From the NCBI GenBank assembly GCA_016222825.1, contig JACRQF010000024.1, positions 1,614 to 65,613 on the forward strand: 64,000 nt of DNA, read 5' to 3'. Numbering within the stretch: position 1 is the stretch's first letter; each line of letters begins with the position of its first letter. Under the pieces are notes generated by a model. That model made no database searches. It saw only the letters and a program-made list of their open reading frames with translations, and was not told the DNA's origin. Shown in pieces: positions 1 through 64,000 of the stretch. The position numbers were made by a program, and so were the translations under genes. Origin of the DNA: Verrucomicrobiota bacterium (GTDB lineage Bacteria > Verrucomicrobiota > Verrucomicrobiia > CAIQCK01).

Positions 1-2555
1 ACACTTTCCGTGCCGGTGCGTCCGCGACGGATGTCACGCCGACGAATCTCCCCGTCATCGTCAACGGCGGCTTCCTCGCCAAGACCGCCGACAAGATCCA
101 CGACCGGCTCCATGCGCGCTGGCTCGTGCTCGACGACGGAAAGACGCGCATTGCGCTCGGTGTGCTCGACACGTGCGTCATCCCGCGCGAGTTCGCAGAC
201 GACGTGAAAGCGCGCGCGACGAAACTCGCCGGTATCCCGGCGAATCGGATCATGCTTTCGGCCACGCACACGCACAGCGCGCCGTCGTTGATGCAATGCC
301 TCGGCACGCCGCCTGACCCGAATTATCCCGCGTTCGCGGCACCGCTCATCGCCGAGGGTCTGAAGCGCGCGGTGGACAATCTCGCCCCGGCGCGCGTCGG
401 CTGGACGGTCGTGCAGGCGCCGAAGCACACGCACACGCGCGTCTGGATTCGCCGGCCGGACAAGATGCTCACCGATCCGTTTGGCGACGTGACCGTGCGC
501 GCGAACATGCATCCTGGCTACCAGAACCCGGACGCCATCGGGCCGGTGGGGCCGTCCGATCCGGCGATGACGTTGCTGGCGGCGCAGTCGCCCGATGGCA
601 AGCCCATTGCAGTGATGGCGAACTACTCGATGCACTACTTCGGCACGCAGGCGGTGTCGGCGGATTATTATGGGCTGTTCGCGGAGAAGGTCGGGCCGCT
701 CATCGGCGCAGGGGACGGCTTCGTCGGCATCATGTCGCAGGGCACCAGCGGCGACCAGCATTGGATGGACTACAGCCAGCCGAAGCGCGCGATCACGATG
801 GACGCCTACGCCGCTGAGTTGGCGCAGATAGCGGCGGACGCCTATAAGGGCATTGTTTTTGAAGATTGGGTTCCGCTGGCGATGCGAGAGAAGACGCTGC
901 GGATTTCCACGCGCCAGCCGGACGCGAAACGGCTCGCGTGGGCGCGCGACCTCGTCGAGAAAATGGGCGACCGCCAGCCGAAATCGCAGCCGGAGGTTTA
1001 TGCGCGCGAGGCGCTCTGGTTGAAGAAGAACCCGGTGCGCCCGGTGAAGATCCAGGCGGTGCGCGTCGGCGAACTCGGCATCGCCATCTGGCCGTGCGAG
1101 GTGTTCGCCATCAGCGGCTTGAAGATCAAAGCCCAAAGCCCGCTTCAGCCGACGCTGAACATCGAACTGGCCAACGCGGAGGAAGGCTACATCCCGCCGC
1201 CGGAAATTTACCCGCTCGGCGGCTACAACACCTGGCCGTGCCGCAGCGCGGGCTTGGAGCCTGCCGCCGAGCCGAAGCTCGTGGAGGCGTTGCTCGGCCT
1301 GCTCGAAGACGTCAGCGGCAAGAGCCGGCGCGAGGTTCCCTCATCGGCCGGTGCATACGCGGAGATAGTGCTGACCTCAAAGCCGTTCGCCTACTGGCGG
1401 CTCGACGAATGGAGCGGCCCCATCGCGCGCGACGCCACCGGCGCGGGACGCCACGCGATGTATGAACCGGGTGTTGCGCGCTGGCTTGACGGGCCGAAGT
1501 TCGCCGGCGAGGTCACGATCAATCGTTGTCCGCACTTCGCCGGTCATCGGCTGAACGCGACGCTCAAGGGACTGGGAGACACCTACACGATCGAGCTGTG
1601 GTTCTGGGACGGCATGCCGGGAACGGGTCACCTGCTCGAACTCGACGGCCAGCCGGTTTCGCTCAAACCCGCTGCACCGAAGACTTGGCAGCATCTTGTG
1701 TTGATCCGTGATGGCGACCAGGTCACGACGTGGCTGGATGGTAGTCTCGCGCCCGATGTCTTCGCCGGCACACTGCCCGCCGCGCCGAAGAAGATCACGC
1801 TCGCTGCCGGCTTCGAGGGCAAGCTCGATGAGGTCGCCATCTACGATCACGCGCTCACTGCCACAGACATCGCGACGCACTGGAGGGTGTCGGGCATCGA
1901 GGACGTGCGCGCGGCGGAGCGCCAGAAAACGACGCTCCTGGAGCGCGCCCAGCCGCTGCAACTCACCGGTGATTACGCTGGCGCGGTTCAGGCTTTGAAA
2001 CCACGTGTTTACCTGCCGGTCGTCACGGCAAATGGCGGCGCACGCTCCGAACAGGTTGGCGGACAATACAGCGCTGCGTTCTGGTTCCGAAACATCCTGC
2101 CCAACGACGCCCGCCCCGTGACGGCCTATCTGCTTTCGCGCGGTCCCGCAGGCGACCACTCCGCGCCCGGCGACCATCTCGGCATCGGCGGCACACACAA
2201 GCAAAACACCGGACGGCTTTTCTTTTTCAACGGCAACCAGCGCGGCCAAGTCGTGTCCAGCGCCCAGTCGGTGAGTGTTGGCAGTTGGAACCACGTCCTA
2301 TTCGTCCGCGCGGGCAAGCGTGTGACGGCGTATCTGAACGGCGCGAGCGCGCCGGCATTCGACGGCGAGGCCGACGTGACGGCTGCGGGCGCGAACACAT
2401 TCTTTGTCGGAGCGCGATGCGACCAGTTCGCGCCGCTGGACGGACAGATCGCCGAGTTTGCGTTGTTTGACCGCGCGCTCACCGCCGCCGAGGCCGCGCA
2501 ACTTTACCGCGCGGCGGGTTCGTCCGCCAACCCGGCCAAAGGAATGACGCGCTGA
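1..2555 (+). CDS. 5'-truncated neutral/alkaline ceramidase-like amidohydrolase fused to two LamG (concanavalin A-like) domains
   Basis: Frame is open from position 3 (TFRAGASATDVTP...). Motifs HTHSAP, NYSMHY, GTSGDQ and ELANAEEGYIP..GGY. LamG-like segments AYWRLDE..GKLDEVAIYD and WNHVLFVR..DGQIAEFALFDRAL. Confidence 0.8.
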   Translation, partial: TFRAGASATDVTPTNLPVIVNGGFLAKTADKIHDRLHARWLVLDDGKTRIALGVLDTCVIPREFADDVKARATKLAGIPANRIMLSATHTHSAPSLMQCLGTPPDPNYPAFAAPLIAEGLKRAVDNLAPARVGWTVVQAPKHTHTRVWIRRPDKMLTDPFGDVTVRANMHPGYQNPDAIGPVGPSDPAMTLLAAQSPDGKPIAVMANYSMHYFGTQAVSADYYGLFAEKVGPLIGAGDGFVGIMSQGTSGDQHWMDYSQPKRAITMDAYAAELAQIAADAYKGIVFEDWVPLAMREKTLRISTRQPDAKRLAWARDLVEKMGDRQPKSQPEVYAREALWLKKNPVRPVKIQAVRVGELGIAIWPCEVFAISGLKIKAQSPLQPTLNIELANAEEGYIPPPEIYPLGGYNTWPCRSAGLEPAAEPKLVEALLGLLEDVSGKSRREVPSSAGAYAEIVLTSKPFAYWRLDEWSGPIARDATGAGRHAMYEPGVARWLDGPKFAGEVTINRCPHFAGHRLNATLKGLGDTYTIELWFWDGMPGTGHLLELDGQPVSLKPAAPKTWQHLVLIRDGDQVTTWLDGSLAPDVFAGTLPAAPKKITLAAGFEGKLDEVAIYDHALTATDIATHWRVSGIEDVRAAERQKTTLLERAQPLQLTGDYAGAVQALKPRVYLPVVTANGGARSEQVGGQYSAAFWFRNILPNDARPVTAYLLSRGPAGDHSAPGDHLGIGGTHKQNTGRLFFFNGNQRGQVVSSAQSVSVGSWNHVLFVRAGKRVTAYLNGASAPAFDGEADVTAAGANTFFVGARCDQFAPLDGQIAEFALFDRALTAAEAAQLYRAAGSSANPAKGMTR

Positions 2556-2559
2556 GCCT

Positions 2560-4173
2560 ATGATCTGTCGCTTTGCATTCTTGTTTGCTGCGTGGCTAGC
2601 CCTCGTGGGCGTCGCGTCCGCCGCCGAGCCGTCGCGGCCGAACATCGTCGTCATCCTCGCCGATGACATGGGGTTTTCGGACGCGGGTTGCTATGGCGGG
2701 GAGATCCAGACGCCGAACCTCGACCGGCTTGCGGCGAGCGGGCTGCGGTTCTCGCAGTTCTACAACTGCGCGTTATGCGGGCCGTCGCGGTCGGCGTTGA
2801 TGACGGGACTGTATCCGAGCCAGGTCGGGATGTTCAACTGGACGGGCAAGCTGAACAACCGGTGCGTGACGATGTTCGAGTTGCTCAAGCGCGCAGGCTA
2901 CAGGACGGGCGCGGTGGGCCGGCTCGACATGACGACGGCGGAGGACTGGCATGACCCATCGTGCGTGGCGCGCTACGTGGACCGGTTTCTCGGCAACGCG
3001 GGTGGCGGCGGGCCGGGGCATTACTTCAAGGCCGTGCGGACCATGAAGACCTTCATGGACGGCCAGCCGTTCACGCTGCCTGAGAACTGCTACAAGACCG
3101 ATCTCATCACCGACTTCGCGGTGAAGTTCATCGCCGAGGCGGCGACGAAGCCGCAACCGTTCTTCCTCTACGTCGCCGAATACGCGCCGCACTGGCCGCT
3201 GCACGCGAAGGAGCAGGACATGGCAAAGTATCGCGACCTCTACCGGAACCTCGGATGGGACGAGGCCCGGGTGCGACGCCACAAGCGGTTGATCGAACTA
3301 GGCCTCATCAGCAAGGATTGCCCGCTGTCGCTGCGCGACTCGCGCGCGCCAGCGTGGAAAGACGCGCCACACAAGGATTGGGAGGCCGAGCGGATGGCTG
3401 CGTTTGCGGGGCAAGTGGATTCACTCGACCAGAGCGTGGGACGCATCATGGAAGCGCTGCGGCGCGCGGGCGCGGACAAGAACACGCTGGTGCTGTTCCT
3501 CTCCGACAACGGCGCGTCGGACCAGCCGTGGCCGCGGCCGTTGGACAAGCCGGGTGAAACTTGGCGGCTCGATGGCACGCCCACGCGCGTCGGCAACACG
3601 CCGGACATTTCCCCGGGCGGACCTGACACGTTCGTGACCGCCGGCCCGGCGTGGGCCAACGTATCGAACGCGCCTTTCCGCGAACACAAGCAGACGAACT
3701 TCGAGGGCGGCATCGCGACGCCGTTGATCGCGTGGTGGCCGGGTGTCGTCAGGCAAGCCGGCGCGGTCACGCACGAACTCGGCCACATCACGGACATCAC
3801 GGCCACGTGCCTCGACGCGGCGGGCGTGGCGTATCCGAGCGAGTTCAACGGCCGCAGCGTGCTGCCGATGGAGGGCAAAAGCTTGTTGCCAGTTCTCAAG
3901 GGCGGCCAACGCGACGGGCACAAGACGCTCTGCTGGGCGACGTCCGGTTGCCGCGCCATCCGCGAGGGCCAGTGGAAGCTCGTCGCCGGGAAGAACGGGC
4001 CGTGGGAGCTTTTCAATCTCGCCACCGACCGCGCGGAGTCGCAGAATCTCGCCGAGAAGTTCCCCGACACTGTGAAGGACCTCACCGCCAAGTGGCAGCA
4101 GTGGGCAGACCGTTGCGGCGCGAAACCGCGCGCTGCTTCTCCCAAGCGTCCCGTTTCAAAAGCCAAGAAGTAA
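2560..4173 (+). CDS. Arylsulfatase (Cys-type, AtsA-like)
   Basis: Signal peptide, RPNIVVILADDMG, CGPSR (CxPxR), APHWPLH, LSDNG, EGGIATP. Confidence 0.93.
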   Translation: MICRFAFLFAAWLALVGVASAAEPSRPNIVVILADDMGFSDAGCYGGEIQTPNLDRLAASGLRFSQFYNCALCGPSRSALMTGLYPSQVGMFNWTGKLNNRCVTMFELLKRAGYRTGAVGRLDMTTAEDWHDPSCVARYVDRFLGNAGGGGPGHYFKAVRTMKTFMDGQPFTLPENCYKTDLITDFAVKFIAEAATKPQPFFLYVAEYAPHWPLHAKEQDMAKYRDLYRNLGWDEARVRRHKRLIELGLISKDCPLSLRDSRAPAWKDAPHKDWEAERMAAFAGQVDSLDQSVGRIMEALRRAGADKNTLVLFLSDNGASDQPWPRPLDKPGETWRLDGTPTRVGNTPDISPGGPDTFVTAGPAWANVSNAPFREHKQTNFEGGIATPLIAWWPGVVRQAGAVTHELGHITDITATCLDAAGVAYPSEFNGRSVLPMEGKSLLPVLKGGQRDGHKTLCWATSGCRAIREGQWKLVAGKNGPWELFNLATDRAESQNLAEKFPDTVKDLTAKWQQWADRCGAKPRAASPKRPVSKAKK

Positions 4174-4202
4174 CCAATCAACATCCATCAAGGAACCCAA
4201 CC

Positions 4203-5567
4203 ATGAGCCAGCAAATCAATCGCCGTGACTTCCTGAAGACCGCCGCCGTTGCCGCCAGCGCGCTCGCGGCCCCGAACATCATCCCCGCGACCGCGTTCGG
4301 CGCGAACAACAAGATCAGCATCGGCTGCATCGGCGTCGGCGGGCGCGGCCGGGGGAACATGAACGTCTTCCTCGGTCTGGACAATTGCCGCGTTGTCGCT
4401 GTGTGTGACACCTACAAGGACCGGCAGGAGCGGGCCAAGAAAATGGCCGACACCAAGTATGGCGACCAGGGCTGCGCGATGTTCGGCGACTATCGCGAGT
4501 TGATCGCGCGCAAAGACATTGACGCGGTGATGATTGCTCCGCAGGACCACTGGCACGTGCTCATCGCGACGGCCGCCGCCGCGGCGGGCAAGGACATGTA
4601 TTGCGAGAAACCGATGGGCGTGTCGGTCGAGGAAGGCCGCCTGATCTACAACGCCATCCGCAAACACAAGCGCGTGTTCCAAGCCGGCACCTGGCAACGC
4701 GGGCATGGCAAGTTCCGCCAGGCCGCTGCGCTGGTCCGCAACGGCTACATCGGCAAGTTGCAGGAGATCCAGGTCTCCGCCCCCGGCCCGCAATACCAGC
4801 CGAAATACGACGGCCCGATGGACCCGCAGCCCGTGCCGGACGGTTTCGACTGGAACATGTGGCGCGGCCCTGCGGCGGCCAAGCCCTACAACCCTGGCCG
4901 CGTCGCGTGGCCCGACTGGTATCTCATCTGGGACTATTGCGCCGGTTTCATCTGCAACTGGGGCGTGCATCACCTTGACATCGCCTATTGGGGCTGCCCG
5001 GCCATCGGCAAGGAGGCGTGCGAGATCGAGTGCAAGGGCGTTTATCGCAAGAAAGGCTTCACCGACAACATCGAGAACTGGAACGCGACGTTCACCTTCG
5101 CCAGCGGCCTCAAGATGGTCTTCACCGACCAGAACCAGCAGCAGGTTGGCACCAAGTTCATTGGCGACAAGGGTTGGGTCCATGTGGACCGCGGTCCGGA
5201 AAACGGAAAGATTTCCGCGGAGCCGGAGTCGTTGCTCAAGGTCCGGCTCAAGTCGGGTGAAACCAACGTCTATCAGTGCGCCGAGCCGGGCGAAGACATC
5301 ATCACCATCAAGAAGAAAGCCGGCGATGAGATCGCGTTCCGGTCGTTCAACCACGGCGACGATTTCCTGAACAGCGTGCGCACCCGCAAAGATCCCGTCT
5401 CGAACGTGGACGCGACGCACGTCGCGAGCTACCTCGGCCTCATTGCCGAGATCGCCGCGCGGCTGGAAACGAAGCTGAAGTGGGACCCGAAGAAGGAAAA
5501 GTTCATCGGCAACGACGAGGCCAACAAACGGCTGAAGCGGCCGATGCACAATGGCTGGAAACTGTAG
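4203..5567 (+). CDS. Tat-exported Gfo/Idh/MocA oxidoreductase
   Basis: NRRDFLK Tat motif, IGVGGRG, DHWH, YCEKP, NWGVHHLD. ATG at 4203 chosen over the long upstream extension in the track. Confidence 0.92.
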   Translation: MSQQINRRDFLKTAAVAASALAAPNIIPATAFGANNKISIGCIGVGGRGRGNMNVFLGLDNCRVVAVCDTYKDRQERAKKMADTKYGDQGCAMFGDYRELIARKDIDAVMIAPQDHWHVLIATAAAAAGKDMYCEKPMGVSVEEGRLIYNAIRKHKRVFQAGTWQRGHGKFRQAAALVRNGYIGKLQEIQVSAPGPQYQPKYDGPMDPQPVPDGFDWNMWRGPAAAKPYNPGRVAWPDWYLIWDYCAGFICNWGVHHLDIAYWGCPAIGKEACEIECKGVYRKKGFTDNIENWNATFTFASGLKMVFTDQNQQQVGTKFIGDKGWVHVDRGPENGKISAEPESLLKVRLKSGETNVYQCAEPGEDIITIKKKAGDEIAFRSFNHGDDFLNSVRTRKDPVSNVDATHVASYLGLIAEIAARLETKLKWDPKKEKFIGNDEANKRLKRPMHNGWKL

Positions 5568-5621
5568 CAGACGCGGCGATTGCCGCTTCGTGTATCAAAA
5601 ACAAGTTCGAGGAGTTGCGCT

Positions 5622-6956
5622 ATGAAACCGCAGATGAACCGTCGTGATTTTCTGAGAGGCTCTGCCGTCGCTGCAGCGGCGGTCAGTTTGCCAAACCTCA
5701 TCCCCGCGTCCGCTTTTGGCGCGAACGACAAGGTGGTCATGGGCTGCATCGGCCTCGGCATTCAAGGGAGGGGCAACATGGGGGCGTTCCGCGGGAACAC
5801 GGACGTCCACGTCGTGGCCGTGTGCGACGTCCACGAAACCCAGCGAAACCAAGGCAAGAACTCGGTGGATGAGTTCTACAACAACAAGGACTGCGCCGCT
5901 TACAAAGACTTCCGCGAGTTGATGCAGCGCAAGGACATTGACGCCGTGCAGATCACAGTGCCGGACCATTGGCACGTGTTGGTCGCGATGGAGGCTGTCC
6001 GGTGGGGCAAACACATGTATTGCGAGAAGCCCATCGGCTGGAGCGTCCGCGCGGCGCAGGTTCTGCGGAAGGCGGTGAAAGAGAGCAAGGTGGTGTTCCA
6101 GTTCGGGACGCAGCAGCGGTCCACCGGCAGTTTCCGGCGCGTCTGCGAACTGGTCCGCAACGGTAGGATCGGCAAGTTGAAAACGATCCTCGTCGGCGTG
6201 CCGGGAAGCTGGACGTGTCCGAAGCAACCCACCGAGCCGGTGCCGAAGGAACTCGATTACGAACTGTGGCTTGGCCCCGCGCCGATGGCGCCCTACTGTT
6301 TCCAACGTTGCCGGCCGTGGACAAAAAGCCAGGGCTGGGGCGGCTACAGCATCTGGTATTGCATCTCGGATTATTGCATGGGGATGATTGGCAACTGGGG
6401 CGTGCATCATCTCGACATCGCGCAGTGGGCAAACGGCACCGATCTCAGCGGCCCGACGGAAATCGAAGGCACGGGCGAGTTTCCCAAAGACATGCTCACC
6501 GACTGCGCCACCAACTGGCAGGTAGAGAACCGCTACGCCAACGGCGTCACGTTGATCCACATGGACGACGCGACCGCAAAAAAACACCCGTTGCAGAAGG
6601 GTGGTCACGGCCACGGCGTGCTGTTCCTCGGCACCGAGGGGTGGATCCATGTGGATCGCTCTGGCATGGATGCTGAGCCGAAATCGCTGATCAAGGCGCA
6701 GACCGCGCCGAGCGAAATCCATCTCTTCAAGAGCACCAACCATCAGGCTAACTTCATTGACGCCGCCAAAGGCGAGACCAAGCCGGCCGCGCCGATTGAT
6801 GTCGCGGTTTGCTCGGACATCCTGTGCAACCTCGAACAGATCGCCATCAAGTTAAAGCGAAAACTCCGCTGGGATCCTGCGCGGGAACTCTTTATCAACG
6901 ACGACGAGGCGAACAAGATGCTGGACCGGCCGATGCATAATGGGTGGAAGCTGTGA
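5622..6956 (+). CDS. Tat-exported Gfo/Idh/MocA oxidoreductase (tandem paralog)
   Basis: NRRDFLR, IGLGIQG, PDHWH, YCEKP, NWGVHHLD. GAGGAG upstream of ATG 5622. C-terminus RPMHNGWKL is identical to the previous gene. Confidence 0.92.
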   Translation: MKPQMNRRDFLRGSAVAAAAVSLPNLIPASAFGANDKVVMGCIGLGIQGRGNMGAFRGNTDVHVVAVCDVHETQRNQGKNSVDEFYNNKDCAAYKDFRELMQRKDIDAVQITVPDHWHVLVAMEAVRWGKHMYCEKPIGWSVRAAQVLRKAVKESKVVFQFGTQQRSTGSFRRVCELVRNGRIGKLKTILVGVPGSWTCPKQPTEPVPKELDYELWLGPAPMAPYCFQRCRPWTKSQGWGGYSIWYCISDYCMGMIGNWGVHHLDIAQWANGTDLSGPTEIEGTGEFPKDMLTDCATNWQVENRYANGVTLIHMDDATAKKHPLQKGGHGHGVLFLGTEGWIHVDRSGMDAEPKSLIKAQTAPSEIHLFKSTNHQANFIDAAKGETKPAAPIDVAVCSDILCNLEQIAIKLKRKLRWDPARELFINDDEANKMLDRPMHNGWKL

Positions 6957-6991
6957 CCAACGCAGACACCAACCCGCCGCCACATTGACGG

Positions 6992-8500
6992 ATGAAACGA
7001 CGCGCCTTTATCACCACAGTCGTCTCCGGCGCTGCGCTCACGGCCCTCGGCAGCATGAATCTGATCGCCGCCCCGACGAAAGGAAAGGGCGGCAAGAGGA
7101 GCAAAGGCGGCCAGCCTGCGACGCCAGCGGGTTTCCGAGCTGGCGCGGCCACGAGCAACATCACCCCCGCGCTCGGCGTGGTGCTGGATGGCACGATCAT
7201 GCAGATCGGTCCCGCCAAGCACGTGCATGATGAATTGCACGCGCGCTGTCTGGCTCTGGACGACGGCGCGACGCGCGTCGCGTTTGTCATCTGCGACACC
7301 ACCATGATCTCGCGGGAGCTGGTGGATCGCGCCCGGCAATTGATCTCGCAAACCACCGGCATCCCTCCGTCGCACATCCTCATCTCGGCCACGCACACGC
7401 ACAGTTCGCCCCGCTTGATTGACCTCGGCTTGGGCGAAGCCAACCGGCGCTACGAAGACTTCGCGGTGCAGCGGATGGCGGACGGCGTCCAGCGCGCGGT
7501 CAACAGCCTCGCGCCGGCCCGCGTCGGCTGGGGCAGTGTGCAAAAGCCGGAGCACGTCCACAACCGGCGCTGGCTGCTCAAGCCGGACCACTCGCTGGTC
7601 AATCCCTTCGGCGAAAAGACCGACCGCGCGTGGATGTATGCGCCCAAGGAAGTGGCGCTGGAGCCGGCCGGTCCGGTGGATCCTGAAGTGGCGTTTCTCG
7701 CCGTGCAGCACACCGAAGGCCGGCCGTTGGCCGTGCTCGCCAACTGCGCCCTGCACTACGTGGGCGGCATTCCCGCGGGCACCATCAGCGCCGATTACTT
7801 CGGCGTTTTCTGCCGTCGGCTGGAGGAGCTTTTGGGCGCGACACAAGACCCGCCTTTTGTGGCGATGATGTCCAACGGCACCTGCGGCGATGTCTCCAAT
7901 AAGCGCATGGGAGATGCCGGCGAACCCCGCCCCGCACTGTCGGGGCCTTATGGCAAGATGCGCTTCGTCGGCCACGACGTGGCCGAGGCAGTGGCCGCCG
8001 CTTTCAAGTCGGTCCAGTATCAGGACCGCCCGACGCTGGCGGCGGTTGAATCCGAACTCTCCCTCGGCGTCCGCCGACCCGATGCGGCGCGGCTCGAATG
8101 GGCGAAGAAGACCGCCGTTCCCGGCCCGGCGACCAACAAGCTGACCCGCCCGCAAATCTATGCACGCGAGGTGTTGCACCTCGCGGAGATGCCGCCGCAG
8201 GAACCGTTCCGCCTGCAATCCATCCGCATCGGCGACATCGCCGTCGGCGCCATTCCCTGCGAGGTGTTCGCGGAGACGGGGCTGGCGATCAAGAAACAGA
8301 GCACCGCGCGCCACACCTTTGTCATCGAGCTGGCCAACGGCTTTCACGGCTACCTGCCGACTCCGCGCCAGCACGAACTGGGCGGCTACGAAACCTGGCC
8401 CGCCCGTTCCAGCCACCTCGAAGTGGCCGCCTCAGACAAGATCCAAGCCGAGATGCTGCGGCTGTTGGGCCGCGTAATCGGCGCTGCGTCTGCGCCCTGA
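6992..8500 (+). CDS. Tat-exported neutral ceramidase-like amidohydrolase
   Basis: KRRAFI, HTHSSP, NCALHY, GTCGDV, EVFAETG, ELANGFHGYLPT..GGYE. Confidence 0.8.
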   Translation: MKRRAFITTVVSGAALTALGSMNLIAAPTKGKGGKRSKGGQPATPAGFRAGAATSNITPALGVVLDGTIMQIGPAKHVHDELHARCLALDDGATRVAFVICDTTMISRELVDRARQLISQTTGIPPSHILISATHTHSSPRLIDLGLGEANRRYEDFAVQRMADGVQRAVNSLAPARVGWGSVQKPEHVHNRRWLLKPDHSLVNPFGEKTDRAWMYAPKEVALEPAGPVDPEVAFLAVQHTEGRPLAVLANCALHYVGGIPAGTISADYFGVFCRRLEELLGATQDPPFVAMMSNGTCGDVSNKRMGDAGEPRPALSGPYGKMRFVGHDVAEAVAAAFKSVQYQDRPTLAAVESELSLGVRRPDAARLEWAKKTAVPGPATNKLTRPQIYAREVLHLAEMPPQEPFRLQSIRIGDIAVGAIPCEVFAETGLAIKKQSTARHTFVIELANGFHGYLPTPRQHELGGYETWPARSSHLEVAASDKIQAEMLRLLGRVIGAASAP

Positions 8501-8518
8501 CCCCACACGAGTCATCCT

Positions 8519-9376
8519 ATGAAACATCAAATCAACCGTCGTGATTTCCTGAGAAGCTCCGCCGCCGCCCTCGCCGTTGCCAGCGGCGCGTGGCCGGGCG
8601 AGACACACGCCGCCTCACGGCGATGCCCGCGCATCGGCAGTTGCATGATTGGCCTGCCCGAAGCCAAACAAGCCGGACTCGACGGCGCTGAAGTAAGAGT
8701 CGGCCCCGTCGCCGACCATTTGCAGATTGCCGACAAGGCCGTCCGCCAATCCTACAAGGACCAGATGCGCGAGACAGGCCTCGTCATCCCGTCCGTCGTG
8801 CTCGGCATCCTCAACTCCGCCCCGCTCGCCAGCGACCCGCGTGGCCCAGCGTGGCTCGAACAGACGATTGACGCCGCCGCCGATCTCGGCGCGAAGGTCA
8901 TCCTCGTCGCCTTCTTCAGCAAAGGCGACCTGCTGGACGCCGACAGGAAGGTCAAACAGAAGGACGTGGACGTCGTTGTTGAGCGCATTCGCGCCGCCGC
9001 TCCCCGCGCCAAGGCGGCCGGCGTCACGCTCGCCATCGAGAATACGCTCCCCGCCACCGAAAACATCCGCATCCTCGACCGCATCGGCCACGAGGCCGTG
9101 AAGGTCTATTACGATGTCTATAACACGGGTGTCACCAAAGGCTACGACGTGCCGGCGGAACTGAGGCTCCTGAAAGACCGCGTCGCGCAGGTGCATTTCA
9201 AGAATGGCCCGCAGTATCTCGAAGACCGCAAAGGCTACTTCGAGCCGATCGTCGCCGCCCTCAACGATATCCGCTACAGCGGCTGGATCGTTCTCGAAAC
9301 CTCCAATCCGTCGAAGAACCCTGTCGCCGACACGCGCCGCAACGCCGAATTCATCCGCCGCCTTTACACCAGTTGA
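8519..9376 (+). CDS. Tat-exported sugar phosphate isomerase/epimerase (xylose isomerase-like TIM barrel)
   Basis: NRRDFLR, LAIEN, YYDVYN, VHFKN, WIVLE metal-site pattern. Confidence 0.87.
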   Translation: MKHQINRRDFLRSSAAALAVASGAWPGETHAASRRCPRIGSCMIGLPEAKQAGLDGAEVRVGPVADHLQIADKAVRQSYKDQMRETGLVIPSVVLGILNSAPLASDPRGPAWLEQTIDAAADLGAKVILVAFFSKGDLLDADRKVKQKDVDVVVERIRAAAPRAKAAGVTLAIENTLPATENIRILDRIGHEAVKVYYDVYNTGVTKGYDVPAELRLLKDRVAQVHFKNGPQYLEDRKGYFEPIVAALNDIRYSGWIVLETSNPSKNPVADTRRNAEFIRRLYTS

Positions 9377-9418
9377 AACGGCAGGTCATCGCCGCAGAGA
9401 TGCCAATTAACAACCACC

Positions 9419-10879
9419 ATGATCACAACAAACGCTGAACTGGAGCCCTCCGTTTGGTTGGGAAGATTATTTGTCTGTGCGTTCGCTGTCCTCGCCACGC
9501 TATTGGCCGAACCGCTGACGGCGATGAGCGCGACGAAACCCAATCTCGTCTTCATCCTCACCGACAACCAGGGCGCGTGGACGCTGGGTTGCTACGGCAA
9601 TCCCGACATCCAGACGCCGCACATTGACCGGCTCGCCGCCGAGGGCGTGCGCTTCACCCGTGCGCTGAGCAGTAATCCGGTCTGCTCGCCTACGCGCGCG
9701 ACGTTTCTCACCGGCCTCATCCCCTCGCAGCATGGCGTGCATTCGTTCCTCGACCCGAAATACATGATGGGGACGCAGGCTTACAACACACTCGCGGAGT
9801 TCACCTCCATCGGCGAGGTCCTGCGCGATGCGGGCTACGTCTGCGGCCTGAGCGGCAAGTGGCACCTCGGCGCGAACCTCACGCCGTCGGAGGGATTCAG
9901 CTTTTGGATCACCAAGCCGGACGGCAGCACGACCGAGTTCTACGACCAGCCGGTCATCGAGGACGGCAAGGTGCGCAGGGAGGCCGGCTACACGACGGAG
10001 TTGTGGACGCGCAAGGGCATCCAGTTCATCGAGCAAAACAAGGAGCGCCCGTTCTTCCTCTTCCTCGCTTACAACGGTCCCTACAACCTCGGCAAGCTGA
10101 TGTCGAACCCGCCGCGCAACCGTTGGGCTGCGCACTACAAGGACAAACACTTCAAGAGCTTCCCCGTGGACGCAATGCACCCGTGGCAGTGGGCGAACAA
10201 GGGCTTCCACAACACGCAGAACGCGATGGAGCGCTGCGCCGCCGAGACCAGCGGCGTGGACGACGGCGTCGGCGAGATCATGGCCACGCTCAAGCGCCTC
10301 GGCCTCGACGACCGCACGCTGGTGGCCTACACGGCGGACCAAGGCTGGATGGGCGGCCAGAACGGCATCTGGGGCATGGGCGACCATACGCGCCCGACCG
10401 GCGCGCATGAGTTGATGATGCAGATCCCGCTCATCTTCCGTCATCCCGGCAAAATCCCCGCCGGCGTGACCAGCGACCTGCTGGTGAGCAACTACGACTT
10501 CATGCCGAGCGTGCTCAGCCATCTCGGTCTCGGCAGCAAGATGCCGCAAAAGCCCAAGTCACCGGGCCGCGATTTCTCGGCCGCGTTGCGCGGAGAAAAG
10601 CCGGCGTGGGACAACGTGATCTTCTACGAGATGGAAACCACGCGCGCTGTCCGGACCGACGACTGGAAATACGTCGCGCGCATCCCTGAAGGCCCGTTCG
10701 AGCTTTACGACATGCGCAAGGACCCGCAGGAGCGGTTCAACCTCTACGGCCAGCCCGGCACCGACACCACGCGCGCTGCGCTCGCCAAACGTCTCGACGA
10801 TTTCTTCGCCACTTACGCCGACCCCCAATACAACATCTGGAAAGGCGGCCGGTCGAAGGCGAAACGACACACGGAGTAA
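9419..10879 (+). CDS. Sulfatase (Cys-type)
   Basis: KPNLVFILTDN, CSPTR, GKWHLG, TADQG. Start uncertain. Confidence 0.92.
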   Translation: MITTNAELEPSVWLGRLFVCAFAVLATLLAEPLTAMSATKPNLVFILTDNQGAWTLGCYGNPDIQTPHIDRLAAEGVRFTRALSSNPVCSPTRATFLTGLIPSQHGVHSFLDPKYMMGTQAYNTLAEFTSIGEVLRDAGYVCGLSGKWHLGANLTPSEGFSFWITKPDGSTTEFYDQPVIEDGKVRREAGYTTELWTRKGIQFIEQNKERPFFLFLAYNGPYNLGKLMSNPPRNRWAAHYKDKHFKSFPVDAMHPWQWANKGFHNTQNAMERCAAETSGVDDGVGEIMATLKRLGLDDRTLVAYTADQGWMGGQNGIWGMGDHTRPTGAHELMMQIPLIFRHPGKIPAGVTSDLLVSNYDFMPSVLSHLGLGSKMPQKPKSPGRDFSAALRGEKPAWDNVIFYEMETTRAVRTDDWKYVARIPEGPFELYDMRKDPQERFNLYGQPGTDTTRAALAKRLDDFFATYADPQYNIWKGGRSKAKRHTE

Positions 10880-10881
10880 TC

Positions 10882-12111
10882 ATGAACACAGAACATCACA
10901 TGACCAGACGAACATTTGTTGGACAGACTGCTGGAGCGGCTGCGGTTCCGTTACTGGCCGCCGCCGCTGACGCGCTCGGCCAGGAGGCAGTTTCCAAGCC
11001 GGTCGGGCGCAGACTACGCATCGGCATCGTGGGGCTGGGCAGCCGTGGAAGCTGGATTGCCAACCTGTTCAAGCAACACCCCGGCTACGAGATCGTGGCG
11101 GCGGTGGATTACTTCGAGGAGAGCGCGAACAAGGCTGGCGACAAGCTGGGTGTGCCGGCGGGAAAGCGGTTCAGCGGTCTGTCGGGCTATAAACGCGCGC
11201 TCGACAGCGGTGTCGAGGCGCTGGTGCTCGAAGGCATTCCGTATTTTTATCCGGAGCAAACCGCAGCGGCGATTGACGCGGGCTGCCATGTGTATATGGC
11301 CAAACCGTTCGCGGTGGATGTGCCGGCTGTCTTCAGGATGCAGGCGCTGGCGAAGAAGGCGACGGAGAAGAAGCTGTGCTTCCACGTGGACTACCAGTTG
11401 CCGACGGACCCCGCGAACCAGGAAGTGAAGAAACGCATCGCCGAGGGCGGGCTGGGTGGGCTGGCGCACATCTACTCCGGCGGCACCTGCGGGAAACTGC
11501 CAGATCCGCCGGTTGGCCCGACCATCGAGAACCTTTTCAAGCGGGCGTGGTATTCGCACATCGCGATGAGCGGCGATTTGCTGCTGCTCTATGACATCCA
11601 CATCATTGACGGCATCACATGGGTCACCGGCCAGCGCGCGGTCGGCGCAAGCGGCTACAGGCGCATCGTCCGGCCCGACCCGCATGGAGACCGCACGGAT
11701 TGCGGCGGCGTCGTGTTTCAACTCGCGGACGGGACTTGTTGGACCCACACAACCCAGCTCCTACAGAACAACACGTTCATGTATAACCTGGAAGCCGACA
11801 TCATGGGGCTGGAAGCGACGGCGCACCTCGCTTACAACGGCAAGGTGTGTGTTCGCGGCGGTCCCAAGCACTACGTGGGAGAAGTGGCGAAGGGCATCTA
11901 CGCCGACGGCGCGAAGGCCAACATCGCCGAGTTTTATCGCTGTGTCACCGAGGGCAAATTCGACAACGAAACGGCGCATCGCTCGGTGGACTGCACTCTG
12001 ACGGGCATCCTCGGCCGCGAAGCCATGCTGCGAAAGACATGGCTCACGATGGACGAAGTGATCAAGGAGGCCAAGACACGCGAGGTCAATCTGCGCGGAC
12101 TGAAGACGTGA
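10882..12111 (+). CDS. Tat-exported Gfo/Idh/MocA oxidoreductase
   Basis: TRRTFVG, IVGLGSRG, HVYMAKP, DIHIID. Alternative start at 10900. Confidence 0.88.
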   Translation: MNTEHHMTRRTFVGQTAGAAAVPLLAAAADALGQEAVSKPVGRRLRIGIVGLGSRGSWIANLFKQHPGYEIVAAVDYFEESANKAGDKLGVPAGKRFSGLSGYKRALDSGVEALVLEGIPYFYPEQTAAAIDAGCHVYMAKPFAVDVPAVFRMQALAKKATEKKLCFHVDYQLPTDPANQEVKKRIAEGGLGGLAHIYSGGTCGKLPDPPVGPTIENLFKRAWYSHIAMSGDLLLLYDIHIIDGITWVTGQRAVGASGYRRIVRPDPHGDRTDCGGVVFQLADGTCWTHTTQLLQNNTFMYNLEADIMGLEATAHLAYNGKVCVRGGPKHYVGEVAKGIYADGAKANIAEFYRCVTEGKFDNETAHRSVDCTLTGILGREAMLRKTWLTMDEVIKEAKTREVNLRGLKT

Positions 12112-12157
12112 GAACGCTCAATCAGAAGATAGAACACGAACACTCCAAGGAAAAGCC

Positions 12158-13690
12158 ATGAACAACAACACATTGCTTCCAGTCATCGCAGCAGCCGTCA
12201 TCGCCTGTTTGGCAACCAACCACGCCTCGGCGCAAGGCAACCCGCTGGGCGGACTGGAGCGGCTAAAAGGTTTCGAAAGCCGCCGCGCTTCCTCAAGCGC
12301 CCCCGACTGGCGCACCGGCAACGGCGACGCGCGGCCCATCAAGCCCGGCGACACACTCACGCTCGCGGAACTCAAAGGGCCGGGCGTCATCACGCACATC
12401 TGGTTCACCATCTCGCACGAGGCGAAGTTCTACTCGCGCCTGCTGACGCTGCGGATGTATTGGGACAGCGAGCAACACCCGAGCGTCGAGTGCCCCATCG
12501 GCGACTTCTTTGGCATCGGCCACGGCGTGGACCAGCCGTTTATGTCGTTGCCGATCCGTGTCACGTCGGACGGCCGCGCGCGGAACTGTTATTGGCCGAT
12601 GCCGTTCCGCAAGTCCGCGCGCATCACGGTCACCAACGAGAGCGACAAGCCCTGCCGCGCGCTCTACTACTACATAGACTGGCAGAAGCACCCGTCGCTG
12701 TCGCGAGAGGCGGCTTACTTCCACGCGATGTATCGGCAGGAATACCCGGCGGTCATGGGCCGCAATTACCTGCTCGCGGACATCGTCGGCCGCGGCCACT
12801 ACGTAGGCACCATTCAGAGCGTGTATCATAGCTCCCCCGGTTGGTATGGCGAGGGCGACGACTTCTTCTTCATTGACGGCGAGAAGGAACCGAGCCTGCG
12901 CGGCACGGGCACCGAGGATTACTTCTGCGACGCGTGGGGATTCCGCCAGCAGGACGGGCCGTTCTACGGCACGCCACTCTGGGAAGGCTACAAGACCGGC
13001 AACCGCGGCACGGCTTATCGTTTCCACATCCCCGACCCGGTCGTGTTTAAGAAATCCCTCCGCGTGGAGATCGAGGACAAAGGCAGCCAACAGTTCCCGG
13101 ACGGAAACAAGAGCGGCTTCATCGAGCGCGATGACCTGATGTCGTCGGTGGCGCTGTGGTATCAGGTCGAACCTCACAAACCGTGGCCCGCGCTTCCTGC
13201 CGGACCGGACCGGCTGCCGTTCAGCGACACGACGCTGCTCGTTGGCTGGAAATCGCTGGAGCAGGCCAAACGGTCCGAGCATCCGTTGACGACGCAGCCG
13301 ATCGGCGGCGCGACCGACGGCAAGCAGTTGTGGTTCAGGCCCAAAGACGAGAAAGGCTGGCTGGAGATTCCGTTCCGCGTCGAGAAAGAGATCACGGCTG
13401 ATTTGATACTGCGCATGACACACTCGTGGGACTACGGCACGTATCGCGTGTTGCTGGACGGCAAGTCGGTCGGCACGTTTGACCTGCTCGCCCCCAAGGT
13501 GACTCCCTCCGAGGATTCGCTGGGTCGCCACACACTGAAGGCGGGCGATCACGTGCTGCGTTTCGAGTGCGTCGGCCACAACACCGCCTCCAAAGGTTAC
13601 CTCCTCGGTTTCGATTGTCTGCAAGCCCGCGTTCCCGTTTACGCGCGTCCCGAAGGCAAAGACCTGCGCGACATCCAAGCCAAACCATGA
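12158..13690 (+). CDS. DUF2961 / GH172-family glycoside hydrolase with extra C-terminal beta-sandwich domain
   Basis: GPGVITHIWFT, RNCYWPMPF, WYGEGDD, GTGTEDYF. About 150 extra C-terminal residues resemble a CBM. Confidence 0.85.
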   Translation: MNNNTLLPVIAAAVIACLATNHASAQGNPLGGLERLKGFESRRASSSAPDWRTGNGDARPIKPGDTLTLAELKGPGVITHIWFTISHEAKFYSRLLTLRMYWDSEQHPSVECPIGDFFGIGHGVDQPFMSLPIRVTSDGRARNCYWPMPFRKSARITVTNESDKPCRALYYYIDWQKHPSLSREAAYFHAMYRQEYPAVMGRNYLLADIVGRGHYVGTIQSVYHSSPGWYGEGDDFFFIDGEKEPSLRGTGTEDYFCDAWGFRQQDGPFYGTPLWEGYKTGNRGTAYRFHIPDPVVFKKSLRVEIEDKGSQQFPDGNKSGFIERDDLMSSVALWYQVEPHKPWPALPAGPDRLPFSDTTLLVGWKSLEQAKRSEHPLTTQPIGGATDGKQLWFRPKDEKGWLEIPFRVEKEITADLILRMTHSWDYGTYRVLLDGKSVGTFDLLAPKVTPSEDSLGRHTLKAGDHVLRFECVGHNTASKGYLLGFDCLQARVPVYARPEGKDLRDIQAKP

Positions 13691-14784
13691 AAACTACGAC
13701 AACAACTGTCTGCGTGTTATCGGCCCTGACGATCATTGCTGTGACGCACGCCGCCGAGCCGGCGAAGGGCGACACGAAGCGGCTCGATTTGGGCGGCGGC
13801 GTGACGCTGGAAGTCGTGTTCATCCCGCCCGGTGAGTTCATGATGGGCAGCACGGCGGAGGAGAAACAGTGGGCCACGGGAATCGAGGGCGGCGCGACGC
13901 CGGGGACGACGCGCGAGTCGTTCGAAGGCGAACAGCCGCGACTGACGCGTGTGAGGAACGGCTTCTGGATGGGGCGCACGGAGGTCAGCGTCGGGCAGTT
14001 CCGGCGGTTTGCCGAGGAGAGTGGCTTCGTGACCGATGCGGAAAAGCCCGGCGGCGAGACTCAGGTGTTCGATCCCGAATGGAATGGCTATCACCTGACG
14101 ACGAAGGTGACGCATCCGTGGAAGTCCATGAAAGGCAAGAGCTGGCGCGACCCGAATTGGGCGTTCCCGAACCGGGACGTATTTCCGGTCGTGTGCGTGA
14201 GCTACAACGACATGAAGGCCTTCTGCCGATGGCTGACGGACCGCGAACGGAAGGCGGGCCGGTTGTTGCAGGGCTTGGAATACCGTCTGCCCACGGAAGC
14301 GGAGTGGGAGTATGGCTGCCGCGGTGGCAGCAAGGAGAGTCGCTATTTCTGGTGGGGCAACGAGCTTGAGGAAGGTGAAGGCCGACTGAACATCTCCGCC
14401 ATGGATTTCCTGCCGGGCCGGACCAAGGGCTGGCCGTTGGCAAAGGCGCCGTGGAGCGACGGTTTTCCGTTCGTCTCGCCGGTGGATCACTACGACGAGA
14501 AGGGCCGCAACGGTTTTGGCCTCGCCGACATGTGCGGCGGGGTGTGGGAGTTTGTCATTGACCACTTCGATCCGAAGGGCGGGCATGAGGAGGTTTATTA
14601 TGAGAATGCGGAAAAGCAAACCGTGTCGCGACCTGTGTGTCGGGGAGGCAATTACTTCGATGTTCCGGGGAACGCGCGCTGCGCCGTCCGGCTTGGAATC
14701 CGGAACGTGACTTATTCCGACTCCCGCGACGGCTTCCGTATCTGTCTCGGCGTGCCGCAGAAGGAGCCGTTGGACAGTCGTTGA
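13687..14784 (+). CDS. Formylglycine-generating-enzyme-fold (SUMF1/EgtB/PvdO family) protein
   Basis: FIPPGEFMMGS, PVVCVSYND, YRLPTEAEWEY, NGFGLADMCGGVWE, GFR. ATGA overlap with the upstream stop. Confidence 0.87.
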   Translation: MKTTTTTVCVLSALTIIAVTHAAEPAKGDTKRLDLGGGVTLEVVFIPPGEFMMGSTAEEKQWATGIEGGATPGTTRESFEGEQPRLTRVRNGFWMGRTEVSVGQFRRFAEESGFVTDAEKPGGETQVFDPEWNGYHLTTKVTHPWKSMKGKSWRDPNWAFPNRDVFPVVCVSYNDMKAFCRWLTDRERKAGRLLQGLEYRLPTEAEWEYGCRGGSKESRYFWWGNELEEGEGRLNISAMDFLPGRTKGWPLAKAPWSDGFPFVSPVDHYDEKGRNGFGLADMCGGVWEFVIDHFDPKGGHEEVYYENAEKQTVSRPVCRGGNYFDVPGNARCAVRLGIRNVTYSDSRDGFRICLGVPQKEPLDSR

Positions 14785-14794
14785 AAGCACCGCA

Positions 14795-16165
14795 ATGACG
14801 ACAGGTCGTTCCATGACGAGACGAACGTTTGTTGGGCGGACTGCAGGAGCGGCCGCAGTCTCGCTGCTGGCCATCGCGTCCAACGTGCCCGCCCAAGAGG
14901 CAGGCTCCAAAACCGCTCCCGCCGCCCCGGCCACACGTGCCATCGCCTTTCTCAAAGCCACCGCGACGGGCGGCCATGTGCGGCTCAGTTGCTTCAAGAG
15001 CACGCCTTTCTTCAACGCCACGCAGAAGGAGAAGCCGGATTCGGTCAGGCTTCGCATCCGGCGAACCGACTTGCCGGGCTTCCGTTTCGGCCAGGACTAT
15101 GACGAGTTCTTCCACGGCCTGCGCTGGCAGGATGCGCGGGTCATCTTCGAAGGCCCGCTCACTGCCTTAAACAACCGCAAGTTCGAGTTCACCGATGAGC
15201 GCGTGGAACCCGGACAGACCTATGCGTATTGGGTGGCGACCGACCGCGGCGACCCGCCGACCGGGCCGGTCGCCGTCAAGGTCCGCGATCCGCGCGTCTG
15301 GTGGACGTGGGAGGAAGCACAGCGCCGGCTCGACCGGCTGGCGGCCGAGTTCCCCGGCGTCGTCGAACTGCGGCCGGTGGGACAGACCGTGCAGGGCCGC
15401 CCGTTGCGCGCGTTGATCGCCGGCAACCGCGGGCACGTGCTGGTGATGCTCGGCTCGGTTCACGCCGGCGAGGCGGGCGCGGAACTGCTCATTCCCGCGT
15501 TTGAACATGTGGTCCGCAACCGCCGGGCGTTGCTGGATCGCGTGGGTCTGGCCGTGCTGCCGTGCGTCAACGCCGACCAACGCCAGCGGTTGGCGCTCGG
15601 CCATCCGCCCTACCTGCGGACCAATGCCAACGGCGTGGATCTCAACCGCAATTTCCCCGCCGACTGGGAGACGGTCAATCACATGTATGGCCTCATCACC
15701 TCCGACCCGGAGGGCATGACCTACCGCGGCGCGACGCCCGCCTCGGAACCGGAGACGCAAGCCGTGATGCGGCTGTTGGAAAAGCTGAAGCCCGCCGCAG
15801 TCGTGGCGTTTCATCATCTGGCTTCCATCACAGGCTCGAGCTTCCTCTGTTCAGCCGCCGCGGCGAAGAACGAGCCGTATCTGGCGCGGTGCAGGCCGTT
15901 GAACCACGCCTATCGCGCGGCGCTGGTGCCGCCGGATCTTGAGAAGAAGCCGGTCGCGGTCATGGCTGGATGCACCAGCGGCAGCCTGCCGACCTGGGTC
16001 TTCCAGCGGTTCGGTGTGCCGGCGTTTGACGCGGAAGGTGACGGTTCACCGGCTTGCCAGAAAGCCACGACCGACACCGCCACATGGGAAGACCTCGAAC
16101 AATCCCAAGCCGCCCACCAGCGCGCGGTGGCTGAGTTGCTTTCGGCGCTCGGCGAGAATCCCTGA
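14795..16165 (+). CDS. Tat-exported M14 zinc carboxypeptidase-like protein with N-terminal Fn3-like segment
   Basis: TRRTFVG, HAGE (HxxE), NRNF, AFHH, FDAEG. FEFTDERVEPGQTYAYWV resembles an Fn3 strand pattern. Confidence 0.8.
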   Translation: MTTGRSMTRRTFVGRTAGAAAVSLLAIASNVPAQEAGSKTAPAAPATRAIAFLKATATGGHVRLSCFKSTPFFNATQKEKPDSVRLRIRRTDLPGFRFGQDYDEFFHGLRWQDARVIFEGPLTALNNRKFEFTDERVEPGQTYAYWVATDRGDPPTGPVAVKVRDPRVWWTWEEAQRRLDRLAAEFPGVVELRPVGQTVQGRPLRALIAGNRGHVLVMLGSVHAGEAGAELLIPAFEHVVRNRRALLDRVGLAVLPCVNADQRQRLALGHPPYLRTNANGVDLNRNFPADWETVNHMYGLITSDPEGMTYRGATPASEPETQAVMRLLEKLKPAAVVAFHHLASITGSSFLCSAAAAKNEPYLARCRPLNHAYRAALVPPDLEKKPVAVMAGCTSGSLPTWVFQRFGVPAFDAEGDGSPACQKATTDTATWEDLEQSQAAHQRAVAELLSALGENP

Positions 16166-16246
16166 CACGCGCGCCACTATCGCGCCTGGGACCGGAGTGC
16201 CAGCTTATGAGACTCACTACCAGTAGTCAGAACGAGGGGTGTGCGC

Positions 16247-16252
16247 TAGACT
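16247..16252 (+). promoter_or_regulatory. Putative -10 box of a (near-)leaderless transcript
   Basis: TAGACT lies 8 nt before ATG 16261, with no Shine-Dalgarno sequence. Confidence 0.4.
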
Positions 16253-16260
16253 GCGCGGCC

Positions 16261-17613
16261 ATGAAGACGATGCGCGGCTGGTTTGTTGTCGCGGCGGTGC
16301 TGCTGGCAGACGGCCTCGCATTTGCCGGCGAGCCGGTGACCGGACAGTTGCACGTCGGTTGGGCGACGGTGGATATCACGCCGTCGGCACGCGTGGTTTT
16401 GGACGGCAGCGGTTACAAGCGGGTCACCAAGGAAGTGGAAGACCCGGTGACGGCCACGGTGCTGGCTTTGGAGACGCGGGACGGAGAGCGGGTGGTCGAG
16501 CAGGCGATCATGGTCAGCCTCGACCTGGTCCGGATGACAAAGGAGGTCCACGAAGGTTTGCAGCGCGAGGCGGCAAAGCGGCTCAAGGATTTCGACAGCA
16601 GCAAGCTGTTCTGCAGCGTGACGCACACGCATTGCGGGCCAAGTATCTCCTACGAGAAGACCGGGCCGGGGCAGTTGTATGACATCAGCAAGGAGCCCGA
16701 CGTGATGACGCCGCAGCAATACATCCTGCTGCTCTACGAGCGGATCGGCGCGGGCATCGTGGAGGCGTGGCAGGGCCGGAAACCCGGCGGCGTGAGCTGG
16801 GGATTGGGCCACGCGGCGGTCGGCTACAACCGCCGCCTGACCTACACCGACGGCTCGGCGATCATGGGGTTCGACACGGCGCGCCCCGACTTCTCGCACA
16901 TCGAAGGCTCCCAGGACCACGCCGTGGAGATGCTGTTCTTCTGGGATGCGGACAAGAAACTCACGGGGATGTTGCTGAACCTCGCCTGCCCGTCGCAGGT
17001 CGGCCGCAAGGCTATCAGCGCCGATTTCTGGCATCCGATACGCGAGGGCATCAAGGCGAAACACGGGCCGAAGGTCCACGTCTTCGGCCAGTGCGCGGCG
17101 TCGGGCGACCAGTGTCCCGAGCCGATCATCCGTCGCAAAGCCGAGCAAGCGATGACCGCGCGCCGGAAGATCTCCTGGAAGCAGGAACTGGCCAACCGCG
17201 TGGTCCGCGCGGTGGATGATGTCTGGCCTTATGCACAGAGCGACGTGCAGACGCGGCCCGTATTCGCGCACCGGACGATCAAGACGAACATCCCGAACAA
17301 GAACTCCATCAATGAAGCGCGCTGGCTGCCATCGCAGGTGCCCGTCGAGTTGCACGTGCTGCGGCTGGGCGATGTGGCGATGGCGACGAACCCTTTTGAG
17401 TTGTTCCTCGACTACGGCGACCAGATCAAGGGCCGCAGCAAGGCGGTGTTGACGTTTGTCTCCCAACTCACGTGCGACTATCAGGGCTACCTGCCCACGC
17501 GCCGGGCCGTGGCCGGCGGCGATTACAGCGCCGTCAATCACACCGTCGGCCCAGTCGGCGGCCGTGTGTTGGTTGACGAATCGGTCAAGGCGATCAACTC
17601 GCTCTGGCCTTGA
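16261..17613 (+). CDS. Neutral ceramidase-like amidohydrolase (divergent)
   Basis: Signal peptide, LHVGWATVDITP, HTHCGP, GYNRR, AASGDQ, PFELF, GYLPT..GDYSA. Confidence 0.75.
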   Translation: MKTMRGWFVVAAVLLADGLAFAGEPVTGQLHVGWATVDITPSARVVLDGSGYKRVTKEVEDPVTATVLALETRDGERVVEQAIMVSLDLVRMTKEVHEGLQREAAKRLKDFDSSKLFCSVTHTHCGPSISYEKTGPGQLYDISKEPDVMTPQQYILLLYERIGAGIVEAWQGRKPGGVSWGLGHAAVGYNRRLTYTDGSAIMGFDTARPDFSHIEGSQDHAVEMLFFWDADKKLTGMLLNLACPSQVGRKAISADFWHPIREGIKAKHGPKVHVFGQCAASGDQCPEPIIRRKAEQAMTARRKISWKQELANRVVRAVDDVWPYAQSDVQTRPVFAHRTIKTNIPNKNSINEARWLPSQVPVELHVLRLGDVAMATNPFELFLDYGDQIKGRSKAVLTFVSQLTCDYQGYLPTRRAVAGGDYSAVNHTVGPVGGRVLVDESVKAINSLWP

Positions 17614-19055
17614 GAAAACATTTTGGAGCATTCCACGTGATCTTCCGAACTTTGACTTCACTTCTTCTTGCTGCACACTGGATCGCCAGCCAAGCCACCT
17701 GCGCTGAACCGCTCAGGCTGCTGTTCTCGACGCCGCGGGATGTCACCAACACGTGGGGCAAGCTGCACTTCGGCGTGACACCGGTGCGGTTGATTCGCGA
17801 GTGCGAGTCGCCCGGATTCACTTTCATCGGCGGCTTCCCGCGTGCAGACGGCGCGTGGGAGGTTTTCGGCCAGCAGATGACGGAAGTCAGCCGGGGCAAC
17901 GAGCCGTATGACCGGGTTACCGCATGGAAGCTCATCCGTGCCACCACGCGCGACGGAGCAAAGTTCGAGAACCGCGAGACGGTCTTCGAGCCGAAACCGG
18001 CCGCGTGGACCGACCACACTGCGATGGCCTACAGCCCGGACGCGAAGGAATATCTGCTGCTGAAGCTCAAGGTGGACCGTTCCGGCTTCGCCTATACCGC
18101 CTTCTTCAGTTCCGACGGCAAGCGGTGGCAGGAGCATCCCGGCAATCCGCTCTTCCACGACGGCGACGCGATGAGCCTGTTCTGGAGCAAGGCGGTGCGC
18201 CGCTTCGTGTGCATCAACAAGAGCCTCCAGCCGCACCGCAAACACTTCCGCGACCACGGCGGTGCGACGCCGTCGCTGGGCGACGACTCGCTGCGAGACC
18301 GGCGCGTGCTGATGATGCGCTCCAGCCCCGACGGTCGCCGATGGGAACCGTCCGTTTCCATGTCCGATGTCTGGAACCGCCACGGCAAGAAGGCTCCGAT
18401 TCCGACGCAACATCTGACCCTGCCCGACGCCGAAGATCCGCCGGACTTGGAGTTCTACAGCGGCAACGCGTTCTGGTATCACGACCGCGCCTACATGACG
18501 GTGCTCAACTACGCCGCCAGCCCACTCGCGCCGCGCAAGCACGGGCCGCAACTGGACAACGAGTGGTGGACCAGTCGCGACGGTCTGCGCTGGGAACGCC
18601 CGGCGCGCGGCCTCAACGCACTGGAGGTGTCGCAGATTCCCCGCCTCGAAACCCATCCCATGATCATCGGCGGCAAGGTTTTGTTCCTGCGCGGCCACCT
18701 GTTGCTCGGTCTGCCGCAAGACCGCATCAGCTTCGTCGGCGCGCGTGCCAACGCGGAGTTTTCCACCGCATCGTTCCAAATGCCGGAGGCCGACATCTCT
18801 CTCAACGCCGCCGTGCCGTCGCCGGATCGCGCGTTCGCAAGTAACCAGGCCTACGTCATGGCAGCCGTGCTCGACGACAAGGACGATGTTGTGCCGGGAT
18901 TTGAGCGGGAGAAGTGCGTCATTCAGAACGCCGACAAGATTGACCTGCCGTTGCGGTGGAACGGCAAATCCGCCCGCGAACTCGCCGGCCGCAACATCAG
19001 GCTGCGATTCTCGCTGCGCAGCGCCAACATTTGCGCCATCAACTTCAGCAGGTAA
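17610..19055 (+). CDS. Hypothetical exported beta-propeller protein with C-terminal beta-sandwich (GH32/43-like architecture)
   Basis: Signal-like N-terminus. Repeated SxDG..W Asp-box-like motifs (SSDGKRW, SPDGRRW, SRDGLRW). Start could be TTG 17610 or GTG 17637. Confidence 0.6.
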   Translation: MRKHFGAFHVIFRTLTSLLLAAHWIASQATCAEPLRLLFSTPRDVTNTWGKLHFGVTPVRLIRECESPGFTFIGGFPRADGAWEVFGQQMTEVSRGNEPYDRVTAWKLIRATTRDGAKFENRETVFEPKPAAWTDHTAMAYSPDAKEYLLLKLKVDRSGFAYTAFFSSDGKRWQEHPGNPLFHDGDAMSLFWSKAVRRFVCINKSLQPHRKHFRDHGGATPSLGDDSLRDRRVLMMRSSPDGRRWEPSVSMSDVWNRHGKKAPIPTQHLTLPDAEDPPDLEFYSGNAFWYHDRAYMTVLNYAASPLAPRKHGPQLDNEWWTSRDGLRWERPARGLNALEVSQIPRLETHPMIIGGKVLFLRGHLLLGLPQDRISFVGARANAEFSTASFQMPEADISLNAAVPSPDRAFASNQAYVMAAVLDDKDDVVPGFEREKCVIQNADKIDLPLRWNGKSARELAGRNIRLRFSLRSANICAINFSR

Positions 19056-19201
19056 CTCCTGCGAGTGTCTCTCTGGGTTCGTTTCCTAATCCTTGACGGA
19101 TTCGTTGTCGGCCGTCGGCCGGTCGCGGCGATTTTTGCCGCGCGAGACTGGTCGCACAATTCGCGTGCATTCGAGGCATCGGCGGCGGTAAAAAGTTGCT
19201 G

Positions 19202-21178
19202 ATGATCACGTCTCGTCAGCTTCTCACTGTCTCCCTCGCCTTTCTCATCCTCACTGTGGCCGGTGGCGGTCTGGCCCGCTCCGCGTCGCCGCAAAAACCC
19301 TCCAAACCGAAACGCACCGCCGTGCCATCGCCGCCGGTTGACGCCGCGCGCGTCAAAGCCGTCATGGCGATGCTGCCGGAGCAACCGGCGGGCGTCGGTC
19401 GGCCCATCGGCGAGCGCACGGCGTGGAACAATCTCGCGCGCGAGGCGGCGGGCAAGGGAGTCATCAAACGGGCGGAGATAATCCTCTCGCAGTCCGTGCC
19501 GGAGCAGCCGGACGACCTCTACCTCGACTTCTCGCGCACAGGCAACCGCACGCGCTGGCAAAAAGTCGCGTTCGAGCGGCGCGGGCGGCTGTCATGGCTC
19601 GTGCTGGCGGAATGCCTTGAGGGCAAAGGCCGTTTCCTGTCGAAGATCGAGGGACTCATCGCGGCGTTCTGCGCGGAGAAATGCTGGGTGATGCCGGCGC
19701 ACGACCGGCGGCTCACCAACTTCAACGGCACGTTCGTTGACGTGGACCTCGCTTCGTCGGCGCTGGCGTGGAATCTCGCCACGGCCGACTGGCTGCTTGG
19801 CGACAAGCTCTCCGCGACGACGCGGAAGCTGCTCCGCGAGAAGGTCCACAAGTTCGTGCTCGATCCGTGTCTGGCGGCGTATCGCGGCACGCGCCGGCTC
19901 GACGGCTGGATGAAGACGACGAACAACTGGAACGCCGTCTGTCTGGCGGGCGTCACGGGCGCGGCGCTGGCGCTGCTGGACTCGCGCGAGGAGCGGGCGC
20001 TCTTCGTCGCGGCGGCGGAGCAGTTCTCCAAGAACTTCCTCGCCGGGTTCACGCCTGACGGCTATTGCTCCGAGGGCCTCGGCTACTGGGACTACGGCTT
20101 CGGACATTACGTGTTGCTCAGCGAGACGGTGTGCCAGGCGACGGGCGGCAAGCTCGATTTGTTCGCGCGGCCCGAGGCGAAGGCACCGGCGGAGTTCGGC
20201 GCGCGCATCCAGATCATCGGCGGCGTCGCGCCGGCGTTCGCGGATTGCAGCGTCAACGCCAAGCCGTCGCCGGAGATCATGTGGTTCGTGAACCGCCGGC
20301 TCGGTCTCGGCCTGAGCGCGTATGACAAGTTCAACGCGGGCGACGAGGAGTTCACAGGGCACTGGTTCGGCTTCCTGTTCGAGTCGGCGCTCTACAGTTT
20401 CCCGAACTCGGCTTCGCGGGCGAAGCGGCAGGATAGCGGCCGCGACTACGAGTTGGGCCTGCGCACTTGGTTCGACAGCGCCGGCATCCTCATCGGCCGG
20501 CCCGCGCCCGGCTCGCCGTGCCGGATGGGCGTCGCGCTCAAGGGCGGCCATAACGCCGAGCACCACAACCACAACGACGTCGGCAGCTACGTCGTGGTCG
20601 TCGGCAAGCGTCCCGTGCTGCTTGATCCCGGCGCGGAGACTTACACGGCGCGCACGTTCAGCAAGGACCGCTACGTCAGCAAACTGCTGAACTCCTTCGG
20701 CCATCCGGTGCCGCTGGTCGCCGGCAAACTCCAGCGCGAAGGCCGCGATGCGCAGGCGAAGGTGTTGCGGACCGAGTTCACCGACCGCGCCGACACGTTC
20801 GCGCTCGACATCGCCTCGCCGTATTCGTGCCCGGAGCTGAAGCGGCTGGAGCGGACGTTTGTGTATTCGCGCGAGGGCGCCGGCTCGCTGACGGTGACGG
20901 ACACAGTGGAGTTCGCCAGCCCGCAGTCGTTCGGCACCGCGCTGGTCACGCTCGGCAAGTGGGAGCGCACGGACGACGGCAGCCTGCTCGTGCGCGACGG
21001 CGACGAAGCGGTGCGCGTCGAGATCAAGGTGAAGGGTGGCGAGATCACCGTGCAGGCCGAGGAGATTGTCGAGGACGCACCTGTGAAACCGACGCGCATC
21101 GGCCTCAACTTCACGCAACCCGTGACGGCGGCAACCGTCACGCTGAAGATCACGCCCACTGGGAAGTCAAAACCATGA
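19202..21178 (+). CDS. Heparinase II/III-like polysaccharide lyase
   Basis: Signal peptide, NNWNAVC, EGLGYWDYG, HNHNDVGSY, DPG.ETY, S.GH.VP. Confidence 0.8.
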   Translation: MITSRQLLTVSLAFLILTVAGGGLARSASPQKPSKPKRTAVPSPPVDAARVKAVMAMLPEQPAGVGRPIGERTAWNNLAREAAGKGVIKRAEIILSQSVPEQPDDLYLDFSRTGNRTRWQKVAFERRGRLSWLVLAECLEGKGRFLSKIEGLIAAFCAEKCWVMPAHDRRLTNFNGTFVDVDLASSALAWNLATADWLLGDKLSATTRKLLREKVHKFVLDPCLAAYRGTRRLDGWMKTTNNWNAVCLAGVTGAALALLDSREERALFVAAAEQFSKNFLAGFTPDGYCSEGLGYWDYGFGHYVLLSETVCQATGGKLDLFARPEAKAPAEFGARIQIIGGVAPAFADCSVNAKPSPEIMWFVNRRLGLGLSAYDKFNAGDEEFTGHWFGFLFESALYSFPNSASRAKRQDSGRDYELGLRTWFDSAGILIGRPAPGSPCRMGVALKGGHNAEHHNHNDVGSYVVVVGKRPVLLDPGAETYTARTFSKDRYVSKLLNSFGHPVPLVAGKLQREGRDAQAKVLRTEFTDRADTFALDIASPYSCPELKRLERTFVYSREGAGSLTVTDTVEFASPQSFGTALVTLGKWERTDDGSLLVRDGDEAVRVEIKVKGGEITVQAEEIVEDAPVKPTRIGLNFTQPVTAATVTLKITPTGKSKP

Positions 21179-22935
21179 AAGCTCTTTCGACGTTGATCTG
21201 CATGCTCCTGGCGGCAAACGCCACCGCCGCCGAGTGGAATCCGCGCGAGAAGTTCCTCCGCTCGCTCGTGGACGACGTGCCGAAGATGCTCAAGAACCAG
21301 AACCGGGAGACGGGCCGTTTCGGCGACCAGCCGTGGATTTGCACCGATCAGAATCTCGTCTTCCCGCTCGCCGCGGCGTGGGCCATCAAGGACAAGTCCA
21401 ACCCCTACTACCACAGCGCCGAGGTGCTGGAGGCGGTGATGAAGGGCGGCGACGCGCTCGTGACCGACCAGGACAAGAACGGCATGTGGACGTTCCGCAA
21501 GAAAGACAACTCGACGTGGGGCCAGATTCTGATGCCGTGGACTTACAGCCGATGGATTCGTGCGTTCTCGTTGATCAAGGACGCGATGCCTGCCGAGCGC
21601 CGGCAGCATTGGGAGAAGGGCCTGCTGCTCGGCTTCAGCAATATCTCAAAGAGCTGTCTGGGCCACGTCCACAACATCCCAAGCCACCATGCGATGGCGC
21701 TCTACTGCGCCGGCCAGTGTTTCAACCGCGACGACTGGAAGCAGCAGGCGCGGACGTTCATGGGGAAGGTCGTCGCGGCGCAGACGCCCGGCGGCTGGTG
21801 GGTCGAGCATAACGGGCCGGTCGTCGCCTACAACTTCGTCTATGGCGAGGCACTCGGCATCTACTATGCGATGTCGCGCGACGCGAGCGTGCTGGAGGCG
21901 TTGCGGCGCGCAGCGGTCTTCCACGGGACGTTTGTCTATCCCGACGGCAGCATCGTGGAGACGGTGGACGAGCGGAATCCCTACGAAGCCGGCACCGCGC
22001 ACGGCAAGGTCGGCTTCACCTTCACGCCGGTGGAGCGCAACGCGAGCCTCAGCTTCACGGCTGAGGGCCGCGGCTTTCTGTTGCGCCAGTTCCGGCTCCG
22101 AAACTGGTCCGTCGCAGCCGATGAAGCCGCCGCTCATCTGCTTTACGGCGAGACTGGCCCCGCCGCTCCACTCGCCGCCGAACGCGATGAGCACTTCGCC
22201 GTGGTCGGCAATAACGAGGCGCTCGTGCTACGCCGCAAACCGTGGTTCATCTGTCTGTCGGCGTTCATTTGCGAGCAATCCACGAGCCGATGGATCCAGG
22301 ACCGGCAGAACTTCGTCAGCATCTTCCACGACCGCACCGGATTGATTGTCGGCGGCGGCAACACGAAGATGCAGCCGTTCTGGAGCAACTTTACCGTCGG
22401 CGACACATCGCTGCTCCAGCACAAGCCCGGCGATGAGAACCCGAAGTTCAAGCCAAAGCCCGGCTTGGTCCACATCCCGTCCGCCGCCAAGCTGCGCGCC
22501 GACAAGAACGCGCCGGGCCTCGACCTGACCTACGGCGGCGAAGATTGCCGGATTACCGTTCAACCGAAAGATGACAACAAGCTGGCGCTCGTTTGCGAAG
22601 CGAGCCGCAAATCCGACAAGGCCGTCGAGGGCCACGTCGTCTTCCTGCCGCGCCTCGGCACCGCCATCACCTGCTCCTCCGGCAAGTCCGCCAAGCTCGG
22701 CGATGCCGCCTTCGAGTGGAGCGCCACCGACATCGGCAGTTGGTTCGAGCACGGCGGCGTGCGCATCAGCGTCCCGCCCGACGCGCGACTGACGTGGCCG
22801 AAGAAGCGCCACAGCCCCTACACCAAGGATGGCCGCAGTGAACTGCGCGACGCGCGGCTGGTGCTCTGCCTGCCGTTCGCGGCGACAACAAAGCAGGAAG
22901 TCGTGTTGAAAATCCGTGATACGCAAGAACGGTAA
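21175..22935 (+). CDS. Hypothetical exported alpha/alpha-toroid plus beta-sandwich protein (lyase-like)
   Basis: Signal peptide, ATGA coupling to the lyase gene, HNIPSHH and EHNGP..YNFVY motifs, helical N-half and beta-rich C-half. Confidence 0.55.
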   Translation: MKALSTLICMLLAANATAAEWNPREKFLRSLVDDVPKMLKNQNRETGRFGDQPWICTDQNLVFPLAAAWAIKDKSNPYYHSAEVLEAVMKGGDALVTDQDKNGMWTFRKKDNSTWGQILMPWTYSRWIRAFSLIKDAMPAERRQHWEKGLLLGFSNISKSCLGHVHNIPSHHAMALYCAGQCFNRDDWKQQARTFMGKVVAAQTPGGWWVEHNGPVVAYNFVYGEALGIYYAMSRDASVLEALRRAAVFHGTFVYPDGSIVETVDERNPYEAGTAHGKVGFTFTPVERNASLSFTAEGRGFLLRQFRLRNWSVAADEAAAHLLYGETGPAAPLAAERDEHFAVVGNNEALVLRRKPWFICLSAFICEQSTSRWIQDRQNFVSIFHDRTGLIVGGGNTKMQPFWSNFTVGDTSLLQHKPGDENPKFKPKPGLVHIPSAAKLRADKNAPGLDLTYGGEDCRITVQPKDDNKLALVCEASRKSDKAVEGHVVFLPRLGTAITCSSGKSAKLGDAAFEWSATDIGSWFEHGGVRISVPPDARLTWPKKRHSPYTKDGRSELRDARLVLCLPFAATTKQEVVLKIRDTQER

Positions 22936-23075
22936 CTGCGCGTGATGGCATCGCCCCAGTCGCAGTTGCCAGCATCAAAGCCTCGCCGGACAAATTGGCA
23001 TGAGATGGATTGGAGCCTATGAATGGAACAACGATACGCTGCCGCAGTCGCTCGACCAGTTGAGCCGCAAAACGC

Positions 23076-23103
23076 TTGCAGCGGAGCCGGCCGGCGGTAT
23101 TGT
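23076..23103 (+). promoter_or_regulatory. Putative sigma70 promoter of pfp
   Basis: TTGCAG-N16-TATTGT. AGGAGAG RBS at 23121. Confidence 0.45.
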
Positions 23104-23134
23104 TCGGCGGTCCAAGGTTGAGGAGAGATGCGTT

Positions 23135-24406
23135 ATGAAACCAGTAGTTGGAAAAGGCGGAACACTCGGCATCATCGTCGGCGGCGGGCCGGCGCCGGGC
23201 ATCAACGGCGTCATCGCGGCCGCCGCCATTGAAGCCACCTACCGCGGCAGGAAAGTCATCGGTTTTTACGACGGCTTCAAGTGGCTCGCGCGCGGCGACA
23301 CCGACCACGTCGCGCTGTTGAAGACCGACGACGTTTCCCGCATCCATTTCCAGGGCGGCTCGATCCTGCGCACGTCGCGCGAGAACCCGACCAAGGACCC
23401 GAAGAAGATGGCGAACGTGCTGGCGGGCTTGAAGAAGCTCGGCGTGGACTGGCTCGTCACCATCGGCGGCGACGACACCGCCCACAGCTCCAGCCAGGTG
23501 GAGAAACAGGCCGGCGGGGCCATCCGCGTCGTCCACGTGCCGAAGACCATTGACAACGATCTGCCGCTGCCCGGTTCGATGCCAACGTTCGGCTACGAAA
23601 CGGCGCGCACGGTTGGCGCCGAGATTGTCCACAATCTCATGGAAGACGCCCGCACGTCGGGCCAGTGGTTCTACGTCATCTCGATGGGCCGCCACGCCGG
23701 CCATCTCGCGCTCGGCATCGGCAAGGCCGCCGGCGCGACCACCACGATCATTCCGGAGGAGTTCCACACGCCGAAGGTTTCGCTCGCCGAGGTGTGCGAC
23801 GTGCTCGAAGGCTCGATCATCAAGCGTTACGCGATGGGCCGCCCCGACGGCGTCGCCGTCATCGCCGAGGGCGTCGCCAGCAAACTCACCGACGCCGACC
23901 TCAAGGCCCTCGAAAAACAAAACCTTGCCTCGTTGGAGTATGACGACCACGACAACCCGAAGCTGTCGGAGGTGGACTTCGGCCGCGCCATCAAGGACGA
24001 GATCAAACGGCGGGTGGCCAGGAGCAACATGAAGCTCAAGGCGGTGGACAAGAAGATCGGCTATGAAGTCCGTTGCGCGCCGCCGGTGCCGTTCGACTGC
24101 GAATACACGCGCGACCTCGGCTACTCGGCGATCCGGTTCCTCTCCAACGGCGGCTCCGGCGCGATGGTCAGCATCCAGAACGGCAAGATGGTGCCGATGT
24201 ATTTCCCCGACATCATGGACGCGCGCGGCAAGACCCGCGTCCGCATGGTGGACACCGCCACCGAATACTACGCCGTCGCCCGCAACTACATGATCCGGCT
24301 AGAATCCTGCGACTTCGCCGACAAGAAGCGCCTGGCGCTGCTGGCCGACACCGGCGGCTACACGCCGGCGGAGTTCGTGAAGAAGTTCGCGCGCCACGCG
24401 AAGTAA
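23135..24406 (+). CDS. pfp: Pyrophosphate-dependent 6-phosphofructokinase
   Basis: GGGPAPG, GGDD (Asp diagnostic of PPi use), PKTIDND, MGR, LGY. Good RBS. Confidence 0.88.
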   Translation: MKPVVGKGGTLGIIVGGGPAPGINGVIAAAAIEATYRGRKVIGFYDGFKWLARGDTDHVALLKTDDVSRIHFQGGSILRTSRENPTKDPKKMANVLAGLKKLGVDWLVTIGGDDTAHSSSQVEKQAGGAIRVVHVPKTIDNDLPLPGSMPTFGYETARTVGAEIVHNLMEDARTSGQWFYVISMGRHAGHLALGIGKAAGATTTIIPEEFHTPKVSLAEVCDVLEGSIIKRYAMGRPDGVAVIAEGVASKLTDADLKALEKQNLASLEYDDHDNPKLSEVDFGRAIKDEIKRRVARSNMKLKAVDKKIGYEVRCAPPVPFDCEYTRDLGYSAIRFLSNGGSGAMVSIQNGKMVPMYFPDIMDARGKTRVRMVDTATEYYAVARNYMIRLESCDFADKKRLALLADTGGYTPAEFVKKFARHAK

Positions 24407-24427
24407 CGATCGCCTCCGGGCCGGGCG

Positions 24428-25765
24428 CTACTTTCCCGGCGCGGCGAGGTCCACGCAGACCAGTTCCTTGTCGTTGCGGGCGAAGAGGCAGCACTGCGCG
24501 AACGCCGGATGGCTCCAAACCATCGCGCGGCCGAAGGTCTTGTTCGACGGCTCCAGCACGTGAAAGCGGCCGAGTTCCTCGCAGCCCTTCGGCGAGAGCT
24601 TTGCGAGGATGAGGTCGCCCTGCTCGTTGAAAAGGAAGAACTTGTCGCCGTGCTTGATCAGGAACGCCGTGCCGTAACGGCCCTTCTTTCCCTCGCCCGT
24701 CGTCGGCGCGGTCGTCTGCCAGAGCCGCTCGCCGTCGCTGAGCCGCACGCACGTCAGTGCGCCGCTGTCCGCGTCGCAGCCATAAACCACGTCGCCTTCG
24801 ATGAACGGCGAGGCCGTGCCGCTGTAGAGCGCGTTCTTCGGGTTGCCCTTCCAGACGATCTCCGCGCCCGACGCGCCCTGCTTGAGCTTCAACAACGCGC
24901 CGACTTCCTTGTAGCTCGATGCGAACAACAGCGAGCCGGCTTTGCGTGGCGCGGCGATGGCCATGCCGTAGCTCGGCTTGAGCGGCACCGACCAGTTCAC
25001 CTTGCCGGTGTCCGGCTCGACGCTGTTGAGCGACTCGCCGTGCCAGAAGAGCAGTTGCCGCTTGCCGTCATGCTCGATCAAGCTCGGCGGGCAGTAACCC
25101 GGCGCTTCCGCTGGCAACGCCCGCCAACGCTCGCGGCCCGTGTTCTTGTCCAGCGCCAGCGCCACGCCGTCCTTGCTGCCGACAACGCAGAACACCGTGT
25201 CGCCGACCACCAGCGGATGCGACGCGTAGCCCCACACTGCCGTCTGCGCGCCGTAGTCCTTCGTGAAATCCTTGCTCCAGATCACCTTGCCCGTGGCGGC
25301 GTCGAGGCACCAGAGGTTCCCCTCCGCGCCCAGCGCATAGACCTTGCCGCCATCCACCGTCGGCGTGCAACGAGGCCCGCTGCTGTAGGATATCTTGTAA
25401 GGCCGCTCGTATTCGTGCTTCCAGAGCAGTTTCCCGCTCGCAGCATCGAGACAAAGCACGCGCTCTGTTCCGCCCAGTTCGTCCGTGTTGAACGAATTGT
25501 TCTTCGTTTCGCCGGACTGCCGCACGTAGTCCATGACGAACACCTTCCCGTCCGCCACCGCTGGCCCGGCGTAACCCAGCGCAATCGGCGTCCGCCACTT
25601 CACCGGCAGCCCCGACGCGGGAATCGCCACGACCACGCCGTTTTCCCGCCACACGCCGTCGCGCTGCGGCCCCATCCACTGCGGCCAGTCGTCGGCAGAC
25701 ACCGCCAAGGCCAGCCAGACCGGGATGCCTGCAAGGATTGTTCCACTCCACTTGGGATGTTTCAT
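24428..25765 (-). CDS. PQQ-like/BamB-type beta-propeller repeat protein, exported
   Basis: DDWPQWMGPQRDG, repeated CLDAA.GK..W blades, WSHPAFA..LFARND ending. Confidence 0.85.
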   Translation of the reverse strand: MKHPKWSGTILAGIPVWLALAVSADDWPQWMGPQRDGVWRENGVVVAIPASGLPVKWRTPIALGYAGPAVADGKVFVMDYVRQSGETKNNSFNTDELGGTERVLCLDAASGKLLWKHEYERPYKISYSSGPRCTPTVDGGKVYALGAEGNLWCLDAATGKVIWSKDFTKDYGAQTAVWGYASHPLVVGDTVFCVVGSKDGVALALDKNTGRERWRALPAEAPGYCPPSLIEHDGKRQLLFWHGESLNSVEPDTGKVNWSVPLKPSYGMAIAAPRKAGSLLFASSYKEVGALLKLKQGASGAEIVWKGNPKNALYSGTASPFIEGDVVYGCDADSGALTCVRLSDGERLWQTTAPTTGEGKKGRYGTAFLIKHGDKFFLFNEQGDLILAKLSPKGCEELGRFHVLEPSNKTFGRAMVWSHPAFAQCCLFARNDKELVCVDLAAPGK

Positions 25766-25802
25766 TGTTTGTTCTCCAGCGTTGCCGGCGCGACAACCAG
25801 CG

Positions 25803-27365
25803 TCATTCGTTCTCCACGGGCTGCCCCCACTTTAGGGCCGTCTGCAACGTCGCGGCAAGCTTCGGATAGTCGGCGGGCTTGCTGTCGTTGTATTCGGCGA
25901 GGCCCCATGCGCCGTGGTGGCTGTAGGCGCCGATACTGGAAAAGACCGCGAAGACGTCGCCGCCGAGCTTCGCCCACTCGTCGTAGTAACGCCGATACAG
26001 CTCGCCCATGCGCGGATGGCGGTTGCAGGCGTGCATCGTGGCACTGACCTTCTTCACGAGTTGCTGGTCCCTCAAAAACGCCACCATGTGCTGGCCGCCT
26101 TCGTAGGCGATGAGTTTGACGCCGTATTTGTCGGCGATGGCCTTGTCCTTCGCCATGCGGTTGAGGCTGTCGGCGAAGCCGGTCTTTTCGAAATGATCCA
26201 GCATCTGGTTCACCGACCAGTCCTTCATCTGGTCGGCGAGGTTGGCGGTCTTGCCGCGGCCGATGGTGTAGCCCATGTAGGGAGCGACGGCCAGCGCGTC
26301 GGCGTGCTTGGCGGCGTTGCGGAAACCGAGAACGCCTTCCGAAACCGACGTGACGCCCGACTGCGACGGCAGCACGCGCACGAAACGCTCGTGACCGCCG
26401 AAGACCTCCTCCCAAATCTTGAAGATATCCATCGAGCGCACGGCGGTGAAATGCCAGCCGGCTTCCCACGGTCGCTCTTTCGGGCCGAGGCCGAGTTTCA
26501 CGCCCTGCTCGCCGGCGTAGTGCGACTGCTTGAACTGGCCGTTCCAGACTTCGTTGGAATACTCGATGTAAATCTTCAGCGACGGGTCGAGCCGCTCCTT
26601 CACCATCTTCGCGAAGTTGCGGATGAAGTCGTCGTCCGCCAGATGCGGCATGCAGAACCACGGGGCAACCTTCTGGCGGTTGCACAACTCGATCATCCAC
26701 TCCAGCGCCACGCCGCGCTTGGAGAACGTCGCGTGCCGGAGCGTCGGCCGCTGGCTCCACCGGGCGATCTCGGAGTTGTTGGTGTGCATCCAGTCCATGA
26801 ACCGGAAGCACGCGAAGCCCTTCCATCGTTTCAGGAAGACCGGATGAAACGGGTCGCGCTCCCACGTCGGCTCGAAGCCCGGCATGATGACGCGGATGTT
26901 GCGGACGCAGTTGGCGGGATTGGTTTCCTTGAGCTGCACCGAAAAGCCGCCCCGGCTCGAATCCACATCAATCAGGATACGGCCCGGCTTGGATTCCTTG
27001 ACCTTCGCGCTGTTGCCGAAATCGAGCTTGCCCTCGCCCTCGTAAAGCACCGTATAGACGCCGGCTGGATAATGTCCGCCCCGGATGGTGCAGATCATTG
27101 CCTCGGCGTAGCAGTCCGGCTCCAGCCTCTTGACCCATCCGAACTCATCGAGCGCCAGTTCCGGCCCCTTGCCCCATCCCGCGCCTTTCCTTTGGCTGAT
27201 CCAGGTGCGCGACGTGCGGAACACATCCACAAATGGCAACTCGGTCATCCAATCCGCCGGCCCGGCGAGATTCATGCCGAGGCGGGGTTTTGCGTCGGGT
27301 GGAGCGGCGGCGGTGGCGGTCGCGGCAGAAAATGCACACACAAGCAACGCGAGGAGCGTCTTCAT
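25803..27365 (-). CDS. Exported putative clan GH-A TIM-barrel glycoside hydrolase ('cellulose-binding protein'-like)
   Basis: Signal peptide, FRFMDW, IYIEYSNEVWN (NE acid/base-like), LIAYEGGQH (nucleophile-like). Confidence 0.6.
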   Translation of the reverse strand: MKTLLALLVCAFSAATATAAAPPDAKPRLGMNLAGPADWMTELPFVDVFRTSRTWISQRKGAGWGKGPELALDEFGWVKRLEPDCYAEAMICTIRGGHYPAGVYTVLYEGEGKLDFGNSAKVKESKPGRILIDVDSSRGGFSVQLKETNPANCVRNIRVIMPGFEPTWERDPFHPVFLKRWKGFACFRFMDWMHTNNSEIARWSQRPTLRHATFSKRGVALEWMIELCNRQKVAPWFCMPHLADDDFIRNFAKMVKERLDPSLKIYIEYSNEVWNGQFKQSHYAGEQGVKLGLGPKERPWEAGWHFTAVRSMDIFKIWEEVFGGHERFVRVLPSQSGVTSVSEGVLGFRNAAKHADALAVAPYMGYTIGRGKTANLADQMKDWSVNQMLDHFEKTGFADSLNRMAKDKAIADKYGVKLIAYEGGQHMVAFLRDQQLVKKVSATMHACNRHPRMGELYRRYYDEWAKLGGDVFAVFSSIGAYSHHGAWGLAEYNDSKPADYPKLAATLQTALKWGQPVENE

Positions 27366-27377
27366 GTTTCCTCCGCT

Positions 27378-28769
27378 TCAGCGCTTGCCCAGCAGCTCCA
27401 GCACCGCCGCAGTCATCGCGGTCACGCCGGTCTTGATCGTCGGCTCGGGCAGCGGCGCGTAGAGCGGGGAGTGCAGCGACGGCAACGGCTGGCCGCCGCG
27501 ATCCGCCTCGGCGACGCGCTTCGGGTCCGCCGAGCCGAGCCAGAACATGCAGACCGGAATCTTCTCCTTGGTGCGCCCGTAAAGGCCGAAGTCCTCCGCG
27601 CCCATCGAGGCTTTGCGCGACTTCACCGAGTCCTTGCCGAACCACGCGCCGAACGCGCGCATGAGCCGCTGGGTGAGCGGCGGGTCGTTATAGGTGGCCT
27701 TGGCGTTTTCCGAAGCGACGGTGACCTCCGGCACGCGGTCCTCCGGCAAGCCCGCCGCCAGCGCCAGGCCGCGCGTGATGCGCTTGATGGCGGCGATCTG
27801 CTGGTCGCGCACGGCGTCGGAGTAGGAGCGCAGCGTCAACTGGAGCTTCACCTCGTCGGGGATGATGTTGTGTTTCGCGCCGCCGTGGATGGAGCCGACC
27901 GTGACGACCGCAGGCTCGGTCGGCTCGATCTCGCGGCTGACGATGGTCTGCAACGCCAGCACGATCTGGGCGGCGAGGACGATGGGGTCCCTGGTCTTGT
28001 GCGGCATCGCGCCGTGGCCGCCCGCGCCATGCACGACGATGTCCACGGCGTCGGAGTTGGCGAGCGCGAAACCCTCCGTGTAGCCGATCACGCCCGCGGG
28101 CAGATCGCCGGAGACGTGCTGCGCGATGCAGAAGTCCGGCTTTGGGAACCGCGTAAACAACCCGTCGGCGAGCATCCGCCGCGCGCCGCTGACGCGCTCC
28201 TCCGCCGGCTGGCCGATGAACACGACCGTGCCCTGCCACCGGTCCTTCAACGCCGCCAGCACGCGCGCCACGCCGACGAGACAGGTCATGTGAACGTCGT
28301 GTCCGCACGCGTGCATCACGCTCACCTCGCGCCCCAGTTCGTCCTTGGTTTTCACCTGGCTCGCGTAGGGAACGCCGGTCAGCTCCTTCACCGGCAGCGC
28401 GTCCATGTCCGAGCGCACCAGCACCACCGGCCCGCTGCCGTTGCGGAGCACGGCGACGACACCGTGGCCGCCGACGTTCTCGGTGACCTCCAGCCCCGCC
28501 GCGCGGAGCTTGTCGGCGAGCTGCTTCGAGGTGCGCGCCTCGTGGAACGACATCTCCGGATGGGCGTGGAGGTCTTTGTAGAACTCGAAGAGGGAGCCAT
28601 ACTCGGCCTCCGCGCGCGCCTGCACCTGCGGCTTCGCGGCGGCGGCATCGGCGCGCGCGGCTTGCGGAGCGTCGAACAGGACGCAGACGCCCGCGCACAA
28701 TGCGAGCAGGCTGCTGTTCAGGAAATCACGACGGGAAGGTTTGTGGTTCATGGGGTTCTCCAAGTTCAT
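27378..28769 (-). CDS. Tat-exported M20D amidohydrolase (hippurate hydrolase-like)
   Basis: SRRDFL, RSDMDALP, MHACGHDVH, QPAEE, GAEDF, LHSP. Confidence 0.9.
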   Translation of the reverse strand: MNLENPMNHKPSRRDFLNSSLLALCAGVCVLFDAPQAARADAAAAKPQVQARAEAEYGSLFEFYKDLHAHPEMSFHEARTSKQLADKLRAAGLEVTENVGGHGVVAVLRNGSGPVVLVRSDMDALPVKELTGVPYASQVKTKDELGREVSVMHACGHDVHMTCLVGVARVLAALKDRWQGTVVFIGQPAEERVSGARRMLADGLFTRFPKPDFCIAQHVSGDLPAGVIGYTEGFALANSDAVDIVVHGAGGHGAMPHKTRDPIVLAAQIVLALQTIVSREIEPTEPAVVTVGSIHGGAKHNIIPDEVKLQLTLRSYSDAVRDQQIAAIKRITRGLALAAGLPEDRVPEVTVASENAKATYNDPPLTQRLMRAFGAWFGKDSVKSRKASMGAEDFGLYGRTKEKIPVCMFWLGSADPKRVAEADRGGQPLPSLHSPLYAPLPEPTIKTGVTAMTAAVLELLGKR

Positions 28770-28882
28770 GGCGCTTCAAGCTCAACCATTTGGCAAATGC
28801 GAGGAGACACTTACACTCCGGCCGGCCGCGAGGGCAAGCTTGTTGATGCCGGCGGCTTGGGTGCGATCCAATGTGTCGGTCC

Positions 28883-28942
28883 TGTAGCTGAACGCGCCAG
28901 CGTTCAGTCGCCGCGGGCTGAACGCTGGCGCGTTCAGCTACA
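28883..28942. repeat. GTAG-type REP doublet (REPIN-like)
   Basis: Perfect 25-bp inverted repeat TGTAGCTGAACGCGCCAGCGTTCAG (28883-28907) / 28918-28942. Each arm is GTAG plus an 8-bp hairpin. Confidence 0.85.
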
Positions 28943-29049
28943 CGCTTCGCGTGGCTTTGACCGGCATGCTGGATCGCACCCCGGCGGCTTTTGGCGCTTG
29001 ACGTTGCGCCCGCGCGCTCTTACTCAAGACGGCGCAACCAGAGACGCCT

Positions 29050-30363
29050 ATGACACAATCTTCCAACGAAACCAGCCGATACAGCCAGTGGATGGCGTTC
29101 ATCGCGGCGTTCCTGGGATGGATGTTCGACGGCGTGGAGATGGGACTGTTCCCGCTGGTGGCGACGCCGGCCATCGAGGCGATGCTCGGCCCGCAAAACC
29201 TCGCCTACAAGATGCCGTGGATCACCGGCATCACGGCGGCGTTCCTCATCGGCGCGGCGGCGGGCGGCATCCTGTTCGGCTGGCTGGGCGACCGCATCGG
29301 GCGGGTGAAGGCGATGTCGTTGAGCGTGCTGACCTATTCGATCTTCTCCGGCCTGTGCGGTTTCTCGCAAACGCCGTGGGATCTCGGCCTGCTGCGGTTC
29401 ATGGCGGCGCTGGGCATGGGCGGCGAATGGGCGTTGGGCGTGGCGCTCATCATGGAGGTCTGGCCGGCGGCGTCGCGGCCGACGCTGGCGGGATTCATTG
29501 GCGTGGCGTCGAACACCGGCTTCGTGCTCACGGGCTTGATGGGTTTGGGCCTGGCGCAGGTCATCGGCGACCTGGGCGCGATCTTGAAGGCGATCCGCGT
29601 GCCGGAGGACATCGCGAAGTCGCTGCTCGACCACAGCGGCTGGCGGCTGCTGATGTTCCTCGGCGCGACGCCGGCGCTGCTGACGTTGTTCATCCAGTTC
29701 TTCGTGCCGGAGTCCAAACGCTGGCAGCACAGCGCCGCCACGGCGACGCGGAAGAACCGGATCAGCGACATCTTCGAGCCGGGCATCGCGCGCATGACGA
29801 TCATGGGCACGATCCTCGGGGCGCTCGTGCTGCTGGGAACGTGGGGTTCGGTGCAGATGATTCCCAACTGGGCCGCCAAGCTCACCAAGGAGCCGACTGC
29901 GCGCGCGTTGTGCGTGATCTGGTGCGGAGCGGGCGCGATCGTCGCGACGCTGATGGCGGCGTGGCTGGCACAACTGACCTCGCGACGCATCTCTTACTTT
30001 GTGTTCTCGACGCTGTCGCTGGTGTCCTGCCAATACCTGTTCCGCGCCGACATCGAATACGGCAACTACTTTCTCTTCTGGGTGACGATTGTCGGCGGCA
30101 CGACGGCGAGCTTCTACGGCTGGCTGCCGCTCTATTTGCCGGAGTTGTTCCCCACGCGCTGCCGCGCCACGGGTCAAGGGTTCGCCTATAACATCGCGCG
30201 CATCGTCGCCGCCATCGGCACGATCATCACCGGCTTTGTCCTGAACATCGAGACCGCCGCTGGCTGGGCCAACCTCTGCGCCATGGTGAGCCTGGTGTAT
30301 ATCGTCGGCATGGTCTTCATCTGGTTCTGTCCGGAGACCAAGGGCAAGCCGCTGCCAGAGTAA
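29050..30363 (+). CDS. MFS transporter (NanT/MucK-like)
   Basis: GWLGDRIGR motif A, GMGGEW, ELFPTRCRATGQG, about 12 hydrophobic segments. Confidence 0.9.
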   Translation: MTQSSNETSRYSQWMAFIAAFLGWMFDGVEMGLFPLVATPAIEAMLGPQNLAYKMPWITGITAAFLIGAAAGGILFGWLGDRIGRVKAMSLSVLTYSIFSGLCGFSQTPWDLGLLRFMAALGMGGEWALGVALIMEVWPAASRPTLAGFIGVASNTGFVLTGLMGLGLAQVIGDLGAILKAIRVPEDIAKSLLDHSGWRLLMFLGATPALLTLFIQFFVPESKRWQHSAATATRKNRISDIFEPGIARMTIMGTILGALVLLGTWGSVQMIPNWAAKLTKEPTARALCVIWCGAGAIVATLMAAWLAQLTSRRISYFVFSTLSLVSCQYLFRADIEYGNYFLFWVTIVGGTTASFYGWLPLYLPELFPTRCRATGQGFAYNIARIVAAIGTIITGFVLNIETAAGWANLCAMVSLVYIVGMVFIWFCPETKGKPLPE

Positions 30364-30383
30364 ATCGCTTCCTTAAAAAGCGA

Positions 30384-30415
30384 CAGCGGCACTGGCGTGA
30401 CCGCCAATGCCGCTG
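30384..30415. terminator. Hairpin between convergent MFS and ahpC genes
   Basis: 14-bp stem with one mismatch (CAGCGGCACTGGCG / CGCCAATGCCGCTG) and a 4-nt loop. A-run on the left gives a U-tract for the minus strand. Confidence 0.65.
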
Positions 30416-30454
30416 CGCAAACAACTTCTATTTCGATGCGATGCTTCCGCCGGT

Positions 30455-31066
30455 TTACCTGCCGTGCAGTGCCTCGTAAACCTTGCCGACCATCGCCGCG
30501 GAGGGCTTGAGCGTCTTGGCGCCGTTCTTCCACTTCGCCGGGCAGGCTTCGTCGGCATGCTTCTGGAGGTAGGCGTTCGCCTCCATCTTGCGCGCCAACT
30601 CTTCCATGTTGCGGCCGCAGTTGTAGAAGTTCACCTCCGCCGAGACGAGCTTGCCTTCGGGGCTGATGATGAACGTGCCGCGCAGCGCCAGGCCGGAGCC
30701 GCAGTCATACACGCCGAACAGCTTCGAGACCTTGCCCGTCGGGTCGGCGGCCATGAGGTATTTGACGTTCTCCAGCAGCTTCTCGGAGTTCCGCCAGGCC
30801 AGATGTGAAAACTTCGTGTCGGTCGAAACCGCGATGACCTCCGCGCCGAGCTTCTTCAAGTCCTCGTGCTCCTCGGCCAGGTCGGCCAGTTCCGTCGGGC
30901 AGACGAACGTGAAGTCCGCCGGATAGAACACCAGGATCGTCCACTTCTTCGCCTTCTTCAGTTCCGCCAGCGACACCTTGCCGAAGCCGGCCTCGGCAGG
31001 ATCGTAGGTTTCCATCTCGAACTCGGGCACGTCGCAGCCCACTCTCACAATGACTTCCTCGGACAT
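30455..31066 (-). CDS. ahpC: Typical 2-Cys peroxiredoxin
   Basis: FYPADFTFVCPTE peroxidatic Cys, LRGTFII, ACPAKW resolving Cys. AGGAG RBS before ATG 31066. Confidence 0.95.
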   Translation of the reverse strand: MSEEVIVRVGCDVPEFEMETYDPAEAGFGKVSLAELKKAKKWTILVFYPADFTFVCPTELADLAEEHEDLKKLGAEVIAVSTDTKFSHLAWRNSEKLLENVKYLMAADPTGKVSKLFGVYDCGSGLALRGTFIISPEGKLVSAEVNFYNCGRNMEELARKMEANAYLQKHADEACPAKWKNGAKTLKPSAAMVGKVYEALHGR

Positions 31067-31260
31067 GGTTTTAATCTCCTTTGGGTTTTTGGTTATGGTT
31101 CCATCCTGGAACCCAGCTTCCTTGTCAAACTGCGCCCGTAACAAAACACAGTCCGGCGGAATGTCAACCTGCCCGGCCGCAGTCTGACGGTGGCCAGTTT
31201 GCCGCAAACTCCGTGGAAATCGGCTCGCCCTTCGCGCCGGAGTCTGCTAACTAATCCGGC

Positions 31261-34143
31261 ATGAGAAGGAACCGCTGCATTCTCCAGATGGCGTGCTTTT
31301 TCAGCCTCTTGTTTCTCACCGCCGCGCGAGGCGACGCGCCGGCCATCCAAACCGGCGCGGCGGTCATCAGCCCCCGGCAAATCGAAGCCGACTGGTTGCA
31401 TCCGGAATCTCTTCGCCAGTGCGCAGGTGAGGTCGGTCCACCCACCTGCGGGAAGGTGACGCCAGAGCAGGATGCCGTCGGCGGCTGCGACGGCGTGAAG
31501 GACGGCAAGTGGGGCTTCCACACCGCGGTTGAACAGGACCCGTGGTGGCAGGTGGACCTCGGCAAAGCGACGGCGCTGGAGCGCATTGTGCTCTACAACC
31601 GCTGCGACAGTTGCGGCTCGCGCAACTCGCGGATCATCGTGTCGCTCTCCGACGACGGGAAGAACTTCCGGCAGGCATGGCAGAACGACGGCAAGCTCTT
31701 CTTCGGTTTCACGGACAAGAAGCCGCTTGTGACGCCGCTGAACGGCGCGCCGGCGCGCTACGTCCGCCTGCACCTGCGCGCCAAGAGCTACTTCCACCTC
31801 GACGAGGTGGAAATCTACGCCGCAGGCGACGGGCGGAACGTCGCGCTCGGCAGGCCGGCGACGCAGAGCAGCGTCAGCACCTGGTCGGTGGCGCACTCGA
31901 AGACGCCGGCCGGGCCGCGCGTGTTCCCGACGGCAAAGGTCATCGAGCGCGGGCTGCAACTCGCGGAAGATCTGCGCGCGCGCGGTGTGGCGGTGGACGA
32001 CGACGTGTCGGCGCTGCGGCAGATCGGCGGGCAATTGAAACGGCTCCCGGCCGACGCTGCCGAGGACGCGCGGCAGCGGCTTTACCTCGATGCGCGCTGG
32101 GCCGTGCGGAAGCTGGCGCTGCGCAACCCGCTGCTCGACTTCGACTCGATCCTGTTCGTGAAGTCCGCGCCAACGCAGTTTCCGCACATGTCGGATCAGT
32201 TCTACGGCTGGTGGTCGCGGCCGGGCGGCGGCGTGTTTGTGCTGGAAGGCTTCAAAGGGTCGAAGCCGAAGCTGCGCTGCCTCACCGCCGACATGCCGGC
32301 CGGAAGTTTCCTGCGGCCCGATCTCTCCAGCGACGGCCGAAAGGTTCTCTTCGCCTACTGCCGCTACTACCCGCACGTGCCGGAACTGAAGGACAAAGTC
32401 ACCAAGCCGAACCTGCCGGAGGACGCGTTCTATCACATCTACGAGATGAACCTCGACGGCAGCGGGCGGCGGCAGTTGACGCGCGGGCGCTACGACGACT
32501 TCGACGCGCGCTACCTGCCCGGCGGCGACATCGTCTTTCTCTCGACGCGCAAAGGCGTCTTCCTCCAGTGCAGCCAGGCCAACACCGCTGCCACGACGCG
32601 CGAGGACCTCGCCGACAGCTACGTGCGCTGCGGCGGCGGCGACTTCCGGCCGGTGCCGGTCTTCACGCTGCACGCGATGAACGCGCGTGGCGGGAACCTG
32701 CGGCCGATCTCGGCGTTCGAGAACTTTGAATACACGCCGGCGGTCGCCAACGACGGCCGTGTCCTCTACACGCGGTGGGATTACATTGACCGCTTCAACG
32801 GCCCGTTCTTCAGCCTCTGGTCCACCAACCCTGACGGCACCAATCCGCAGCTCGTCTATGGCAACTACACCGTTCGCCCGCAGGTGATTTGCGACGCGCG
32901 GCCGGTTCCGCGCTCGCACAAGCTCGTCTTCACCGCGTCCGCGCATCACAGCATCGTCGGCGGCTCGTTGGTGCTGTTCGATCGCAACCTCGGCACCGAG
33001 GAAGCCGCGCCGCTCGTGCGGCTGACGCCGGAGGTGCCGTTCCCGGAAACCGAGGCGAACGTCGGCGCTTACTACGCGAACCCGTGGGCGCTCTCGGAGC
33101 AGCATTTCCTCACCGGCTGGAGCAACCGCAAGCTGCCGCCGCATTGCCGCGTGGACAACTCCGACCAGAATCCCGTCAACGCGATGGGTCTCTATCTCTA
33201 CGACGCGTTCGGCAACCTGACACTCCTCCATCGCGACCCGGCGATCTCCAGCAGCAATCCGATCCCCGTCCGCCGCCAGCCACAGCCGCCCGCCATCGCC
33301 GCCACCGCCAAGGCCGACGACGCCAACGAAGGCAGCTTCCTGCTCCAAGACATCTACCAGGGACTGCCCGGCGTGCCGCGCGGCTCTGTGAAATGGCTGC
33401 GCGTCATCGGCGTGCCGCCGAAAGTGCAACCGCACATGAACCAGCCCAACCTCGGTGTGTCGCGCGAAGACCCCGGCAAGTTCCTGCTCGGCGCAGCGCC
33501 GGTGGAGACGGACGGCTCGGCGTATTTCCGCGTGCCGAGCGGCGTCTCGATTTTCTTCCAGGCGCTCGACGCCGACGGCTTGGCGCTGCAAACGATGCGC
33601 AGCCTCACCTACGTCACACCCAAACAGACGCTCGCCTGCGTCGGCTGCCACGAATCGCGCGAGAGCGCGCCGGTTGCCGCCCGCTCGCTTCCGCTCGCCG
33701 CGCGACGCCAACCGTCGCGGCTCACGCCCGGCCCGGCCGGCTCATGGCCGTTGCGTTACGACCAACTCGTGCAGCCGGTGTTGGACAAGCTCTGCGTCTC
33801 CTGCCACCACCCCGGCAGTAGCGACGTGGCTGCGGCAAAGCTCGACCTCACCGCGCCGAAGTCCTACGCCAACCTGCACGAGTTCGGCGGGAAAGACCTC
33901 CATAAGCTGGCGTTTGAGAAAGACCGCTCCGTCGTCGGCGACATGCCCGCGCGCAAGAGCAAGCTGCTGGCGTTGTTCAAGGGCAGCGAAGGCCACCACA
34001 ACACGCGCCTCGACGCCGACAGCTTCAATCGTCTCGCGACGTGGATGGATCTCTACGCGCAGCGCCAGGGCCACTTCAGCGACCAGCAGGAGGAACAACT
34101 CCGCCAGTTGCGCGAGAAGCTCGCCGCCGTGCTGGCACCGTGA
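31261..34143 (+). CDS. Exported discoidin (F5/8C) + PD40/TolB-like propeller + hydrazine synthase alpha-like middle domain protein with two CxxCH motifs
   Basis: PWWQVDLG/YNRCD/LDEVEIY discoidin motifs, PDLSSDGRKVLF and YTRWDY propeller blades, PVETDGSAYFRVP..FFQALD..MRS, CVGCH (33637) and CVSCH (33793). Confidence 0.8.
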   Translation: MRRNRCILQMACFFSLLFLTAARGDAPAIQTGAAVISPRQIEADWLHPESLRQCAGEVGPPTCGKVTPEQDAVGGCDGVKDGKWGFHTAVEQDPWWQVDLGKATALERIVLYNRCDSCGSRNSRIIVSLSDDGKNFRQAWQNDGKLFFGFTDKKPLVTPLNGAPARYVRLHLRAKSYFHLDEVEIYAAGDGRNVALGRPATQSSVSTWSVAHSKTPAGPRVFPTAKVIERGLQLAEDLRARGVAVDDDVSALRQIGGQLKRLPADAAEDARQRLYLDARWAVRKLALRNPLLDFDSILFVKSAPTQFPHMSDQFYGWWSRPGGGVFVLEGFKGSKPKLRCLTADMPAGSFLRPDLSSDGRKVLFAYCRYYPHVPELKDKVTKPNLPEDAFYHIYEMNLDGSGRRQLTRGRYDDFDARYLPGGDIVFLSTRKGVFLQCSQANTAATTREDLADSYVRCGGGDFRPVPVFTLHAMNARGGNLRPISAFENFEYTPAVANDGRVLYTRWDYIDRFNGPFFSLWSTNPDGTNPQLVYGNYTVRPQVICDARPVPRSHKLVFTASAHHSIVGGSLVLFDRNLGTEEAAPLVRLTPEVPFPETEANVGAYYANPWALSEQHFLTGWSNRKLPPHCRVDNSDQNPVNAMGLYLYDAFGNLTLLHRDPAISSSNPIPVRRQPQPPAIAATAKADDANEGSFLLQDIYQGLPGVPRGSVKWLRVIGVPPKVQPHMNQPNLGVSREDPGKFLLGAAPVETDGSAYFRVPSGVSIFFQALDADGLALQTMRSLTYVTPKQTLACVGCHESRESAPVAARSLPLAARRQPSRLTPGPAGSWPLRYDQLVQPVLDKLCVSCHHPGSSDVAAAKLDLTAPKSYANLHEFGGKDLHKLAFEKDRSVVGDMPARKSKLLALFKGSEGHHNTRLDADSFNRLATWMDLYAQRQGHFSDQQEEQLRQLREKLAAVLAP

Positions 34144-34166
34144 GTAGCGCTGGCATCTTTGCCGGC
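34144..34166. repeat. Single GTAG-type REP-like hairpin between convergent genes
   Basis: GTAGC followed by GCTGGCA-TCTT-TGCCGGC. Core resembles the GCATCTTGCC unit at 61694. Confidence 0.4.
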
Positions 34167-34185
34167 CCCGCTTCGTTGTTTAGGT

Positions 34186-35568
34186 TCAAAGCGCCCACGA
34201 AGCGCGTTGGGCGCGCGAGCGGAGGCGGTTGGCCTGATCGTCGCAGGCGAACTCCTCCTTCGCGGGATCCCACTTCAGCGAGCGGCCCAGCCGGTAAGCA
34301 ATGATGGCGAGATGACCCAGCGAGGCCGAGCGATGGCCGATCTCCTCGTGCGAACTCGGCAGCGTGCGCGTGCGGATGCAGTTGAACCAATTTGAGTGGT
34401 GGTTGTTGCTCAGGTCCTCTTCGCGCGACTGGAGTTTCATCTCGGCGAAAAGGCTCTCCGGCTCGCCTTCGAGCGGCCCGCCCGTGCTCATCGAGGTGAG
34501 CCAGCCGCGCTCGCCGACGAAGAGGCCGCCGAAGTTGCCCGCAAGCCGCGCCGTCGCGGGAACGGCCTTGTAAACGTCCTTCACGATGCCCCAGTGGTCC
34601 ACGTGGTGCAGCAACGTCCCGTTCGCGTAGCGGAACGTCAGCGTCGGAAACTGGCCGCTGCTCGGATGGATGATCTCCACCGGCCCGCTCGTCTCCATGC
34701 CGAGCGCATACTGGATCACGTCCGCGGCGTGCGATTGGTAACCGGTGGCCGCGACGACGCCAAACGCCTCCGAGAACACCCACGGCACCACGCCGGGTAT
34801 CGGGTTGCGATGGTAGCGGTGGTTGTAAGGCCGCCACGTCGCTGGGCCGACCCACAGGTCCCAGTCGAGCCCCTCTGGCACCGGCTCCGCGGCCAGCGCG
34901 GGATCGAGCGACACATACGATGGGCCAAGCTCCGGGATGTGATACTGGCCCCAGATGGTGAAGACCGATTTCACCCGGCCGAGGCCGCCTGCGCGGACGA
35001 ACTCGCACACCTGGCGGATGCGCGGGATGGAGCGGTATTGCGTTCCGGTCTGGAACACTCGCCCATGCCGCTGCACCGCCTGCACGAGCTGCCGGCCTTC
35101 CTGGATCGTCACCGACACCGGTTTCTCGCAATACACGTCCTTGCCCGCCTCGGCTGCGTGAATCGAAATCGGCGTGTGCCAATGGTCCGGCGTCGCGATC
35201 ACCACCGCGTCAATGTCCGGCCTCGCCAGCACCTCACGGTAGTCGTTGCAGGCCGCGCAGCCGCGATAGACGCCGCTGGCGCGCTCGGCCGCGTAGGTTT
35301 CCTCGACGAGACGCCTGCCCTCTTCGCGGCGCTCGCGGTCTGGATCACAAACCGCCAGCACCTGCGCTTCCCGCCGGCCCACGAGCAGGTGCAGATGGCC
35401 CCGGCCCATGCAGCCGCGGCCGATCAAAGCGACTGTGATTCGTTTGCTCGGCGCGGTCGCGCCGCGTGCTGACGTGGGAATGATCCAAGGTGCCGCAACA
35501 ACTCCCGACGCCACCGCCGCGCGTTTAAGAAACTCGCTCCGGGTAATCCGCTGAGTGCGTTTGCTCAC
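34186..35568 (-). CDS. Tat-exported Gfo/Idh/MocA oxidoreductase
   Basis: GTG start, ITRSEFLKR (variant Tat), IGRGCMG, TPDHWH, YCEKP. Confidence 0.9.
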   Translation of the reverse strand: MSKRTQRITRSEFLKRAAVASGVVAAPWIIPTSARGATAPSKRITVALIGRGCMGRGHLHLLVGRREAQVLAVCDPDRERREEGRRLVEETYAAERASGVYRGCAACNDYREVLARPDIDAVVIATPDHWHTPISIHAAEAGKDVYCEKPVSVTIQEGRQLVQAVQRHGRVFQTGTQYRSIPRIRQVCEFVRAGGLGRVKSVFTIWGQYHIPELGPSYVSLDPALAAEPVPEGLDWDLWVGPATWRPYNHRYHRNPIPGVVPWVFSEAFGVVAATGYQSHAADVIQYALGMETSGPVEIIHPSSGQFPTLTFRYANGTLLHHVDHWGIVKDVYKAVPATARLAGNFGGLFVGERGWLTSMSTGGPLEGEPESLFAEMKLQSREEDLSNNHHSNWFNCIRTRTLPSSHEEIGHRSASLGHLAIIAYRLGRSLKWDPAKEEFACDDQANRLRSRAQRASWAL

Positions 35569-35696
35569 AATGACTGGTGATAATCTCCGCCCCCGGCGTG
35601 AATTTCAACCAGTTCGGCGGGCGCGGAGCGGAAATTTTTCAGCTTGGCGCGCCGTCGATGGCTGCTACGCTGCCGTTCTCGAACAGGAGAGCTATT

Positions 35697-36860
35697 ATGA
35701 ATCACGCCTTCTCCACAACGCGCACACTCTGGTTCCTTGCGGCACTCACGCTGATCTGTGGATTCAGCTTCGCCCAACAACCGGCGCGCCCGCCGGCTGC
35801 TTACGATGTCCGCGACTTCGGCGCGGTCGGCGATGGAAAGACGGACGACACGAAAGCCATCCATGCCGCCATCGCCGCCGCGCTCTGCCCCACGGGCGTC
35901 CACAAGCGCGTCATCGCCTTCAAGGGAAACAAGGACTATCCCGGCATGGCGCCAATCACCGTCTTCATTCCGCGCGGCACGTATCTCGTCAGCCAGCCCA
36001 TCCATATCCAGATGGGTTCCTATTCGTGGAACTCCGCGCTCGTCATCCAGGGCGAATACGCCCGCCTCCGCGCGAGCCAGCCGATGAAGAGCGTCATGCA
36101 CGTCAACATCGCCGCGCACGTGCTCATCTCCGGCCTCACGCTCGACGCCAATAAACAGGCGCAGCACGGGTTCACCGCGTTCAAGATCAGCGGCCGGCCC
36201 AACGCCATTCAGCGCGTCAACGCCGAGAACGCGCTCTCGCACGGCTTCGTCCTGGAGAAATGCCAGGGCGGCAACTTCCGCGATTGCTCCGCCACCCGCA
36301 ACGACGGCGACGGCTGGCAGATCGTGGACTGCAACGCCGGCGCCTACGACGACTGCGTGGCGATGCACAACAAAGGCAACGGCTTCACCATCGCCTCCAA
36401 GGACTTCTCCGCCGGTTGCTGCGTCTCCTCCTTCTGGTCGGAAGCCAACGGTGGTCACGGCGTCTTTATCTCGCCCAAGGTCGCCTCGACCGTCGTGCTC
36501 CGCGACGCATGGATCGAAGGCAACAAGCTCGACGGCGTCAACATCGGCAGCACCGGCGCGCACCTGACCGCGCTCAACATCCTCGGCAACTTCCGCGAAG
36601 GCGACCCCGGCCAGACGGGCCGCTCCGCCTGCGCTTCGATCCGGCTCACTTCCACGGCGGCGGGTTGCTACGTCTCCGGCTGTCTTGTCCGCGGTGGTGG
36701 CGCCAAAGGCGGCAACATCCGTTGTGAAGGCGATCCCACGAAGCATCACGTCGCCGGCAACTTCCGCGGTTGGGCTGCGCGCAACATGGATCCGGTCACA
36801 GTTGACGTCGTGAAACCGGAACCAACCCGTCCCGCCGCGCCTCCACCAACGCGCGAGTAG
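35697..36860 (+). CDS. Exported right-handed beta-helix protein (pectate lyase 3-like N-terminus)
   Basis: YDVRDFGAVGDGKTDDTKAI, FIPRGTYLVS, repeated N..DG/HG..I stacks. AGGAG RBS. Confidence 0.75.
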   Translation: MNHAFSTTRTLWFLAALTLICGFSFAQQPARPPAAYDVRDFGAVGDGKTDDTKAIHAAIAAALCPTGVHKRVIAFKGNKDYPGMAPITVFIPRGTYLVSQPIHIQMGSYSWNSALVIQGEYARLRASQPMKSVMHVNIAAHVLISGLTLDANKQAQHGFTAFKISGRPNAIQRVNAENALSHGFVLEKCQGGNFRDCSATRNDGDGWQIVDCNAGAYDDCVAMHNKGNGFTIASKDFSAGCCVSSFWSEANGGHGVFISPKVASTVVLRDAWIEGNKLDGVNIGSTGAHLTALNILGNFREGDPGQTGRSACASIRLTSTAAGCYVSGCLVRGGGAKGGNIRCEGDPTKHHVAGNFRGWAARNMDPVTVDVVKPEPTRPAAPPPTRE

Positions 36861-36880
36861 CGCGCAAGCGGCGACGGCGA

Positions 36881-38587
36881 CTACTTGATCTTCAAGCTCA
36901 CGCCGTTGAAGAACTCCACGCACCGCGCGATCTCCGGCAGCGAGTCGAGCCAGTTGTAGGAGTATTCGAGGCCGAACATCGTCGGACGGATGCCGAGCCG
37001 GTGCATCTCGCGGAGGAACTCTTCCGTTTTGCCGACGCCCGTGCCCCACGGCACATCGTGGCCTTGCGGAGTAAGTTCGTTCAGGTCGTGCATCTGAACC
37101 GTCAGCAGCCGGTCCTTCAACGTCCGCAACGCCTTCAGCGGATCAATGCCGGCGCGCATCCAGTAGCCGAGGTCGGCGCAAGCGCCGAGGCGCTTGCTGC
37201 GGCCCGCGCACGCCTTGAGCACGCCCTCCGGCTCCCAGTATTGCGGCGAGCCTTTCCGGTCGTGGTTGTGGATGGCGACGTTGATGTCGTAGGCGTCGGC
37301 AAACTTCTCGATCGTGTCGAGCGCCTCCGGGGCCGGCTCCGACATGAACGTCTCGATGCCCATCTTCCGCCCGAACTCGAACACGCGCCGGCAGCCCGCC
37401 TCGTCGCCGGGGATGTTGTGAATGTAATACGTCAGCAGCCGCACGCCCGCCGTGTCCAGTTTCAGCCGGATTTGCCGCAGTTCGTCGTCACTGAGTTGCA
37501 GGTCGAAGTTCTTCGGAATCTCCTTGCTAACCTTCTGGAAGCTCAGCCCACCCATGAACGGCAGGCCGAGTTGCGCGGTCTTCTCAATGGCCTCGAACAT
37601 CGTGAACTTGTGGAACGTGTAAGCCTCGATGCCGAGCCGCCAACCGAGTCTCTCCTGCGCGCGAATCGCCGGCGTCAGCTTCGCGCTCGGTATCGTCGGG
37701 CACGGCAGGTCGCCCAGCACGAACTGCGCCGCCGCCAGATAGAACCGCAACATCGTTGGGTCCCAGAAGACGTAGGGGTTGTGCGCGATGGTGCAGTAAA
37801 ACGTCCGCCCGCGGCCGTAGTTCCGCGCCCAGGCGAGCGCGTAGTCGTTGTCGCTGCGCTCCATTTTGGTGCGCTTGCCGCCCTCGCTGAGATCGGTCTT
37901 CGCCGTGTCTATGCTGAAGAGCACGCGCAGGCGATCCCGCGAATACGGCTCGTGGACGCGAAAAAACTCCGACCGGAAATCGAAGCCCTTGCCGCCGAAC
38001 GGCGCGTTCAGGGGATGCTCCGGGTCGTCGAGCTTGATGAACACGTGCTCGGTGTTGGCGCGATGGTTCGCGCCGCGTCCGCCGATCATGACGCCGAACT
38101 CCGGCCAGTCCTCGACCGCGCCGGGCCAACGTGTGAACGCCACCGACGTGCCGTGGACGCCCATCATCCCGCCTCCGGCATACACAAACTCCACCAGGCT
38201 CTGCCGCAGCGCCGCGTCCTCGAAAAGATTGCCGACGTTGTTGTTGAAGAAGACCGCGTTGAACTGCCGCAAGCTCTCCGGCTTGAACACCGCCGGGTCG
38301 CGGCTGACCACCGTCTCAAACGCGCCCGTCTTCCGCCCCATCAACTCAAACGCGAGGTTCGCCGTGCGGCTGGAGGGATGCCCGCCGTAGCCGACGTTGT
38401 GGTCGAAGATGAGGAGCTTGCGCGGCTTGCGCGGCGTCGCGAACGCCTTCGCCGGGATCGCCGCCTCCACCTTCTGCCGCTCCGAGAGTTCCGCCTCCGC
38501 GCCAAAGAGCGATGGCATCGCGAGCGTTCCCGCCGCTGCCGCTGTATTGCCGAGAAACTCGCGCCGCGTGATGGGATGAGTGTGCAT
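36881..38587 (-). CDS. Tat-exported ThuA-like domain + xylose isomerase-like TIM barrel fusion
   Basis: TRREFL, GGGMMGVHG, EFFR, YGRGRTFYCTIAH (ThuA-like). IHNH, CADLGYW, QMHD, FGLEY (TIM barrel). Confidence 0.82.
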   Translation of the reverse strand: MHTHPITRREFLGNTAAAAGTLAMPSLFGAEAELSERQKVEAAIPAKAFATPRKPRKLLIFDHNVGYGGHPSSRTANLAFELMGRKTGAFETVVSRDPAVFKPESLRQFNAVFFNNNVGNLFEDAALRQSLVEFVYAGGGMMGVHGTSVAFTRWPGAVEDWPEFGVMIGGRGANHRANTEHVFIKLDDPEHPLNAPFGGKGFDFRSEFFRVHEPYSRDRLRVLFSIDTAKTDLSEGGKRTKMERSDNDYALAWARNYGRGRTFYCTIAHNPYVFWDPTMLRFYLAAAQFVLGDLPCPTIPSAKLTPAIRAQERLGWRLGIEAYTFHKFTMFEAIEKTAQLGLPFMGGLSFQKVSKEIPKNFDLQLSDDELRQIRLKLDTAGVRLLTYYIHNIPGDEAGCRRVFEFGRKMGIETFMSEPAPEALDTIEKFADAYDINVAIHNHDRKGSPQYWEPEGVLKACAGRSKRLGACADLGYWMRAGIDPLKALRTLKDRLLTVQMHDLNELTPQGHDVPWGTGVGKTEEFLREMHRLGIRPTMFGLEYSYNWLDSLPEIARCVEFFNGVSLKIK

Positions 38588-38699
38588 GTTCACAAGATGG
38601 ACCGTTGTTCTCTGCCTGCGCCCGCATCGTAACGCCAAGCCACCGGACGACAAGCGCGGAATAGACAGAAATTCCGGCGATGTTCTTGCCGTGGATGCA

Positions 38700-39107
38700 T
38701 TACGGCATGAGACAGGGGATGACTTGGCGGCTGTGACGGCGATAGACGCGGAAATCGGCGTCGGTGGTGATTACGAGGGGGTCGGCCAGCGTCTCGGTCA
38801 TGCGCACCAGGCAAGCGTCCGCCAGACTCATGGGCACGTTGGCGTATTTGTCCATGAGGTCGAGGACGGGTTGCAGTTCATCGCCGAGATCGAATCCTGG
38901 CGTCACGACGCCCCGCTGCAACAAGGCCGCCAGTTTTGGCTGACCCGGTTTGCCAAGGAGATGGAACGACTCCGACAACACCGCTTCGCAAGTAACCCAC
39001 GGATGGCCGAGTTGCGGCGCCTGCGCGACCGCCCATTGGCAGTGGGCGTCGTCGCGGCTGAGCAGTGCGACGATGAATCCGCTATCAACGAGGACGGTTC
39101 TTGCCAT
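38700..39107 (-). CDS. vapC: PIN-domain toxin (VapC-like)
   Basis: VLVDSG, VLSE, MSLADACLV, TTDADF PIN acidic residues. 135 aa. Confidence 0.87.
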   Translation of the reverse strand: MARTVLVDSGFIVALLSRDDAHCQWAVAQAPQLGHPWVTCEAVLSESFHLLGKPGQPKLAALLQRGVVTPGFDLGDELQPVLDLMDKYANVPMSLADACLVRMTETLADPLVITTDADFRVYRRHSRQVIPCLMP

Positions 39108-39345
39108 AGTCCCATGCCCTCAAGTAGTGCTTCTTGCGCGCGCTCAGATCGGAAGGCAGTCCACCAACCGAACCCACCAGGTCGCCGATGAGTTCCATGA
39201 CGTGGGCCGGCTTGCCTTTGGCCCTTGGCGGCGATTGGCCCAGCCGCTCGCGCACCACGTCGGACTTGGGCACCTTGCGCAAAAGCGATTCGGCCTCAAT
39301 CTGCGCGACGAGGCTTTCGGGCAAACGAACGGTCAATGTTTTCAT
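39085..39345 (-). CDS. CopG/ribbon-helix-helix antitoxin
   Basis: MKTLTVRLPESLVAQIEAE..KSDVVRE. 86 aa, overlapping the toxin start. Confidence 0.82.
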   Translation of the reverse strand: MKTLTVRLPESLVAQIEAESLLRKVPKSDVVRERLGQSPPRAKGKPAHVMELIGDLVGSVGGLPSDLSARKKHYLRAWDYGKNRPR

Positions 39346-39354
39346 GACGGCGCA

Positions 39355-39383
39355 ACTGTATGACAAAAGCGGCACCTGTGCAA
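39355..39383 (-). promoter_or_regulatory. sigma70 promoter of the TA operon
   Basis: TTGCAC-N17-TACAGT on the minus strand, 9 nt before the antitoxin ATG. Confidence 0.65.
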
Positions 39384-39599
39384 TACGAAGTTGGGCAAAC
39401 GGAAAACACGATCCAGGCGCCATAAGCCGCCGCTGGCAGCCGGCGGTTGGAACAAAAAGGTTTCGGCAATGCTCTTGTCCCGAAACTGTCCTGCCCGGTG
39501 CTGGCTGTAGGTCTTGCGCATGAAAAGCCGGGTTCCCTCCCAAACAGTCGTTGCCGCCCGCGTTGGGCCGCGTATCATGCAGGCCAGCCACGACAAACC

Positions 39600-40631
39600 A
39601 TGAACGCGAACACATCCAAGCAACTTCTGCTGCTCCTGACCCTGGCACTGACAACACCGTGCTCCGCGGCCGACTCGCCGGCGTTCCGGCCGGGCAAGGT
39701 CTGGCTCGACACCAACGGCAAGGCGATCAACGCCCACGGTGGCGGCATGTTGTTCCACAAGGGCGTTTACTACTGGTATGGCGAGAACAAGGAAGGGCGC
39801 ACGTGGCTGCCGGAGTCCACAAAAGATTGGGAAGGCTCCCGCGTGGATGTCACCGGCGTGCGTTGCTATTCGTCGCGGGACTTGCTCCGTTGGAAGGACG
39901 AGGGCCTCGTGTTGCGCGCCGTGCCGGACGACCCATCGCACGACCTGCATCCGTCGAAGGTCTGCGAGCGGCCGAAAGTCGTGTTCAACGCGCGGACGAA
40001 GAAGTTTGTGATGTGGATGCACATGGACAGCGAGAACTACAAGGCCGCGCGCGCCGGCGTGGCGGTGGCGGACTCGCCGACAGGGCCGTTCCGCTACATC
40101 GAGAGCGTGCGGCCCGAAGGCCAGGACAGCCGCGACCAGACGCTGTTCCTGGACGACGACGGCAAGGCTTACCGCGTCTATTCGTCCGAGAACAACGCGA
40201 CCACCTACATCTCGCTGCTCACCGACGACTACCTCAAGCACAGCGGCAAGTTCGCGCGGGTCTTCGAGGGCCGGCACATGGAAGCGCAGGTCGTCTTCAA
40301 ACACGTCGGCAAATACTGGTTCATCGCGTCGGGCTGCACCGGCTGGGCGCCGAACGCCGCGCGCTCGGCGGTCGCCGATTCGATCTGGGGGCCGTGGACC
40401 GAACTCGGCAATCCCTGCCGCGGGCCGGAAGCGGACGTCACGTTCCGCGGACAGAGCACGTTTGTGTTTCCCGTCGCCGGCCGGAAGGGCGCCTTCATCT
40501 TCATGGCCGACCGCTGGAACAAGACGGAACTCACTGATTCGCGCTATCTCTGGTTACCGCTCCAGTTCAAGGACGGCCGGCCGATTATCGAGTGGCGCGA
40601 AGAATGGAATCTGTCATTCTTCGCGCGGTGA
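39600..40631 (+). CDS. GH43 glycoside hydrolase (subfamily 24-like, exo-beta-1,3-galactanase type)
   Basis: INAHGGG, YYWYGE, ERPKV, RDQTLF, GCTGWAPN, GQSTFV, MADRW. Confidence 0.85.
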   Translation: MNANTSKQLLLLLTLALTTPCSAADSPAFRPGKVWLDTNGKAINAHGGGMLFHKGVYYWYGENKEGRTWLPESTKDWEGSRVDVTGVRCYSSRDLLRWKDEGLVLRAVPDDPSHDLHPSKVCERPKVVFNARTKKFVMWMHMDSENYKAARAGVAVADSPTGPFRYIESVRPEGQDSRDQTLFLDDDGKAYRVYSSENNATTYISLLTDDYLKHSGKFARVFEGRHMEAQVVFKHVGKYWFIASGCTGWAPNAARSAVADSIWGPWTELGNPCRGPEADVTFRGQSTFVFPVAGRKGAFIFMADRWNKTELTDSRYLWLPLQFKDGRPIIEWREEWNLSFFAR

Positions 40632-40645
40632 ACCGGAACAAACAC

Positions 40646-43438
40646 ATGAACACACGCTTCCTGACACACTTCGCCGTTTGCGGCCTGCTCCACGTCGCCG
40701 CCATCGCTGTTTCCGCCGCAGCGGCCCGGCCGAACATTCTCGTCATCCTCTCCGACGACATGGGGTTCTCCGACCTTGGCTGCTACGGCGGCGAGATCCA
40801 GACGCCGACGCTCGACGCGCTCGCGGCGGGCGGAGTCCGGTTCACGCAGTTCTACAACACCGCGCGCTGCTGCCCGACGCGCGCGTCGCTGATCACCGGC
40901 CTTTACCCGCATCAGGCCGGCATGGGCCACATGACCAGCACGCGCAGCGAACTGCCGGGCTACCGGGGCGACCTGCGCCGTGACACGCCGACCATCGCCG
41001 AGCAACTCAAGCCCGCCGGTTACGCCACCTACGCCTGCGGCAAGTGGCACGTCGCCACGCACGAGCGCAAGCCGGACGAGCCGAATTACAACTGGCCGCT
41101 TCAACGCGGCTTCGACCGCTTTTACGGGACGATCACGGGCGGCGGGAACTTCTACGACCCGACCACGCTCTGCCGTGGCAACAAGTTCATCACACCGGAG
41201 AACGACCCGGAGTATCGGCCGAAGAAGTTCTACTACACCGACGCGATCAGCGACAACGCGGTGAAGTTCCTCAATGAGCACGCCACCCAGCGCGCGGGCC
41301 AGCCGTTCTTCTGCTACGTCGCCTACACCGCGGCGCACTGGCCAATGCACGCGCTGCCGGAGGACATCGCCAAGTATCGCGGCAAATACGACGCTGGCTA
41401 CGAGCCGTTCCGGGCGGCGCGATTTGCGCGAACGAAGCAACTCGGCCTCGTGAGCGCGAACTGGCAAATGACACCGCAGGCCGAGGACTGGGCGACGGTG
41501 CAGGACAGGGCGTGGGAGGCGCGTTGCATGGAGGTCTATGCTGCGATGGTGGACCGCATGGACCAGGGCATCGGCCGCATCGTCGCGGAGCTGAAGCGGC
41601 ACGGGCAGTTCGACAACACCCTCATCTTCTTCCTCCAGGACAACGGCGCGTGCGCCGAGATGACCGGCCGCCAATCCAACGCCGGGCAGATCAAGACTGT
41701 GAACTACAAGCCGTTCGGCCCCGACGATCTCCAGCCGCAGATCGTGCCGCCGATGCAGACACGCGATGGCCGGCCCGTGCGCACCGGCCCCGGCGTCATG
41801 CCCGGCCCGGAGGACACCTACATCGCCTACGGCCGCGGCTGGGCCAACGTCTCGAACACGCCGTTCCGCGAATACAAGCACTGGGTCCACGAAGGCGGCA
41901 TCTCCACACCGCTCATCGCGCACTGGCCCACCGGCATCGCCGCGTCGCAGCGCAACCAACTCGTCCACACGCCGGGACACCTTATTGATATAGCGGCGAC
42001 GTGCGTGGATGTAGCCGCGTCACTCCGTGACGCGAATCGTCATAATCAGGGAAGCGCGTCACGGAGTGACGCGGCTACTTTGGAAGGCGTCAGCTTGCGA
42101 CCTGCGTTCGAGGGCAAGCCCATCACGCGGCAGCAGCCGCTCTTTTGGGAGCACGAGCGCAACCGCGCCATCCGCGATGGCAAATGGAAGCTCGTCGCAA
42201 AAGGTGCCGACGGCCCGTGGGAACTCTACGACATGGAAGCCGACCGCACCGAGATGCACGACCTCGCCACCGCGCAGCCCGAGCGCGTCAAGGAACTGGC
42301 CGCGCAATGGGACGCGTGGGCCAAGCGCGCGAACGTCGTGCCATATCCCGAACTGAAAAAGCCGCAGGCCAAGAAAACCGTCGGCGGCGCGCCCGGTCGC
42401 TGGCCCGCCAAGAAGGCCAACGCGTGGCTCGACAAGCACGGCTGGCTGCTCGGCTGCAACTACGCGCCGAGCACCGCCATCAACCAACTGGAGATGTTTC
42501 AAGCCGACACGTTCGACCTTGCCACCAACGACCGCGAACTGGGATGGGCCGCGTCGCTCGGTTTCAACTCCGTGCGCGTGTTCCTGCACCACCTGCTGTG
42601 GGAGCAGGATCCGAAGGGTTTCCTCGACCGGCTCGACAAGTTCCTCGCCGTCGCCGACAAGCACGGCATCGGCGTCATGTTCGTGCTGTTCGATTCGTGT
42701 TGGGACCCCTTCCCGAAGCTCGGCAAGCAGCGCGAGCCGAAGCCCGGCCTCCACAACTCCGGCTGGGTGCAGTCGCCCGGCGCCGACGTGCTCAAGGACC
42801 CGTCGCGCCACGCCGCGCTGCGCGATTACGTCGTCGGCGTCGTCAGCCGCTTCCGCGACGACCGGCGCGTGCAGGTCTGGGACATCTGGAACGAGCCGAA
42901 CAACACCAACGACAATTCCTACGGCGCTCAGGAGCCGAAGGACAAAGCCGGTTTCGTGCGGCCGTTGCTGACGAAGGCGTTCGCGTGGGCGCGCGAGGCC
43001 CGGCCGACGCAACCGCTCACCAGCGGCGTCTGGCAGGGCAACTGGGCCGACGCGGGCAAGCTGCGGCCGATGGAGGTCATCCAGATCGAGAACTCCGACA
43101 TCATCAGCTTCCACAACTACGGCAAGCTCGACGAACTCAAGCAGTGCGTCGAAAACCTGCGCCGCCACAACCGGCCGATCCTCTGCACCGAATACATGTC
43201 GCGCGGCAACGGCAGCTTCTTTGAGCCGCACCTCGGCTTCATGAAAGAGCAGCGCGTCGCGGCCTACAACTGGGGCCTCGTCTCCGGCAAGACGCAGACG
43301 ATCTACCCGTGGGACAGTTGGAAAAAGAGCTACATCGGCGAGCCGCCGCTCTGGTTCCACGACATCTTCCGCCCCGACGGCAAGCCGTATCGCCCGGAAG
43401 AAGCCGCCTACATCCGCAAACTCACCGGCAAGAACTGA
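40646..43438 (+). CDS. Arylsulfatase fused to C-terminal GH5-like glycoside hydrolase
   Basis: CCPTR, GKWH, QDNG, EGGISTP, followed by NYAPSTAINQLEM..WDIWNEP..CTEY..YNWG. Confidence 0.88.
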   Translation: MNTRFLTHFAVCGLLHVAAIAVSAAAARPNILVILSDDMGFSDLGCYGGEIQTPTLDALAAGGVRFTQFYNTARCCPTRASLITGLYPHQAGMGHMTSTRSELPGYRGDLRRDTPTIAEQLKPAGYATYACGKWHVATHERKPDEPNYNWPLQRGFDRFYGTITGGGNFYDPTTLCRGNKFITPENDPEYRPKKFYYTDAISDNAVKFLNEHATQRAGQPFFCYVAYTAAHWPMHALPEDIAKYRGKYDAGYEPFRAARFARTKQLGLVSANWQMTPQAEDWATVQDRAWEARCMEVYAAMVDRMDQGIGRIVAELKRHGQFDNTLIFFLQDNGACAEMTGRQSNAGQIKTVNYKPFGPDDLQPQIVPPMQTRDGRPVRTGPGVMPGPEDTYIAYGRGWANVSNTPFREYKHWVHEGGISTPLIAHWPTGIAASQRNQLVHTPGHLIDIAATCVDVAASLRDANRHNQGSASRSDAATLEGVSLRPAFEGKPITRQQPLFWEHERNRAIRDGKWKLVAKGADGPWELYDMEADRTEMHDLATAQPERVKELAAQWDAWAKRANVVPYPELKKPQAKKTVGGAPGRWPAKKANAWLDKHGWLLGCNYAPSTAINQLEMFQADTFDLATNDRELGWAASLGFNSVRVFLHHLLWEQDPKGFLDRLDKFLAVADKHGIGVMFVLFDSCWDPFPKLGKQREPKPGLHNSGWVQSPGADVLKDPSRHAALRDYVVGVVSRFRDDRRVQVWDIWNEPNNTNDNSYGAQEPKDKAGFVRPLLTKAFAWAREARPTQPLTSGVWQGNWADAGKLRPMEVIQIENSDIISFHNYGKLDELKQCVENLRRHNRPILCTEYMSRGNGSFFEPHLGFMKEQRVAAYNWGLVSGKTQTIYPWDSWKKSYIGEPPLWFHDIFRPDGKPYRPEEAAYIRKLTGKN
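42011..42078. repeat. GTAG-type REP doublet inside the sulfatase reading frame
   Basis: Perfect 24-bp inverted repeat GTAGCCGCGTCACTCCGTGACGCG (42011-42034) / 42055-42078 with a 20-nt spacer. Translated as VAASLRDANRHNQGSASRSDAAT. Confidence 0.88.
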
Positions 43439-43448
43439 TTCGAGGCTT

Positions 43449-45788
43449 ATGAAGACACGACACTCCATGTTCATTCTCGCGCTGGCCCTTGCCGGCGTTT
43501 TACCCGGCTCTGCGGCGGTTGCCGCCCCAGTGGTGTTGGTCGAGGCGGAGAGCTTCGAGAAGAAAGGCGGCTGGGTCGTGGACCCGCAATTCATGGACAT
43601 CATGGGGTCGCCGTTCCTGCTGGCGCACGGGCTGGGCGTGCCGGTGAGCGACGCCGTGACGACGGTGAAGTTTGCCGCGACGGGAACGTATCGCGTCTGG
43701 GTGCGGACGCGCGACTGGGTGGCGACATGGAAGGCGCCCGGCGCGCCAGGACGGTTCCAGTTGATCGTCAACGGCAGGCCGCTCGACGCGGTCTTCGGCG
43801 CCGAGGGCGCGGAATGGCATTGGCAGGACGGCGGACAGATTGAGATCAAGCAACGCAGTGTGAAACTGGCGCTGCGCGACCTCACGGGTTTTGAGGGCCG
43901 ATGCGATGCAATCGTGTTCGCGGCCGACGCGCAGTTCACGCCGCCAAACCGCGACCCGGAAATGGCGCGGTTCCGCCGGCAGGCGCTCGGTTTGCCGGAG
44001 AAGCCGGAGGACGCGGGCCGGTTTGATTTTGTCGTGACGGGCGGAGGCATCGCCGGGACGTGCGCGGCGGTGTCGGCGGCACGGCTCGGCTTGAAGGTCG
44101 CGTTCATCCAGGATCGTCCCGTGCTCGGCGGCAACAACAGCTCCGAGGTCCGCGTCTGGCTCCAGGGAGCGCGCAACAAGGAACCGTGGCCGCGCGTCGG
44201 CGACATCGTGGCCGAGCTGGAGCAGGACAATCGCGCGCACTACGGCCCTGACAACAAGGCTGAGCTTTACGAGGACGAGAAGAAGCTGGCCGTGGTCCGC
44301 AGTGAGAAGAACATCTGCTTGTTCCTGAACCACCGCGCGCAAGCGGTCGAAAAGGACGCCGGCCGCATCGCCGCGGTGATCGCCACCGACGTGTTCACCG
44401 GCCGCCAGCGGCGCTTCGCTGCGCGATGGTTCGCCGACTGCACAGGCGACGGCTGCGTGGGCGCGCTCGCCGGCGCGGATTTCGACATGCAGCCGAAGGG
44501 GCGCATGGGGCCGTGCAATCTCTGGAACGTGATCGAGACCGGCAAGCCAGTGGCGTTTCCCCGCTGCCCGTGGGCGCTGGACCTCGGCGACAAACCGTTT
44601 CCCGGCCGCGGTCGCGGCGAGACGAAGCCCAACCCGCTCCATCTCGGCGGCTGGTATTGGGAGAGCGGGTTCGACCGCGACCCGATCCAGGAGATGGAAT
44701 ACGTGCGCGACTGGAACTTCCGCGCGATGTATGGCGCGTGGGACGCGCTCAAGAACGTGGACAAAGTGTTGCCGAACCACAAACTCAACTGGGCGGCGCA
44801 CATCATGGGCAAACGCGAGTCGCGCCGCCTGATGGGCGATGTCGTGCTAACGAAGGAGGATGTCGTCGGCGCGAGGCAGTTCCCCGACGCCTGCGCGCCG
44901 ACGGGATGGAAGATTGACCTGCACCTGCCGGACAAACGCTACGAGAGCGGCTTCGAGGGCGACGCGTTCATCTCCGCGGCGAGCTTCGGCAACTACCCAA
45001 TGCCGTTTTGGATTCCCTACCGCTGCCTCTACTCGCGCAACGTGCCGAACCTCTTCATGGCAGGCCGCGACGTGAGTGTCACACACGAGGCGCTCGGCGC
45101 GGTCCGCGTGATGCGCACGGGCGGCTGCATGGGCGAAATCGTCGGCATGGCGGCCAGCGTGTGTCTCAAGCACGACACCGAGCCGCGCGCAGTCCATGAG
45201 AGATACTTCACCGAGCTTCAGGAAATCATGCGCCGCGGCGTCGGCAGGAAATCCGGCGCGGAATCTTCTTATGAAAATCAAGGCGAGCCGAAGACCAAGC
45301 GCGCTTCAGTCCCAAAGACACTGTCGCCACCGCCGTGGCTCTCGTCCGCCGGCCCAAACCTCGCCCGCTCAGCGCGCGTCACTGTCTCCGGCAGCCGCGA
45401 CGCCGCGCAATACCCGCCCGGGTTGATCAACAACGGCCGGCTTGACGTGGGGGACAACGCCCTGCGTTGGCAAAGTGAGGCTGAAGTGCCTCATTGGATC
45501 GAGTTCGCGTGGGACGCGCCACAAACGGTGAGCGTGGCGCGCGTGGTCAGTGGTTTCTGCAACGGTGGCGGCAAGGTGATCGCGCCAATTGCGACGTTCA
45601 CCCTCCAATTCCACGACGGCGCGGAATGGCGCGACGCGCCGGGCGCCGCCGCGCAGGGCAACGAGCGCGTGGACTGGCACGCGACGTTCGCGCCCGTCAC
45701 CAGCGCTCGTTTCCGTCTCCTCGTCACCGCCACCCAGACCAACATCTCGCGCATCTGGGAGGTGGAACTGTATCACCCGAAACGGTGA
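43449..45788 (+). CDS. Exported FAD-dependent oxidoreductase with accessory N- and C-terminal beta-sandwich (discoidin-like) domains
   Basis: VVTGGGIAG..AAARLG, GGNNSSE, FADCTGDG, RESRR, IPYRCLYSR.VPNLFMAGR, VRVMRTG. C-terminal IWEVELY. Confidence 0.85.
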   Translation: MKTRHSMFILALALAGVLPGSAAVAAPVVLVEAESFEKKGGWVVDPQFMDIMGSPFLLAHGLGVPVSDAVTTVKFAATGTYRVWVRTRDWVATWKAPGAPGRFQLIVNGRPLDAVFGAEGAEWHWQDGGQIEIKQRSVKLALRDLTGFEGRCDAIVFAADAQFTPPNRDPEMARFRRQALGLPEKPEDAGRFDFVVTGGGIAGTCAAVSAARLGLKVAFIQDRPVLGGNNSSEVRVWLQGARNKEPWPRVGDIVAELEQDNRAHYGPDNKAELYEDEKKLAVVRSEKNICLFLNHRAQAVEKDAGRIAAVIATDVFTGRQRRFAARWFADCTGDGCVGALAGADFDMQPKGRMGPCNLWNVIETGKPVAFPRCPWALDLGDKPFPGRGRGETKPNPLHLGGWYWESGFDRDPIQEMEYVRDWNFRAMYGAWDALKNVDKVLPNHKLNWAAHIMGKRESRRLMGDVVLTKEDVVGARQFPDACAPTGWKIDLHLPDKRYESGFEGDAFISAASFGNYPMPFWIPYRCLYSRNVPNLFMAGRDVSVTHEALGAVRVMRTGGCMGEIVGMAASVCLKHDTEPRAVHERYFTELQEIMRRGVGRKSGAESSYENQGEPKTKRASVPKTLSPPPWLSSAGPNLARSARVTVSGSRDAAQYPPGLINNGRLDVGDNALRWQSEAEVPHWIEFAWDAPQTVSVARVVSGFCNGGGKVIAPIATFTLQFHDGAEWRDAPGAAAQGNERVDWHATFAPVTSARFRLLVTATQTNISRIWEVELYHPKR

Positions 45789-46939
45789 TGCTGCGGAACA
45801 TCGGCCGTGGTGTTATAAAGAAACGCGTTGTGAACAAGAGTTGTCGAACGTTTTTTGCCGCGCTGCTCGCGGTGCTGGCTTGGGCCGCCCCCAGCGACGT
45901 CGCCGCCTGCAACGTCCCCGTGTTCCGCTACGCGCTGGAACGCTGGCCGGCGGACGCCTATCGCGTCACGGTGTTTCATCGTGGCGAGATGGCCGGCGCG
46001 CAGAAGGAAGTCGCGAAGGCACTTGCCGATGCCAGCGAAAGCTCCGCCAACCTCGCCGTTGCCGTCGTGGATGTCGCGAAGGAATTGCCGTCCTATCACA
46101 AGAAGGCTTGGGACCTCGTCAAAGATGCGGCGTTGCCCGTGGTGTTGTTGCAGTATCCGGTCAACACGCAGACCGACCATGCGCTCTGGTCCGGGCCGCT
46201 GACCGCGGAAAATGTCCGTAGCCTCGTGGACTCGCCCGCGCGTCGCCAGCTCGCCGGACGGCTGCAAAAAGGCGAGTCGGCGGTCTGGCTGCTGCTCGAA
46301 AGCGGCGACGCGGCGCAGGACAAGAAGGTGGCCGATCAACTCGCGACGGAACTCAAGCGCATCGAAAAGGAAGTGGAGTTGCCGCCGGCCGCACCCGACG
46401 ACCCGACCATGAGCGCCGATGTGCCGTTGCGCATCGCCTTCTCGGTGTTGCGCGTGCCGCACAGCGACCCGGCAGAGCAGATGCTCGTGCGGATGCTGCG
46501 CGGGCTGCGCGAGGAAGCCGTAAAGGAACCAGGGCCGCTCGTCGTCCCGGTGTTCGGCCGCGGACGCGCGCTCGATGCGTTCGCCGGCGGGCAGGTGACA
46601 GGCGAGTTGGTAGAAAACGTCATCGCGTTCATCTGCGGCGCCTGCTCGTGTGAGGTGAAGTCCATGAATCCCGGCGTGGACCTGCTCGTCGCGACCGACT
46701 GGGACGCGGCGTTGACGGGGCAGGCGGTGAAAGACCCGCCGTTGCCGCCGCTCATCAGCCTGTCCGCGCTGGCTGCAGCGGGGCAAACGGGACAAGTGGC
46801 GAAGGCGGTGCTTCCCGTCGCGTCCGCCGGACTGCTGGCTTCGCCCTTGGTCCGAAACGTCGTTCTGGTTTTGCTGGCCGTCGTCGTGGTCATTGGCGCG
46901 TTGACCGCCGTGCTCATGCTGAAGAAACGAAACCGCTGA
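45788..46939 (+). CDS. Membrane-anchored exported hypothetical protein with CNVPVFRYALERW and ICGACSC motifs
   Basis: Signal peptide, C-terminal TM helix with basic tail, first gene of the ABC operon. Start could be 45788 or a downstream GTG. Confidence 0.7.
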   Translation: MLRNIGRGVIKKRVVNKSCRTFFAALLAVLAWAAPSDVAACNVPVFRYALERWPADAYRVTVFHRGEMAGAQKEVAKALADASESSANLAVAVVDVAKELPSYHKKAWDLVKDAALPVVLLQYPVNTQTDHALWSGPLTAENVRSLVDSPARRQLAGRLQKGESAVWLLLESGDAAQDKKVADQLATELKRIEKEVELPPAAPDDPTMSADVPLRIAFSVLRVPHSDPAEQMLVRMLRGLREEAVKEPGPLVVPVFGRGRALDAFAGGQVTGELVENVIAFICGACSCEVKSMNPGVDLLVATDWDAALTGQAVKDPPLPPLISLSALAAAGQTGQVAKAVLPVASAGLLASPLVRNVVLVLLAVVVVIGALTAVLMLKKRNR

Positions 46940-46944
46940 CGCCC

Positions 46945-48183
46945 GTGAACATCGGCCGCCTCATCATCTGCGAGATTCTGTTCCGCAAGCTGAGTTTCGC
47001 GCTCGGTGTGCTCTCGGTGTTCGCGGCGGTGGGCTGTCTCGTCGGTGCGCTCGCCAGCCTGCGCGAGCACGACCGTCGCACCGAGCAGATCATCGCCGCC
47101 AAGCAAGCCGAGACACAGGAGAAGATGGAGCTGCTGGCGGACGATTACCGCCGCATCACGCTCAAGCTCGGTTTCAACGTCCTCATCCTCCCGAAGGACC
47201 AGAAGCTCGGCGACCTCTTCGCCGACGACTACGCCACGAAATACATGCCGGAGGAATACGCCACACGCCTCGCCAAAAGCCGCGTCGCGACCATCAACCA
47301 CATCCTGCCAAGCCTCCAGCAGAAGGTGAAATGGCCGGAGACGGGCCGCACGATCCTGCTGATGGGTGTGCGTGGCGAGGTCTATATGCGCGGCGCGGGA
47401 CAGAAGCCGCTGCTGGAGCCGGTGCAGGCCGGCAAGATCGTGCTCGGCGCCGAACTGCACCAAGGCTTGAAGCTCAAGGTCGGCGACACGACGCGGCTGA
47501 TGGGACGCGAGTTCACCGTCGCGAAGCTCAACGAGGAGCGCGGCACCAAGGACGATATCACCGCATGGATCAACCTCGCCGAAGCACAGGCGATGCTCGG
47601 TAAGGAGGGGCAGATCAACGGCATCCTCGCGCTCGACTGCACGTGCGCCGATGCGCGGCTGCCGCTCATCCGCGCCGAGATCGAGAAGATCCTGCCCGAC
47701 ACGCAGGTCATTGAGTTCGCATCGCAAGCCATCGCACGCGCCGAAACTCGAAATCGCGCTGCAGCCGAGGCGGAGGCGGCCATCGAGCGCGAGAAGCAGG
47801 GCCGCTCTCTCCTGCGGAGCGAACGCGAAGCTTTCGCGGCGGTGCTCATGCCGCTCGTCGTGCTCGGCTGCGCGGTCTGGATCGGATTTCTCGCGCTTGC
47901 AAACGTGCGCGAGCGGCGCGGCGAGATTGGCGTTCTGCGCGCGCTCGGCGTGCGGGCGCGGCAAATCCTCTGGCTGTTTCTGGGCCGCGCCGTCGCGATG
48001 GGCGTGGCGGGTGCGTGCTTGGGCTACGCTGCCGGACAGGCGGCGATTGCGGGCGCGGAGTTTAACGTGCTGTTGCTGGCGGCGGTGATTGCCGGCGCAC
48101 CGTTGCTTGCTGCGCTGGCGAGCTGGATTCCGGCGCTATTGGCTGCGCAACAAGACCCCGCGGACATCCTGAGGCAGGAATGA
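46945..48183 (+). CDS. FtsX/MacB-type ABC transporter permease
   Basis: N-terminal TM, large periplasmic region, ERRGEIGVLRALG, three C-terminal TMs, QDPADIL. Confidence 0.87.
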   Translation: MNIGRLIICEILFRKLSFALGVLSVFAAVGCLVGALASLREHDRRTEQIIAAKQAETQEKMELLADDYRRITLKLGFNVLILPKDQKLGDLFADDYATKYMPEEYATRLAKSRVATINHILPSLQQKVKWPETGRTILLMGVRGEVYMRGAGQKPLLEPVQAGKIVLGAELHQGLKLKVGDTTRLMGREFTVAKLNEERGTKDDITAWINLAEAQAMLGKEGQINGILALDCTCADARLPLIRAEIEKILPDTQVIEFASQAIARAETRNRAAAEAEAAIEREKQGRSLLRSEREAFAAVLMPLVVLGCAVWIGFLALANVRERRGEIGVLRALGVRARQILWLFLGRAVAMGVAGACLGYAAGQAAIAGAEFNVLLLAAVIAGAPLLAALASWIPALLAAQQDPADILRQE

Positions 48184-48854
48184 GCATGGACACCATCCTC
48201 GAACTGCGCGACGTCCAGAAACATTTCCGCCGGCCCGACGGCGTGGTGCAGGCGATGGATGGCGTCTCGTTGCGGATTGGCGCGGGCGAGTTCGTGGCGG
48301 TGCAGGGCCCGAGCGGCAGCGGCAAAACGACATTGCTCATGGCTGCCGGCGTCCTGATGCAGCCGGACAGCGGCGTAGTCGTCATCGCGGGCGAGGAACC
48401 TTACAAGCTCTCCGCCGAGCAACGCGCCGGGTTCCGCGCCGCACACATCGGCTTCGTCTTTCAACAGTTTCATCTCGTCCACTATCTCAACGTGCTCGAT
48501 AACGTCCTGACCGCCGCGCTCGCCCTGCCAGCTGATGACGCAGAGGAACGAGCGCGAGGGTTGATCGAGCGTTTCGGCCTCGCCAGCCGGGCGGGCCACG
48601 TGCCGTCGGAATTGAGCATTGGCGAACGCCAGCGCGCGGCGCTCGCCCGCGCGCTGTTGAACCGGCCCAAGCTGCTGCTGGCCGATGAACCGACGGGCAA
48701 TCTCGACGAAGAGAACGGCCGCTTGGTGCTCGACTGCCTCGCCGGGTTTGCGAAAGACGGCGGCGCGGTCTTGCTGGTGACCCACGACCCGAAGGCAGCC
48801 GGCTTCTCGCACCGCGCGCTGCGCATGGAGAACGGCAAGCTGGCTGCCGGCTGA
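48180..48854 (+). CDS. LolD-like ABC ATP-binding protein
   Basis: GPSGSGKT, FVFQQF, LSIGERQR, LLLADEPTGNLD, VTHD. Confidence 0.93.
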   Translation: MSMDTILELRDVQKHFRRPDGVVQAMDGVSLRIGAGEFVAVQGPSGSGKTTLLMAAGVLMQPDSGVVVIAGEEPYKLSAEQRAGFRAAHIGFVFQQFHLVHYLNVLDNVLTAALALPADDAEERARGLIERFGLASRAGHVPSELSIGERQRAALARALLNRPKLLLADEPTGNLDEENGRLVLDCLAGFAKDGGAVLLVTHDPKAAGFSHRALRMENGKLAAG

Positions 48855-48861
48855 GCCGCTG

Positions 48862-50556
48862 CTAGCGGCGCTTCGGATACCACGGTTTCGCCGGCCCGGC
48901 ATACGGGCCGGTCGAGAGGAACTTGATCAACTCGTCGTTCAGATAAGCGAGGGAGAAGAAGAGGTTGCCGTGCGCGGCGTTGTCGCGGCACATGTCGAGT
49001 TGCGAACGCACGAGGTCGAGGTCGCGCGTGGAGGTTTTGCCGCCTGCGCGCGAGTAGATGCTGAGGCCGGGGATGATCCGCTCCATCTGCGGGTCGGCCG
49101 CGCGCCACTCCGCGAACGCCTTCGCCAAGTCTTCGTTCTTCTCCGTGTAGGCCATTGGCAGCACGTAGTCCATGCAACCCTCGCGCAGCCAGCCATACCA
49201 GTCCTGGCAGACCTTGTCGGCCGACTCCTTCTTGTAGAACACCGCCGCGTTCACCCACGCGCGCGGCTTGAGCTTCTTCGCGCCTTTGTAAACCGCGCGC
49301 ACCAACTCCGTCACGGTCCATGTGCGATACTCCACCCACTTCTCCATCCGCTGGCGTTCCTTCACTGCGTCCACCGGCGGACCCGGCTTCAACACGTCCT
49401 GATCAGGCGCGGGCGAAATAACCTTCCAGCCGTGGAAGAATGCCGCCTGCCCGCGCAGCCCGGTCACGCGCTGCAACGGCGCGTGCTTGATGGCGAACAC
49501 CGGCCCGTCCACGAACAAACAGTGCCCACCCGCTCGCACGAAACTCTCCAGCCACGTCGCCGTGTCCTCGGTTATCAGGTATTGGCCCACGAGCACGACC
49601 GTCGCGCCCTTCGGCACTTTCGCCAGCGCGCTCTCGTCAATCAGCTTCATCGGCAAACCCAGCTCCCTCAACCAGACTCGCGCCTTCTCCTGCTCGGTTA
49701 CGCGATACTTCGCCGCCGTCTGCGTCGTGTTGAGTTGATACGTGTTCTTCGCAGTCGTGCCGAAACGCTTCAGCGTCTCCTTCACGAAGATGTCCAGTGC
49801 CAGACAGGAGCGGCTCGCCGCCTGCCAGTTCACCAGCACCGCCTCGCCTGCGTCGAGCCGGTTCACGGTGATGGCCGGCACGCCGTGATCGAACGTCGCG
49901 AGCACTTTGGCGGTCGTCGGCTTGCCGAGTGGATTTGAGCCGATGCTGAGCAGCGCAGGGAACTGCTCCTCGGAACGCTTCATCGGCCGGAAACCATGTT
50001 TCTGCTCGAACTCCTGCTGGCAATGGTCGCAGTAGCAGATGACCTGGCCGGAGTAGCGGATGTAATCGAAATGGAGACCGTCCACGTCGTAGTTCTTCAG
50101 GCACTCCAGCATCAGGTCGCGCTGGAAATCGCGCACCGCCGGTTTGCCGAGGTCATACCACGCCTCGCCGCTCCGCCCGCCCTGCAATTGCCAGTCGGGG
50201 TGTTGTGTGAACACGCCGCTCGTCACAGGGCCGCCGTAGCTGCCATTGACGAACCACGCATGGACCGCGATGCCGCGCGCATGGGCGAGCTTCACCAAGT
50301 TGCCGAGCGGGTCGAAACCATCCGGCACGTCGGCGGCCATTGGCGAGAGCTTACTCTTGAACCACGCCGTGCCGCCGCGATGCCAGACGAGCGGATAGAT
50401 GGCGTTGAGATGCGCTGCGGCGATTTTGCCGATCCACTCCTCGGCGAGTTGCGGCGTCTTGTATTGCTCCGGGTGCAGCCAGACGCCGCGATGTTCGAGG
50501 GTCGCGCCGAAACTGGCTGCGGTCGCGAGCAGCACTGCCAACAGATGGGTTTTCAT
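48862..50556 (-). CDS. GHL10 (DUF187) glycosyl hydrolase-like protein with inserted domain
   Basis: RGVW, FDPL..HARGIAVHAW, YDVDGLHFDYIRY, QDWYGWL..DYVLPMAY. Confidence 0.8.
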   Translation of the reverse strand: MKTHLLAVLLATAASFGATLEHRGVWLHPEQYKTPQLAEEWIGKIAAAHLNAIYPLVWHRGGTAWFKSKLSPMAADVPDGFDPLGNLVKLAHARGIAVHAWFVNGSYGGPVTSGVFTQHPDWQLQGGRSGEAWYDLGKPAVRDFQRDLMLECLKNYDVDGLHFDYIRYSGQVICYCDHCQQEFEQKHGFRPMKRSEEQFPALLSIGSNPLGKPTTAKVLATFDHGVPAITVNRLDAGEAVLVNWQAASRSCLALDIFVKETLKRFGTTAKNTYQLNTTQTAAKYRVTEQEKARVWLRELGLPMKLIDESALAKVPKGATVVLVGQYLITEDTATWLESFVRAGGHCLFVDGPVFAIKHAPLQRVTGLRGQAAFFHGWKVISPAPDQDVLKPGPPVDAVKERQRMEKWVEYRTWTVTELVRAVYKGAKKLKPRAWVNAAVFYKKESADKVCQDWYGWLREGCMDYVLPMAYTEKNEDLAKAFAEWRAADPQMERIIPGLSIYSRAGGKTSTRDLDLVRSQLDMCRDNAAHGNLFFSLAYLNDELIKFLSTGPYAGPAKPWYPKRR

Positions 50557-50666
50557 TTCAGGATGATCGCGGGCACGCCGGTGATGCACCCGCCACAAAG
50601 ACTCAGGATGCCCCGCACCAGGCTCCAGATGGCAGGCACCAAGGGATGGACCGTCGGGTTTGACAT
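50553..50666 (-). pseudogene. 37-aa ORF resembling a truncated DUF4190 membrane domain
   Basis: MSNPTVHPLVPAIWSLVRGILSLCGGCITGVPAIILK*. Its stop overlaps the GHL10 ATG (ATGA). Confidence 0.5.
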
Positions 50667-50743
50667 GAGATGGATCCTTTGCAGCTGTGGTTTATCATGC
50701 CGCGCCGGATGTTTCAAGAACTCCGCGCCCGCCACCGGTTCAG

Positions 50744-50773
50744 TTGGATTCCGCGCCGTTGTCGTTGTAGAAT
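50744..50773 (+). promoter_or_regulatory. Putative sigma70 promoter of the AKR gene
   Basis: TTGGAT-N18-TAGAAT. Confidence 0.35.
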
Positions 50774-50815
50774 CCAGCGCCGTCGAGATCGTCAACCATG
50801 CAACGGAGACCAGAC

Positions 50816-51718
50816 ATGCAATCGAGCCGAATGAACCGCCGCCAGTTCCTCCACCGCACCGCCACCATCGTCACCGCCGCCGTGTTGCCGCCATCGCTGC
50901 TCCACGCCGCAGGCGCGACGAAGCGCACCGCCACGGACCAGGTCGCCCTCGGCCGGACGGGACTGAAGATCAGCCGGCTCGGTTTCGGCGCAGGCTCCAA
51001 CAGCGGCAACGTCCAGCGCAACCTCGGCCAGGAGACGTTCAACAAACTCATCCGCTACGCCCACGAGCGCGGCATCACCTACATTGACTGCGCGCAGAGC
51101 TACAAGACGTTCGAGTGGATCGGCGACGCCATCAAGGGCCTGCCGCGCGAGAAGGTCTTCCTCCAGTCGAAGATCGGCGGCAAGCCGGAGGACGTGCTCG
51201 CGGCGATTGACAAGCACCGCAAGGTCTATAACACCGACTACATTGACTCCGTGCTCATCCACTGCATGGTCAAGACCGGCTGGACCGACGAGTGGAAGCG
51301 CATCATGGACGGCTTCGACGAGGCCAAGTCGCGGAAGTGGATTCGCGCCAAGGGCGTTTCCTGCCACAGCCTGCCCGCGCTCAAAGCCGGCGCCGACTGC
51401 GACTGGACGGACGTGCATCTGGTCCGCGTCAACCCGCAGGGCCACGTTATGGACACGCCGGAGCAAAAGTGGAACGCCACAAGTGACGCCAGCCGCGTCG
51501 GCCCGGTGATGGCGGAAATCAAGAAGATGCACGCCAAAGGCCACGGGGTCATCGGCATGAAGATCATCGGCAACGGCGACTTCACCAATGCCGAGGACCG
51601 CGAGAAGTCCATCCGCTTCGCCATGTCCCAACCGGAAATCCACTCCGTCGTCATCGGCTTCAAGAGCGCCGCGGAGATAGACGAAGCCATCGAGCGCATC
51701 AACCGCGCGCTGGCGTAA
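50816..51718 (+). CDS. Tat-exported aldo/keto reductase
   Basis: NRRQFL, LGRTGLKISRLGFG, YIDCAQSY, LQSK, KGVSCH, GMKIIG. GGAG before ATG 50816. Confidence 0.88.
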   Translation: MQSSRMNRRQFLHRTATIVTAAVLPPSLLHAAGATKRTATDQVALGRTGLKISRLGFGAGSNSGNVQRNLGQETFNKLIRYAHERGITYIDCAQSYKTFEWIGDAIKGLPREKVFLQSKIGGKPEDVLAAIDKHRKVYNTDYIDSVLIHCMVKTGWTDEWKRIMDGFDEAKSRKWIRAKGVSCHSLPALKAGADCDWTDVHLVRVNPQGHVMDTPEQKWNATSDASRVGPVMAEIKKMHAKGHGVIGMKIIGNGDFTNAEDREKSIRFAMSQPEIHSVVIGFKSAAEIDEAIERINRALA

Positions 51719-51748
51719 CGCCGCCGCCGGGCGGTTGAACCGCGATGG

Positions 51749-51780
51749 CCCCTCACTCTCCCCATCGGATGAGGGAGAGG
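51749..51780. repeat. CCCTCxxxCTCTCCC...GGGAGAGG-type palindromic intergenic element
   Basis: Stem CTCTCCC (51756-62) / GGGAGAG (51773-79). Confidence 0.5.
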
Positions 51781-51949
51781 ATGAGCACGCCGAAGCGACG
51801 ATCAAATTGCGCTCGCGGATGATCCGGGACGCGAAAAACAATTCGTCGAGAACCGCTCCGGAGGCTAATGTTGGCGGTTCGAGAACAATGAGGTTTCAAC
51901 ATGACAACAGGCCGGCACTGAGAACCATGCCGGAGTCGGGGAGGGCGGC

Positions 51950-53536
51950 TTGAACGCGCGGAGAGCCACGCCTTGGGTCGCCTGTTTGCTGGTGGTGCTG
52001 GGGATCGTGCTGGTCGGGCTGCGGGCCTACACGCGGCGTGAGTCACAGCTTGCCAGCGGCGAGAGTTTGTGGCGGCTGACCTACACGGTGAAGTTCCAGA
52101 CGGAGAAAGCCGGGGCACGGTTGAGCGCGGCGTTTCCGTTCGATTCGGCGCATTGCCGCGTGTTCCGGCAGAACGTGCTCCATCCGGAGTTGCAGCCGGA
52201 GCGGCTCCGATCGCCATTGATGGCGTCGCGGGAAATTGATCTGCTGACGCTCCAGCCCGGCGAACAGAGCATGACGGCGAGGTTCGACATTCATCTGAGC
52301 CGCCGCGCGCGGTTCCGCGCCAACGATCAGGAGCCTGTCCTGTCCACGCAGGCGCGGGCGGAATGGCTGCGCAGCGACAAGATGGTGCAGGCGGACAATC
52401 CAGTGGTGGCGGAGACGCTGCAGAACATCCGCCGCGACACGCCAGAATCGGGGGATCTAGTGCGGCGATTGTTCGAGTTTTGCCACAATCAGATCGCGGC
52501 AGGCGAGGAAGGAGCGCCGTCCGACGCGCTTGGCACGCTTCAGAAACAAGCTGGCACGCCACTCGGCCGCGCGCGGGCGTTGGTGGCGCTTTGCCGTGCG
52601 AACAAGACGCCGGCGCGGGTTGTGACAGGGTTTGTCATGGAGGAGAACGACTCGCTCAAACCGCGCGTCTGGGTGGAGGTCTGGAGCGGCAAGCGATGGG
52701 AACCTTATGAACCGGAAAACGGATTCGCGCGCGAACTGCCCTACAACTACCTCGCCGTGCGACGCGACGGCGGCGAGGTCGTGCGCCTGACGCGCGGCAG
52801 CGGTTTGGAGACGCAGTTCGCCGCGCTGCGGTTGCCGCCGGGGCCGGGCGCGGGCCGGCCCAAGCACGGCAGCCTGGTGGCGCTCGCGGACCTGACGCGG
52901 CTGCCGCTGGAGATGCACGAGGTGTTGTCGCTCATCCTGCTGCTGCCGATCGGCGGCCTCGTGACGGCGTTCTTCCGCACCATCGTCGGCATCCGCACGT
53001 TCGGCACGTTCACGCCAACGCTGATCGCGCTGAGCTTTGTGTTCGCCGACTGGCGGACGGGCGTTTTCGTTTTCGTGTTCGTGCTCCTGGCGGGCCTGGT
53101 GAGCCGCGCGTTTCTGGACCGGCTGAAGCTGCTGATGGTGCCGCGGCTAAGCACGGTGCTGACGCTGGTGGTGCTTTGCATCATCTTCTGCGTGTCGCTG
53201 CTGGACATGCTGCGGCTGACGCCTGGCGCGCAGGCGGTGTTGTTGCCGATGGTAATCCTGACGATGACCATCGAGCGGTTCTACCTGACGAGCGAGGAGG
53301 ACGGGACGGGGTTCGCGCTTCAATTGCTTGCGGGCACGGTCGTCGTCGCGCTCTGCTGCTATGTCGTGCTGCGATGGGGCGCGGTGGGGCGGTTTCTGTT
53401 CGCGTTCCCGGAGGCGCACCTCATCACCATCGCCGCGCTGATCCTGATGGGGCGCTACACCGGCTACCGGCTGTCGGAGCTGCTGCGGTTCCGTGATTTC
53501 GGCCCGGCCCACAAACCCAAGGAGTCGCGGCCGTGA
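51950..53536 (+). CDS. Inactive transglutaminase-like protein with C-terminal 7TM domain
   Basis: ALVALCRANKTPARVVTG and VWVEV..WEPYEP transglutaminase-core pattern. LLLPIG..GIRTFGTF.P and LPMVILTMTIER 7TM pattern. Confidence 0.82.
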   Translation: MNARRATPWVACLLVVLGIVLVGLRAYTRRESQLASGESLWRLTYTVKFQTEKAGARLSAAFPFDSAHCRVFRQNVLHPELQPERLRSPLMASREIDLLTLQPGEQSMTARFDIHLSRRARFRANDQEPVLSTQARAEWLRSDKMVQADNPVVAETLQNIRRDTPESGDLVRRLFEFCHNQIAAGEEGAPSDALGTLQKQAGTPLGRARALVALCRANKTPARVVTGFVMEENDSLKPRVWVEVWSGKRWEPYEPENGFARELPYNYLAVRRDGGEVVRLTRGSGLETQFAALRLPPGPGAGRPKHGSLVALADLTRLPLEMHEVLSLILLLPIGGLVTAFFRTIVGIRTFGTFTPTLIALSFVFADWRTGVFVFVFVLLAGLVSRAFLDRLKLLMVPRLSTVLTLVVLCIIFCVSLLDMLRLTPGAQAVLLPMVILTMTIERFYLTSEEDGTGFALQLLAGTVVVALCCYVVLRWGAVGRFLFAFPEAHLITIAALILMGRYTGYRLSELLRFRDFGPAHKPKESRP

Positions 53537-54495
53537 CGACGCCAGGACGCCTCTGGGCCTGGCCGGGCGAACTGCGCGCGCGCGGCATTCTCGGCATCAA
53601 CCGCCGCAACGCCGACTTCGTCCTGCCCTCCAACCCGCGCTCGCACTACCCGCGCGTGGACGACAAGCTCCTGTCGAAGCGCTTCTGCGAAGAGCGCGGT
53701 ATTCCCGTCCCCGAAACCTACGCCATCATTGAGCAGGAGGGCGACATCCGCGGCTTCCCCGGCTGCGTGCGGGATCGGCCGCAGTTTGTCATCAAGCCGG
53801 CCAGCGGCAGCGGCGGGCGCGGCATCCTCGTGGTGGCGGAGCACGACGGCGTGAAGTTCCGCACGGCGGGCGGCGCGGAGTTGGAACTGGCCGAGGTGCG
53901 CTACCATCTCTCCACGATCATCTCCGGTCTTTACTCGCTGGGCGGCCAGCAGGACCGCGCGATCATCGAACAACGCATCATCCGCCACGCGGCGTTCGAG
54001 CGCATCGCCGTCGGCGGCACGCCGGACATCCGCGTGGTTCTCTACCGCAGCGTGCCGGTGATGGCGATGGTGCGCCTGCCGACGCGGGCGTCCCGCGGCA
54101 GGGCCAACCTCCACCAAGGCGCGGTGGCCGCGGCGGTGAACCTCCTCACGGGCGAGACGTTCGGCGGCGTCTGCAAGAACCATGTCATCTCTCGGCATCC
54201 CGACACTGGCGAGACCATCGAGGGGCTGCGAATTCCGTTCTGGGACAAACTTCTCGACGCGGCGCAGAAGCTCGCCGAGGCGCTGGAGATGGGCTACATC
54301 GGCGTGGACTTCGTGCTTGACGCCACCATCGGCCCCGTCGTGCTGGAGGCCAACGCCCGCCCCGGTCTCGCCATCCAGGTCGCCAACCGCTGCGGTCTGG
54401 CCCACCGGCTGGAATATCTCGACGCGCAGCCGCCGGAGGCGTTTGCGCCGGCGCGGCGCGCGGAACTGGTGGCGGCGTTGAGCGGGATGAAGTGA
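53533..54495 (+). CDS. Alpha-L-glutamate ligase-like ATP-grasp protein (RimK-related)
   Basis: VDDKL, FVIKPASGSGGRGI, PDIRV, RANLHQG, GVDFV, LEANARPGLAIQ. GTGA overlap with the upstream gene. Confidence 0.88.
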   Translation: MTTPGRLWAWPGELRARGILGINRRNADFVLPSNPRSHYPRVDDKLLSKRFCEERGIPVPETYAIIEQEGDIRGFPGCVRDRPQFVIKPASGSGGRGILVVAEHDGVKFRTAGGAELELAEVRYHLSTIISGLYSLGGQQDRAIIEQRIIRHAAFERIAVGGTPDIRVVLYRSVPVMAMVRLPTRASRGRANLHQGAVAAAVNLLTGETFGGVCKNHVISRHPDTGETIEGLRIPFWDKLLDAAQKLAEALEMGYIGVDFVLDATIGPVVLEANARPGLAIQVANRCGLAHRLEYLDAQPPEAFAPARRAELVAALSGMK

Positions 54496-54514
54496 TCGTC
54501 GCGCCGCCGCGGGG

Positions 54515-55753
54515 TCACGCCGCCTGCATCTTCCGCAGCCAGCGGATACCGCGGACGCCGACGACGCTCACCGCGATCAACGCGGCCAGCAGCATATACC
54601 ACGGCGCGAAGTCGCCCGCCGCCAGCGCCGTGTTCGTCTCGGCGACGCGGTGCTGGATCGAGTCAGCGACCTTGCCCATCGCCCAGTGCGCGAAGCTGGC
54701 GATGGTGCCGCCGACGGTAATGAACACGCCGAACGTCCGCCCGCGCAGCACGTCCGGCACGCTTTCCATCAACGCCGCCTCGGTGATTGGATAGTTTGCC
54801 AGCGTGAAGAAACCGTAGAGGCAAAGCGCGAGCCAGATCCATTCGCGCGGCGCCCAGGGGATCACCACCGCCAGCGCCGCCGTGCAGAGGATCGTCACGG
54901 TGCAGGCGAGGAAGCGGCGTTTGTCGCTGAGCGCGCCGAGCAGCGGGTTGCTCAACATGCCGGTCAGGAACATCAGGCCGAGCATCGCGCCCGTCGCCTT
55001 CGCGTCGAAGCCCAGGCCGCGTTGGAGGAAGAGCGAGTTGAATGTCGTGATGCCGCTCGTGCCGAAGTCGCGCAGGCTGAACGCCAGCGCCACCAGCGCC
55101 ACCGCCGTCAGCATCTTCCACTGCTTGCGCGTGCTGTGCTCTGTTGCGCGCTCCGTGGCGTGCGGCGCATCGTGCGGCTCGCGGGCGAAGAGTTGGAAGA
55201 GCACCGCCGCGACGATGCCGACGATGGCGAGTTCCAGGCACGGCTGTCGCCAGCCCGCCGCCTGCGCTCGCCAGCCTGAGTAAAACGGCGCGATGAAGAA
55301 CCCGAACGCCGCGCCGATGGCCGCGCGGCCGAGCGCCCAGCCAGGCCGTTCGGGAAACAGCGCCACCATCAGCGGCGTCGCCGCCGGATGGAAGAAGCTG
55401 CCGGCCAATCCCGCCAGCGCCATCCACGCAATGGCCCAGCCGTAGTTCGGCGCGCAGGCGAAACCGAGCATCGCCAGCCCGTTCATGAACGTGCCGATGA
55501 CCAGCAGCTTCTTCCGGCTCATCTTGTCGGCCAGAATGCCCATCGGCAGGCTCATCCCGAAATAGACCACGCCCTGCACCGTCACGAGCATCGTCGCCTG
55601 CCAGTCGCCGGTCAGGTGCAGATCGGCGCGGATCGCCAGATAAAGCGGCAGCAGCGCGAACTGGTAGATGTGCGTGATCGCGTGCAGCAAAGTGACCAGC
55701 CACAGCGACACATGCCGCTGCGCGAGGGTCAGTTCTTGGGCTTGCTTCGTCAT
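54515..55753 (-). CDS. MFS transporter (FSR-like)
   Basis: LHAITH, GILADKMSRK, GSFFHP, GALSDK, about 12 TM segments. Confidence 0.88.
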   Translation of the reverse strand: MTKQAQELTLAQRHVSLWLVTLLHAITHIYQFALLPLYLAIRADLHLTGDWQATMLVTVQGVVYFGMSLPMGILADKMSRKKLLVIGTFMNGLAMLGFACAPNYGWAIAWMALAGLAGSFFHPAATPLMVALFPERPGWALGRAAIGAAFGFFIAPFYSGWRAQAAGWRQPCLELAIVGIVAAVLFQLFAREPHDAPHATERATEHSTRKQWKMLTAVALVALAFSLRDFGTSGITTFNSLFLQRGLGFDAKATGAMLGLMFLTGMLSNPLLGALSDKRRFLACTVTILCTAALAVVIPWAPREWIWLALCLYGFFTLANYPITEAALMESVPDVLRGRTFGVFITVGGTIASFAHWAMGKVADSIQHRVAETNTALAAGDFAPWYMLLAALIAVSVVGVRGIRWLRKMQAA

Positions 55754-55785
55754 CGTTGTTTGCGACAATAGCGACCGCGCCTGAC

Positions 55786-57903
55786 ATGCGCCAACGGAAA
55801 ACCGCCATGCTCACAACACTCTTACTCGCCACCGCCACGCAACTCGCGCCGCTCGCCAGCGGCCTCACCGAACCGCCGGTCACCTACGTGCTCGACTACG
55901 GCTCCGCCCACGTCGGCAACGCCGAGTGGCTCGCCCATGTCGCCGCCGCCCCGCCGGAACTGCTCCACCTCGGCAAGGACGTGCCGATGACGCACAACTG
56001 GGGCCCAATCCGCGCGCTCGGCGGCGAGAACCAGGCGTTCGGCAAAGGCGACGCCATCCAGCGCCTCTCGCCCGCCGAGGTCACGGAGCGCATCAACGAC
56101 CTCTCCGCGATGGTCCGCTCGTTGCACGACGCCGGTGTAAAGATGGTGATGCCTTACATCTGCTCGATGACCATGGCGGGCCATCACCAGAAGCGCACCG
56201 GCTTCTGGGCGTTCTACGACGACTGGCAGAAATACTCCGGGCCGTTCCAGCTTGGCCTGCGCCCCGCGCCGGACCCGGCGAAGTGGCTGCAGCTCGACCC
56301 GCAGGGAAACTTCCAGCGGTTCTACAAATACGACGGCGACTTCTATCCCGCCTACGAGCCGAACCACCGCTACTGCGCTTGCGTCAACAACCCGAACTGG
56401 CAGCACTGGCTCTCGCGCGTCGTCAAGCTCCTCGTCCGCTGCGGCTATGACGGCACGTTCGTGGACAACGGCGCCTCGCTGCGTTGCTATTGCGAGCAGT
56501 GCCAGAAACTCTTCCGCGACTGGGCCAAGAAGCGCAGCCTCCCCAACGACGACCTCAAGCAAGCCGTGCCGGGCGGCGACGCGAAGCTCTACGAGGAGGC
56601 GCAGCGGTTCTGGATGGAGAGCCTGCACCAGCACCAGATGCGCCTACGCACCGCCGCCGTCAGCGCCGCGGCCAGCACGGGCCGGGGCGACAAGACCGCG
56701 CGCGGCTTCAAAATCTTCCCCAACGGCGGCCACAACCGTTACGAGGCCGTCCGGCTCGTCTTCGCCGACAGCGATTACATCATGTTCGAGAAATCCTTCG
56801 GCCCGCTCGGCACGCATCCCGGCCTCGCCGGTGGCAAGCAGGTCAACCACAGCATCACCGAGCTGAAGTTCGTCCAGTGCGTGCGCAAGATGGTGAAGCC
56901 GATCATCCTCACGCGCAGCGGCTACCCGAAGTCGCAGCCGCAATACGAGATGAACCGCGCCAGCGCCGCGCTCGGTTGCGCTGAGATGGGGGCGTTCGGC
57001 AACGGCGGCGGCTTCCTCATCCCGCCCAAGCTCGCCGACGGCCCCGCCGTGCTCAAGCAATGGCGCGGCTTCTACGAGCGCAACGCCGACCTCTACCGCA
57101 GCAACGATTCCTTCGCCGCCATCGGCGTGCTCTTCCTGAGCGAACAGAAACTCGCCGGCAACAAGAAGCACGTCGCCGCCGTCGAGCAGGTCGGCGCGCA
57201 GTTGCTCGCGGGCCACGTGCCGTTCGATTACGTGACCGAGGAGAGCTTCTCCACCAACAACTTCCTCCGGCGCTATCCCGCGCTGGTCGTGCCAGAGATC
57301 GTGCGACCCAACACGAAGCATCTCGATATCATCGCCGATTGGGTCCGCGACGGCGGCTGCGCGCTGCTCGTCGGCGAACACCCGGAGGATTCGCCGCTCG
57401 TGGCGCTGGCGAAGTCGCGCGGCCAGTCCAAGGGAATGGTGATGCGCATGGCCACGCTCGCCGCGCCTGAGGCCGTGCCGTCGTGGCTGGCCAACTACGT
57501 TCACGTCAACGGCTCTGTGTTCGAGGACGACGAGCGGCCGGAGTTGAAGAACGTCTTCGTCAACGCCTTCATGCGCCGCGACCGCGCGACATGGGACGTG
57601 CGCACCTGCTACCACATCGTCAACTACAACGTCCCGCTCGGCGTCAACGCCCCGCCGCCCGCGCCCATCGAGAACATCATCATGCGCCTGCCGATCCCGC
57701 AGGACCTGAAGCCGCGCGGCATCACCGCCCTCGACCCCGACACCGCCAGCGCCGAGAAACCCGAATGGCAGCTCGGCGAGCACTCGTTGCGGCTGAAGCT
57801 CCCGCGCCTGAGCATCTACAAGGTCATCGTCGTGGACTACGCCTCCACCAAGCCGCCGCCCAAGCCCAAGATGAAGTCCGACCGGCGGGGATTTGATTTT
57901 TAA
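55786..57903 (+). CDS. Exported hypothetical TIM-barrel glycoside hydrolase-like protein with GH42-type Cys cluster and GATase-like C-terminal domain
   Basis: YCACVNNP, GYDGTFVDN, CYCEQC, HVPFDYV..YPALVVP..WVRDGG. Start could be 55786 or 55807. Confidence 0.55.
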   Translation: MRQRKTAMLTTLLLATATQLAPLASGLTEPPVTYVLDYGSAHVGNAEWLAHVAAAPPELLHLGKDVPMTHNWGPIRALGGENQAFGKGDAIQRLSPAEVTERINDLSAMVRSLHDAGVKMVMPYICSMTMAGHHQKRTGFWAFYDDWQKYSGPFQLGLRPAPDPAKWLQLDPQGNFQRFYKYDGDFYPAYEPNHRYCACVNNPNWQHWLSRVVKLLVRCGYDGTFVDNGASLRCYCEQCQKLFRDWAKKRSLPNDDLKQAVPGGDAKLYEEAQRFWMESLHQHQMRLRTAAVSAAASTGRGDKTARGFKIFPNGGHNRYEAVRLVFADSDYIMFEKSFGPLGTHPGLAGGKQVNHSITELKFVQCVRKMVKPIILTRSGYPKSQPQYEMNRASAALGCAEMGAFGNGGGFLIPPKLADGPAVLKQWRGFYERNADLYRSNDSFAAIGVLFLSEQKLAGNKKHVAAVEQVGAQLLAGHVPFDYVTEESFSTNNFLRRYPALVVPEIVRPNTKHLDIIADWVRDGGCALLVGEHPEDSPLVALAKSRGQSKGMVMRMATLAAPEAVPSWLANYVHVNGSVFEDDERPELKNVFVNAFMRRDRATWDVRTCYHIVNYNVPLGVNAPPPAPIENIIMRLPIPQDLKPRGITALDPDTASAEKPEWQLGEHSLRLKLPRLSIYKVIVVDYASTKPPPKPKMKSDRRGFDF

Positions 57904-57908
57904 ATGCC

Positions 57909-60056
57909 ATGAAAACGCACAACCACATCAGCTCACTGCTCATCCTCTGCCTCCTAGGCGTTTTGCCGCAATCCCGTGCGGCGACCTTGGACGACTTCAT
58001 TGGCATCCGCTGGGGAACTTCCATCGAAGAGGCAAAGAAGATCGCCCTCTCAGACCGGCAGCGCGTGTTGGAGAAGCAGGAGAACGGCATCCTCGGCACG
58101 CTCAGCCTGCGAAAGGGCAGCTACCTCGGCAAACCGGCGACGTGGTGGTTCCTGGCTTTCGTAAACGACAAGTTCTGCCACGGCTTTGTGGACTTCCAGC
58201 TTTACCGCGACCAGCGGCCCCTCTTTCAACTCCGCCAGCTCCGCAAGACGCTCATCGCCAAATACGGCGAACCCGTGGTGGACCTGGACAGCCATCCGAA
58301 TTCCGACCCGTCGTGGGAGGAGTGTTTTGCGCTCAAGCCGGTCTTCAAGTGCGACTGGCATTTCACGACCTCCGGGCCGGTTCCCGAGCTCGCCACGGTC
58401 CGGCTGTTTCTGCACGGGACAAGGATGGAGGAGGCGTGCATGAGGCTGGTCTATGGAAACCCGGCGTTGTCCGAGAAACGGGACAAGATCGAGCATGACC
58501 GGAAAGCCGGCGTTATCCCGGCGGCGTCGCCGGAGGAAGCGCAAGCCAGGGAAGCCGCCGTGAAGGAGGCGTTTGAAAAGTTTCACGCCGCCATCAGGGC
58601 CGGCAACGGCAAGCTCGCGCTCGAAACGCACAGCAAAGAATCGCTCAGCCGGATGACCGAGGAGCAAAAGGCGTCGTGGCTCCGCCTGCCGTCCGGCCGC
58701 TACCACGCCCCCGATGTTTCGTCGGTTTCCGTGCGGACGAAAACCGCCGGCGTCCATTACACGTTGAGGGATTCGCGCGGGCAGTTGAATCACTATTTCG
58801 AATTCTTCCTCCTGGAGGACGGCCAGTGGAAGCTCCAGTCCACCCACAGCCAGGAGCGCGCGCCGGGCGACCTTGCCTGCGCCTTCTGGCTGCCGCCGGA
58901 CACTGCGCCCTTCGTCGAAGGCGACGAGGACTGGTCGAAGGTTGAGACCGTGCGCACGGGCGACCCGGACTGGAGCGTGCAGGCCATCACCGATTCCGTG
59001 TTCCTCTACATTCGCTTCATCCACGCCGCGGATCTGCCGGTTCCCGCCTCGCTGCTGACGGACGATCCCCGCCCGTCCGAGATGATCTACACTCCCGGCG
59101 TCAGCATTGGCACTTCCAGCCTTCGGGAAGGCGTCCGGCTTTCGGTCGGCCAGGTCATTGCCACGCGGCTGACGAAGAAGAAGAGCCAGCAGTTCGTGAA
59201 CTACAGCCTCACCGTCCGGCGCAGGGGCGATGAGAGCTGCTCCGCCAACGCCGACAGCGGCGGCGGCACCCTGACAATCCGGGACCGTTGCGTGGACGTC
59301 CGCATCCCCCGCGAAGTCCTGACGGGCATCCCGCTCAAGCCGCTCCGCATCTGGGTGACGCCCAAGGCTCCCGCCACTACGCTCGAATACACGGTGAAGG
59401 ACTGGCTCCACAGCGTGCCCGCCCCGCGACGGCCCGCGCGCGTGGCGGTTGCTCCCCCCGTCAAACCCAACTTGCCCGCCCCCGATCCGACGGTGGACGC
59501 CGCCAAACAAACCATGCGCGAACTCGCCACCCGCATCGTCGGAGGCGACCCGAAGGCTTTCGACGAACTGCTCGACACCGCCACGAAGCTTTATCGGAGC
59601 ATAGACTACGCCAAGGAAAGGGACCGGGTCATATCCAACTTGGCGCTCATGCGCGCGGCCTACGACATCCTCGGCGAGCAGGCCGGCAAGGATAACGCCA
59701 GGGCCTTTGAGGCGCTGAAACAGTCGCTGGGAAGAAGACCGTTGAGTTCCTTCGCTCCGGACGCGCTGGGGATCGCCGCGGCCCTCGGCCATGCGGAAGC
59801 GCTTCAGATACTCCTGCACCACGACCAGCACGGCATCCTCAAGTCATCGGCCGTCTTCGCGCTCCAGGCGCCCGCCGAGAAGAACAACGCGCAAGCCATC
59901 GCGTTCCTCATCGCCGTCCTGGACGATCCCTCGGCTCGCGCGCTCTGGTATGGCGCCTCGCAGGGTCTGATTGCCGCGCGGGACAATCCGAAAGTCAAGG
60001 CGGCCCTGGAGAAGTATGAGAAGGCCAATCAAAAGCCGGCCGGGCCGCCCCGATGA
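57909..60056 (+). CDS. Exported multidomain hypothetical protein with NTF2-like middle region and C-terminal HEAT-like repeats
   Basis: Signal peptide, AVKEAFEKFHAAI..EDGQWKL, Pro-rich linker, helical ALG.AAALG..AL..L repeats. Confidence 0.55.
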   Translation: MKTHNHISSLLILCLLGVLPQSRAATLDDFIGIRWGTSIEEAKKIALSDRQRVLEKQENGILGTLSLRKGSYLGKPATWWFLAFVNDKFCHGFVDFQLYRDQRPLFQLRQLRKTLIAKYGEPVVDLDSHPNSDPSWEECFALKPVFKCDWHFTTSGPVPELATVRLFLHGTRMEEACMRLVYGNPALSEKRDKIEHDRKAGVIPAASPEEAQAREAAVKEAFEKFHAAIRAGNGKLALETHSKESLSRMTEEQKASWLRLPSGRYHAPDVSSVSVRTKTAGVHYTLRDSRGQLNHYFEFFLLEDGQWKLQSTHSQERAPGDLACAFWLPPDTAPFVEGDEDWSKVETVRTGDPDWSVQAITDSVFLYIRFIHAADLPVPASLLTDDPRPSEMIYTPGVSIGTSSLREGVRLSVGQVIATRLTKKKSQQFVNYSLTVRRRGDESCSANADSGGGTLTIRDRCVDVRIPREVLTGIPLKPLRIWVTPKAPATTLEYTVKDWLHSVPAPRRPARVAVAPPVKPNLPAPDPTVDAAKQTMRELATRIVGGDPKAFDELLDTATKLYRSIDYAKERDRVISNLALMRAAYDILGEQAGKDNARAFEALKQSLGRRPLSSFAPDALGIAAALGHAEALQILLHHDQHGILKSSAVFALQAPAEKNNAQAIAFLIAVLDDPSARALWYGASQGLIAARDNPKVKAALEKYEKANQKPAGPPR

Positions 60057-60197
60057 GCAACCGTAAAGCTCTCCCGGGTTTCTAGCCGGCCGGCGAATCT
60101 GTGGTGCGACGATGCCCGCCGTCCAACGCGCCGCGCTGCCCAGAAACCCACATCGTGTTCAACCTTTGGCTTTCCTGGTTATTCGTGCATGTCGTCC

Positions 60198-61550
60198 TCA
60201 CACCGTCCACGAGCCGCGGTAGGCCCGGTGGCGGAGGCGGTTGGCGGCGTCGGCGTTGGGGCCGGTGAAGCGTTCGGCGGCGGGGTCCCACGCGAGCCTA
60301 GCCTTGAGGGTCATGGCGATGTTGCCGAGATGGCAGATGCTGGTGGAGCGGTGCCCGACCTCGACGGGCGCGGCCGGTTCGCGGCGGCTCTTGACGCAAT
60401 CGAGGAAGTTCCGCATGTGGTCGTTGGATTCGTAGAGACGGATTTCGTCCAGCCCGATCTTCTCACTGAGCAACTTGGGATCGGACGCCGTCAAGCGGTC
60501 TTGGAAGGCGATCCAACCTTTGTCGCCTTCGAGCTTCACGCACCACCCGCGCTTGCTGCTGTGAAACTCGCCTTCGACGCCGTCGGCGTAACGGAAGCGG
60601 AAATGCACCGGGTTGGCCATGTTGAAGAACGCCTCGGGATGGAACTCGCCGCCGAGGTCCTCGACCTCCACGGGGCCGGTGTCGTCATGGCCGCTGGCCC
60701 ACTGGACCAAGTCGAGCATGTGCGCGCCGGTGTTGGTGACTTCGCCGCCGGAGTAGTCGTTGATGTAGCGAAAGCTGTAGAGGCAGCGGAGCTTGTGGTA
60801 GGGCGCCCATTGCGCGGGGCCGAGCCACATGTCGTAATCGAGCCACGCCGGCACCGGCTGCTCCTCCCAAGGCTGCTTCGGCTCCTCGCGGCCGGGGTTC
60901 GTGCCGATCTCGACGGTGGCCTTGCGGAGTTTGCCGATGCGGCCGTTGCGGACCAACTCGCACATGAACCTCGCCACCGGGGACGAACGCCGGTGCGTGC
61001 CGGTCTGCAGGATGCGGCCGTTGCAGCGGACCGCCTCGACCATCGCGCGTCCCTCGGCGAGCGTGAGGGAGAGCGGCTTTTCGCAATAGATGTCCTTGCC
61101 CGCGCGGGCGGCGGCGATGGTGATCGGCGCGTGCCAGTGGTCGGGCGTGACGTTGGTGACGGCGTCAATGTCGCCGCGCGCAAGCAGCTCGCGGAAGTCA
61201 ATGCAGGTGGCGCAGCCCTTGAAGCTCTCGCGGCCGGTTTGCTGTGCGTAGTGGTGCTCGACGACCTTCTTGGCGGAGTCGCGGCCGAACCACGGTCCCT
61301 GCCAGCCGTCCTTGAACCAGTGGCCGTATTCGTTGGAGGCGCTGACGGGGTCGCACGCGGCGACGATCTGGACGTCGTCGTTGACCATCGCGGCGCGGAG
61401 GTCGCGCATGCCCATGCCGCCGACGCCGATGCAGCCCATCGTGATGCGGTTGGACGGCGCGTTCTTCCCGAAGAGCCGCGCCGGGACGATCATGGCGGCG
61501 GCAACGGTGGTGGAGGTGCGGAGGAATTGGCGGCGGTTGATGGTTTTCAT
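60198..61550 (-). CDS. Tat-exported Gfo/Idh/MocA oxidoreductase
   Basis: NRRQFL, IGVGGMG, TPDHWH, YCEKP, TGAHMLD. Confidence 0.92.
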   Translation of the reverse strand: MKTINRRQFLRTSTTVAAAMIVPARLFGKNAPSNRITMGCIGVGGMGMRDLRAAMVNDDVQIVAACDPVSASNEYGHWFKDGWQGPWFGRDSAKKVVEHHYAQQTGRESFKGCATCIDFRELLARGDIDAVTNVTPDHWHAPITIAAARAGKDIYCEKPLSLTLAEGRAMVEAVRCNGRILQTGTHRRSSPVARFMCELVRNGRIGKLRKATVEIGTNPGREEPKQPWEEQPVPAWLDYDMWLGPAQWAPYHKLRCLYSFRYINDYSGGEVTNTGAHMLDLVQWASGHDDTGPVEVEDLGGEFHPEAFFNMANPVHFRFRYADGVEGEFHSSKRGWCVKLEGDKGWIAFQDRLTASDPKLLSEKIGLDEIRLYESNDHMRNFLDCVKSRREPAAPVEVGHRSTSICHLGNIAMTLKARLAWDPAAERFTGPNADAANRLRHRAYRGSWTV

Positions 61551-61693
61551 GGCGCGGTGCGTGTCTCGCATAGGCAAGGGCAGCGGGAGGCGCGGGTCAA
61601 GGAGAAAGAACGACAACGTCACGGGTGCCGCGGCCATTTACGGATGGAATGCAAGTTATCGCGAGATCAGGGTCGTAGGACGCGTTGCCGGTC

Positions 61694-61798
61694 TGGGCGA
61701 GCATCTTGCCCGCCATGCTACACAAGGCAGGACAATCTTCCTCCCTTGCGTTGCGGTTCACTCCAGTAGCTGCCGCAGGCGGGCAGGATGCCCGCCCA
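61694..61798. repeat. REP-like inverted doublet (GGGCGAGCATCTTGCCCGCC type)
   Basis: 21-bp arms 61694-61714 and 61778-61798 are complementary with 2 mismatches. Each arm is itself a hairpin. Confidence 0.7.
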
Positions 61799-61930
61799 AG
61801 ACGGCAGGCCGGCCGCTCCGCATTCATCCCCCGCGCCGCCCGGGCACCGCGGCGGACCGGGGGGCGGTTGTTCCGGGTCGCGGGGTGCTTCAGTTGTCCG
61901 AGGGGGTTCTTCTTCCGTCCCAAGGGGTCG

Positions 61931-62170
61931 GCCCCTTCCGGCGAGGGGTTCGCCCCCTGGCGCAGGTGCCGCGCCCCTTCCCAAAAGGGGCGTGCCCCTC
62001 GCCGCAACTATGGCGCCCCTTCTGAAAAGGGGCGCGCCCCTTGCCGCAGATTCTTCGCCCCTTTTCGCGGGGGATGCGCCCCCCGGCGCAGATGTTTCGC
62101 CCCTTGGCGCGAGGGGTGCGCCCCTCGGCGCAGGTGCTGCGCCCCTTTTCAAAAGGGGCGCGCCCCCTGA
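61931..62170. repeat. 21-bp tandem array with 42-bp higher-order period
   Basis: GCCCC recurs exactly every 21 nt from 61931 to 62162 (11 full units plus a partial one). Two degenerate units lie upstream. Confidence 0.9.
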
Positions 62171-62176
62171 CGCTCC

Positions 62177-62383
62177 AAATACGCCGTTTAGGGCGGTATT
62201 TCACACGTTTCGTAGCCGCCGACGTGAGGAGGCCGAAAGGCTGTGTCTGGCAACGCGTCCGCCTATCCATGAACCTCAGGTTCATGGCCCGGACGCGCCA
62301 ACGCCGAGTTGGTGGAGTTCTCCTTACGTCGGCGGCTACAGCTTGTCGGCGTTTCGTGCAGCGTGTGAAATACGCCGTTTAGG
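62177..62383. repeat. Nested composite palindromic element
   Basis: GTAGCCGCCGACGT(G/A)AGGAG inverted pair (62212-62231 / 62320-62339) encloses CCATGAACCT-C-AGGTTCATGG. Outer GTATTTCACACG / CGTGTGAAATAC pair. 16-bp direct repeats at 62177 and 62368. Confidence 0.8.
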
Positions 62384-62564
62384 CCGCCGAAGACCCTCCG
62401 GGCCGTCTTGAGCCGCTATTGCGGCTTGGCGCACCGGAGCGGCCGCCGGGTCGGCCGATGCGACAATGCGGCGCGCCCAGCGCTCAGCTTTGAGCCGTCA
62501 GCCGGAAAGAGGTGGAGTGGGCGCTCCGCGCGCGCTACACTCTGGCCGAACTGCGGAGGACGTT

Positions 62565-62900
62565 ATGAAGAGAATCGTGGTTTGCTTGGTGTCGGTCCTT
62601 CTTCTGGCTGTGCTGATGCCATGCCTCTTCGTCCTCTACGAGGTCTGCTGGGAGGTCAGGCCGGGGATGACGCGCGCAGACTTGCTCAAGGTTTTCAGGT
62701 CGGAGGGTGGAGTATATCAACGCACTCAACGCCACTTTGTTTACCGCCGTTGGCCACCCATATTGAGTTGGGGATACATCAAGGTCGTTGTGCGTTTTGA
62801 AGCGACAGAGCAGAAGACGAATCAGTCTATCGAGCTGCCAACGGATAAAATCACATGGATTTCCAAGCCCTACATCGAGCGGGGCCTCACCATCGATTGA
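62565..62900 (+). CDS. Small conserved-looking hypothetical membrane/exported protein (111 aa)
   Basis: GGAGGA RBS, TACACT -10-like box upstream, hydrophobic N-terminus, GMTRADLLKVF..EGG..IKV.V.F..ISKPY. Confidence 0.65.
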   Translation: MKRIVVCLVSVLLLAVLMPCLFVLYEVCWEVRPGMTRADLLKVFRSEGGVYQRTQRHFVYRRWPPILSWGYIKVVVRFEATEQKTNQSIELPTDKITWISKPYIERGLTID

Positions 62901-62908
62901 CGCGCGCC

Positions 62909-64000
62909 ATGAACCTCCTCTGCCGCCCGCTGGTTCCGCTCTTGCTCCTGTGTTGGTTCCCCGGCCTGCCGGGCGCGCGGGGTGGCGAGGTGGCGGTGAA
63001 GGCGGACCAAGGAGGGAAACTAACCTTGGCCGAGCAACCGAAACCACATCTGCGTCGGCAAGGCGATTGCGTTTACATTCTTCCAGATGCTGTAGACGAC
63101 GACCTTGCCGCTCTGAAGACCATGCAAGGTGTGAAGCGGGTTTTCGCAGAATTCAGAATGGCCAGCGGCCTGCGTCATCAATCTCCACCCCCGACGGCTC
63201 AACTTTCGGCTGCCGGACTGGCGCACTTGAAAGGACTGAAGGAACTTGAGGTGTTGATATTGTTAGAAATGCAACTCACCGATGATGGGCTTGCGCAAAT
63301 TGGAGAAATATCCGGTCTGAGAGAACTCTGGCTGGACGGCGACCGTGCGGTCACAGACAAGGGGCTGGCTCACCTCAGTGGTTTGAAACAGTTGAGGGTG
63401 CTCCGGTTTTTCGGAGCACCCATCACCGACGCGGGACTGGCCCATATCAAAGGTTTGACGGAACTTCAAACGCTGCTACTTGGCTATGCGAGAGTGACCG
63501 ATGCCGGGATGCCGATCATCGCGGGCTTTCATAAACTCAAGACTCTGGACCTCCAGAACACGGGCATTACCGACGCAGGGCTTGCCAGCCTCGGTTGTTT
63601 GACCACACTGGATTGGTTGTGTTTCCGCAACACGCGAATCACCAGCGACGGTCTTTCACGCTTGCAGAATCTTACCAACCTTACGTGGTTGTTTCTGGAC
63701 GACACCGATGTAGGCGATGACGGCCTCAAGCATCTCAAGAAGATGAGCAAGCTTAAAACACTGGGTCTTTGCACGACAAAGGTTCTAACGGAGCAGGGAC
63801 TCTCATGTTTGGCAGCATTACAGAATCTGGAACGTCTGAGACTCCGTCGTGCCAAGATCACAGGCGCTGGCCTTGCTTCCCTCGTTGCGCTGTCGAATCT
63901 GAAAGAGCTGGAGCTGGTTGGCAAGGGCGTCCCTGCCATTACCGAAGCGGAAATCAACAAGTTGTGGCACGCGATGCCCAAGATCAACATTTCGGTCCAT
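62909..64000 (+). CDS. Exported leucine-rich-repeat protein (24-residue repeats), 3'-truncated by the window edge
   Basis: My translation: open from ATG 62909 (MNLLCRPLVPLLLLCW...) to 64000, with repeats such as ITDAGLAHIKGLTELQTLLLGYAR. Absent from the ORF track. Confidence 0.9.
   Translation, partial: MNLLCRPLVPLLLLCWFPGLPGARGGEVAVKADQGGKLTLAEQPKPHLRRQGDCVYILPDAVDDDLAALKTMQGVKRVFAEFRMASGLRHQSPPPTAQLSAAGLAHLKGLKELEVLILLEMQLTDDGLAQIGEISGLRELWLDGDRAVTDKGLAHLSGLKQLRVLRFFGAPITDAGLAHIKGLTELQTLLLGYARVTDAGMPIIAGFHKLKTLDLQNTGITDAGLASLGCLTTLDWLCFRNTRITSDGLSRLQNLTNLTWLFLDDTDVGDDGLKHLKKMSKLKTLGLCTTKVLTEQGLSCLAALQNLERLRLRRAKITGAGLASLVALSNLKELELVGKGVPAITEAEINKLWHAMPKINISVH

Follow-up and report, generated by a model that had tools for sequence, protein, structure and literature searches.

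The sulfatase gene studied here, from a groundwater verrucomicrobium represented by a metagenome-assembled genome, contains a palindrome that is a true GTAG-type REP doublet (REPIN). In the reading which we favour, with a probability of about 0.77, this 68-nt REPIN was inserted into a loop of the sulfatase, replaced the loop that is present in the orthologs, and is carried as a tolerated passenger.

The palindrome and its host gene

The palindrome lies within a single uninterrupted ORF of 948 codons (40592–43438, plus strand) in the window, i.e. the whole 64-kb stretch of DNA that was analysed. M19, at nucleotide 40646, is the probable start, matching the length of the orthologs (Table 1). The product possesses a Sulfatase domain (PF00884; E=1.4e-62), its CxPxR motif is CCPTR and the invariant residues are kept. 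Its relatives in the PDB, by sequence and by fold, are 7ALL and 1HDH (AlphaFold model, TM 0.72–0.84). Domain, motif and alkaline-phosphatase-like fold are those of a formylglycine-dependent S1 sulfatase. Compared with the ortholog, dN/dS is 0.14 in both halves of the gene, with a dS of approximately 0.4. The original prediction had placed the palindrome in frame within a sulfatase, and the intact ORF, the Pfam match and this dN/dS value bear it out. An exact look-up of the 930-residue protein in the public protein collection found no entry; what the collection contains of the gene is its glycoside hydrolase half alone (P0125, 366 AA), so the fusion had not been annotated as a single protein in the deposited record.

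The palindrome is located in the C-terminal subdomain of the sulfatase, approximately 90 residues before the glycoside hydrolase part and off the domain junction. In the AlphaFold model the insert forms a low-confidence loop (pLDDT below 50 at residues 461–475; 86 and 96 in the flanking blocks) between a confident helix and a strand, with the sulfatase fold kept.

Direct reading of the DNA confirmed the predicted structure, namely a perfect 24-bp GTAG inverted repeat with a 20-nt spacer, beginning on a codon boundary (42011 − 40592 = 1419 nt, or 473 codons) and lying between TCVD and LEG. The arms are 100% complementary, and in 100 dinucleotide-preserving shuffles no match to the inverted repeat with three or fewer mismatches arose; the palindrome is not expected by chance. 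Each arm has a small hairpin of its own, CGCGTCAC-TCC-GTGACGCG, and the unit GTAG-C-CGCGTCAC-TCC-GTGACGCG, present in two copies, has the layout of a GTAG-tagged, G+C-rich stem-loop. Two such REPs in inverted orientation, with a short spacer and the capacity to form one long hairpin, constitute a REPIN at 42011–42078. Within the window the 24-mer occurs in the two arms only, i.e. as one doublet.

The codons of the element correspond to residues 474–496 of the ORF, or 456–478 counted from M19. On the plus strand the second frame of arm 2 yields (S)ASRSDAA and then the two opening bases of the T codon. From GTAG to CTAC the element measures 68 nt, which leaves a remainder of 2 on division by three, and therefore a clean insertion would shift the frame.

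Table 1. Positions in the window of the host gene and of the parts of the REP doublet
Feature	Position	Strand	Reading or basis
Secreted S1 sulfatase fused to a C-terminal cellulase-like glycoside hydrolase domain	40646..43438	+	Pfam, PDB relatives, ortholog P0001
REP arm 1, GTAGCCGCGTCACTCCGTGACGCG	42011..42034	+	GTAG head, C, hairpin; read as VAASLRDA
Spacer, 20 nt, A+T-richer, AATCGTCATAATCAGGGAAG	42035..42054	+	Read as NRHNQG and part of S
REP arm 2, exact inverted copy (reverse complement) of arm 1	42055..42078	-	
Element-derived coding sequence, 23 codons, VAASLRDANRHNQGSASRSDAAT	42011..42079	+	Translation

All seven full-length orthologs (88–91% identical) are without the element and possess instead a short, nine-residue loop, L-AGR[AT]G[STK]TP. 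This loop is encoded by 27 nt, the corresponding segment in the window by 69 nt, a net change of +42 nt and a multiple of three. Both flanks of the insert continue the host gene in register with the orthologs, and the family alignment has indels exactly at the insert position. Ortholog P0001, which is 90% identical, shares the gene neighbourhood (checked for this ortholog), and in a distance tree the window protein falls among the orthologs, beside P0001, in a near-polytomy. The paralog at 2560–4173 (42% identical) reads AAGVAYPSEFNGRSVLP at the corresponding position, as had been claimed. The loop had also been said to be replaced, not just lengthened, and an alignment of orthologs had been proposed as a check; none of the seven shares the inserted loop, and nothing of their 27 nt is recognisable in the window sequence, with the qualification that the nearest element-free sequence is approximately 10% diverged and the orthologs' loop may differ from the one present at the time of insertion.

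Copies of the element in other genes and genomes

The exact 24-mer was found in 67 stretches from approximately 25 genomes of Verrucomicrobia and Planctomycetes (PVC), as single hairpins and as doublets, with up to 12 such stretches per related genome. Spacers in the other Verrucomicrobia-type doublets measure 16–20 nt. In the same samples at least four other contigs carry the same arms with other flanks at similar depth, the differences lying mainly in the spacer. A 24-mer unique in its genome, together with a loop common to the orthologs, had been named beforehand as the outcome that would speak against a mobile palindrome; the orthologs lack the loop, and further copies of the arms are seen in contigs of the same samples, the source genome itself being covered by the 64-kb window only.

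Candidate RAYT genes were sought with phmmer and E. coli RayT as the query, after a motif regular expression run over all loci, which was too strict, gave nothing. In the related genome L020 a 222 AA ORF (1518–2198) contains a Y1_Tnp domain (E=6e-5) with HVH and YIADNP motifs and matches E. coli RayT (phmmer E=0.0055). The exact doublet stands on both sides of this gene (1408–1473 and 2182–2247), and the ORF reads through GTAG in another frame and ends at a TGA within the first REP arm. Throughout the PVC group, RAYT homologs have flanking REPs composed of GTAG, a 7–9 bp stem and a TCC loop. The cognate RAYT is seen in L020 and not in the source genome, where none was found within the 64-kb window; mobilisation by a RAYT is assumed. 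Calling the palindrome a REP doublet, as the original prediction did, accords with the GTAG head, the inverted units and the identical doublets flanking a RAYT gene in another genome.

Two other kinds of element were considered and rejected. An IS-derived MITE does not fit, there being no target-site duplication (the flanks are GGAT before and TTTGG after the element). Same-orientation REP pairs lying 1.8 kb apart (L004, L009) were examined as IS200/IS605-type elements and enclose ordinary genes, a solute symporter gene and a DUF1501-like gene, with no transposase. A search of the fetched loci for the second REPIN of the window (28885–28941) gave no match.

Among 49 sampled doublets, 21 (approximately 40%) are in frame inside coding sequence by the test applied here. 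The lengths of these in-gene doublets leave a remainder of 2 on division by three in 19 cases, 1 in two and 0 in none; for doublets outside genes the corresponding counts are 11, 9 and 8. The arm has a single stop-free frame (GTA GCC GCG ..., read as VAASLRDA), the other two meeting TAG or TGA, and for this reason in-gene doublets always use the same frames. Pfam domains lie on both sides of the insert, or span it, in PurL, PfkB, FGE-sulfatase/BNR, Pkinase, ThuA and PSCyt/PSD1 hosts. In the ThrRS host a truncated TGS match precedes the insert and other domains follow it; the HZS_alpha host has a Pfam match after the insert only, and the host protein at L008 has no Pfam match. In PurL the REPIN decays by point changes and deletions, so that the palindrome is lost and the peptide region stays; approximately 6–12 residues are missing beside the insert, and in two loci (L074, L075) partial deletion of the REPIN has left short remnants. 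A 46-residue tandem query of the REPIN-coded peptide against a collection of 5.8 billion proteins returned eight word-sharing candidates, none of them scoring.

The original prediction held that mobile palindromes create new protein sequence, with which the recurrence of this element across many unrelated proteins, read in the same frames each time, agrees; judging from this conservation of frame, the element is probably translated. It is a tentative and rather doubtful extension that the REP family is built for life within genes and remodels protein loops throughout the PVC superphylum. The suggestion is made because in either orientation just one frame of the master copy is free of stops, because the most frequent sizes (53 and 68 nt, plus one base) preserve the frame, because so large a share of the sampled doublets is in frame in genes, the essential PurL and ThrRS included, because the same 24-mer is common to two phyla, and because integration accompanies loss of the resident loop, in the sulfatase as in PurL. 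Such loss, if true, would amount to replacement-type integration, which is not described for REPINs.

Proposed history of the insertion

The REPIN, two inverted GTAG-type units of a family that would be mobilised by a RAYT (Y1/HUH) transposase and is widespread in the Planctomycetes-Verrucomicrobia, probably entered the variable loop after the "DIAATCVD" helix as one copy, displacing the nine-residue loop of the orthologs. We infer this course for the loss of the resident 27 nt. The copy would have survived because it satisfies the sole requirements for reading through this palindrome: arm 1 is entered in its single stop-free frame, the 20-nt spacer brings arm 2 into a frame without stops (ASRSDAAT), and the net change in length relative to the orthologs is a multiple of three. 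In the resulting sulfatase the loop would have 23 residues and be hydrophilic and probably disordered; it appears to be exposed and harmless. Since both arms are still perfect, the insertion is probably recent. Most likely the element is carried along as a tolerated passenger, filtered by reading frame, and is no adaptation.

The history may also be read in reverse, with a REPIN in the ancestor of the clade and the unusually short loop of the orthologs as the scar of a later loss. That loop has 8–9 residues compared with approximately 17 in the wider family and is shorter than in nearly all other members, the near-polytomy would allow the window to be sister to all other orthologs, and the PurL remnants demonstrate that partial deletion of a REPIN occurs. 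However, when the short loop was tested as a REPIN remnant no significant similarity was found, its DNA resembling the REPIN no better than randomly chosen windows of the gene do (20% score as high); both arms in the window are identical to the family master sequence despite a dS of approximately 0.4, and the window groups with P0001 inside the clade, which makes a loss in the orthologs unlikely. Still less probable is a role in the RNA, for which the 24-bp stem would be kept to slow ribosomes or to offer a site to a double-strand RNase, tuning expression or stability of the message. The transcript could form this stem, the predicted minimum free energy of the element is −58.3 kcal/mol (z = −8.8), and the arms are perfect while synonymous sites in the flanks have diverged from the ortholog, but a recent insertion explains perfect arms equally well. 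The same element moreover occurs at unrelated positions in unrelated genes, the PurL copies have lost the palindrome and kept the peptide region, and the sulfatase site is off a domain boundary. A terminator scan did not flag the element, and Rfam gave sub-threshold matches only, to generic miRNA hairpins. The RNA runs that were found hold only 4–6% of the words, and none is from the source organism.

That the junctions are a repeat-induced misjoin, or that the sulfatase half is a pseudogene, is very improbable. A repeat in a metagenome-assembled genome invites such doubt, as does a public annotation that lists the hydrolase half alone as a protein, and lack of support from reads had been named in advance as evidence against the segment. 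Independently assembled contigs from three metagenome runs nevertheless match 41933–42400 with zero differences, their unitig assemblies giving identical junctions on both sides, and the flanks continue the same gene in register; the uninterrupted ORF, the conserved CxPxR and invariant residues and the dN/dS of both halves speak against a dead gene. Hardly probable at all is an intragenic invertible switch, in which the spacer would flip and its reverse complement, CTT CCC TGA, would place a stop in the gene and turn it off. The inverted repeats inside the gene and the truncation that the flipped spacer would cause suit such a switch, and intragenic invertons are a described phenomenon (bioRxiv 10.1101/2023.03.11.532203), but in the contigs of the three runs, which drop rare variants, the sulfatase-flanked spacer is in the forward orientation only. 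The arms belong to a RAYT-linked REP family, and 20 nt is a very short spacer for inversion by a recombinase.

With insertion of the REPIN as the preferred reading, an element-free ortholog is at hand against which a selfish palindrome is seen turning into 23 residues of an enzyme, and the PurL series indicates that such segments later decay into ordinary-looking loop sequence. REPs may therefore account for part of the loop diversity of PVC proteins. Gene callers can be confused by inserts of this kind, the host gene being only half present in the public protein set, and homology-based modelling of loops can be misled. For REPIN biology two leads emerge, the large share of doublets inside genes and the occurrence of an identical REP in two phyla.

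Comparison with known systems

In-gene REP dimers have been known since 2013, and the sulfatase case adds another member (Di Nocera, De Gregorio and Rocco 2013, BMC Genomics 14:522; PMC3733652). The passages of that paper on intragenic GTAG REPs and REP dimers describe tail-to-tail dimers lying wholly inside ORFs of known proteins and encoding 20–30 residues, most numerous in the verrucomicrobium Opitutus terrae. They also describe GTAG REPs in the PVC superphylum linked to RAYT genes ("REPtrons"), and GTAG ends which sometimes supply stop codons; the RAYT ORF of L020 differs in reading through GTAG and stopping at the TGA in the REP arm. The peptides given for O. terrae are VGPALAAG, GTGVPPV and similar, so that both REP sequence and host gene differ here; the SLRD motif is absent from Additional file 3, and the VAASLRDA...ASRSDAAT peptide is not listed there. 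Loop replacement demonstrated by orthologs, the mod-3 rule and an identical 24-mer in two phyla are not reported in those passages. The background to the original prediction, which contrasted in-frame Rickettsia elements with normally intergenic REPINs, was incomplete, and the case is less novel than was assumed since in-frame GTAG REP dimers had already been published.

The element resembles REPIN-RAYT systems (Bertels and Rainey 2011, PMC3116915; Nunvar et al. 2010) in that inverted REPs and a short spacer make one hairpin, the doublet including its spacer is the repeated unit, and these REPs also stand on both sides of one single Y1/HUH transposase gene. In Pseudomonas and E. coli nearly all classical REPINs lie outside genes (PMC3733652), in contrast to the in-frame share of the doublets sampled here. 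The sulfatase element lies inside an intact ORF and not, as is usual for REPs, between genes, but since intragenic exceptions are already published (PMC3733652) its location does not exclude it from the REPs.

Rickettsia palindromic elements (RPE; Ogata et al. 2000) likewise are palindromes lying in frame in unrelated genes, essential ones included, and encoding a peptide tolerated by the fold. Here too, insertions in frame are found at tolerated sites of unrelated protein genes, a resemblance in function only. RPEs are longer, about 100–150 bp, and as far as is known restricted to Rickettsia, and we know of no link between them and RAYTs. The short RPE-4 and RPE-6 are assigned in PMC3733652 to a CGTC-tagged class, not to the GTAG class. 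A verrucomicrobial host and a GTAG tag would set the present element apart from the RPEs.

Structure and context of the insert

The palindrome consists of two 24-bp GTAG arms in inverted orientation, each containing an 8-bp hairpin with a TCC loop, and none of 100 shuffles gave an inverted repeat to match it with three or fewer mismatches. The element, 68 nt from GTAG to CTAC, starts with the first base of a codon, and bases 42011-42079 are read as VAASLRDANRHNQGSASRSDAAT between TCVD and LEG. The original prediction had described the perfect repeat, its spacer, the codon-boundary start and the differing loop of a paralog, and direct reading bore out every detail.

The host gene's product joins an S1 sulfatase (CCPTR motif; Pfam match at E=1.4e-62) to a cellulase-like hydrolase domain, its closest PDB relatives being 7ALL and the P. 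aeruginosa arylsulfatase 1HDH. The nearest ortholog cluster contains P0001, a protein of the public collection, and six more full-length members (88-91% identity); a GH43-sulfatase-FAD oxidoreductase neighbourhood is common to the window and P0001, for which it was checked. The dN/dS value against the ortholog is 0.14, equal in both gene halves. The full 930-residue protein is absent from the public collection, where the sole product of this gene is P0125, a 366-residue hydrolase half with an internal GTG start (window 42338-43438); it seems that the fusion containing the REPIN was not annotated as a single gene in the deposited record.

P0001 and the six other orthologs lack the element and carry L-AGR[AT]G[STK]TP at this loop, for which the wider family has V-AGAxYPAExxGxxIxP, of variable length. 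At the DNA level 27 nt of the orthologs correspond to 69 nt in the window (net +42 nt) with no recognisable trace of the former, in keeping with the proposal that the original loop was replaced. In a distance tree the window sequence falls among the orthologs, adjoining P0001, in a near-polytomy. From ortholog absence, the DNA comparison and the tree position, the element would most simply be a derived gain that displaced the resident loop. An AlphaFold model (pTM 0.88) places the insert at residues 456-478, with pLDDT <50 at 461-475, flanked by a helix and a strand region that are both modelled with confidence; together with the site's indel variability and its position in solved relatives, this model suggests a surface loop. 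Indels of other origins occur here as well: P0002, another member of the family, has a duplication-like insert of 15 residues (AGAKYPAVAGEFLDI + AGAKYPAEFHGQ) in this very loop, aligned to window residues 474-496.

The REP family and its putative transposase

The exact 24-mer was found, in three forms, in 67 stretches from about 25 genomes labelled by their submitters as Verrucomicrobia, Planctomycetes and relatives (the PVC group). An ORF in L020, one stretch from another PVC genome, matches Pfam Y1_Tnp at E=6e-5 and, by phmmer, E. coli RayT at E=0.0055; it contains HVH and YIADNP motifs and has the exact doublet on both sides; its frame runs into the downstream REPIN, whose first arm supplies the TGA stop. 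The spacers of these two doublets are mutual reverse complements. Homologs of this transposase across the PVC group are 34-57% identical, and at about half of the loci examined they are flanked by REPs of like build, namely GTAG, a 7-9-bp stem of lineage-specific sequence and usually a TCC loop. The L020 arrangement is a REP/RAYT system ('REPtron'); since the same REP occurs in it, and PVC homologs are similarly arranged, the window palindrome is a REPIN, and a RAYT in the source genome presumably mobilised it. In L055 the elements are nested, as REPs of another family sit between the two arms.

At least two REP families are present in the genome, since a second REPIN (25-nt arms, counting the flanking T/A pair, 10 nt apart) lies in the classical extragenic position between ORFs 27378-28769 (-) and 29050-30363 (+). 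No copy of it was found among the fetched loci of other PVC genomes. A palindrome cluster and the adjoining 128-nt element elsewhere in the window may be further small mobile repeats.

Features of the window and of stretches from other PVC genomes (L-numbers)
Feature	Location	Description
Host ORF	window 40592-43438 (+)	uninterrupted, contains the element; probable start M19 at 40646
REP arm 1	window 42011-42034	GTAGCCGCGTCACTCCGTGACGCG
Spacer between REP arms		20 nt, AATCGTCATAATCAGGGAAG
REP arm 2	window 42055-42078	exact reverse complement of 42011-42034
Paralog	window 2560-4173	AAGVAYPSEFNGRSVLP at position aligned to element
Second GTAG REPIN, other family	window 28885-28941	GTAGC-TGAACGC-GCCA-GCGTTCA ... 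+ perfect inverted copy
Palindrome cluster	window 61936-62169	GGGGCG/CGCCCC type
128-nt element	window 62212-62339	20-nt GTAGCCGCCGACG... inverted ends (95% complementary), direct copies of AAATACGCCGTTTAGG either side
24-mer, form 1		single 29-nt hairpin, GTAGCCGCGTCAC-TCC-GTGACGCGGCTAC
24-mer, form 2		doublets, spacers 13-22 nt, mostly 16-20 nt; Verrucomicrobia type, window's included
24-mer, form 3		doublets, 5-nt spacers, second arm slightly different; Planctomycetes type
RAYT ORF	L020 1518-2198	222 residues
Nested REPs	L055 1658-1783	exact arms 78 nt apart; between them other-family REPs of like build (GTCGTCACGC-TCC-GCGTGACG)
PurL	three genomes	Pfam domains both sides of insert
Threonyl-tRNA synthetase	L036	truncated TGS match before insert, further domains after
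Ser/Thr kinase	L044	Pfam domain spans insert, which lies just after DFG motif
PfkB kinase	L024	Pfam domain spans insert
FGE-sulfatase/BNR protein	L025	Pfam domains both sides of insert
ThuA-like protein	L048	Pfam domain spans insert
HZS_alpha-domain protein	L051 5345-5409	Pfam domain only after insert; 17-nt spacer
Orthologous HZS_alpha-domain protein	L056 3043-3110	doublet at same site; 20-nt spacer
PSCyt/PSD1 protein	L053	Pfam domains both sides of insert
Histidinol-phosphate aminotransferase	L021 4468-4491; L040 3112-3135	single arm (exact 24-mer) in frame

In-frame copies and the length rule

To count as lying in a gene, a doublet needed a frame open through the element, an ORF extending 120 nt or more to either side and, in that frame, a GC3 higher than GC2 on both flanks. 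Of the 49 doublets sampled, 21 (43%) are by this measure in frame in coding sequence. Since coding sequence makes up about nine tenths of a bacterial genome, this share implies no preference for genes; it shows only that these doublets are tolerated far better than classical REPs. One host, a 986-residue ORF in L008, had no Pfam match. The kinase insert falls in the activation segment. The shared site in the HZS_alpha-domain proteins of two Verrucomicrobia MAGs, where the spacers are unrelated, points either to an old common insertion whose spacer has since turned over or to separate insertions. The single arms in the aminotransferases (...NENPYPPSP[KR]VAASLRDA[IV]RDGSPLRLYPDP) bring no obvious change in length, as if native codons had been overwritten.

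The peptides of the in-gene doublets always begin V[AD][AG]SLRD... and continue with ASRSDAAT, rarely RHGVTRL, a constancy which follows from the stop-free frames of the arms. The direct arm has a sole open frame (GTA GCC GCG TCA CTC CGT GAC GCG), the remaining two being closed by G TAG and ...CCG TGA, while the inverted arm has one closed frame (GAG TGA) and two open; this pattern is equal on both strands because the element, spacer aside, is its own reverse complement. Frame openness in turn constrains length: divided by three, 19 in-gene doublets leave a remainder of 2, two leave 1 and none leaves 0, vs 11, 9 and 8 for doublets outside genes. Translation would predict such a constraint; excision of the element from the message, or bypassing of it, would not. 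We infer that the 23 residues of the window element are translated.

The fate of such copies can be followed in PurL, where three species have the REPIN at one variable linker and two related species retain a decayed second arm alone (L074) or a decayed first arm alone (L075). In L076 this linker is occupied by a REP from a different GTAG family (GTAGGCCGGTTTTCCCAACCGGC...); it is one site of repeated or successive REP occupation. Neighbouring native residues are lost repeatedly beside REPIN inserts, either at integration or afterwards: in PurL 6-12 residues of the outgroup loop are missing, and L047 shows an additional 18-nt deletion between AAA repeats. The PurL series indicates that REPIN-coded segments outlast speciation, lose the palindrome and turn into ordinary loop.

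Origin of the insert and comparison with known systems

In the proposed history a REPIN inserted in the sulfatase and displaced the resident loop, the 23-residue replacement being harmless. The event was probably recent, both arms being perfect vs a dS of about 0.4 to the ortholog. A clean insertion of 68 nt would shift the frame; either the mobile unit would be one base longer, with 27 nt lost, or insertion and deletion would be separate events with a pseudogene stage between. The reverse history, an ancient gain that left a scar in the orthologs, is compatible with the near-polytomy of the tree; the perfect arms speak against it, as does an ortholog loop no closer to the REPIN than random windows of the gene. 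Selection on the predicted stem (-58 kcal/mol) for an RNA-level role is a possible but improbable reading, against which stand the scattered positions of the elements and the PurL copies, in which the stem decays and the peptide region is retained.

An assembly artefact and an invertible switch are both unlikely in view of independent assemblies of three groundwater metagenome runs, contigs of which match 41933-42400, 41947-42400 and 41976-42256 with 0 differences. At least four further contigs from these samples carry the same arms with different spacers and flanks at similar depth, so that the recurrence of the 24-mer, at the level of the samples, and the read support on which the original prediction depended were both found. 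The element-free ortholog form is also present in one of the three runs, at higher depth. The element is a real in-frame REPIN, now a sulfatase loop.

Di Nocera et al. 2013 (PMC3733652) divided REPs between a GTAG and a CGTC superfamily, reported GTAG repeats from the PVC superphylum and tabulated REPs wholly within ORFs; the in-gene phenomenon is thus already known. The SLRD peptide motif of the present family is absent from their table; our data add this family, this sulfatase host, ortholog-based evidence of loop replacement, the mod-3 rule and a 24-mer common to two phyla. Specialists would not be surprised by one such case; what merits a systematic survey is how widely in-gene copies occur, together with the pattern of replacement. 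The RPEs of Rickettsia are a functional analogue of the window REPIN, belonging to a different family.
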